36,682 nt of DNA from NCBI GenBank assembly GCA_035302865.1, contig DATGSF010000164.1, positions 1 to 36,682 on the forward strand, read 5' to 3'. Shown here in pieces: positions 1-36,682 of the stretch (the first letter of the stretch is position 1; each line of letters begins with the position of its first letter). A program made the translations under genes and the position numbers. The notes below the pieces were generated by a model. That model did no database searches, was not told the DNA's origin, and worked only from the letters and a program-made list of their open reading frames with translations. The stretch is from Chitinophagaceae bacterium (lineage in GTDB: Bacteria; Bacteroidota; Bacteroidia; Chitinophagales; Chitinophagaceae).

Positions 1-1228
1 ATACGGCTATACCTGCCACATTAGGAGCAGCCATGCTGGTACCTGTCGAATTGCCATAATTATTGTTTTTTAACGGAGCATAAACGTTTGTTCCAATAGC
101 TGTTATTTCTGGTTTTATACGCCCATCAGTAGTAGGTCCTCTGCTGGATGTGGCACGAACACCTACTTTATATTTCATCATGTTTCCAACCACCAACGTG
201 TTTTTTGCACTTGCAAATCCGCCATTTACAGTTTTATATCCTTGTGGATAAGGGGGACAAGTGAAATTTCCATCATTTGCTGCTGCAAAGATATGTAACA
301 CTTTGTCGTGGTTAATAGCAATCTCATCCATGGTTTGACTAGTAGCATTATATGTACCCATATAAGAACAATCTCCTAAAAAAGAACCATAAGAATTATT
401 AGTAACCGTTAAATTACTTGACGTAGCATATTGAGGTGTTTTTGCAATTATTTGACTGAAATAATCATTTATTACGTGAGCTTTAGGTGCATAACCACTT
501 CCATATACATCCTTATTGCCATTCCCAGCTATAGTTCCAGTAACATGTTCCCCATGATTCTCTGCTCCAGCTGGATTATAAGATATTAGTCTATTCTGTA
601 AGTCTACATGCATAACATCTGCATTATCTCCAATGCCAACTGTTATATTTTTACCTGTTAATCCAGAAATTTGTCCATGTGGCATAATCTGCTTGGCATT
701 TGTTATACCAATCACCTCTTCATCTAAAGGACTATCTTCAGGAGCTAATTCAATCCATAAAACGGATGGGTCAGCAGCTATTAAAGCTATTTCATCCAAA
801 CTTACACTTGTTTTAATTAAATGATGTTCGGCCCAAGCAAAGTTGATATTTCTTAATTTATATTTTGCAATAAAATTGCTTCTCTCGGAACTATTTATGG
901 CTGCAGTTTTAATCTGAACATCAATAAGTTCATTAGAGGAAAAGTCTTCTACTTTAAAAGCTATCTTATTTTCAGGATTTAGTGCGCTTATTTTTATATA
1001 ATCAGGAAGAACTCCATCTAAATGTTTCTTTAAGTATAAAATATAATGATAATCTGATATTTTATATACTTGATCTTTTTCTTCTAATTTTAAGTCATGA
1101 ATATTTATAGGTGACTGAGAGCTAGTAAGTTCAAACCATTTATTGGTGGGTGATTTTTTATTTTGTCCAATTCCTTGCAATTGAAAACTAATAAATACTG
1201 CAATTGTTAGCCATAAAGATTTAATCAT
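1..1228 (-). CDS. S8 (subtilisin-like) serine peptidase, N-terminal part; the C-terminus runs off the left edge of the window
   Basis: Absent from the ORF track because it is open at the window edge. My reverse-complement translation from the ATG (complement of 1226..1228) reads MIKSLWLTIAVFISFQLQG... (signal peptide) and stays open down to base 2. S8 catalytic contexts are present: TVGIGDNADV (Asp), HGEHVTGTIAG (His), VTNNSYG (oxyanion Asn) and GTSMAAPNVAG (Ser, encoded at 11..43). Confidence 0.85.
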   Translation of the reverse strand, partial: MIKSLWLTIAVFISFQLQGIGQNKKSPTNKWFELTSSQSPINIHDLKLEEKDQVYKISDYHYILYLKKHLDGVLPDYIKISALNPENKIAFKVEDFSSNELIDVQIKTAAINSSERSNFIAKYKLRNINFAWAEHHLIKTSVSLDEIALIAADPSVLWIELAPEDSPLDEEVIGITNAKQIMPHGQISGLTGKNITVGIGDNADVMHVDLQNRLISYNPAGAENHGEHVTGTIAGNGNKDVYGSGYAPKAHVINDYFSQIIAKTPQYATSSNLTVTNNSYGSFLGDCSYMGTYNATSQTMDEIAINHDKVLHIFAAANDGNFTCPPYPQGYKTVNGGFASAKNTLVVGNMMKYKVGVRATSSRGPTTDGRIKPEITAIGTNVYAPLKNNNYGNSTGTSMAAPNVAGIAV

Positions 1229-1367
1229 AAGGAAAAAAAATTTAATTATTACCAACTTTTAATATAAACTAAACGTCTATAAGTATAGAGTTAGCACACT
1301 ACACTATAAAAGTATAAAAAATATATTAAGAATGCGAAATAATTTTTCACCTTAAAATTTAGTAATC

Positions 1368-1844
1368 ATGATTTTTCAAAAAAGAAGTAGATATAACACT
1401 ACAAAAGATGTGAATTATCTAAAAGAGAAATTGACAAAGTCTTCTATTTTAGTAAGAAATCAAAGTTTCTTTATCAAACCTAAAGAAAATTTTCTACGTA
1501 TAATCCCTGATGCAGAAAATAATCAGGATTTGACCACATTGCCAGTTACCCATATACGCTTCAAAAGTCTCGGGAATGATAAAACACAAATAACATTATT
1601 ATCTAAACCGCGAAGAATAGATGCTGGAGGACCTTATTTATTGGTAATTTTCTGCTTATTTTTATTAGTTGCTGCTGCAGTAATTTACTTAGTAGATCCT
1701 TCTAGATCTAATTTTATACCTGTATTGTGTTTGGTAGGTTTATCGGCATTAGTCTATATAATATTCTGGTTTAGAATGCGTAAAGGTTATTACAATTATG
1801 TTAGAGGGATAAATAAGGAAATTGAAAGAATAGTTTCTTTATAG
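1368..1844 (+). CDS. hypothetical membrane protein (soluble N-terminal ~95 aa plus two C-terminal TM helices)
   Basis: ATG-started 158-aa ORF. Two hydrophobic stretches (PYLLVIFCLFLLVAAAVIYLV and FIPVLCLVGLSALVYIIFWF). No motif I recognise. Confidence 0.5.
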   Translation: MIFQKRSRYNTTKDVNYLKEKLTKSSILVRNQSFFIKPKENFLRIIPDAENNQDLTTLPVTHIRFKSLGNDKTQITLLSKPRRIDAGGPYLLVIFCLFLLVAAAVIYLVDPSRSNFIPVLCLVGLSALVYIIFWFRMRKGYYNYVRGINKEIERIVSL

Positions 1845-1900
1845 TTTTTCTTCTATAAAGCAAGATAAGAAAAGATAAAGATATGAGTTACTTAAAACCG

Positions 1901-1965
1901 AGGGTTGTACAATTATTTTGATTGTGAAGAAATTGTTTGCTAAGTTACAACCCTTATATTTTAAA
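1901..1965. terminator. putative hairpin terminator between convergent genes
   Basis: agggttgta (1901-1909) pairs with tacaaccct (1946-1954). An inner 5-bp stem pairs caatt with aattg. The hairpin is followed by tatattttaaattttt. The loop is long, so this is tentative. Confidence 0.4.
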
Positions 1966-2002
1966 TTTTTAAAGATTGTAATTTTAAAAATAAAGTTTTA
2001 AT

Positions 2003-2389
2003 CTATTTTTTTGTTCTTGCTTTTACAAAAAATCGTAGTGCTATCCTACTGACAAAATAAATTAATTGCCATTGAATCCAATGATTCTTAGTAAGTATCC
2101 TTTTAAAAAAATGTAAAATTCTAGATAGAGGTTTGCGTGTTTTTACTTTTTGAATTTTTGGTTCTACATTTAATTGAGAAGAGATTTGTTTTCTATTTTT
2201 CTTTTCCTTTCTTTTCTTTATTAAAGTACTCGCAGCTTTGCTAGAAAGTAATAATATTTTAGTGGGATTTATTAGCTCCGTTTTTAATGTATTTAATTCG
2301 TTTATCCTTTTGTCTTTTAAATAAGCTTGATGCTCTTTAAATTCTATATAAGAGCGAAATTTCTTCGATGTTTTTTGCTTATTATTCAT
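2003..2389 (-). CDS. hypothetical highly basic protein with a C-terminal hydrophobic helix (possible YqjK-like partner of the upstream two genes)
   Basis: 128-aa ATG ORF starting 11 nt after the upstream stop. It is K/R-rich, with an N-terminal helical region and the hydrophobic segment WIQWQLIYFVSRIALRFF. Confidence 0.5.
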   Translation of the reverse strand: MNNKQKTSKKFRSYIEFKEHQAYLKDKRINELNTLKTELINPTKILLLSSKAASTLIKKRKEKKNRKQISSQLNVEPKIQKVKTRKPLSRILHFFKRILTKNHWIQWQLIYFVSRIALRFFVKARTKK

Positions 2390-2400
2390 TATTACTATTT

Positions 2401-2727
2401 CTAGTGTTTTTTAGTTATCTTTTTAACTATCACTCTTGCTACTAAATGAAAAATAGGATTCCTAATTAACAAAATAAGAATGCCTAAAAGAATAAATATC
2501 CCCGTAGTGCAAAGAAAACCAAGAGCTGTATTATTTAGTAAACTGGCAAACCAATAAGACAAGGAAAAGCCCAAGAAAATTAGAGAAACAGAGAGGATGC
2601 TTGCAAATATTATTATAAATACTATAGTACTTGCAAAATCTATAATTCGTTCGAGGAGTCCTAAACGGTACTCCTCAATACGAATTTTAATAAACTCTTT
2701 AAACTTTTCTTTAATGCTATTTATCAA
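2401..2727 (-). CDS. small integral membrane protein, holin-X / DUF1469-like (YqjE-like)
   Basis: 108-aa ORF with two long hydrophobic helices (ASTIVFIIIFASILSVSLIFLGFSLSYWF and GFLCTTGIFILLGILILLI) and a basic tail. It starts at TTG and the ORF contains no ATG codon. It begins 16 nt after the YtxH stop. Confidence 0.55.
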   Translation of the reverse strand: MINSIKEKFKEFIKIRIEEYRLGLLERIIDFASTIVFIIIFASILSVSLIFLGFSLSYWFASLLNNTALGFLCTTGIFILLGILILLIRNPIFHLVARVIVKKITKKH

Positions 2728-2743
2728 GAGTTAAAATTTTGGA

Positions 2744-2953
2744 TTAGTTATAGATTTCTTCTTCGATATCAGAAGCAACTTTTTTTGCTTTTGTTTTTAA
2801 CTTATTAGTTAATTTGTCGAAACCATCTTTAATTTGATCTAATTGTTGGTTTCTTTTTTCTTTATCGGTTCCTAAAACATATCCAACTGCAACACCTACT
2901 GTTGCACCAACTAATAAAGCACCTAGTGTTTTTCCTAATGAATTGTTATCCAT
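2744..2953 (-). CDS. YtxH-domain protein (N-terminal Gly-rich membrane anchor plus amphipathic helix)
   Basis: 69 aa. GKTLGALLVGATVGVAVGYVLG is followed by a K/E/D-rich helix, the typical YtxH layout. Confidence 0.65.
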   Translation of the reverse strand: MDNNSLGKTLGALLVGATVGVAVGYVLGTDKEKRNQQLDQIKDGFDKLTNKLKTKAKKVASDIEEEIYN

Positions 2954-2974
2954 AATGTGATTGTTTTTAATTTT

Positions 2975-2988
2975 TATTGATTAATAAT
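2975..2988. repeat. copy 1 of an exact 14-bp direct repeat TATTGATTAATAAT in the ytxH/mutL divergent intergenic region
   Basis: Read directly from the sequence. The second copy is at 3107..3120. Confidence 0.7.
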
Positions 2989-3106
2989 ATTATGACAATT
3001 TTTATGCTAAAAGGTTTAATCTTAGCAATAAAAAAGTAAAAAAATTACAGTACAAAGATACAAATTTCTAATTAGCTAAAAAATTAAATATAGAATTAAC
3101 TATAAG

Positions 3107-3120
3107 TATTGATTAATAAT
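3107..3120. repeat. copy 2 of the exact 14-bp direct repeat TATTGATTAATAAT
   Basis: Read directly from the sequence. It lies 132 bp from copy 1 and about 60 bp upstream of the mutL -7 box. Confidence 0.7.
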
Positions 3121-3179
3121 TTAGCTTTTCTTAATTTCTTTGAATAGGAAGGTTTATTCTGGAATAAGAAGAAGTTTCT

Positions 3180-3187
3180 TAACTTTG
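3180..3187 (+). promoter_or_regulatory. Bacteroidota-type -7 box (TAACTTTG, consensus TAnnTTTG) for mutL
   Basis: Exact match to TAnnTTTG, 20 nt upstream of the mutL ATG. Confidence 0.5.
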
Positions 3188-3207
3188 TAAAAATTCTATT
3201 TAAACTA

Positions 3208-5082
3208 ATGATTAAATTACTTCCGAATCATCTTGCGAATCAAATTGCTGCTGGAGAAGTTATTCAAAGGCCTGCGTCGGTGTTGAAAGAATTGGTAGAA
3301 AATGCAATTGATGCTCAGGCCGAAAATATTAAAATTATAATTGAAGAAGCTGGAAAAAAAACAATTCAAGTCATAGATGATGGAAATGGTATGGATCCTT
3401 TTAATTTGAGAATGTGTTTTCAAAGACATGCTACTTCAAAAATAAAGGATATTGATGACCTATTCCAAATAGCAACCAAAGGATTTAGAGGAGAAGCTTT
3501 AGCTTCAATAGCTGCAGTTGCGCAGGTAGAAGTAAGAAGTAAAACTGAGAGCCAAGAAATAGGAAGTTCATTGTTTTTAGAAAATTCGGAAGTTGTTGCT
3601 GAAGAACATGTTGCAATGGACAAAGGTACGAATTTTATTATTAAAAATCTTTTTTATAATGTCCCTGCACGTAGAAAATTCTTAAAATCAAACAATGTTG
3701 AATTTAGGCATATAGCTGAAGAATTTATAAAAATTGCCTTAGCGCATCCTGATTTGAATTTTCAACTATACCATAATGGTAAGGAACAATTTCATGTTAG
3801 AAAAAGTAGCTATAAAAATAGAATTATTGCCTCGTTAGGGAGTAGGTATGAATCGGAATTGATACCTGTAGAAGAAGAAACAGATATTGTTAATATTAGA
3901 GGTTTTATTGGGGGACCCAAAGTCGCAATAAAAACAAGAGGAAATCAATATTTTTTTGTAAACAACCGTTATATAAAAAGTCCTTATCTCCATCATGCCA
4001 TTCGTAAAGCTTATGAGGATATTATCGACTCTGAGTCTTATCCATTTTATGTTCTGTATTTAGAAATAGATTTGAGGAAGGTGGATATAAATGTTCACCC
4101 AACAAAACAGGAAGTGAAATTTGAAGAGGAATCATTATTATATGCTTATTTACATGCTGCTGTAAAACATGCACTTGCTAAATATAATATTACTCCTTCA
4201 ATGGATTTTGAATTGGACGAGGGTATGGAACGAACAAGAGGAATTTCCCAACCAATGACCAATCAAGATGAAGAGAAATTAGAAAATAGTTATATAGTTC
4301 AATCATTTAATCAAAAAGGAAAAGCACACTTTATACCTTCTTCTAATGATAGAAAAGAATGGGAAAAGCAGAAGGGATTGCTCGGAATAACTACTCATAG
4401 GAGCATGGAAAACAAAGGTGATGTTTCTAGATTTCCCAAATACCCTGAATTTGAAGATGTTAAAAATACTAATTCAAGACAAGAAGAAGTTATTCAAAAT
4501 AATTTAGATATAAATATAGAACAGGAAAATAGTATTTTTATATATAGAGAACCCTATATAATAACAAGTGTAAAATCTGGGGTGGTTTTTATCCATGCTA
4601 AACGCGCATTGGAACGAATTTTTTATGAACGACAATGGAAGGCTTTTGAAAATCAGAGGGTGGTTTCACAGCAACTTTTATTTCCAGTTGATATATCAAT
4701 TGCTCCTGCAGATAGGGCACTTTTAGAAGATGCCAAACATTCTCTAAGAAAATTGGGATATGAATTACAAAAAAGTGAGGATAAGAAATATCAACTTTTA
4801 GCTATCCCCATCCATTTGCCTAATGGTAGAGAGCAAGATATTATTGATTATCTAATTGAATCTCTGCGCTTGGATAATACAATTCTAGAAGATGATAAAA
4901 GAAAAGATTTTCTAAAAGGCTATGTTAGATCCTTGGTGCAATTCAAAAAAATATCAAAAGAGGAGGTGCCTAAAATTATTTCAGATTTGTTTTCTTGCAT
5001 AGAACCAAGTTTTTCTCCTAGAGGTCAAGTGGTATTACAGACAATTTCTGAGGATAATATGAGAGCAATGTTTTCAGATTAA
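3208..5082 (+). CDS. mutL: DNA mismatch repair protein MutL
   Basis: The N-terminal GHKL ATPase motifs LANQIAAGEVIQRPASVLKELVENAIDA and DDGNGM are present. 624 aa with a MutL C-terminal dimerisation region. Confidence 0.95.
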   Translation: MIKLLPNHLANQIAAGEVIQRPASVLKELVENAIDAQAENIKIIIEEAGKKTIQVIDDGNGMDPFNLRMCFQRHATSKIKDIDDLFQIATKGFRGEALASIAAVAQVEVRSKTESQEIGSSLFLENSEVVAEEHVAMDKGTNFIIKNLFYNVPARRKFLKSNNVEFRHIAEEFIKIALAHPDLNFQLYHNGKEQFHVRKSSYKNRIIASLGSRYESELIPVEEETDIVNIRGFIGGPKVAIKTRGNQYFFVNNRYIKSPYLHHAIRKAYEDIIDSESYPFYVLYLEIDLRKVDINVHPTKQEVKFEEESLLYAYLHAAVKHALAKYNITPSMDFELDEGMERTRGISQPMTNQDEEKLENSYIVQSFNQKGKAHFIPSSNDRKEWEKQKGLLGITTHRSMENKGDVSRFPKYPEFEDVKNTNSRQEEVIQNNLDINIEQENSIFIYREPYIITSVKSGVVFIHAKRALERIFYERQWKAFENQRVVSQQLLFPVDISIAPADRALLEDAKHSLRKLGYELQKSEDKKYQLLAIPIHLPNGREQDIIDYLIESLRLDNTILEDDKRKDFLKGYVRSLVQFKKISKEEVPKIISDLFSCIEPSFSPRGQVVLQTISEDNMRAMFSD

Positions 5083-5278
5083 TATAGCAGAATGCTAAAA
5101 AAATATTAATAAATTAGTAAAATCTAAAAATAGCAATATTATATTTTTGGTAAGTTCAAGAATAAAGTTATTTTTGGGTTTCGTAAATAAAAAAATAGGG
5201 CAGAACAATTGTAAATATTTAATAGAATATTTATCTTGCCCCTAAAAATTTAAAAATTAAATCAAAAAAATCAGAATT

Positions 5279-6112
5279 ATGGCTGAAGTAAAAAGAGCTA
5301 GCGCTCAAAGTTCATCTAACGCTAAAAAAGCAAAAGGTTCCAATGGATTTTGGGTTAACCTAGGTATTGTAGTTCTTATGATTGCTATCGCACATATCTT
5401 ATTCTATGGGGTAGTTGGTAGTGCGGATAACTTTCTAGATGAAGAAAAAACATCTCCTGCTAATTGGATGGGTAACTTATATCAAGGTGGTTTTGTGATT
5501 CCGTTATTAATGTCCATGCTTTTAATTTTAATTGCATTTGTTATTGAAAGAGCAATTGTGATTATTAAAGCTAAAGGAAAAACTAATGGTGCTGAATTTG
5601 TACGTAAAGTGCAATATCATTTAGCAAATAAAAATGTTGATGCTGCAATTAAAGAATGTGATGTACAGAGTGGTTCTGTAGGAAATGTAATGAAAGCAGG
5701 CTTATTGAAATACAAAGAAATGATCAATAATACAGAATTGACTACAGATCAAAAAGTATTAAGTATCAATAAAGAAATTGAAGAAGCAGCTGCTTTAGAG
5801 ATTCCAATGTTAGAAAAGAATTTAGTTTTCTTATCTACTATTACTTCCGCTTCAACTCTATTAGGGTTAATTGGAACAGTAATAGGTATGATTCGTGCAT
5901 TCGCAGGAATGGCACAAGCGGGTGCTCCAGATGCAACAGCTTTAGCCTTAGGAATTTCTGAAGCATTATATAATACTGCTTTAGGTATTTCTGGTTCTTT
6001 CTTAGCAATGATATTTTACAATTTATATACCACTATTATTGAAGGTGTAACTTATAGTATTGATGAAAGCGGATTTACATTAACACAAAGTTTTGCAGCA
6101 AATTATAATTAA
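5279..6112 (+). CDS. exbB: MotA/TolQ/ExbB proton-channel family protein
   Basis: The C-terminal channel motif LGLIGTVIGMIRAF...ISEALYNTALGI is present. It is the first gene of an ExbB-ExbD-ExbD-TonB cluster. Confidence 0.9.
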   Translation: MAEVKRASAQSSSNAKKAKGSNGFWVNLGIVVLMIAIAHILFYGVVGSADNFLDEEKTSPANWMGNLYQGGFVIPLLMSMLLILIAFVIERAIVIIKAKGKTNGAEFVRKVQYHLANKNVDAAIKECDVQSGSVGNVMKAGLLKYKEMINNTELTTDQKVLSINKEIEEAAALEIPMLEKNLVFLSTITSASTLLGLIGTVIGMIRAFAGMAQAGAPDATALALGISEALYNTALGISGSFLAMIFYNLYTTIIEGVTYSIDESGFTLTQSFAANYN

Positions 6113-6173
6113 TTTGTGTGGAATTTTATGGAAAATGTAAATTAAATCATCTTAATAATAAAGAAAGAAAAAA

Positions 6174-6854
6174 ATGGCAAAGAAAAGAGGTCAAATAAAA
6201 AAGAAAGATACCTTTATTGATATGACAGCCTTGTGTGATTTTACACTTCTGTTATTGACCTTTTTTATCATGGCTACAAGTTTTAAACCTGAGGAATCCG
6301 TAGAAGTTGTAACTCCAGGTTCTACTTCTACTAAGGAAATACCAGAAGGCTTTATGCTTATTACCTTAGATAAGAATGGTAGGGTATTTTTTGGAGTAGA
6401 TAATATAAATGCCAAACGTGCTATAATTGATGTGGTAAATGATGACAAAAATTTAGGATTAACTCCAAGAGAAAAAGAAATTTTTGTTACCTCCTCTTCA
6501 ATTGGAGTTCCATTTTCCCAGATGAAGGGCTTCCTGAGTCTAGATGAAGCTGAAAGGAAAAAAGCAATAGACAATGTTGCTGGTATTCCAGTAGATACGA
6601 CTGGAAGTTATACCACAAACGAATTAGCATATTGGATTAGATTATCTCGTAACTATTTGGATAAAGGTGGACGTATCGCTATTAAAGCCGATGCATCATC
6701 AGGGTATCCAGATGTTAGTAAAATTATTTCTACATTAGGAAAACAAAAAATATTTACTTTTAGTTTTATTACTGATATGAAAGGTGTTCCAGAAGGAACA
6801 GCTTTGTTTGAAAAGATGGAATCTGCTAGAAGCGGTTCCTCTTCCGAGGAATAA
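6174..6854 (+). CDS. exbD: biopolymer transporter ExbD/TolR family (long paralogue, 226 aa)
   Basis: N-terminal ExbD signature IDMTALCDFTLLLLTFFIMATSF with a single TM helix. Confidence 0.85.
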   Translation: MAKKRGQIKKKDTFIDMTALCDFTLLLLTFFIMATSFKPEESVEVVTPGSTSTKEIPEGFMLITLDKNGRVFFGVDNINAKRAIIDVVNDDKNLGLTPREKEIFVTSSSIGVPFSQMKGFLSLDEAERKKAIDNVAGIPVDTTGSYTTNELAYWIRLSRNYLDKGGRIAIKADASSGYPDVSKIISTLGKQKIFTFSFITDMKGVPEGTALFEKMESARSGSSSEE

Positions 6855-6893
6855 ATAAATTGTAAATATAAATTGTAATCTAAAAAAAATATT

Positions 6894-7439
6894 ATGGCAG
6901 ATATACCTAATCAAAAAGGAAAACCACCACCAAGGGTCGACCTAACAGCGATGGTAGATATGAACTTTTTATTATTAACGTTCTTTATCTTGTCTACAAC
7001 CTTATCTAAACCGAAAGCAATGGAAATTGTTATGCCGTATAAGGATGATGAAATGACAGATGAAGACAGAAACAAGATTAAAAAAGATGTTGCATTAACC
7101 ATTCTGTTAGGAAAAAATAATAAAGTTTATTATTATGAAGGAATTGGTGATGATCCGAATCAATACCCCGATATTCGTCTAACTACTTTTCGTGATGTTG
7201 ATGGAATAAGGGATGTTATTATTGCTAAAAAGCAAAAAGTTGAACAATTGAAAGCAAATGGTACTTTAAAGGCTTCAGATAAAGCGACAGTAATTATAAA
7301 AGCTGATACTACAAGTACTACTGCAGACTTTATTAATATATTAGATGAAATGACTATTAATGCAATTCCTACTTATGCTGTGGTCGATATTACAGAACAA
7401 GATCAGGAGTTCATTTATGAATATGAAAATAGTAAATAA
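6894..7439 (+). CDS. exbD: biopolymer transporter ExbD/TolR family (181 aa)
   Basis: ExbD signature VDLTAMVDMNFLLLTFFILSTTL with a single TM helix. Confidence 0.85.
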   Translation: MADIPNQKGKPPPRVDLTAMVDMNFLLLTFFILSTTLSKPKAMEIVMPYKDDEMTDEDRNKIKKDVALTILLGKNNKVYYYEGIGDDPNQYPDIRLTTFRDVDGIRDVIIAKKQKVEQLKANGTLKASDKATVIIKADTTSTTADFINILDEMTINAIPTYAVVDITEQDQEFIYEYENSK

Positions 7440-7483
7440 CATATTAATTAAATAAAGTTGCAATTGCTTAAATAAAAGAAACT

Positions 7484-8311
7484 ATGGATATAAATAAAAT
7501 ATTAAAATCGGATTATCTTGATATTCTTTATGACGGAAGGAATAAAGAATATGGAGGTTATCCTCTGCGTAAAAATTACCGTCGAAGAACAATTTTGGCA
7601 GGACTTATATCTGGTGGTTTAGCAATTCTAATTATTTTAATTTCCCTTATCGAACCAAAAGAAGAAGTAGTAGAAGAAAAAGAGTTCGTTATAGATAATG
7701 TTGAAATAATGGATGCACCGCCATTGGATCAAGATGAGCCACCACCACCACCACCTGCTGCTACACCACCACCGCCGGTTAAACCTACTATTAAGTTTAC
7801 TCCGCCAGTAGTTAAGGAAAATGATCAAGTTCGTGAGGAAGATATACCTGATCAACCTGATCCTGGTGATAATGTAGAAGTTGGAAAAATTACTTTGGAA
7901 GGTTCTGATTCGCCAGATGCTATTAGTCCTAACTTAGCTACAAATTCAGGTGATGGGAGAGGTCAAGCGACACAACCTGCAGGTGAACAAAAGGAAGAAA
8001 TCTTTAGACATGTAGAAATAATGCCCGAATTTCCAGGTGGAGAGGCTGCAATGTATAGATACATTCAAAGAAATGTAAAATACCCAACAGAAGCTAGGAG
8101 AAACCAAATTGAGGGTACTGTGTATGTTGAATTTGTGGTAAAACCAGATGGCTCAATTTCTAATGTAAGGGCAATTAGAGGACCTGGAGGAGGCTTGCAA
8201 GAGGAGGCAGTACGAGTTGTTAAAAGTATGCCGAGTTGGAAGCCAGGAAGACAGAATAATAGAGCAGTGTCTGTACTTTTCTCAATTCCTATTAATTTCA
8301 CTTTACAATAA
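7484..8311 (+). CDS. tonB: energy transducer TonB
   Basis: N-terminal TM helix, Pro-rich linker DEPPPPPPAATPPPPVKPTIKFTPP, and a C-terminal TonB domain (MPEFPGGEAAMYRYIQRNVKYP...GTVYVEFVV...PGRQNNRAV). Confidence 0.85.
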   Translation: MDINKILKSDYLDILYDGRNKEYGGYPLRKNYRRRTILAGLISGGLAILIILISLIEPKEEVVEEKEFVIDNVEIMDAPPLDQDEPPPPPPAATPPPPVKPTIKFTPPVVKENDQVREEDIPDQPDPGDNVEVGKITLEGSDSPDAISPNLATNSGDGRGQATQPAGEQKEEIFRHVEIMPEFPGGEAAMYRYIQRNVKYPTEARRNQIEGTVYVEFVVKPDGSISNVRAIRGPGGGLQEEAVRVVKSMPSWKPGRQNNRAVSVLFSIPINFTLQ

Positions 8312-8333
8312 AAATATGACTTTTATATATTAA

Positions 8334-8368
8334 TATATGCGACTATTTAGTCGCATATATTTTTTTTT
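8334..8368 (+). terminator. intrinsic terminator after tonB
   Basis: tatatgcgac / gtcgcatata form a 10-bp stem with a 6-nt loop, followed by a run of 9 T. Confidence 0.8.
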
Positions 8369-8376
8369 ATCCTCTT

Positions 8377-8970
8377 TTAAAATTTAATCAATTTTATCCA
8401 TTCAAGATAAGCTTCTTTAGAATAATGTAACTTGTCTTTAGTTAAATACTTCTTCGGATTTTCTTTTCCTTGATTTTGACTTAATTTGAAAATATCTATA
8501 TAAGTGAATTTCCTTTTATCTGTTTCCTGCTTGATGAACTCATTGTAAATTTTAATCTCATCACTTGTTATTTTAGGATTTGGATGTTTTTCATTATTTT
8601 CAGCAAAAGGTGTATAACTCCAATCAGGTATTGAAAATATAAATACGTTTTTTCTTTCTTTTTTAAGTTTTTCAATAAAATCTAATAGAAAGAGAAATTC
8701 TTTTTTAAATATATTTATAGGATACTTTCTATATTGATTATTTACTCCAATTAGTAAACTTATATAATTATATTTGTCTTCGAAAGTATCATTTTTTATT
8801 GCTTCAATTAATTCATCTGTGGTCCATCCTGTTTTTGCAATGAGTTTTAACAAAATGCTATTATCTTTTTTTTCATTTATTAGACGAGATAATAATTGAT
8901 TTGGAAAGTTTTCTGAGAAATCTATTTGTTCTCCAATGGTATAACTATCTCCTAAAGCTAAATATTTCAT
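8377..8970 (-). CDS. SGNH/GDSL-family hydrolase
   Basis: N-terminal block I LALGDSYTIGE and later IGVNN. It starts 8 nt after the upstream aldehyde dehydrogenase stop, so it is probably co-transcribed. Confidence 0.75.
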   Translation of the reverse strand: MKYLALGDSYTIGEQIDFSENFPNQLLSRLINEKKDNSILLKLIAKTGWTTDELIEAIKNDTFEDKYNYISLLIGVNNQYRKYPINIFKKEFLFLLDFIEKLKKERKNVFIFSIPDWSYTPFAENNEKHPNPKITSDEIKIYNEFIKQETDKRKFTYIDIFKLSQNQGKENPKKYLTKDKLHYSKEAYLEWIKLIKF

Positions 8971-8978
8971 GATTTTAT

Positions 8979-10358
8979 TTATTTAACTATTGATTTTATA
9001 TTAGAAAATTCAAACAATGCCATAAAGCTTAACTCTCTTCCATATCCGCTTTGCTTTATTCCCCCAAAAGGCATTGCAGGGTGGCTTGAAACCATATCAT
9101 TAATTGCTATACTTCCTGTATCCATATATTTTAATGCAAGATTATATGCAAAATTCCTATCTTCTGAAAATATTGCTCCTCCTAAACCATAGGGTGTAGC
9201 ATTAGCAATTTGAAATGCTTCATCTAGACTTGAAAATTTATATAATTGGGCTACTGGTCCAAATAATTCTTCCTTAAATACAGGGTTGTCTTTCTTGATG
9301 TTTTCAATAATTGTAGGTTCATAGTAAGCACTATTCTCATCAAAGTCATTGTTGTTAATTAATATGTTAGCCCCATGACTGATAGCTTTTTTAACTTGAT
9401 CATGTAAATGCTTTTTAGCTTCAATGTTTACCATGGGACCCAATTTGTTTTCAGTATTCATTGGATTTCCTAATGTGTATTTTTGCAATTCTAAAATTGC
9501 CTTATTTTTAAATTCTGAATATATTTTTTCATCTACTATCCAACGTTTTGCTGCGATACAGCTTTGACCTGCATTATTTAATCTTGATTTAACGCATTTT
9601 TCTACTGCTAAATCAATATTTGCATCTTCCAATACAATATAGGCATCAGATCCTCCAAGTTCTAATACATGCTTTTTTAAATGTGCACCTGCAGTTTTTG
9701 CAATGATTTTTCCGACCTCGCTGCTTCCAGTAAAAGCAATAACATCTATATTAGGGTGTGCAATTATTGGTTCGGTATCTGCTCCAGATACTATCAATGT
9801 TTGAAATAAGCCTGCGGGAGCTCCAGCTTCATTTACAATTTTTTCTATTTGCAGAGCGCATCCTGTAACATTAGAAGCGTGCTTTAATAACATGGTGTTT
9901 CCTGCTAATATAGCTGGAGCCATTGCTCTAAAAACTTGCCAATATGGAAAATTCCAGGGCATGATTGCTAATAAGGTTCCTAATGGAGCTAACTCTATAT
10001 ATGCTTCTTTATCAATAAAGTCCACTTTTTGTGCTTTGAGCCACTGCGCTCCATTTTTGGCATAAAACTGTAAACAGAATGCTGATTTTTCTACTTCAGC
10101 TAAGGATTGTGCTAAAGGCTTCCCCATTTCTAAAGTGCATATTTTAGCTAATTCCTGTTTGTTTTGTAATACTTTCTCAGCTATACTATTTAAAATTGCT
10201 GCTCTTTCTTCAATACTTGTTTTTTTCCAAGAATTACTTGTATCTTTACTTAATAAAATTTTACTTATAAGTTCTTCTTTTGTATGAAGAGTATAAGTAT
10301 TTATTATTTCTTGATTATGTGGATTTATGCTATTTATTGTAGGGCGTTCCGTTTGCAT
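8979..10358 (-). CDS. NAD(P)-dependent aldehyde dehydrogenase (succinate-semialdehyde dehydrogenase-like)
   Basis: ALDH catalytic motifs LELGGSDA (Glu) and GQSCIAAKR (Cys), plus FTGSSEVG. 459 aa. Confidence 0.85.
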   Translation of the reverse strand: MQTERPTINSINPHNQEIINTYTLHTKEELISKILLSKDTSNSWKKTSIEERAAILNSIAEKVLQNKQELAKICTLEMGKPLAQSLAEVEKSAFCLQFYAKNGAQWLKAQKVDFIDKEAYIELAPLGTLLAIMPWNFPYWQVFRAMAPAILAGNTMLLKHASNVTGCALQIEKIVNEAGAPAGLFQTLIVSGADTEPIIAHPNIDVIAFTGSSEVGKIIAKTAGAHLKKHVLELGGSDAYIVLEDANIDLAVEKCVKSRLNNAGQSCIAAKRWIVDEKIYSEFKNKAILELQKYTLGNPMNTENKLGPMVNIEAKKHLHDQVKKAISHGANILINNNDFDENSAYYEPTIIENIKKDNPVFKEELFGPVAQLYKFSSLDEAFQIANATPYGLGGAIFSEDRNFAYNLALKYMDTGSIAINDMVSSHPAMPFGGIKQSGYGRELSFMALFEFSNIKSIVK

Positions 10359-10418
10359 AATTGTATAAAAATTTAAAATTAGAAATTAAAGATAAGCTAT
10401 TCAGCTAAATAAATAGTG

Positions 10419-10426
10419 TATCTTTG
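10419..10426 (+). promoter_or_regulatory. -7 box TATCTTTG, candidate accD promoter
   Basis: Exact TAnnTTTG match, 79 nt upstream of the accD ATG. This implies a ~70-nt leader. Confidence 0.4.
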
Positions 10427-10505
10427 TGTATAAAAGCAACAATAATAAATAAAAAATTGTTGTAAATATTATTTAAAACATAAAGTAAATAAAAATATTA
10501 AATTT

Positions 10506-11357
10506 ATGGCATCATCTTGGTTTCAACGAATTACAAAAGGTATTATGACAGAAACAAAGGAGAAAAAGGAAGCTCCTGATGGCTTATGGCATAAGTGTCC
10601 CGAATGTCGTCATACTATTACTAAACATGAGTTGAGCAGTAATTTATTTGTTTGCCCAAAATGTAATTTTCACAATAGAATAAACGCAGCGGAATATTTT
10701 GATATTCTGTTTGATGAGGGTGAGTTTGAAGAGTTGTTTGATAATATAGAATCTATTGATAAGTTATCCTTTGTTGATGTGCGATCTTATACGGAACGAT
10801 TAGAGAAAGCACAAGTTAGTACAGGCTTAAAAGATGCTATGTCTGTTGCCAAAGGAAAGGTAATGGATAAGTCTATTGTTATAGCATGTATGAATTTTAA
10901 CTTTATAGGAGGTTCGATGGGTTCAGTAATGGGTGAAAAAATAGCAAGATCAATTGATTATTGCATTAAACATAATTTGCCTTTTATGATTATAAGCAAA
11001 TCTGGAGGAGCTCGTATGATGGAGAGTGCCTTTTCACTTATGCAGATGGCTAAAACTTCAGCGAAGTTAACACAATTATCGGATGCGAAATTACCTTATA
11101 TTTCATTAATGACTGATCCAACAACAGGTGGTGTAACAGCATCATTTGCTATGTTAGGAGATATTAATATAGCTGAACCTAATGCTTTGATAGGCTTTGC
11201 TGGTCCACGTGTTATTAAAGAGACAATTCGTAAAGATTTACCTGAAGGTTTTCAAAGAAGTGAATTTTTATTAGAACATGGATTTTTAGATTATATTTCA
11301 GATAGAAAAGATCTAAGAGAGAACATTGCATCTGCAATAAATTGGTTTGTGGGTTAA
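10506..11357 (+). CDS. accD: acetyl-CoA carboxylase carboxyltransferase beta subunit
   Basis: N-terminal zinc ribbon CPECRHTI...CPKCNFH, followed by the carboxyltransferase domain ([14 protein letters not shown]). Confidence 0.92.
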
Positions 11358-11385
11358 ATTAGTATAGGATTAAAATATTTAAATT

Positions 11386-12393
11386 ATGTCAAACGATAAA
11401 ATGAAAGCGTTAAAAATGACGCTTGATAAAATTGATAAGGATTTTGGTAAAGGATCTGTTATGATGCTTGGCGAAAAACAAGCTGAAGCAATGGATGTAA
11501 TATCTACTGGATCCTTAGGTCTTGATGCTGCTTTAGGTGTAGGAGGCTTGCCAAGAGGTAGAATCGTGGAGATTTATGGACCTGAATCTTCAGGTAAAAC
11601 AACTATTGCTATACATACAATTGCTGAAGCGCAGAAAAAAGGTGGATTATGTGCCATTATTGATGCTGAGCACGCTTTTGATGCAGTGTACGCAAGAAGA
11701 TTAGGAGTAGATGTGGATAATTTATTGATTTCACAACCGGATTACGGAGAGCAAGCTTTAGAAATTGCAGAACGATTGATTCTATCAGGTGCATTAGATG
11801 TTGTTGTTGTTGACTCAGTAGCTGCATTAGTACCTAAAAGTGAATTGGAAGGAGATATGGGAGATAGTAAAATGGGTTTGCAAGCTCGATTAATGAGTCA
11901 AGCTATGCGTAAACTAACAGCAGCTATTTCGAGAACGAAGTGTACTTGTATTTTTATTAATCAATTACGCGAAAAAATTGGTGTCATGTTTGGTAATCCA
12001 GAAACAACCACTGGTGGTAATGCTTTGAAATTCTATTCCTCTGTGCGTTTGGATATTCGTAGAATTAGTCAAATAAAAACTGGAGATATTGCAACAGGAA
12101 ATAGAACACGAGTACGTGTTGTTAAAAATAAAGTAGCACCTCCTTTCAGACAAGTTGAGTTTGATATAGTTTTTGGTGAAGGAATTAGTAAAATAGGAGA
12201 AATTATAGATATGGGAGTGGATTTGGAAATTTTGACTAAGTCTGGCTCATGGTACAGTTATGGAGATAATAAAATAGGTCAAGGGAGAGAAGCTGTAAGA
12301 AAGTTTTTATTAGATAATCCAGAATTTGCTGAAGAAATTGAAATGAAAATTAGGGCTAGCCTAATGCCTGGTGAAGAAGAAGTTGCAGAATAA
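11386..12393 (+). CDS. recA: recombinase RecA
   Basis: Walker [26 protein letters not shown] and [28 protein letters not shown]. Confidence 0.97.
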
Positions 12394-12417
12394 TTTTCAA
12401 GAAGAGTATAGTTAAAG

Positions 12418-12458
12418 GAGCTAATGTTTAAATTATTTATACATTAGCTCTTTTTTTT
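12418..12458 (+). terminator. intrinsic terminator after recA
   Basis: gagctaatgt / acattagctc form a 10-bp stem, followed by a run of 8 T. Confidence 0.8.
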
Positions 12459-12494
12459 ACAATAAATTTATTTTTTATTCGAAGGTATAGATAC

Positions 12495-12502
12495 TATCTT
12501 TG
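12495..12502 (+). promoter_or_regulatory. -7 box TATCTTTG for the pterin synthase/folE pair
   Basis: Exact TAnnTTTG match, 15 nt upstream of the ATG at 12518. Confidence 0.55.
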
Positions 12503-12517
12503 TAAAAAATAAATTGC

Positions 12518-12940
12518 ATGGTTTACTTAACTAGGGTAGAAACCTTTAGTGCCGCTCATAGATTATATAATTCCAACTGGGATGAAGCTAAAAATTATGA
12601 AGTATTCGGAAAATGCTCTCATGAAAACTGGCATGGTCACAATTATGAATTGCACGTAACCGTCAAAGGAGAGGTAGATTTAGATACTGGTTTTGTAATA
12701 AATGCTAAGATGTTAAGTAAAATCATTAAGGAACAAGTATTATCCATAGTAGATCACAAGAATTTGAATATTGATGTGCCTTTTCTTAAAAATAAATTTA
12801 CCACTGTAGAGAATTTAGCAATTGGTATATGGAATATTTTAGAAGAAAAAGTTGCAGAGTGGAATGCAAGTCTGCATTGTGTTCGAATATATGAAACCCC
12901 AAGGATTTTTGTGGAGTATTATGGTGAAAATAAAATATAA
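12518..12940 (+). CDS. queD: COG0720 6-carboxy- / 6-pyruvoyl-tetrahydropterin synthase family protein (QueD/PTPS)
   Basis: FSAAHRL and [16 protein letters not shown] (zinc His ligands plus catalytic Cys). 140 aa. It lies 8 nt upstream of folE. The subfamily is uncertain (see findings). Confidence 0.75.
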
Positions 12941-12948
12941 AAAGATAT

Positions 12949-13545
12949 ATGGCTTATCATAAAATTGAAGAATACGATCAAGAAACTAGCGAGAAATTAC
13001 AATATCATTATAAAGAAATCCTTAAATTATTAGGTGAAGATGAAGAAAGGGAAGGCTTGATAAAAACACCAGAAAGAGTTGCTAAGGCTATGCAATATAT
13101 GACTAAAGGTTATGAAGAAGATGCCAAAGCGATTATTGAAAAAGCTATGTTTAATGAGGAGTATAATGAAATGGTATTAGTAAAAAATATTGAACTTTAT
13201 AGTCTTTGCGAACATCATATGTTGCCTTTTATAGGTAAAGCACACATTGCTTATATTCCCAACGGGAAAATTACAGGTTTAAGTAAGTTGGCACGCGTAG
13301 TTGATTGTTTTTCTAGAAGATTGCAAGTGCAAGAACGAATGACGGAACAAATATTAGAAGCAATTCAAGAAACTTTAAATCCTAAAGGTGTAGGGGTTGT
13401 AATAGAGGCAAAACACATGTGTATGATGATGCGCGGAGTGTCTAAACAAAATAGTAGTACTACTACTTCTGCTTTTAGTGGGTTGTTTTTACAACAAGAA
13501 ACTCGTTCAGAGTTCTTAAAATTGATAGCGAAAGAGTTAGATTAA
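12949..13545 (+). CDS. folE: GTP cyclohydrolase I
   Basis: Signatures [10 protein letters not shown] and [15 protein letters not shown]. Confidence 0.93.
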
Positions 13546-13619
13546 AAAAATATTTTTTTTATGGGTTACCTTTTATTAATTTAAGAATTAATGATTATAA
13601 AACATAAAAATCAATAAAA

Positions 13620-13883
13620 ATGAAAAAGTATTTTTTAACACTAGCAGCAGCTGGTTTTTTATTTGCATCTTGTGGTGATACAACTACAGAAACTACAAAT
13701 CAAGATATTCAAGACGATGTAGAACAATTAAATGAAGATTTAGCGAACAAAGCAGAACAAGATATGGATCAACTTCAAGCAGAAGCTGAAGCAGTTAAAG
13801 ATTCTGCAGAATTAAAAATGCAAGAATTAAAACAAGACGCAGAGGGTAAAATTGAAGAAGTGAAAATTGAAATTGAAGAATAA
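13620..13883 (+). CDS. small acidic lipoprotein, function unknown
   Basis: Signal peptide plus lipobox (LFASC), then an E/D/Q-rich helical sequence. 87 aa. Confidence 0.5.
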   Translation: MKKYFLTLAAAGFLFASCGDTTTETTNQDIQDDVEQLNEDLANKAEQDMDQLQAEAEAVKDSAELKMQELKQDAEGKIEEVKIEIEE

Positions 13884-13902
13884 TTCGAATTGATTAAGAA
13901 TA

Positions 13903-13938
13903 AAAAATGCGAGAGAAGGATTTCTCTCGCATTTTTTA
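13903..13938. terminator. bidirectional intrinsic terminator between convergent genes
   Basis: aaaaaa-tgcgagaga-aggatt-tctctcgca-tttttt. The stem is 9 bp and is flanked by an A-run and a T-run. Confidence 0.8.
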
Positions 13939-13940
13939 TT

Positions 13941-15827
13941 TTATTCCGCTAGTTCTTGTAACTCTAGCCAGCGCATCTCTTTTTCATCTATTTGGTCTAA
14001 AATGTCTTTATAATTATTTCCAATTTTTTCCATTTCTTCAAAATCCAAATTGGCATTTTGCATCTTTTCCTCAAGTTCTTTTTTTAAAATTTCTAATTTA
14101 GGAAGTTCTTCGTTTAGTAATTTTAATTCTCTTTTTTCATTAAAGCCAAGACGTTTTTTATTTTTTTTAATGATGGGTTTTTCTTTGCTTTCAATTTTCT
14201 TTTCCTCTTGTTTTCTTTTTTCTTCCTGTATTTCTTCTAATGTTCGATACTCACTAAAATTACCAGGGAAATCTTTAATAATCCCTGAGCCTTTAAATAT
14301 AAAAAGATGATCAACCACTCTATCCATGAAATACCTATCATGCGAAATAATTAAAACACAACCTTGGTATTCATTGATAAATTCTTCTAATATTTCTAAT
14401 GTTTGTAAATCCAAGTCATTGGTAGGCTCATCTAAAATTAAGAAATTGGGATTTTGGAATAAGACACTTAAAAGATGCAATCGTTTTTTCTCTCCTCCAC
14501 TAAGTTTAGAAATATATTGGTATTGTTTATCGGTGTTGAACAGGAATTTTTCTAAGAACTGCCCTGCAGATAGAAATTTTCCATTTTTTAAAGGAAATAC
14601 AGATGCAAGATCTTTGACATATTCAATAACTCTCTGGTCTTCGTTATATTGTAAGCCTTCTTGAGAAAAATATCCAAAAGATATTGTTTCACCTATATCC
14701 ACTTTACCTTTATCAATGGATTCTATTCCTTGAATAATTTTTAAAAAAGTTGTTTTTCCAACGCCATTTGGGCCAATAATTCCTACTTTCTCTCCTGCAG
14801 TGAAATTATAGGAAAAGTCATCAAGAATTACTTTATTATCGTATGATTTACTTACCTCTATTAGCTCTACAATTTTTCCTCCTAGCCTTTGCATCTTCAT
14901 TTCTAACTCCATTTTTCTATCTTCCTGGAAATTATGAGCTTTTTTTTGCCATTCATAGAAACGCTCTTCTCGTTTTTTTGATTTGGTAGTACGCGCTCGA
15001 GGTTGTTTCCGCATCCATTCTAATTCTGTTTTAAACCTATTCATTGCCTTTTCTTGATCACTTTGCTGTTTTTCGTAACGAATAGCTTTTTGATTAAGAT
15101 ATTCTTCATAATCTCCTCTTACAATAAATAAGGATTGTTGGTTTAGTTCAAAAATGGTATCACAAACCTCATCAATAAAATACCTATCATGTGAAACTAA
15201 TAATAGTGTAAGCTTAGCATCTTGTAAATAAAACTCTAACCATTCTATCATTTCAATATCCAGATGATTAGTAGGTTCATCCAATAGCAATAAATAATGG
15301 TTATTAGTACTATCAATATGGATAAGTGATTTAGCTAAATTCACTCGTTTTTGTTGACCACCTGATAATTTAGCTATTTTTTCATCTAAATTATAGATTT
15401 TCAATTTAGTAAGTACTTCTTTAGCTTTGGTTTCAAAATCCCAAGCTTGAAACTTATCCATTTCATTTAAAATCTCTTGTAATTCTTGAACCTTGTATTT
15501 ATCAGGAAAATTTAAACTATCCTCGTATTTTTTGACTGTTTGAATAATAGGATGTTCTTGATCAAATAAATAGTCCAAAATACTTTGGTTTTCATTAAAA
15601 GTTATTTGTTGTTGTAAATAAACAATTTCAACATCTTTGGTGATATGTACTTTTCCTTCTTCCGCATTGTCTTTCTGAGCCAATATATTCAAAAGACTAG
15701 TTTTTCCTGTACCATTTGCGGCAACTAATGCTATTTTATCACCTTGATTTATAGTAAAAGAAATATTTTTAAATAATGCTTTATCTGCATGTGTTTTTGA
15801 AAGATTCTCTGCTTTTAGATACAACAT
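13941..15827 (-). CDS. ABC-F family ATPase (two ABC domains, no TM domain, C-terminal coiled coil; Uup-like)
   Basis: Two Walker A motifs (ANGTGKTS, GPNGVGKTT) and two signature motifs (LSGGQQKR, LSGGEKKR). It has a K/E-rich linker and tail. It starts 7 nt after the lptB stop. Confidence 0.9.
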   Translation of the reverse strand: MLYLKAENLSKTHADKALFKNISFTINQGDKIALVAANGTGKTSLLNILAQKDNAEEGKVHITKDVEIVYLQQQITFNENQSILDYLFDQEHPIIQTVKKYEDSLNFPDKYKVQELQEILNEMDKFQAWDFETKAKEVLTKLKIYNLDEKIAKLSGGQQKRVNLAKSLIHIDSTNNHYLLLLDEPTNHLDIEMIEWLEFYLQDAKLTLLLVSHDRYFIDEVCDTIFELNQQSLFIVRGDYEEYLNQKAIRYEKQQSDQEKAMNRFKTELEWMRKQPRARTTKSKKREERFYEWQKKAHNFQEDRKMELEMKMQRLGGKIVELIEVSKSYDNKVILDDFSYNFTAGEKVGIIGPNGVGKTTFLKIIQGIESIDKGKVDIGETISFGYFSQEGLQYNEDQRVIEYVKDLASVFPLKNGKFLSAGQFLEKFLFNTDKQYQYISKLSGGEKKRLHLLSVLFQNPNFLILDEPTNDLDLQTLEILEEFINEYQGCVLIISHDRYFMDRVVDHLFIFKGSGIIKDFPGNFSEYRTLEEIQEEKRKQEEKKIESKEKPIIKKNKKRLGFNEKRELKLLNEELPKLEILKKELEEKMQNANLDFEEMEKIGNNYKDILDQIDEKEMRWLELQELAE

Positions 15828-15834
15828 AATTATT

Positions 15835-16596
15835 TTAATTTTTTTCTTCTTCGTAGAGCCAAGTTTTTCTTTTTAGTTCAAATGCTCTGCCTAAATATAA
15901 TCTTCTTGCTTCTTCATCATTTGCCAACTCTTCTGCAGTTCCCGATTTTAATAATTGCCCTTCATACATTAAATAAGCTCTATCACAAATAGACAAAGTT
16001 TCCCCAACATTATGATCGGTTATCAAAATTCCAATATTTTTATATTTTAACTTTGCTGCTATTCCTTGAATATCTTCTACTGCGATTGGGTCTATTCCAG
16101 CAAAGGGTTCATCAAGAAGTATGAATTTTGGATCTACCGCTAGTGCTCTTGCAATTTCTGTTCTTCTTCTTTCACCGCCACTCAATACGTCACCATTGCT
16201 TTTACGCACTTTTTCTAATTGAAATTCATCTATCAGAGATTCTAACTTGTAATTTTGTTCTTTCTTAGTTAAGTTCGTCATTTCAAGAACGGCTTTTATA
16301 TTGTTCTCTACTGTGAGTTTTCTAAATATGGATGCTTCTTGAGGTAAGTATCCTACGCCCATTTTGGCTCTTTTGTACATAGGGAGTTTTGTAATATTTA
16401 CTTCATTTAGAAAAACCTCTCCTTCATCCGGTTTTACCAAACCAACCACCATGTAGAACGAAGTTGTTTTTCCTGCACCATTTGGACCAAGCAAACCTAC
16501 AATTTCACCTTGGGTTAGCTCAAAAGAAACATTATTTACTACTTTTCTTCCTCTATAACTTTTATTTAATTTATTTGCTTTGATTGTTAACTTCAT
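15835..16596 (-). CDS. lptB: LPS export ABC transporter ATP-binding protein LptB
   Basis: [29 protein letters not shown] and ITDHN. I moved the start to the ATG at 16596 ([10 protein letters not shown]...) because a TAATTTTG -7 box lies inside the track's longer ORF. Confidence 0.88.
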
Positions 16597-16616
16597 AATA
16601 CGATTGGATTGCATTT

Positions 16617-16624
16617 CAAAATTA
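16617..16624 (-). promoter_or_regulatory. -7 box TAATTTTG (minus strand) for lptB
   Basis: The plus strand reads caaaatta. The minus strand reads TAATTTTG, 20 nt upstream of the ATG at 16596. Confidence 0.5.
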
Positions 16625-16786
16625 CACATTATTCATTGAAAATATGGAAATAATTAAAACAATATCCAAGGTATAAAGATGATGCATTTCTATGGACGCG
16701 TTACTTTATTTTCTATGGGTGATTAAAATTTATTTCTTTAAAAACGATTAATTGTTTAATTTTACCCCTTCAAAATAAATTTAAAT

Positions 16787-18853
16787 ATGGTTAAATTTAA
16801 ATTACAACACATGTTATTGGCAGGAGCCTTATTTACAACAGGAATGCTGTCTTGTTCAGAATCTACTGAAAATAAGAGTCAAAGTAAAAGCAAAGATTTT
16901 GAATATCAAGCGGAATCTTTTGCGGATTTACAGTTACTTCGTTATGAAGTTCCTGGCTGGGATGAGCTATCCTTAGAGCAAAAAGAATTTGCTTATTATC
17001 TTTATGAGGCTGCTTTGGCAGGTAGAGATATTATTTATGATCAAATGGGTAAATATAACCTTCAAGTTCGTAAGATATTAGAAGCAATTTGGAATACGGA
17101 AGATATTGATAAAAATGGAGAAGAATGGGAAGCATTTAAAACTTATTCTGGGCAGGTTTGGTTTAGTAATGGTATTCATCATCATTATTCTAATTATAAG
17201 TTTAAACCAGGATTTAGCTATGAATATTTTGAAAATCTAGTAAAAAAAGCAAAACCTTCGGATTTGCCAACTTTAGATGGAGAAAGTATAGAGGATTTAT
17301 TGGCAGTCATGAAAAAAGTTATTTTTGATGAAACTTATATGCCAATGTCGCAAGATACTAGACCAGGTATTGATCATGTACTTAATGCTGGAATTAACTT
17401 TTATGAAGGGGTAACTGAAGAGGAGGTAATAGCATTCTATGATGGTTTTCCAAAATCTGATATGGAACCAGAGTGGGGGTTAAATTCTAAAGTGATAAAA
17501 AGGGATGGAGAAATTGTAGAAAAAGTATGGAAATCGGGTGGTATGTATGGCGAAGCTATAGATAAAATGATATATTGGATTGAAAAAGCTATTCCTTTAG
17601 CGGAAAATGAGGAGCAAGCTGAAGCTTTACGATTATTAGTTAAATATTATAAATCTGGTGATGTAAATGATTGGGATACTTATAATATAGCTTGGGTAAA
17701 AGATACTGCAAGTATTATCGATTTTACTAGTGGATTTATTGAAGTTTATGCTGATCCTTTAGGTAAAAAAGGTAGCTTTGAAACTGTTTTATCTATGCGT
17801 GATTTTGAATCTACAGCGCGTATTCAAAAAATTTCAAATGAAGCGCAGTGGTTTGAAGATAATTCACCATTAATGGAAGAGCATAAAAAAGAAAATGTTA
17901 CGGGAATATCTGCTAAAGGTATTAATGTTATAGTGGAATCTGGAGATGCGGCACCATCAACACCGATAGGAATTAATTTGCCTAATTCAGATTGGGTTCG
18001 TAAAGAACATGGTTCAAAATCTGTTTCTTTAAATAATATAATTAATGCTTATGGAGCTAATAGTGCTTCTAGTGGGTTCTTAGAAGAATTTGTAGAAGAT
18101 AAGGCAGTTCTTGAAAGAATGAAAAAATATGGTTCCTTAGCAAGTAACTTACACACTGATATGCATGAATGTATCGGACATGCTTCAGGTAAGCTTAATC
18201 CTGGAGTGGGCACCCCTGATAAAACTTTGCGTTCCTACGCTTCACCTTTAGAAGAGGCTAGAGCGGATTTAGTAGCATTATATTATATTATGGATCAAAA
18301 ATTGATTGACATAGATGTAATGCCTTCTTTAGAAGTAGGAAAAGCAGAATATGATTCTTATATGATGAATGGATTATTGACGCAATATACTCGCTTATCT
18401 TTAGGAGAAGATATCCAACAAGCACATATGAGAAATAGAAGCTTGAATGCATATTGGGCAATGGAAAAAGGAAAAGAGGATAATGTAGTAGAGTTTTACG
18501 AAAAAAATGGTAAAACTTATGTACGTATTAATGATTATGAAAAATTACGTGCTATTTTTGGAGAAATGCTTCGTGAAATTCAAAGAATCAAATCAGAAGG
18601 AGATTATGAAGCAGGAAAGCATTTAATTGAAACTTATGGAGTTAAAGTAAATCAAAAACGTCATAAAGAAATCTTAGACAGATATGCATCTTTAGGAGTA
18701 AAACCTTATTCTGGATTTATACAACCAAGATTGGTTCCTGTAAAAGATAAAAATGGTAAAATAACGGATGTTAAATTGGAATATGTAAATTCTTTCTTTG
18801 ACCAGATGTTAGAATATGGATCGAAGTATAGTTTTTTACCGATTCGAAATTAA
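16787..18853 (+). CDS. M49-family dipeptidyl-peptidase III-like zinc peptidase, probable lipoprotein
   Basis: HECIGH (HExxGH) followed by EEARAD (the second zinc motif, EExRAE-like). N-terminal signal peptide with Cys (GMLSC). Confidence 0.82.
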   Translation: MVKFKLQHMLLAGALFTTGMLSCSESTENKSQSKSKDFEYQAESFADLQLLRYEVPGWDELSLEQKEFAYYLYEAALAGRDIIYDQMGKYNLQVRKILEAIWNTEDIDKNGEEWEAFKTYSGQVWFSNGIHHHYSNYKFKPGFSYEYFENLVKKAKPSDLPTLDGESIEDLLAVMKKVIFDETYMPMSQDTRPGIDHVLNAGINFYEGVTEEEVIAFYDGFPKSDMEPEWGLNSKVIKRDGEIVEKVWKSGGMYGEAIDKMIYWIEKAIPLAENEEQAEALRLLVKYYKSGDVNDWDTYNIAWVKDTASIIDFTSGFIEVYADPLGKKGSFETVLSMRDFESTARIQKISNEAQWFEDNSPLMEEHKKENVTGISAKGINVIVESGDAAPSTPIGINLPNSDWVRKEHGSKSVSLNNIINAYGANSASSGFLEEFVEDKAVLERMKKYGSLASNLHTDMHECIGHASGKLNPGVGTPDKTLRSYASPLEEARADLVALYYIMDQKLIDIDVMPSLEVGKAEYDSYMMNGLLTQYTRLSLGEDIQQAHMRNRSLNAYWAMEKGKEDNVVEFYEKNGKTYVRINDYEKLRAIFGEMLREIQRIKSEGDYEAGKHLIETYGVKVNQKRHKEILDRYASLGVKPYSGFIQPRLVPVKDKNGKITDVKLEYVNSFFDQMLEYGSKYSFLPIRN

Positions 18854-18874
18854 ATATTTTTTATTTCACTATTT

Positions 18875-18912
18875 AAAACAGCTGCAAATCAAGATTTGCA
18901 GCTGTTTTTTTT
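18875..18912 (+). terminator. intrinsic terminator after the M49 peptidase gene
   Basis: aaaa-cagctgcaaatc / gatttgcagctg palindrome (10-12 bp stem), followed by 8 T. Confidence 0.85.
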
Positions 18913-19041
18913 AAAGTAGTGTTAATCTTTCTGATTTATGCCTATTTAAGGGTTAAAATTTTATAAATGGGGGAAAACCCTAGTGTAGTGAGAATTTCAT
19001 TTTTTTACCTTCATAAAATTATTGTGAACCAAATTTAAAAA

Positions 19042-20289
19042 ATGATGAAACAAAAAAGATTATTTAAAACCTTAACTGTTGTGTTATCCTGTACAAGTAT
19101 TTTATACTTTAATTCATGTAAAAAAGAAGAAATGCCTGAAAGAGGTAATGAAGATGCTGAGCTGTTAGATTGTAGTATATTTACTGAGGATATTGTTTTG
19201 GAAAAAAATCCAGAAAGAAATGTTGATTATTTAATAGATTGTAGAGTTAGAATAAATGGTTCTAAATTAACTATTGAGCCTGGTGTTATTATAGAATTTA
19301 CAGAAAATGGTTGGATAGAACAAAGAGGGAATTCAGAAGGAATTATTTCTGCAATTGGTACTGCAAATGACCCTATAATCTTTAGAGGTACCAAAAACAG
19401 TAAAGGACATTGGAAGGGTATAAAAATTGGAAGTGATAACAATGAAAACGAATTAAAATATATTAAACTTCAAGATGCAGGTAAAGAAAATTTAGCGGGA
19501 TTGAGAGTGGGTACAAATGCACATTTAAAGCTTTCAAATAGTGAAATATCTAATAATAAAGAAGCAGGTCTTAGCATTTTTACTGCAACTCCATTTGTTG
19601 GTGTTGATGTGGGAGAATATGCTGTAAATTTAACTAATAATAGAGTTTTTAATAATGCTTATCCTGTTTCCGTACATGTGCAAAATGTGAATAATTTAAC
19701 TCCTGGGAATGACTTTTCTGGAAATGATAGGGATGAAATAGAAGTAGAAACTGGAAATTCTTCGGGTTATAGGATTCTTCAAGATGTTACATGGAATAAT
19801 TTAGGTATGCCTTATATACTTCGTGGCGGTGATGTAAGAACGAGAGGAAAATTAACCATTGAGCCAGGAGTTATAATGAAATTTGATTTGAATGCAAATC
19901 TAACTATTACTAAGGATGGAAGTATTCACGCTGTTGGTACAGAAGAAAAACCAATAGTATTTACATCTATTGAAAATACTCCTCAATATTGGAGAAGCAT
20001 ACAAGCAGAATCGGAACAACCTGTCAATGAAATAGCATATGCTATAATTGAAAATACTGGTAATGAAAGTACAGGTAGTAGATGGAAACAAGGAAATGTT
20101 GTTTCATATAAAACAAGTCATGTACTTAATATTCATGATGTAAAATTTCGAAATATTAATCCAAAATTTTGTGCAGTGCGTGGTCCTGTTCAAGTGTCAA
20201 ATATTAGTATAGAAGGTCATGATCCAAATGAGGTATGTGAACACAATGAAGATCACCGACAAGCAGATAATGATTATGATATGCCCTAA
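19042..20289 (+). CDS. probable lipoprotein with an internally duplicated beta-helix-like module, function unknown
   Basis: Signal peptide with Cys residues at 17 and 26. KLTIEPGVI... modules sit at residues 75-146 and 270-340. Short Asn/Gly-rich repeats between them resemble parallel beta-helix turns. The tail is acidic and His/Cys-containing. Confidence 0.55.
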   Translation: MMKQKRLFKTLTVVLSCTSILYFNSCKKEEMPERGNEDAELLDCSIFTEDIVLEKNPERNVDYLIDCRVRINGSKLTIEPGVIIEFTENGWIEQRGNSEGIISAIGTANDPIIFRGTKNSKGHWKGIKIGSDNNENELKYIKLQDAGKENLAGLRVGTNAHLKLSNSEISNNKEAGLSIFTATPFVGVDVGEYAVNLTNNRVFNNAYPVSVHVQNVNNLTPGNDFSGNDRDEIEVETGNSSGYRILQDVTWNNLGMPYILRGGDVRTRGKLTIEPGVIMKFDLNANLTITKDGSIHAVGTEEKPIVFTSIENTPQYWRSIQAESEQPVNEIAYAIIENTGNESTGSRWKQGNVVSYKTSHVLNIHDVKFRNINPKFCAVRGPVQVSNISIEGHDPNEVCEHNEDHRQADNDYDMP

Positions 20290-20377
20290 GTTTGATATTT
20301 AATGAATGCTTATTTTTTTAAAATGAGTAAATCTCACTTAAAATTGTATAATTTAGTTGCATGCTAAATGGTTATAT

Positions 20378-20416
20378 AAAAAAGAGAGAGAATGTAGTCA
20401 AATTCTCTCTCTTTTT
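20378..20416. terminator. bidirectional intrinsic terminator between convergent genes
   Basis: aaaaaa-gagagagaat-gtagtcaa-attctctctc-ttttt. Confidence 0.8.
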
Positions 20417-20433
20417 ATATTAATGTTGAAGTC

Positions 20434-23400
20434 TTATTTAAAAATAATTTTAATTTCTACTCTACGATCTAAAGCGGGGTTTAGGGAAGCTTTATTTGAT
20501 ATATTTATTCCATTTAGTTGAATTCTATTGACAGAAATACCAAACCTTTCCATCAGTATTGTTTTTACATTTAAGAAACGCTGTGTTGCAATTCTTTCAT
20601 TCACTTCCTTTGTACCAGAAGCATCTGTATATCCTTTTAGTTCAATTAAAGTGTTTTTGTTTGCTTTTATAAAATCTACAATTTCAATTAGTTTTTGCTG
20701 TTCTTTTTCAGAAAGTTGCGTAGAACCTAATTCAAAATAAACATTCCAACTTTCTATCGAACTTTGAGCATTGTCTTCTATATATTCATTATCTTCTTGT
20801 TTTTTATTTACTTCTGAGATGTTTTTTTCTTCCATAGCTTCAAATGAACTAATATCTTCTACGATTTCTTCGCCTTTTTCTTCAATTACAGTCTCTGTAT
20901 CTATTTTATCCTCTAATTTATCAACGGGATTAAGGATTATTACTTTTCCCTCATTAGATTTTTGAATGGATTTTACATCATCATTCTCACTTGATGAATT
21001 TTCTTCTTGAATTGTTACATCTTCTTCTTTATAGAAGTTATTGTTATCTTTATTTTCTAGATTGTCTTTGTTTTCTAAAGCTTCAAGACGCTTGCTCAGT
21101 TCTTCCAATTCTTTTGATAATTCACTATTAATGGCATTTTCTCCATTTTCAGCACCAGCTATAATGATAGGATTTAAACTAGGTCTCACACTTGCATTAA
21201 GATTGGTATTTTTATATAATAATTTCTCCAAGCCTAATATATGACGATCTAATTTGCTTCTATCCTGTATTAATGTATTTTTTAAACTTTCATTTTCTAT
21301 TTGAAGCTTTTTTAAATCTTCTTGAACTATCCTATAATTTTCTTTGTATTGCTCTAGTTCGGCATTGTTTAAACTAAACTGCATCTCCTTTTCTTCCTCA
21401 ACTTGCTTTTCCTCTTGCGCATTTTTTTTAAATCGATTGAAAAAACCTTTTTTATTATCTTCAAAATTCTTTTCTAAATTCTTTTGGGCTAGATCTAAAG
21501 AATCTATTTTAAGTTGTAATTCTTGTAAGTTCTTTTCCTCCTTCTGAATTGCTAATTCCTTTTCCTGCTTTGCAAATTGTAATTTTTCCAAAGAATCCAA
21601 TCCAGCGTTTATTTTTTTCTGATAATTATTTATTTCTTCTTGTTCTTCCTCCTCATAACTGTTGACCCAGATTGTAGAGTCTTTAATTATATTTTTATTT
21701 ACGGAATCGAATGTTTCTACATAATAAATTTGATTATGATCTTTCTTACTCGAACTTGTTTTTTCTAGCTTGGCCTCTGTATTGTTCAAGGTGTCTTTAG
21801 GTAATGTATAATAATAAACTCTTTTATTTTTTAAATACTCTGATTTGTCATCTTTTAAATCAAAAATAGCTTTTTCCATTAATAAAATAGTAGTATTCAA
21901 TTCTTCTATTCTCAATGAATCATTTAAATCTAAGCTTTCCTTTTTAAGTATTTGCGTTTTTTCCTGCTCTGATTTTTCTAAAATAGATATTAGCTCTTTG
22001 TGAATTAGTGAATCAGTATTTAGATTTTTTAAAACAGCAGTATCTTTTATATAATAAATACTACCATATTCTTTATTGTTTATTTTATCATTACTTTCCT
22101 CTTTTATAGGTTTGAAGCTATAAAATATTTTTTCTGAATCTGGAAGTGGTTGATAAGAATATTCTATTTTTTTATTGTTTTTATATTCTTTTAATTGATT
22201 TTTAAAAGAATGTAAAATTTTATCAAGATAAATAATATCGGCACTATCGCTGGGAGTTAAATACTCTTTTTCCAAAAGATAAGATTTTTCTTTTTCTAAA
22301 ATTTTTATTGATTTTTTCAAATCTTCAAATTTAATGGAATCATTAACTCCAGCTGTATATTGTTCTAGTAATTTAACTTTATCCTTTAATTTACTTAGTT
22401 CAAATATTAAATTATCAATTTCTTTATTTTGAGCATTTATTTTTACATCCACAGACTCTTTCCAACCTATATCTTTTTGTTCGTCTTTTATTTCTTCATT
22501 TTTTTGGTATATGTAGAAATTTTGATTTGCATTAGTGTTATGATAAATTGGTCCAGCTTTAAAGGAAGAAGCTTTTTTTCCTATATGTATATTAAAACCA
22601 ATTTTATTAAAGATATAAAAATCATTTATCCCATCATTATTTCCTCTATTTTTGCCAGTAGATATAGGTTTCATGCTAGGATTAGCAGCATAAGCCTGTT
22701 CGGGAGAATTATAAGATGTTTTATATAAGCCACTTACATCATCTAAATAATCAGAAAATGCGTATTTAATATCTGTTTCCAGAAATAAACTTATATGATT
22801 TCCTAAGCGGAATTTCAAGCCTAAAGCTAAATCAAGATAAGGAATTAAATTGTTGTACTTTTCATGAGTTTCCGTTTGTAAATCTCTAAGATTTGTTTCG
22901 AAAATTCCATTTGTTTCAACATTAGGATTATCATAATCATAATGCATTCCATTATTATCATATAAATCCCCATAGTTTTTGAAATATGTCAACCCTGCAC
23001 CTGCTTGAATATATGGAGCTAAGAAGGCTTTTCTACTAAGAATTTTACCATTATCACTATGAAAAACAAATGCTAAGCCAACATCGTATATAGTAGACTT
23101 AAAATTCAATGATCTATCCCAATTTTTTACTGCTCTATCAAATTCACCATTAGATTTAATGTATCTATCACTCATAGATATTTCACCATAATTACCTTGA
23201 AGTTTTAAACCTATTCCCGGAGTTAAACGTTTTTCAATATTTATGTGATAACTTAAAGAGGAATGGTAATTCGGATTATAATAGAAAAACTGGTATAAAT
23301 TTTTCCAATCTTTCCATTTTTTAATTTGATAGGGACTTAAATCGCCATAATAATTCGTATATCCTGTACCTAAGCCAATTTTCCAATCTATTCCTGAGTT

Positions 23401-23475
23401 TTGCGCCTTTGCTTTATTGTTATTAATGACAAAACAAGAAATTGATAGAATTAATATATTTCTTAATTTTTTCAT
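20434..23475 (-). CDS. OmpA_C-domain protein, 1013 aa: N-terminal outer-membrane-barrel-like domain, ~580-aa coiled-coil-like spacer, C-terminal peptidoglycan-binding OmpA/MotB domain
   Basis: The C-terminal ~105 aa are classic OmpA_C (LKGYTDASGTKEVNERIATQRFLNVKTIL...DRRVEIKI). The start is set to the ATG at 23475 (MKKLRNILILSISCFVINNNKAKAQ, a signal peptide), because the track's 23496 start is a TTG that overlaps the upstream gene. Confidence 0.8.
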   Translation of the reverse strand: MKKLRNILILSISCFVINNNKAKAQNSGIDWKIGLGTGYTNYYGDLSPYQIKKWKDWKNLYQFFYYNPNYHSSLSYHINIEKRLTPGIGLKLQGNYGEISMSDRYIKSNGEFDRAVKNWDRSLNFKSTIYDVGLAFVFHSDNGKILSRKAFLAPYIQAGAGLTYFKNYGDLYDNNGMHYDYDNPNVETNGIFETNLRDLQTETHEKYNNLIPYLDLALGLKFRLGNHISLFLETDIKYAFSDYLDDVSGLYKTSYNSPEQAYAANPSMKPISTGKNRGNNDGINDFYIFNKIGFNIHIGKKASSFKAGPIYHNTNANQNFYIYQKNEEIKDEQKDIGWKESVDVKINAQNKEIDNLIFELSKLKDKVKLLEQYTAGVNDSIKFEDLKKSIKILEKEKSYLLEKEYLTPSDSADIIYLDKILHSFKNQLKEYKNNKKIEYSYQPLPDSEKIFYSFKPIKEESNDKINNKEYGSIYYIKDTAVLKNLNTDSLIHKELISILEKSEQEKTQILKKESLDLNDSLRIEELNTTILLMEKAIFDLKDDKSEYLKNKRVYYYTLPKDTLNNTEAKLEKTSSSKKDHNQIYYVETFDSVNKNIIKDSTIWVNSYEEEEQEEINNYQKKINAGLDSLEKLQFAKQEKELAIQKEEKNLQELQLKIDSLDLAQKNLEKNFEDNKKGFFNRFKKNAQEEKQVEEEKEMQFSLNNAELEQYKENYRIVQEDLKKLQIENESLKNTLIQDRSKLDRHILGLEKLLYKNTNLNASVRPSLNPIIIAGAENGENAINSELSKELEELSKRLEALENKDNLENKDNNNFYKEEDVTIQEENSSSENDDVKSIQKSNEGKVIILNPVDKLEDKIDTETVIEEKGEEIVEDISSFEAMEEKNISEVNKKQEDNEYIEDNAQSSIESWNVYFELGSTQLSEKEQQKLIEIVDFIKANKNTLIELKGYTDASGTKEVNERIATQRFLNVKTILMERFGISVNRIQLNGINISNKASLNPALDRRVEIKIIFK

Positions 23476-23476
23476 T

Positions 23477-24652
23477 TTATTTTCTATTTTTATCAAAACC
23501 TAACCATAAATTTATTTCTGCACTTAAACCAATAAAAGGTTTAACTCTGAAATTTTCCATTTGAATATTTTGGAAGCCATTGAATGCTTCTGTTGATGTA
23601 AATACTGCTCCTGCTTGAGCGCGGAAAATATGTAGAAACTTATATCCAACACCAGCGAAGAATGGTTTATTGATAATGAGACCTGTAATCTTATTATCTT
23701 CTTTATCTTTAAAATCTTTAATAAATACTCCTAAAGAAATTGAAGTATTCCCCCAGAAGCTTGAGTATCTATCATCAGCTAGAGGGAAAGATATGCCTAT
23801 ATACGGAGAAGAAGCGATATTTAAATTATCGATATCTCCACTTAGATAGGTTCCTCCATACCCAACATTTAAAGCAATATAATTACTCGATCTTTCTACA
23901 GGGTACCTTTTTATTTCTCTAAAGTCACTTAATACTACAATATTGCCGTTCATATAAGCATTAAGCTCTCTCCATGTCAAATCTAATAATTCCTCAATTT
24001 CTTTATTTCTGAGATTATAAGTATAATCTTCATTATTGTTGTTGGAGGCAACATAATATTTGGCATGTTTTGTTCTTTTACCTTTTATTTGCTCCAGTTT
24101 TTGTAATACCATATCTGAAAATCCTGAAAATTGTCCTGGAGTAATAATTCTATAAAAGCTAAGAGCTCCATCTACTACCTCGTTCATTTCATTAAGAATC
24201 TGTTTAGGGTTCTTATTTAAAGTAAGTTTTCTGGAATCAGCTTGCACAATATCATTGATATATGTTTTTAGATGTTGGTTAAGATTTTCTGCAAGGTTTA
24301 TTCTCTCATTGCTTTCCATTTTATTATAAAAATGAAAAGTAAAGCTATATTCTTGACTACCTCTTAATTTTTGATTAATTGGAATATATATAGTTTGATT
24401 TTCATTCCCTAGCGGTCTCTTCCATTCTGTGCTATATATTGGATTATTAGAATTTTCATTTTTATATATTTTCACCTCCACTAAATTGATATCTGTTGGA
24501 ACTTGAATCTTTAAAAGAAAAGGTGTCGCAGAGGGGAGTTCTTGATTTTCATTAAATATATTGTTATGATAATCATAAATAATAGTTGGGTTTTGACCAA
24601 AACTAGAGAATGCGAAAATTATTGACAGGAACGTTAAAACGAACTTTTGCAT
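23477..24652 (-). CDS. secreted hypothetical protein, 391 aa (beta-rich N-domain, helical middle, barrel-like C-terminal ~130 aa)
   Basis: Signal peptide MQKFVLTFLSIIFAFSSFGQ. The C-terminal part has alternating hydrophobic/aromatic strands (YIALNVGYGGTY, SPYIGISFPL, ISLGVFIKDF, FFAGVGYKF, FRAQAGAVFTS, FIGLSAEINLWLGF). Its stop lies 1 nt before the next ATG. Confidence 0.6.
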   Translation of the reverse strand: MQKFVLTFLSIIFAFSSFGQNPTIIYDYHNNIFNENQELPSATPFLLKIQVPTDINLVEVKIYKNENSNNPIYSTEWKRPLGNENQTIYIPINQKLRGSQEYSFTFHFYNKMESNERINLAENLNQHLKTYINDIVQADSRKLTLNKNPKQILNEMNEVVDGALSFYRIITPGQFSGFSDMVLQKLEQIKGKRTKHAKYYVASNNNNEDYTYNLRNKEIEELLDLTWRELNAYMNGNIVVLSDFREIKRYPVERSSNYIALNVGYGGTYLSGDIDNLNIASSPYIGISFPLADDRYSSFWGNTSISLGVFIKDFKDKEDNKITGLIINKPFFAGVGYKFLHIFRAQAGAVFTSTEAFNGFQNIQMENFRVKPFIGLSAEINLWLGFDKNRK

Positions 24653-24698
24653 GATTTGTTTCTTTAAAAAAATTTGAAGTAATTATTAAAATAAAATG

Positions 24699-24706
24699 CA
24701 AAGTTA
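24699..24706 (-). promoter_or_regulatory. -7 box TAACTTTG (minus strand) for the 391-aa/1013-aa operon
   Basis: The plus strand reads caaagtta. The box lies 46 nt upstream of the ATG at 24652. Confidence 0.5.
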
Positions 24707-24757
24707 AATAAATATATGTTGAAAAGGAGGGTTATAGTATACATAAAGTAAAGACAC

Positions 24758-24797
24758 AACGCAGTTTAACAATTTTTTGATAAAAGTAAACTGCGTT
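24758..24797 (-). terminator. hairpin downstream of the arginase-fold gene, possible terminator
   Basis: aacgcagttta / taaactgcgtt form an 11-bp stem with an 18-nt loop. The trailing T-run on the minus strand is weak (gtgtctttac). Confidence 0.4.
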
Positions 24798-24885
24798 TAA
24801 TCTTTACCTATAAAAATATAAGATTTTTTAGGGCTGGAATTGTATTCTATATAATAAGGATAATTTTATTCGAAAAAGTTTAACC

Positions 24886-26010
24886 TTAACTCAATCGTTC
24901 CTGCGCTCTTAACCAAGCATCTGGTAAATCACCAGATGCGGCTATGTGATAGTCAATATTGCTACAAGGAATAAAATCTTTATTTAAAAGCTGCACCCAC
25001 CATCGGTTTGTTCTTTTGCTTTGAATAAATAATAATGGATACCCTTTCACCTCTACATGATATTCTTTGAAATTATCAGGTTTTGTTTTATATGTAAGTT
25101 CTTTTTTTCCTAATTGAAAACCATCTAAAAAGTACCAGATCATTTGAGCAATAAGCTTTGCCCCGAGGCTATGAACATCCAATTCAGGTAAATATCCAGC
25201 AATTCCAAAACTTTTTATTTTTTCACTCATACCTGAATACTTAGCTAAAGCACAAAGTTCATCTCCAAATAATCCATTTGGGGAAGGGTTTTTATAAAAT
25301 ACTCCTTCTGAATAGCGTAACACGCTCATGTCTATGCTAACGATATCACTATTTCTAAAAACAGGCTCCATTCCTTCTAAATCTTCTCTTACTCTTCCTA
25401 CTCTATAGCAGTCGAATCTGAGTTTGTCTAAAGTTTCGAGCATTTCTGGATTTGTAAAATAGCTTTCAAAACCAACAATATTGAGATGTTTAACATAGTT
25501 TTCTTGTGATAGTAATAATTCCATTAAATAGCTGTCTTCATCAATGATTTCTTTCTCATGTAAATCTATTTTTTGATCGATTATTGTAATTTCGATAGGC
25601 TTTTTATTGGTTTTAAAAGGTGCATATTGTTGTAAGATAAAATCTTGTGATCCTCCTATTAAAATTACCACTTTATCCATTTCGTATAATTCAGTTAGTA
25701 CTGCCTTTAGTACAGTTGGCGTTAGGGCTTCAGGTCTATGTCTTAATAAAGTACCTATATCTAACACTTTATAATTTGGATACCAATCATATAATTTTGC
25801 TAATTCTTTTCTTATTTTATTTGCAGCATGAAAATTTTCATCAGCATTTAAACTGTGGCAACCCAAAAGAATAATATCAGCCTCCTCTACGCCCTCAATT
25901 CCTGCAATGGATTCTTTCATTTTTGCTCCTACTTGTAATGGAGATTCTAGTTCGGTTAGGGAATCCTTAAAGCTTCTTTGATCAAAAAAATCAGAAAAAT
26001 CTATATTCAT
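24886..26010 (-). CDS. arginase/formiminoglutamase-fold (ureohydrolase family) protein, metal-ligand motifs apparently degenerate
   Basis: Its length and the order of blocks (VILIGGSQDF, TIIDQKIDLHE, IVSIDMSVLRYSE) mirror the GGDHS / DAHxD / SxDxDxxDP blocks of ureohydrolases, but several ligand positions are substituted. Confidence 0.65.
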   Translation of the reverse strand: MNIDFSDFFDQRSFKDSLTELESPLQVGAKMKESIAGIEGVEEADIILLGCHSLNADENFHAANKIRKELAKLYDWYPNYKVLDIGTLLRHRPEALTPTVLKAVLTELYEMDKVVILIGGSQDFILQQYAPFKTNKKPIEITIIDQKIDLHEKEIIDEDSYLMELLLSQENYVKHLNIVGFESYFTNPEMLETLDKLRFDCYRVGRVREDLEGMEPVFRNSDIVSIDMSVLRYSEGVFYKNPSPNGLFGDELCALAKYSGMSEKIKSFGIAGYLPELDVHSLGAKLIAQMIWYFLDGFQLGKKELTYKTKPDNFKEYHVEVKGYPLLFIQSKRTNRWWVQLLNKDFIPCSNIDYHIAASGDLPDAWLRAQERLS

Positions 26011-26091
26011 TTTAGATGTTTGAGATAAAAAAATAAATAATCACGCAATTTAGTTTAAAAAATCGTAGTTTTAATGGAATAAATAAAAAAA

Positions 26092-26988
26092 ATGAACCTA
26101 ATAAATCTTGCTGAAGATTATATACATTTTTTAAAGTATGAAAGAAGGATGTCGCTTCATACTATAGAAAGTTATTTATCTGATATTAAGCAATTTTTGG
26201 AATATTTAAAGGATGTTTATGCAATAGAAAATGTTCATGAAGTATCTTGGATGCATATTCGTTCGTATATAGTTGAGATATCATTTGAATCCTATAAAGC
26301 AAGTTCTTTGCAAAGGAAACAATCTGCTATTAAGCAATTTTTTGATTTTGCAGTATTACAAAAGATTATAAAAAAGAATCCTGTAAAACGATTTCCCAAA
26401 AGAAGAGTAGAGGAGCGTCTTCCTGAGGTTTTAACCGAAAAGCAAACGGGGATGTTATTTTCAGAGGAGCATTTAAATAATTTAAATATTTCTTTAAGAG
26501 ACAGGATTATTTTAGAAATTTTATATCAAACAGGAATGAGAGTTTCTGAGTTGATAGAGATGAAAGAAAGAAATATTGATTTTTCAAAATGCGAGCTAAA
26601 AATATTGGGTAAAGGAAATAAATGGAGGATTATACCTATTCATAAGGACTTATCTGCCTTACTTAAAGAATATAAAAATTATAAAGCTGAAGAAAATTTG
26701 ATTGTTTCGGAAAATTTCTTAACTTTAGAATCAGGAGCACCTTTGTACAGACAATATGTATATAGAGTTGTGAAGAAGTACCTAAGTAGCGTGAGTAGTG
26801 CTAGTTATAAAGGTCCCCATGTATTAAGACATACTTTTGCAAGTCAATTATTAAATGCTGGGGCTAATTTAATACATATAAAAGAACTACTAGGTCATGA
26901 GAGTTTAGAATCAACTCAAATATATACCAAAGTGCATATAGAACGATTGAAAGAGGTGTATAAAAAGGCACATCCTAAAAATAAATAG
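26092..26988 (+). CDS. tyrosine site-specific recombinase, XerC/XerD family
   Basis: Catalytic blocks GMRVSEL (Arg), HVLRHTFAS (HxxR) and LGHESLESTQIYT (His...Tyr). 298 aa, typical Xer size. Confidence 0.85.
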   Translation: MNLINLAEDYIHFLKYERRMSLHTIESYLSDIKQFLEYLKDVYAIENVHEVSWMHIRSYIVEISFESYKASSLQRKQSAIKQFFDFAVLQKIIKKNPVKRFPKRRVEERLPEVLTEKQTGMLFSEEHLNNLNISLRDRIILEILYQTGMRVSELIEMKERNIDFSKCELKILGKGNKWRIIPIHKDLSALLKEYKNYKAEENLIVSENFLTLESGAPLYRQYVYRVVKKYLSSVSSASYKGPHVLRHTFASQLLNAGANLIHIKELLGHESLESTQIYTKVHIERLKEVYKKAHPKNK

Positions 26989-27036
26989 CTTATGATAAAA
27001 TAATTACAATTTTTAACCTTTAAAAATTTAAAATTT

Positions 27037-27333
27037 ATGAATGTACAAATTCAAACTGTTCGCTTTGAAGCAAATAAAAAATTAAGAGATCATGTGCAAA
27101 AACGTATAGAAAAATTAAAATTATTTCATGATAAAATAATTGATGTGGAGGTTTACTTAAAGGAAGAAAATCGACCAGATAAAAATAAAGTTGCAGAAAT
27201 CCGATTATCTATACCGGGATCTTCATTATTTGCAAAGCATGAATCTGCTAAGATGGAAGAATCTATTGATAAAGCATATGATTCTATGGTAGCACAAATT
27301 AAAAAATCTAAAGGTAAGGAGCGTGTAGCTTAA
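27037..27333 (+). CDS. hpf: ribosome hibernation factor, HPF/RaiA family (short form)
   Basis: 98 aa. The MNVQIQTVRFEANKKLRDHVQKRIEKL... pattern is typical of the S30AE/HPF family. Confidence 0.8.
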   Translation: MNVQIQTVRFEANKKLRDHVQKRIEKLKLFHDKIIDVEVYLKEENRPDKNKVAEIRLSIPGSSLFAKHESAKMEESIDKAYDSMVAQIKKSKGKERVA

Positions 27334-27352
27334 AATTGAAATTTAAATTTTA

Positions 27353-27390
27353 TTAAGTCCGTCTTTTAAAAGGCGGACTTAATATTTTAT
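27353..27390 (+). terminator. intrinsic terminator after hpf
   Basis: ttaagtccg / cggacttaa form a 9-bp stem (extendable to 11 bp), followed by tattttat. Confidence 0.7.
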
Positions 27391-27446
27391 AAGATATTTT
27401 TAAATAAAAGTTTTATATTTTCGCTATTTACTAATATAATTATTTT

Positions 27447-28157
27447 ATGGCAAAAACAGTATTGTTCTTAATTCCTATTTCAATTTGGGAACCTGAAAAA
27501 AATGCTTGGATTACGACTGATATTAAAGAAGCCATTGTGAATTCAAAAGGTTTTTTTGTAGAAAATGCCCGAACAGCGAGAAGAGCTATAAAAAAAATAG
27601 AGCCAAATTTAAATATTTCAGAAAAAATATTTATTGAATTTAATAAACATGAAGGCTGGCCAGAAAAGGAAATAAAACTTAATTTGTCTAAAGAAGGTAA
27701 CTGGGGTTTAATTAGCGAAGCTGGTTGTCCTGCGGTTGCAGATCCGGGTGAGTATATCGTCCGTTGGGCACATCAATTGAATGTAAAAGTAAAAGCTCTA
27801 ATTGGTCCTAATTCTATCTTATTAGCTCTTATGGCCAGCGGTTTAAATGGACAAAATTTTCAATTTTCTGCTTATTTACCTATTGATAAAAAAGAATTGA
27901 ATATATCCTTGAAAAACTTGGAAAAAGAATCGCAAAAACAAAATAAAACGCAGATTTTTATAGAGACTCCATACAGAAGTCAAGATATGTTAAAAACCTT
28001 AATAAATGTCCTACAAAATTCTACGCTTTTATGTATTGCAAGTGGAATTAATGGGCCCAATGAGCAGATTTTAACTAAATCAATAAGTGAATGGAAAAAA
28101 AATAAGCTGGATATACAGAAAGTTCCAACAGTTTTTTTATTTTTAGCTCAATCTTAA
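27447..28157 (+). CDS. SAM-dependent methyltransferase, tetrapyrrole-methylase fold (RsmI-like)
   Basis: ISEAGCPAVADPG matches the RsmI-type SDAGxPxISDPG block. 236 aa. Confidence 0.72.
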   Translation: MAKTVLFLIPISIWEPEKNAWITTDIKEAIVNSKGFFVENARTARRAIKKIEPNLNISEKIFIEFNKHEGWPEKEIKLNLSKEGNWGLISEAGCPAVADPGEYIVRWAHQLNVKVKALIGPNSILLALMASGLNGQNFQFSAYLPIDKKELNISLKNLEKESQKQNKTQIFIETPYRSQDMLKTLINVLQNSTLLCIASGINGPNEQILTKSISEWKKNKLDIQKVPTVFLFLAQS

Positions 28158-28168
28158 TATTTTAACTT

Positions 28169-28651
28169 ATGAAACAGTTTTATACTATTGTTGCCTTATT
28201 GTTTATGGGCTTATTTTTAGGGTCTTGCGAAAAAAAGGATGTTTTAAATGAGCCACCTGCTTTAATGTTATTTCCAATATATAATGATGCAAGAATTTCA
28301 AGTACTGAATTAAATCAAGCAAAAATGCATTATGAACAAAACGGCTTGAGAGTCGTTAGGGATTTAAAATTTGCGCCAAATGCAAATAGGCAAAAAGGAG
28401 CATTAATTTCATCCGATGTTGCTACATTAAGTGCTGTTGAAGGTATCAAGGAGTTTGTTTTGAAAATTCCAGGATATGAAGATGTTAAACTTGAAATTGA
28501 TTACGAACGATTGACAACAAAGGAAGCAAAAGAAGATGCCTGCTATTGTAATAAACCTCAGAGATCAGTTAAATATAAAGGGGGAAACTTAAATGTTGAA
28601 AGTAAGACGTCAAAAGGAGAAAATGTTTATTACGTATATATGAGTAAATAG
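28169..28651 (+). CDS. hypothetical lipoprotein
   Basis: Signal peptide plus lipobox (LFLGSC). 160 aa. It starts 11 nt after the methyltransferase stop. Confidence 0.5.
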   Translation: MKQFYTIVALLFMGLFLGSCEKKDVLNEPPALMLFPIYNDARISSTELNQAKMHYEQNGLRVVRDLKFAPNANRQKGALISSDVATLSAVEGIKEFVLKIPGYEDVKLEIDYERLTTKEAKEDACYCNKPQRSVKYKGGNLNVESKTSKGENVYYVYMSK

Positions 28652-28672
28652 CAAATTAAACATATTGTTTTG

Positions 28673-28709
28673 ATTATAGTGAGTGAAGGATGAATACACT
28701 CACTATAAT
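28673..28709. terminator. strong hairpin between convergent genes (terminator, mainly for the plus-strand unit)
   Basis: attatagtgagtg / cactcactataat form a 13-bp stem with an 11-nt loop, followed by tttt on the plus strand. Confidence 0.65.
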
Positions 28710-28710
28710 T

Positions 28711-29763
28711 TTATGGATTAAATTCAAGAGAAATGTCATCATTAATAGGATGACCAACACAAGTTAAACAAATACCTCGCTCTATATCACTTGGCATTAA
28801 AACCTCATTATATGACATCCACACTTCACCTGACTTTATTTGAGCTACACAAGATCCACATTGACCAGATTCACAACTGAAAGGCAATTGAATACCGTAA
28901 TCATGTGCTGCTTGCATAATTGATTTAGGATAAGGTATTTCAAATTGGTGCATTTCTCCATTCAGTAGAATTTTAGCTTTATAGGTGTTTTTATCAGGCG
29001 GTAATTCTTTATTTGTTTCAATAAGGTCGGGATTATAAAATATTTCTTTTCGAATTTGTTCCCTTTTAAAGCCTTCTGTAAGTAATGAAATAGAAACAGT
29101 ATCCATATATATTATTGGTCCGCAAATAAAGAAGTGAAAATGTTTTTTATCCTTATTCTTCGTCCAATCTTTAATAAAATCTATAATTACAAAATTATTT
29201 AATCTGGATTTTAAAATATTTTCCGCATTAGAAAACATCCATTCAACATAGAAATTAGAGTATTCTTTTTCTAAGGAAATAATTTCATCCAAAAAAATGG
29301 TAGATTCTTTAGTGTTATTACTGTATATTAATCGTATTTTTTGCGTATATTGAATTTTTGGAAGAGTGTTTTTAATAATTGAAATACAAGGTGTTATGCC
29401 ACTACCAGCTGCAAAAAATATTAATTCTTTTTCCTTATTTTCTAAAGCCTTTTCAGGCAGCGTAAACAATCCTTTTATTTGTGAATAGGGTAACTTGTCT
29501 CCTTCCTTAATATGATCAAATAAAAAACGAGAAAGAATACCGTTGTCAATACGCTTAACTGTAATTTTGGCTATTTCAGTTTCAGGACAAGAGGCAAAAG
29601 AATAAGAACGCCTGATTTCTTTTGCCTGTGGGTGTATAATTGATATAAACTGTCCAGGAATATATTTTAAAGGATTGTTTTTATCATTACTTTCAATGAG
29701 GAAAGATTTGGTATTATAAGTTTCTTGAATTATTTTCTTTACAATAACAAAATTGCTTTGCAT
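28711..29763 (-). CDS. FAD/NAD(P)-binding oxidoreductase with a C-terminal plant-type 2Fe-2S ferredoxin domain (PaaE/phthalate-dioxygenase-reductase-like)
   Basis: RSYSFAS (RxYS flavin motif), AAGSGITP (NAD(P) motif) and CESGQCGSCVAQ...CLTC (2Fe-2S cysteines). Confidence 0.8.
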   Translation of the reverse strand: MQSNFVIVKKIIQETYNTKSFLIESNDKNNPLKYIPGQFISIIHPQAKEIRRSYSFASCPETEIAKITVKRIDNGILSRFLFDHIKEGDKLPYSQIKGLFTLPEKALENKEKELIFFAAGSGITPCISIIKNTLPKIQYTQKIRLIYSNNTKESTIFLDEIISLEKEYSNFYVEWMFSNAENILKSRLNNFVIIDFIKDWTKNKDKKHFHFFICGPIIYMDTVSISLLTEGFKREQIRKEIFYNPDLIETNKELPPDKNTYKAKILLNGEMHQFEIPYPKSIMQAAHDYGIQLPFSCESGQCGSCVAQIKSGEVWMSYNEVLMPSDIERGICLTCVGHPINDDISLEFNP

Positions 29764-29765
29764 AT

Positions 29766-31115
29766 TTAAAATTTATCTGTGTTTCCGATAAAATTAAAAG
29801 GACTAATCTCTAAAAGTTCATTTTTAATTTCCTCTTTAATATCTAAATTCAGGATAAAATCGTGAATAAGCTCCTTTGTTATTTTATTTCCAGAGCGTGT
29901 CAGATCTTTTAGTGCTTCATAAGGCTTAGGAAATTGTTCTCTTCTTAATATTGTCTGTATTGCTTCAGCCACTATTGTCCAGTTATCATTTAAGACTTTC
30001 TCGATTTTTTCTTTATTTATATCAATGCGATTTAATCCTCTTACTATAGAATTTAATGCTATTAGACTATGGCCTAATGGCACACCTAAATTTCTTAAAA
30101 CAGTAGAATCACTCAAGTCTCTCTGCAATCTACTAATAGGAAGCTTTTCTGAAAAATGTGCCCAAATTGCATTAGCAATTCCGATGTTTCCTTCTGCATT
30201 TTCAAAATCAATAGGATTTACTTTGTGTGGCATGGCGCTAGATCCTACTTCATCTTTAATAATAAGTTGTTTAAAGTAGCCTTGTGATATGTATGTCCAC
30301 ATATCTCGGACGAAGTCTAAAAGAATTGTATTAATTCTTGATAAGTTTTGGAATTGAGCACTTAGAAAATCATAATTTTCTATTTGAGTGGTAAATTTTT
30401 GACGTTCAAGACCTAGATGATTTTTTAGAAAATTCTTACTAAAGGTATCCCAATCTTTGTTTGGAAATGCAATGTAATGTGCATTTAATCCACCAGTAGC
30501 ACCTCCGAATTTTCCTGTATGAGGTAATTGTTGAAAAGCTTCCCATTGCTTTTCTAATCTATAAGCAAAGACTTTTATTTCTTTTCCTAATGTGCTAGGC
30601 GTTGCAGCTTGCCCATGCGTTCTTGTTAAAAATGGAGTGCTTTTCCATTCAGTCGCTTTTTGGTTTAAAGCAGTTAATACGGAAGTAAATAAAGGTTCAT
30701 AAATCTCATTAATTGCTTCTTTCCAATAAAGAGGAATAGCTGTATTATTTATATCTTGAGACGTCAAAGCAAAGTGAATCCATTCTGAATTTTCCTCTAA
30801 ATCAGATCCTTTTATATTGTTTTTAATAAAATATTCAATTGCTTTTACATCATGATTAGTAGTAGACTCTATTTTTTTTATTTCTAATGCATCTTCCTCT
30901 GTAAAGTTTAAATAGAGTTCTCTTAATTTATATAAGCTTTCGGTATTTTTAACTTTAAAAATACCAAATTCATAAAGAGCAATAAAATATTCAACTTCTA
31001 CCCTAAGTCGATATTTCATTAAACCAAATTCAGAGCAGTAGTTTCCCAAGTCCTGAATTCTTTTTTGGTAGCGCCCATCTAAAGGGCTAATAGCTTTTAA
31101 ATTGTTTTTTGCCAT
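29766..31115 (-). CDS. purB: adenylosuccinate lyase
   Basis: AISPLDGRY at the N-terminus and the fumarate-lyase signature GSSAMPHKVNP. The start is set to the ATG at 31115 (MAKNNLKAISPLDGRY), because the track start at 31130 is a TTG adding 5 residues. Confidence 0.92.
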   Translation of the reverse strand: MAKNNLKAISPLDGRYQKRIQDLGNYCSEFGLMKYRLRVEVEYFIALYEFGIFKVKNTESLYKLRELYLNFTEEDALEIKKIESTTNHDVKAIEYFIKNNIKGSDLEENSEWIHFALTSQDINNTAIPLYWKEAINEIYEPLFTSVLTALNQKATEWKSTPFLTRTHGQAATPSTLGKEIKVFAYRLEKQWEAFQQLPHTGKFGGATGGLNAHYIAFPNKDWDTFSKNFLKNHLGLERQKFTTQIENYDFLSAQFQNLSRINTILLDFVRDMWTYISQGYFKQLIIKDEVGSSAMPHKVNPIDFENAEGNIGIANAIWAHFSEKLPISRLQRDLSDSTVLRNLGVPLGHSLIALNSIVRGLNRIDINKEKIEKVLNDNWTIVAEAIQTILRREQFPKPYEALKDLTRSGNKITKELIHDFILNLDIKEEIKNELLEISPFNFIGNTDKF

Positions 31116-31219
31116 AGGACAAAAATACAAATCTTTTACGTACTATAACTTATCCCGAATAGTATTAATTTATTTTTCATGATTTTCACTTTCAATTTAT
31201 TTTTAAATATCATTCTTTA

Positions 31220-33679
31220 CTATTTTAAAGATTCATATTTTTCTCGTTCTTTCTTATTAGCCCATGTTAATTTTAAATTTCCTTCCTCATCTTCTTTTAT
31301 TCTAAGATGTAATACTAAACCTTTGTTATTCTTTGGTTTTAATCCTTTTTTAATTCTCATTTTGTTTTTTTCTGGATTCTTTAATGGAATATCCAAAAAT
31401 AAATCAGTTCCATTTTGTAAACCATAGATTCCTTTTAAAGAAAATTGTAAAGCAGAGGTATATATTGTAAATGGTGGTATATAAATCTTACCTTCTTTAA
31501 TTTTTACTTTGTTTTGTATTTTTTCAAAAGTAACCTGATCTAATTGCCTGTTTTTAAATACATAATTAGAAAGATTAACTAAAGGTTCAAAATTGTTTAA
31601 TTCCCCATGGTTTATTTGAAATTTTACTTCTCCATTTACAGAATTTTCTATTAAACTTATTTCTTCACTAAATATCAAATCTGCATTAATCTCTGCATCC
31701 AAAGATCCTTTTATATTTTCTGATTTTAAATCCTTAATATTGAAATTGTTAAATGCATGGAAAAGTGTATTAATATTAACTGAACTGATTTTTGAATTTA
31801 ATTTTATAGGAATAAGATCTTGCTTTTTAATGTCCATATAGGCATCAAATTTTATTTGTCCTCCTGCATGCTTTAAATTAAAATCATCAAATGAAATTGC
31901 ATTTTCTTTAAAACTTGCAAGACCCCTTATTTCATGCGCTTTAAAATTATTATACTTGACTTTTTGTATATTTAGTTTTGCTAAGAAGGTGCTTTTATCC
32001 AATGCGGAAAGCAGTTTTTCATTAAATTTTCTGCTTTTTTCTTTTTCAATAAGATTCTTTTTTGATTTGATTTTAGTTTTAGGTTTTATAATAAACTTAA
32101 ATTCATTTAAATCAATTTCTTTACTATATACTTCAGTTTCTATATTTATACGACTGGGATCATCAAAATATGCATTTAAAAAACGCTTCCCTTCGCCAGT
32201 AATTTTAATTTCTGATTTTTTACTTTTTAGTAGTATGTTTTTTAATTCTAAATCTTCATCGTTAAATGCAATGTCGATGTCAGCTTGTGGAAAATGTAAA
32301 CCATTTGGAATATAAGTTAAGCCAGCGTCTTTTACCTTAAGAAAACCATGTAAGGAGCGACTGAAAGTATCTTCTGGAATTATAGGTCCTGAATATTTTA
32401 AATCGAATGTTGCACTTCCTGCATTGAAATTGATGGCTTTGCCAGTTAATTTATTTAGCTGATCAACGGGGAAGTTACTAAATATTCTTGTGGAAAGATG
32501 AGGATGATTTAAGCCATAGATAAAAGTAGTATCTGCTTTAAATGGCACGTCTTCAAAAGAGCCTTCAATTTTTTCAAAGAATATTGATGTATTATCATCA
32601 TTCTTTCCTAAATTTTTATTTGTTTGATTTATTAATGTAGCATTAATGTTTGCCCTTGTTAAATCACCATATGGCGTAATTAAAGTATTGTTTTCTAATT
32701 CAATATTTATATGGACATTTGGCGTGTCAGGATAGGCAAAGCCTCCTTTTAAAAAAGCATCAAATGTAATTGGGTTTTCTATATCTATTTCTTCAAATTT
32801 CTTGTGAATATTATAAGGTAAAAGATGCATTCCTTTTTTAAAATTTAAATTCTTACTGTGCAAGTAAAAGTCATATTTTGCAGGTTTATCAATATAAAAC
32901 TTTAATGTCGACGTAATTTTTTCATTGCCTATTTGAATTAACTGCTCTAAAAGCTCAATTTTATTTTCATCTTTAAAGTATGTTGCTTTAAAATTGGATT
33001 TTAACTCCTGTTCTTCTAAGTATACTCCTTTGTCAAGATTGAAGCCTAATTGATGTACAAATGCATCCAATTGTATGTAGTATTCCGGATTGTCCTCAAA
33101 ACTATTTCCTTTTCCCTTTAATTTATTTATAATAAAATGAAAATTCTTATTACGTAAAGTATTATCAAAGTTAAATTCTAGATTTTCAATTGAAATAAAC
33201 TTAATATTAATTTCCGAGTTTTTGTTTTGGTTTTTTTTCTTTTTATTTTGAAAAGCTGTTATGTTACTATATTTTTCCTTGTTTTTAAAAAGATTTATTT
33301 TTCCATTACTGATAATGATTCGATTTATTTTTGTTTGGGATTTTATAAGAGCAAATGCATCTAGTTGAATATAGATATTTTTCAGATATAACGCTTCTAC
33401 ATTATGTACATGGTACAAAGAATCTTGTAGATGAATGTTTTTTAGTTTTAAAGAAAATTTTGGAAAAGTTTTTAAAAGATTGGGTTCAACATCTCCCAAA
33501 ATAAGGTTGCCTGAAACTTCTTCTTTGAGAATGTTTGTAACTTTCTCTTTGATACTTTCTTTGTTATAGTTAAAATACAAATGCAAAGCAGACCAAATTA
33601 ATAAAGGCATGCTCAAAAAAACACCTAAGCATATAAGAATTAATTTAATCCATTTCTTTTGAAACTTTGTATATTTCAT
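31220..33679 (-). CDS. AsmA-family outer-membrane biogenesis protein
   Basis: 819 aa with an N-terminal membrane anchor (LILICLGVFLSMPLLIWSAL). The body is long, beta-rich and repetitive, with a basic C-terminal region, as in AsmA-like proteins. The assignment rests on overall architecture only. Confidence 0.6.
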   Translation of the reverse strand: MKYTKFQKKWIKLILICLGVFLSMPLLIWSALHLYFNYNKESIKEKVTNILKEEVSGNLILGDVEPNLLKTFPKFSLKLKNIHLQDSLYHVHNVEALYLKNIYIQLDAFALIKSQTKINRIIISNGKINLFKNKEKYSNITAFQNKKKKNQNKNSEINIKFISIENLEFNFDNTLRNKNFHFIINKLKGKGNSFEDNPEYYIQLDAFVHQLGFNLDKGVYLEEQELKSNFKATYFKDENKIELLEQLIQIGNEKITSTLKFYIDKPAKYDFYLHSKNLNFKKGMHLLPYNIHKKFEEIDIENPITFDAFLKGGFAYPDTPNVHINIELENNTLITPYGDLTRANINATLINQTNKNLGKNDDNTSIFFEKIEGSFEDVPFKADTTFIYGLNHPHLSTRIFSNFPVDQLNKLTGKAINFNAGSATFDLKYSGPIIPEDTFSRSLHGFLKVKDAGLTYIPNGLHFPQADIDIAFNDEDLELKNILLKSKKSEIKITGEGKRFLNAYFDDPSRINIETEVYSKEIDLNEFKFIIKPKTKIKSKKNLIEKEKSRKFNEKLLSALDKSTFLAKLNIQKVKYNNFKAHEIRGLASFKENAISFDDFNLKHAGGQIKFDAYMDIKKQDLIPIKLNSKISSVNINTLFHAFNNFNIKDLKSENIKGSLDAEINADLIFSEEISLIENSVNGEVKFQINHGELNNFEPLVNLSNYVFKNRQLDQVTFEKIQNKVKIKEGKIYIPPFTIYTSALQFSLKGIYGLQNGTDLFLDIPLKNPEKNKMRIKKGLKPKNNKGLVLHLRIKEDEEGNLKLTWANKKEREKYESLK

Positions 33680-33795
33680 AATTTTATTCTCAAATCTTTT
33701 AGCAAGATAAGTAATTGATACTAATTTTTATATGATTGCTTTTGATTATTTTTAATATTGTCTTTCATAAAAGAAGCAGATACTATGAATAATTG

Positions 33796-33803
33796 TATCT
33801 TTG
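33796..33803 (+). promoter_or_regulatory. -7 box TATCTTTG for aroC
   Basis: Exact TAnnTTTG match, 22 nt upstream of the ATG at 33826 and inside the track's TTG-extended ORF. Confidence 0.55.
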
Positions 33804-33825
33804 TATTTGTAAAATTACTCTTAGA

Positions 33826-34851
33826 ATGCATACATTTGGTCAATTATTGAAATTACATATTTATGGAAGTTCTCATGGGCCAGAGGTGGGGGTATTATTG
33901 GATGGAGTACCCGCAGGAATAGCTATTAATGATTTGGATTTTGAGCATGCATTGGAAAAAAGAAAGCCTAATTTAAAAGGCACTACACCGCGAAAGGAAT
34001 CTGACAGAATATTAATTAGAAGTGGGGTGTTCGAAGGATATACAACAGGTGTGCCTATTTTATTAAGTTTTTATAATGAAAATCAAAGATCTGAAGATTA
34101 TGAAAATCAAAGATCGATTCCAAGACCAAGTCATGTGGATTTTGTAGCACATGAAAAATACAAAGGTTATGAAGATTATAGAGGAGGTGGAGCATTTAGT
34201 GCACGATTAACTGTTGGTATTGTTGCAGCTGGTGTAGTTGCAAAGAAAATTATTGCCAATTATCTGCGATGGGAAAAGTACGAAATCAGATCAGAGATAT
34301 TACAAGTTGGTAAAGAAGCTGAAGTAGATATGGGTATGGCAAAAGCCATAGAAGCTAAGGATTCTGTTGGTGGATTGATTAAAATACAAGCAAATGGCAT
34401 ACCTATAGGAGTAGGAGAACCTTATTTTTATGGATTAGACGCTGCTATTGCACAAGCAGTATTTAGCATTCCTGCTGTAAAGGGATTAGAATTTGGAAAA
34501 GGTTTTGCATCATTAAACATGTTTGGTTCTGAACATAATGATGCAATAATAAATAATAAAGGAGAAACTAAAACAAATCATGCTGGTGGAGTGGTGGGTG
34601 GTTTAAGTAATGGTAATCCATTAGAATTTCAAGTGGTTTTTAAACCTACATCGTCTACACCTCAAATACAGAGAAGTTATAATTGGAAATCAAAGGAGAT
34701 AGAGGAATTCTCTATTAAAGGAAGGCACGATTTATGTGTTTCCTTGAGGGCTCCTATAATTTTAGAATCAATAACTAACTGGGTTTTAGCTGATTTGGGA
34801 ATCTTATATAAAAAAATACCGTATGAAGCATCGAAAAATTATAATTTATAG
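33826..34851 (+). CDS. aroC: chorismate synthase
   Basis: YGSSHGP, RPSHVDF, GGGAFSARLT and GRHDLCV blocks. The start is moved to the ATG at 33826 (MHTFGQLLKLHIYGSSHG). Confidence 0.92.
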   Translation: MHTFGQLLKLHIYGSSHGPEVGVLLDGVPAGIAINDLDFEHALEKRKPNLKGTTPRKESDRILIRSGVFEGYTTGVPILLSFYNENQRSEDYENQRSIPRPSHVDFVAHEKYKGYEDYRGGGAFSARLTVGIVAAGVVAKKIIANYLRWEKYEIRSEILQVGKEAEVDMGMAKAIEAKDSVGGLIKIQANGIPIGVGEPYFYGLDAAIAQAVFSIPAVKGLEFGKGFASLNMFGSEHNDAIINNKGETKTNHAGGVVGGLSNGNPLEFQVVFKPTSSTPQIQRSYNWKSKEIEEFSIKGRHDLCVSLRAPIILESITNWVLADLGILYKKIPYEASKNYNL

Positions 34852-35335
34852 TCAACTTTTTTTGCTTTTTTTATTTGTTTTTACATCTTGTGGAGTTTAT
34901 AGCTTAAGTGGAGCAAGTATTCAAGGAAAGACTATTAATGTGCCTGGTTTTGAAAATAAGGCAGCTAATGTTGTACCCACTTTGGCTACAAATTTAGGAA
35001 ATAAAATTCGTGATAAAATCTTATCTCAATCTGGTTTGACGGCTGTTAATAATTCCGATGTGGATTATGTTTTAAAAGGAACTATTATTAATTATAATGT
35101 TAGTATATCAGGTGTTTCGAGTAATACTTCTGCCTCTCAGAATAGATTAACGATAACAGTTGAAATCGAATTTATTAATAACTTAAATGAAAAAGAGAAT
35201 TTTAAAACGAATTTTAGCCGTTACGCTGATTTTCCTGCCTCTCAGAACCTTCAAAGTGTAGAAAATCGCTTAATAGAAACTATAGGTGAAGAATTGGCAG
35301 ACGATATATTTAATCGTGCTTTTGTTAATTGGTAG
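34823..35335 (+). CDS. LptE-like lipoprotein (LPS-assembly lipoprotein family), tentative
   Basis: Signal peptide plus lipobox (VFTSC), then GVYSLSGASI... 170 aa. The size and pattern resemble Bacteroidota LptE-family proteins. It overlaps the aroC 3' end by 29 nt. Confidence 0.5.
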   Translation: MKHRKIIIYSQLFLLFLFVFTSCGVYSLSGASIQGKTINVPGFENKAANVVPTLATNLGNKIRDKILSQSGLTAVNNSDVDYVLKGTIINYNVSISGVSSNTSASQNRLTITVEIEFINNLNEKENFKTNFSRYADFPASQNLQSVENRLIETIGEELADDIFNRAFVNW

Positions 35336-35385
35336 ATTTTGCTATCTTTAAAGGAATTGTATCATAACTATAATTTTATATTTTT

Positions 35386-36210
35386 GTGGAAATAGATAGA
35401 TTACATAAATTAATTTTTGCTTCTTTTGAGGAAAGAAAAGAATCTCAGAAAGAAATAAACTCTCTTAGAAAAAAATACCCTTATTTTCAGATAACTGCAT
35501 TTCTAGAAGCATTATTGGATGATGATCCCTTTGAAAAATGGTATTTCTTAAAAGAATTAGAATTAGCAAACCCAGTTTTATATGCTATGGAAATAGAGAG
35601 GATGCATAAAAAGCAAGAAAAAGAGATGGAACAAGAAGAGGAAGTGAAATTGGAAGTAGGAGAAGAAAAGAAAGAGAATGAGAAGCAAGAAATCTATACT
35701 AATCAAAAAACAGAAATATTAGATTATGCCTATTTAAATAAAGGACAAGATTATTTTCATGAAGAAACTAAGGGTATGGATTCGGATCTTAGTGCTTTGG
35801 CTGCAGACTTCAAGCAAAACAAAGAAGATTTGCCAGTAAAAGAAGATCAATCCTTACTCCGGATTATGACATTTGCAGAATGGTTAGAGTATTTAAAGCA
35901 ATTACATATTAAAAAAACAGAGGAAGAAGAAAGTAAGAGAGCTTTAAAAGCAATGTGGCAAAGAGAAAAATTAGCAAAAGCTATGGAAGCTGAAGAGGAA
36001 GAAATTCCTGATGAGGTTTTTAATATGGCTATTAAATCAATACATTTAGAAGAAGAGATTATTAGCGAATCTATGGCTCAGGTATATGAAAAACAAGAGA
36101 ATTGGGAAAAAGCTATAGAAATATATAAGAAATTAAGTTTGCGAAATCCTGAAAAAAGTAGTTATTTTGCCGAACAGATTAAGAAATTAGAAAAATATTT
36201 ATTTATATGA
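35386..36210 (+). CDS. hypothetical E/K-rich protein with a TPR-like C-terminal helix pair
   Basis: 274-aa ORF with a GTG start. The next in-frame Met is residue 68. Its stop overlaps the secG start (ATGA). Confidence 0.5.
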   Translation: MEIDRLHKLIFASFEERKESQKEINSLRKKYPYFQITAFLEALLDDDPFEKWYFLKELELANPVLYAMEIERMHKKQEKEMEQEEEVKLEVGEEKKENEKQEIYTNQKTEILDYAYLNKGQDYFHEETKGMDSDLSALAADFKQNKEDLPVKEDQSLLRIMTFAEWLEYLKQLHIKKTEEEESKRALKAMWQREKLAKAMEAEEEEIPDEVFNMAIKSIHLEEEIISESMAQVYEKQENWEKAIEIYKKLSLRNPEKSSYFAEQIKKLEKYLFI

Positions 36211-36560
36211 CAAGTTTAATCATTATTGCGATAATAGTATTATGTATATTATTAGGCTTTTTTATCCTCGTGCAACAACCTAAAGGTGGTGGTTTGTCTG
36301 GAGCTTTTGGTAGCATGGGTGCTCAAGTTATGGGCGTTCAAAAATCTGGAGATGCAATGGAGAAAGGTACATGGTATACTATGGCACTAATTGCTATTTT
36401 AAGTATCGCATCTGTATTTACATTGAATTTGGATCGTTCCGCTAGAGGAACTGCTCCTGCTTTACAACAAGAGCAACAGCAATCTGCACCGGCAGCGACA
36501 GAAGAAGCACCATTGCAAAGTGTTCCTGCAGATGCTACACCAATGGAACCAGCGGAGTAA
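36207..36560 (+). CDS. secG: preprotein translocase subunit SecG
   Basis: TM1 followed by LVQQPKGGGLSGAFG (SecG signature) and a second TM helix. The C-terminal tail is Q/A/P/E-rich. Confidence 0.85.
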   Translation: MTSLIIIAIIVLCILLGFFILVQQPKGGGLSGAFGSMGAQVMGVQKSGDAMEKGTWYTMALIAILSIASVFTLNLDRSARGTAPALQQEQQQSAPAATEEAPLQSVPADATPMEPAE

Positions 36561-36585
36561 TGAAATCGAATTTATTAAAATTGAA

Positions 36586-36625
36586 AGCTGAAAGCATATT
36601 TAAATATTTGCTCTCGGCTTTTTTA
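36586..36625 (+). terminator. probable intrinsic terminator after secG
   Basis: agctgaaagca / tgctctcggct form an imperfect 11-bp stem (one G-U pair, one mismatch), followed by tttttt. Confidence 0.5.
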
Positions 36626-36682
36626 TGTTTTTAATCATGATACTTATATTTACCTATCCTCTTATTGGAGCTTTAGTAGCAT

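What the first reader, a model, noticed from the sequence alone, without database searches (positions are those of the whole stretch)
20434..24652. Uncharacterised two-gene envelope operon: a secreted 391-aa protein coupled to a 1013-aa barrel / coiled-coil / OmpA_C giant
Seen in the sequence: the 391-aa ORF has a signal peptide (MQKFVLTFLSIIFAFSSFGQ) and ends with TAA at 23477..23479. The next ATG (23475, MKKLRNILILSISCFVINNNKAKAQ, a second signal peptide) follows after a single base, so both are very likely made from one mRNA. A TAACTTTG -7 box sits 46 nt upstream of the first ATG, and a strong bidirectional terminator (20378..20416) closes the unit. The large protein joins three modules. 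Residues ~32-310 have Gly/aromatic alternating strands typical of an outer-membrane barrel (GLGTGYTNYYGDL, APYIQAGAGLTYF, LDLALGLKFRLG, FNKIGFNIHIG). About 580 residues are K/E/N/L-rich heptad-like sequence. The end is a textbook OmpA_C peptidoglycan-binding domain. The first protein has no motif I can name. Both flanks are housekeeping or unrelated genes, and by eye this stretch is more AT-rich than the flanks (one 60-nt sample was ~27% GC, against ~47% in a recA sample). Established knowledge: OmpA_C domains bind peptidoglycan non-covalently. I cannot match either protein by motif to the known Bacteroidota envelope machines (T9SS Por/Gld/Spr, Tol-Pal, Lpt, Bam). Inference: this is an OM-anchored, PG-binding, periplasm-spanning tether or scaffold with a dedicated secreted partner, and it is the best candidate in this window for an undescribed system.
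Basis: partly seen in the sequence, partly recalled or inferred. Interest (0 to 1): 0.72.

Follow-up and report, generated by a model that had tools for sequence, protein, structure and literature searches.

The report
Conserved paired outer-membrane/cell-wall tether genes
Two tightly coupled genes, found together across the phylum Bacteroidota, encode a giant OmpA-type protein (an outer-membrane barrel related to the secretion protein PorG, a long helical spacer and a cell-wall-binding domain) and an unannotated partner that probably also sits in the outer membrane; the pair is real and unstudied, but it is a variation on a familiar kind of envelope tether.

Summary
The claimed AT-rich island is not real: the window is 30.1% GC, gene A 29.9% and gene B 26.9%.

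**Gene B (1013 aa)** has three modelled parts:
- an 8-stranded outer-membrane barrel (residues 31-298);
- a spacer of about 600 aa with seven helices, four of them with heptad periodicity, and about 285 low-confidence residues;
- an OmpA_C domain that keeps the Asp/Arg pair known to bind peptidoglycan.

B lacks the tail cysteines PorG uses to bond GldK/PorK.

**Gene A (391 aa)** matches no Pfam, NCBIfam or PDB family. It models as a beta-sandwich, a helical domain and a C-terminal barrel of about 8 strands. It is therefore probably an outer-membrane protein, not a soluble secreted one.

**The pair** is adjacent in 53 of 60 related loci across Bacteroidota, with a median gap of 6 nt and no third conserved gene.

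Best reading: a two-barrel outer-membrane-to-peptidoglycan tether of unknown physiological role. I rate it a new variant of a known kind, of moderate interest.

The parts
24746..24809 (-). Strong hairpin between the upstream arginase-like gene and the A-B promoter. It is probably that gene's terminator and marks the upstream edge of the unit.
   Evidence: RNA fold dG -24.3 kcal/mol, z -8.06, 0 of 200 shuffles as good.
24699..24706 (-). Bacteroidota-type -7 promoter box TAACTTTG, 46 nt upstream of A's ATG.
   Evidence: Read directly. The match to the TAnnTTTG consensus is from established knowledge; no experiment confirms it.
23477..24652 (-). Gene A, 391 aa, an unannotated family. Signal peptide at residues 1-19, with cleavage before the invariant Q20.
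   Evidence: ORF. No Pfam or NCBIfam family. 45 homologues. 422 clusters at 50% identity among 1.84 billion representatives.
23945..24595 (-). Gene A predicted periplasmic part: beta-sandwich (residues 20-111) and helical domain (residues 112-236).
   Evidence: AF2 model, mean pLDDT 85.7. No significant structural or sequence match.
23498..23944 (-). Gene A C-terminal beta-barrel of about 8 strands (residues 237-385), its most conserved region.
   Evidence: AF2 strands. Foldseek best hits are the OmpA transmembrane domain, the OprF barrel and Ail, at probability 0.93-0.99 but E no better than 7e-3. 30 of the 41 columns conserved at 90% or more lie here.
20434..23475 (-). Gene B, 1013 aa, an OmpA-family protein. 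Signal peptide at residues 1-24, with cleavage before Q25. Its ATG lies one base after A's stop codon.
22582..23385 (-). Gene B N-terminal 8-stranded outer-membrane barrel (residues 31-298) of the PorG/DUF6089 lineage, with four long, conserved, Asp-rich outer loops.
   Evidence: AF2 pLDDT above 90. Foldseek target TM-scores of about 0.7 to the OmpA-long barrel and NspA. NCBIfam PorG 46.5-53.2 bits against a cutoff of 130. Some homologues pass the Pfam DUF6089 threshold. Loop conservation.
20752..22581 (-). Gene B spacer (residues 299-908): seven helices interleaved with low-confidence segments.
   Evidence: AF2. Heptad test. Spacer length 226-792 aa, median 455, in 91 homologues.
20437..20751 (-). 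Gene B OmpA_C peptidoglycan-binding domain (residues 909-1013). D951 and R966 align to the Asp271/Arg286 pair of Acinetobacter baumannii OmpA.
   Evidence: Pfam PF00691, 51 bits, E 2e-13. Foldseek TM-scores 0.73-0.88. Alignment to 3td3. R966 is invariant and D951 is conserved at 90% or more.
20378..20416 (.). Hairpin with an A-tract on one side and a T-tract on the other. It is a bidirectional terminator shared with the convergent gene at 19042..20289.
   Evidence: Sequence. dG -19.7 kcal/mol, z -6.96.

Best explanation
A and B are made from one mRNA and both are exported through Sec. Each has a signal-peptidase-I type signal followed by Gln.

**B** inserts an 8-stranded PorG/DUF6089-type barrel into the outer membrane. 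From the periplasmic end of that barrel it extends a long spacer that is partly coiled-coil and partly flexible. Its C-terminal OmpA_C domain binds the diaminopimelate stem peptide of peptidoglycan non-covalently. This makes B an OmpA-style outer-membrane-to-cell-wall tether with an unusually long and evolutionarily variable spacer.

**A** is a second small outer-membrane barrel. It carries a periplasmic beta-sandwich plus helical domain and acts as B's dedicated partner, probably by binding B's barrel or spacer in the membrane or periplasm.

**Shown here:** gene structure, fold predictions, homology, conserved peptidoglycan-binding residues and phylum-wide gene pairing.

**Inferred:** physical A-B contact, actual peptidoglycan binding, and the physiological role (envelope integrity or spacing).
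For: - B's architecture: AF2 model. The top Foldseek hit is a full-length E. coli OmpA model, 9a2m, at E 5.9e-8, followed by barrel and OmpA_C hits.
- OmpA_C scores above the Pfam threshold. D951/R966 align to the pair that binds diaminopimelate in 3td3 and are conserved in 91 sequences.
- A's C-terminal barrel.
- Pairing: an A-like gene lies directly upstream of a B-like gene in Flavobacteriales, Chitinophagaceae, Cyclobacteriaceae, Pontibacter, Sphingobacteriales and Bacteroidales genomes, 53 of 60 loci.
- The gap between A's stop and B's ATG has a median of 6 nt. It is 20 nt or less in 36 of 48 loci, and 10 are 4-nt overlaps of A's stop codon with B's ATG.
- No third conserved neighbour exists, and the flanks differ in each lineage.
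- Hairpins bound the unit on both sides.
Against: - No experiment, and no multimer model, shows that A and B touch.
- A's barrel assignment rests on AF2 plus weak Foldseek scores (E no better than 7e-3).
- A spacer of 226-792 aa is far longer than needed to reach peptidoglycan, so simple tethering may not be the whole function.
- B's outer loops are as conserved as its strands, with 20 of 34 highly conserved columns in loops. This hints at a surface-facing or partner-binding role that a plain tether does not need.
- In Thermoflexibacter (two loci) and in two other loci from unnamed metagenome genomes, A occurs without an adjacent B.
- PorG homology leaves a T9SS or gliding role open.
Confidence: 0.5

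Rival explanations
1. T9SS or gliding accessory. B is a peptidoglycan-anchored paralogue of PorG that, together with A, fixes part of the type IX secretion or gliding apparatus to the cell wall. It would combine the roles of PorG (barrel) and PorE (OmpA_C anchor).
For: All 25 B-family barrels hit NCBIfam T9SS_PorG over nearly the full model (best E 7.4e-19). The B model's OmpA_C domain also matches the solved PorE C-terminal domain, 6top. In one locus (L062) a PorE-like gene lies two genes upstream and T9SS cargo genes lie downstream. PorG is an essential 8-strand T9SS barrel (PMC12635249).
Against: Scores of 46-53 bits are far below the curated cutoff of 130. Mature B has no cysteine, and 80 of 91 homologues have none, whereas PorG acts through tail cysteines disulfide-bonded to GldK/PorK. 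No T9SS or gld gene recurs next to the pair in 61 loci. An OmpA_C anchor would immobilise a barrel that, in the published model, must move with the track.
Confidence: 0.17
2. Surface-facing receptor or channel. B's conserved, Asp-rich outer loops bind a ligand, ion or surface partner. The peptidoglycan anchor and A only stabilise it.
For: Loops L3 and L4 are as conserved as the strands and carry invariant Asp residues (D45, D103, D170, D242, D245, D246, D285). They are modelled at pLDDT above 90.
Against: 8-stranded barrels rarely conduct solutes. No ligand-binding family matched. This idea does not explain the long spacer or A's periplasmic domain.
Confidence: 0.12
3. Periplasmic scaffold for division or vesiculation control. 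The long helical spacer oligomerises and organises outer-membrane constriction or vesicle release, in the way TolA, CpoB or Pal-type systems do.
For: Helices with significant heptad periodicity are present. Loss of another Bacteroidota OmpA_C protein, CHU_0125, gives about six-fold more vesicles and outer-membrane defects (PMC5891637).
Against: There is no linkage to tol, fts or other division genes. The spacer is poorly conserved in sequence and length. No inner-membrane component is in the module.
Confidence: 0.1
4. The two are functionally unrelated outer-membrane proteins that merely share an operon.
For: A occurs without an adjacent B in Thermoflexibacter (two loci) and in two other loci from unnamed metagenome genomes.
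Against: Adjacency, order and near-zero spacing persist across lineages that share only about 30% protein identity, while every other neighbour changes.
Confidence: 0.06

Closest known systems
E. coli-type OmpA (8-strand barrel plus OmpA_C)
   Same: Same domain order and same two folds. A full-length OmpA model is the top structural hit. The peptidoglycan-binding Asp/Arg pair is kept.
   Different: B's barrel belongs to the PorG/DUF6089 sequence lineage, and the Pfam scan of B returned only the OmpA_C domain. A spacer of about 600 aa replaces OmpA's short hinge. A dedicated partner gene is conserved next to B.
T9SS PorG (NCBIfam NF052316; PMC12635249)
   Same: Homologous 8-stranded outer-membrane barrel restricted to Bacteroidota.
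   Different: PorG is a single-domain protein (the NF052316 model is 209 positions) whose periplasmic tail cysteines bond GldK/PorK. B has no mature cysteine, scores 46-53 bits against a cutoff of 130, and carries a spacer plus OmpA_C.
PorE / CHU_0125 (TPR + PD40/WD40 + OmpA_C; PMC12773672, PMC5891637)
   Same: Bacteroidota multidomain proteins that anchor to peptidoglycan through OmpA_C. The solved PorE C-terminal domain is a structural match to B's OmpA_C.
   Different: PorE-type proteins have TPR and PD40/WD40 domains (PMC5891637, PMC12773672). B has a barrel and a helical spacer and matches only the OmpA_C part of those NCBIfam models. PorE being a lipoprotein is from my own knowledge; B has no lipobox cysteine.
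OmpM / SlpA tethers of Terrabacteria (PMC10628300, PMC9388160)
   Same: Works alike in outline: an outer-membrane barrel joined by a long helical or coiled-coil stalk to a peptidoglycan-binding domain.
   Different: Those proteins use an SLH domain. That it is N-terminal, followed by a trimeric coiled coil and a large C-terminal barrel, is from my own knowledge. B has the opposite order, OmpA_C instead of SLH, an 8-strand barrel and an interrupted spacer. No homology was found.
Bacteroidota major OmpA (F. johnsoniae Fjoh_0697; Capnocytophaga gingivalis OmpA, PDB 5wtl/5wtp)
   Same: Fjoh_0697 is described as an 8-strand outer-membrane protein that anchors the membrane to the cell wall (PMC12611786). 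The Capnocytophaga OmpA_C structures match B's C-terminal domain.
   Different: From my own knowledge, these proteins have calcium-binding thrombospondin type 3 repeats between barrel and OmpA_C. B instead has helices and disordered stretches, and no partner gene is known for them.

Membership tests
OmpA_C / OmpA family (PF00691) | Pfam OmpA domain above the gathering threshold | tested here: met
   51 bits against a cutoff of 27.2, E 2e-13, residues 913-989.
OmpA_C / OmpA family (PF00691) | OmpA_C fold | tested here: met
   AF2 pLDDT above 90 for residues 909-1012. Foldseek TM-scores 0.73-0.88 to OprF, A. baumannii OmpA and Pal.
OmpA_C / OmpA family (PF00691) | Asp/Arg pair that binds diaminopimelate (A. 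baumannii OmpA D271/R286) | tested here: met
   D951 and R966 align to them. R966 is invariant and D951 is conserved at 90% or more in 91 sequences.
OmpA_C / OmpA family (PF00691) | Binds peptidoglycan | not testable with these tools
   Needs a pull-down with purified sacculi.
Classical OmpA (barrel + short hinge + OmpA_C) | N-terminal 8-stranded barrel | tested here: met
   Eight strands at residues 31-298. Foldseek hits to the OmpA barrel, NspA and Ail.
Classical OmpA (barrel + short hinge + OmpA_C) | Barrel recognised by a Pfam barrel family, and a short hinge before OmpA_C | tested here: not met
   The Pfam scan of B returned only the OmpA_C domain. The spacer is about 600 aa.
T9SS PorG (NF052316) | Score at or above the curated cutoff (130 bits) | tested here: not met
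   46.5 bits for the full protein and 53.2 bits for the barrel alone. All 25 family members tested match the model; best E 7.4e-19.
T9SS PorG (NF052316) | 8-stranded outer-membrane barrel | tested here: met
   The NCBIfam alignment covers model positions 4-205 of 209.
T9SS PorG (NF052316) | Cysteine(s) in the periplasmic C-tail that disulfide-bond GldK/PorK (PMC12635249) | tested here: not met
   The only Cys is C14, in the signal peptide. 80 of 91 homologues have no mature Cys.
T9SS PorG (NF052316) | Required for type IX secretion | not testable with these tools
   Needs a deletion mutant and a secretion assay.
PorE / CHU_0125 family | TPR and PD40/WD40 domains, and a lipoprotein signal | tested here: not met
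   No TPR or PD40 hit. There is no lipobox cysteine. Only the OmpA_C part matches in homologues.
OmpM/SlpA-type tether | SLH domain and a continuous trimeric coiled coil | tested here: not met
   No SLH hit. The helices are interrupted by segments with pLDDT below 50.
Small 8-stranded outer-membrane barrel (protein A, C-terminal part) | Closed barrel of about 8 amphipathic strands | tested here: inconclusive
   AF2 gives seven or eight strands at residues 237-382. Foldseek to the OmpA transmembrane domain, OprF and Ail gives probability 0.93-0.99 but E 7e-3 or weaker. Pfam OMP_b-brl is seen in only 2 of 45 members, at E 0.03 or weaker. Model coordinates could not be inspected.
Any curated family (protein A) | Significant match in Pfam, NCBIfam or PDB sequences | tested here: not met

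The most novel reading that the evidence does not exclude
A and B form a previously undescribed, Bacteroidota-specific two-barrel envelope complex. In this reading a PorG-derived barrel is tied to the cell wall through a long spacer of lineage-specific length, and its conserved outer loops and partner protein A couple a surface or secretion/gliding-related function to peptidoglycan. One possible form is a static anchor or spacing element that complements the mobile PorG/SprF-GldK track.
Probability: 0.2. Interest if true: 0.7.

Novelty: new variant of a known kind. Interest (0 to 1): 0.45.

Why it matters
Envelope organisation in Bacteroidota differs from the E. coli model, as recent work on BAM, T9SS and the gliding track shows. 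How their outer membrane is tied to the cell wall is only partly known.

This module adds three things:
- a PorG-lineage barrel fused to a peptidoglycan anchor;
- a spacer whose length varies more than three-fold between lineages;
- an obligate-looking partner from an unannotated family of about 400 clusters at 50% identity.

If A and B form a complex, they give a tractable handle on outer-membrane-to-peptidoglycan spacing and on how PorG-type barrels diversified. If not, B is one more OmpA-family tether. The pair occurs in Echinicola vietnamensis and in several Pontibacter species. Transposon-fitness libraries exist for E. vietnamensis and for P. actiniarum, so the question is cheap to test.

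Tried and rejected
- **AT-rich island or horizontal transfer:** rejected. GC content is in line with the window.
- **A and B barrels as paralogues:** rejected. hhalign probability is below 1%.
- **Sequence matches to solved structures:** none significant for the A profile or the B-barrel profile.
- **Consistent weak Pfam signal across 45 A homologues:** none.
- **Whole-model Foldseek for A:** only weak barrel hits, and nothing for the N-domain.
- **A third conserved gene around the pair:** none. The next clusters were antisense shadow ORFs inside A and B.
- **Generic terminator scan:** it missed the 20378..20416 hairpin, probably because its flanking A and T tracts pair into the stem. Folding confirmed the hairpin.
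- **Literature searches** (PorG/OmpA/coiled-coil; DUF6089; Bacteroidota outer-membrane tether; CHU_0125): none describes this pair. CHU_0125 turned out to be PorE-like.

Full report
**1. Observation**

The two minus-strand ORFs are as described. Gene A lies at 23477..24652 (391 aa). Gene B lies at 20434..23475 (1013 aa from its ATG; the open frame runs back to a TTG at 23496). The junction reads AGA AAA TAA A ATG, so one base separates A's stop from B's start.

TAACTTTG lies at 24706..24699, 46 nt before A's ATG. The hairpin at 20378..20416 folds at -19.7 kcal/mol (z -6.96) and has an A-tract and a T-tract on either side, so it can terminate both convergent genes. I also found a stronger hairpin at 24746..24809 (-24.3 kcal/mol, z -8.06). 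It lies between the upstream arginase-like gene and the -7 box, so the unit is bracketed on both sides.

The composition claim fails. The window is 30.1% GC, A is 29.9%, B is 26.9%, and the recA region is about 35%. Flanking genes are housekeeping.

**2. Gene B**

Pfam finds only OmpA_C (51 bits, residues 913-989). An AlphaFold2 (AF2) model built from 91 sequences (mean pLDDT 72) shows three parts:
- Eight strands between residues 31 and 298, at pLDDT above 90. The loops on one side are long (31, 21, 40 and 46 aa) and the turns on the other are mostly short, the usual outer-membrane-protein pattern.
- Seven helices: 351-401, 408-432, 487-510, 517-541, 594-680, 689-756 and 783-806. They are separated by segments with pLDDT below 50.
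- A confident OmpA_C domain at residues 909-1012.

The best Foldseek match is a full-length E. coli OmpA model (E 5.9e-8). Barrel matches follow (OmpA-long target TM-score 0.71, NspA 0.70), along with many OmpA_C matches, including the PorE C-terminal domain and Capnocytophaga OmpA.

D951 and R966 align with the A. baumannii OmpA residues in the GHTD...R motif. That these are Asp271 and Arg286, which bind diaminopimelate, is established knowledge. R966 is invariant and D951 is conserved at 90% or more in the family.

A register test shows significant heptad periodicity in four of the seven helices. 'Coiled coil' is therefore only partly right. Spacer length in 91 homologues runs from 226 to 792 aa (median 455). 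The K/E richness is specific to this AT-rich lineage: 28% E+K in the two closest homologues, against a family median of 13%.

**3. The link to PorG**

NCBIfam's T9SS PorG model matches B residues 31-301 over model positions 4-205 of 209 (E 3.6e-12, 46.5 bits; cutoff 130). All 25 family barrels I aligned hit this model, with a best E of 7.4e-19. Some homologues pass the Pfam DUF6089 threshold.

PorG is an essential 8-strand T9SS barrel. Its periplasmic tail cysteines form a disulfide with GldK/PorK (PMC12635249). Mature B has no cysteine, and 80 of 91 homologues have none. B is therefore a PorG-lineage paralogue and not a PorG.

The outer loops, especially L3 and L4, are as conserved as the strands. 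They hold 20 of the 34 columns conserved at 90% or more, including seven invariant or near-invariant Asp residues. I cannot explain this.

**4. Gene A**

A has no Pfam, NCBIfam or PDB-sequence match, either alone or as a 45-sequence profile. The AF2 model (pLDDT 85.7) shows:
- a signal helix;
- a beta-sandwich at residues 23-111;
- a helical domain at residues 114-234;
- seven or eight long strands at residues 237-382.

The best Foldseek hits are the OmpA transmembrane domain, the OprF barrel and Ail. Their probabilities are 0.93-0.99 but the E-values are only about 1e-2. The strand region is the most conserved part of A, with 30 of the 41 highly conserved columns. It ends in ...EINLWLGF, which resembles an outer-membrane-protein C-terminal signal; this last point is my reading of the sequence.

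I conclude that A is probably an outer-membrane barrel with a periplasmic N-domain, not a soluble secreted protein. Its barrel is unrelated in sequence to B's.

The family is small and uniform. It has 422 clusters at 50% identity with E of 1e-3 or better among 1.84 billion representatives, and the full-length hits listed are about 360-420 aa.

**5. Pairing**

- Distant A homologues in Flavobacteriales and Chitinophagaceae genomes, and a distant B homologue in Echinicola, all show A directly upstream of B, while all other neighbours differ.
- A scan of species-representative genomes gave 56 loci. They come from Chitinophagaceae, Pontibacter, Algoriphagus, Rhodonellum, Nitritalea, Cryomorphaceae, Sphingobacteriales, Bacteroidales and other groups.
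- Three of the weakest-scoring B homologues each have an A gene of 386-393 aa directly upstream.
- Overall, 53 of 60 loci with enough downstream sequence carry an adjacent, same-strand B-like gene. One more has a frameshifted B.
- The gap from A's stop to B's ATG has a median of 6 nt. It is 20 nt or less in 36 of 48 loci, and 10 are 4-nt overlaps of A's stop codon with B's ATG.
- Clustering all ORFs in 61 loci found no third conserved gene.
- Exceptions are A alone in Thermoflexibacter (two loci) and in two other loci from unnamed metagenome genomes, and topA inserted between A and a B-like gene in one locus.

**6. Interpretation**

The best-supported mechanism is an OmpA-style outer-membrane-to-peptidoglycan tether (B) with a long, variable spacer and a dedicated outer-membrane partner (A). 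Gene structure, folds, homology, binding residues and pairing are shown. Physical contact, peptidoglycan binding and the physiological role are inferred.

Rivals are:
- a T9SS or gliding anchor, supported by PorG homology and one PorE-adjacent locus, but contradicted by the missing cysteines and the lack of gene linkage;
- a surface receptor that uses the conserved loops;
- a division or vesiculation scaffold, by analogy with the phenotype of the PorE-like CHU_0125 (PMC5891637);
- unrelated proteins that merely share an operon.

In outline the module works like the OmpM/SlpA tethers (PMC10628300, PMC9388160), but it shares no domains with them.

**7. Verdict**

The finding is real, and its anatomy is largely as described. 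It is conserved across a phylum and I found no description of it. B belongs to the OmpA family and derives its barrel from the PorG lineage. A is a family without annotation. I rate it a new variant of a known kind, with interest 0.45.

Noticed in passing
window 24746-24809 (-): Strong hairpin (-24.3 kcal/mol, z -8.06) just downstream of the arginase-like gene and upstream of A's -7 box. It is probably that gene's terminator.
   Followed up: partly
window 22582-23385 (-), B residues 44-74, 103-123, 170-209, 240-285: The predicted outer loops of B's barrel are as conserved as its strands and carry invariant Asp residues (D45, D103, D170, D242, D245, D246, D285). This is unusual for outer-membrane-protein loops and may mark a calcium or partner-binding site.
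   Followed up: partly
window 20752-22581 (-), B residues 311-905: The spacer contains nine 'DS' motifs, several at the start of predicted helices. It also has four [IV]-[YF]-[YF] motifs (near residues 450, 473, 553 and 583) inside the low-confidence stretches. This suggests a degenerate repeat or short binding motifs.
   Followed up: no
L025, L026 (Thermoflexibacter), L041, L044, L039: An A homologue is present without an adjacent B. In L039 a topoisomerase gene lies between A and a B-like gene. I could not check whether B lies elsewhere in these genomes.
   Followed up: partly
L062:1-12553: In one metagenome genome the pair is preceded by a PorE-like gene (TPR/PD40/OmpA) and a gene with PTL_trimer and Peptidase_S74 domains. 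Genes for T9SS cargo with Por_Secre_tail follow it. This is a single case.
   Followed up: no
window 24886-26010 (-): A 374-aa protein with a weak formimidoylglutamase (hutG) match (48 bits against a cutoff of 229) and no Pfam hit. It is a separate transcription unit.
   Followed up: no
window 19042-20289 (+): A 415-aa protein with a lipoprotein-like signal (…FNSC) and no family match. It converges on the same terminator as B.
   Followed up: no
window 31220-33679 (-): An 819-aa ORF with no Pfam family at E of 1e-5 or better.
   Followed up: no
window 23727-23760 (-): A terminator-like hairpin flagged inside gene A by the pattern scan. One site was found against 1.5 expected by chance, so it is probably not functional.
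   Followed up: no
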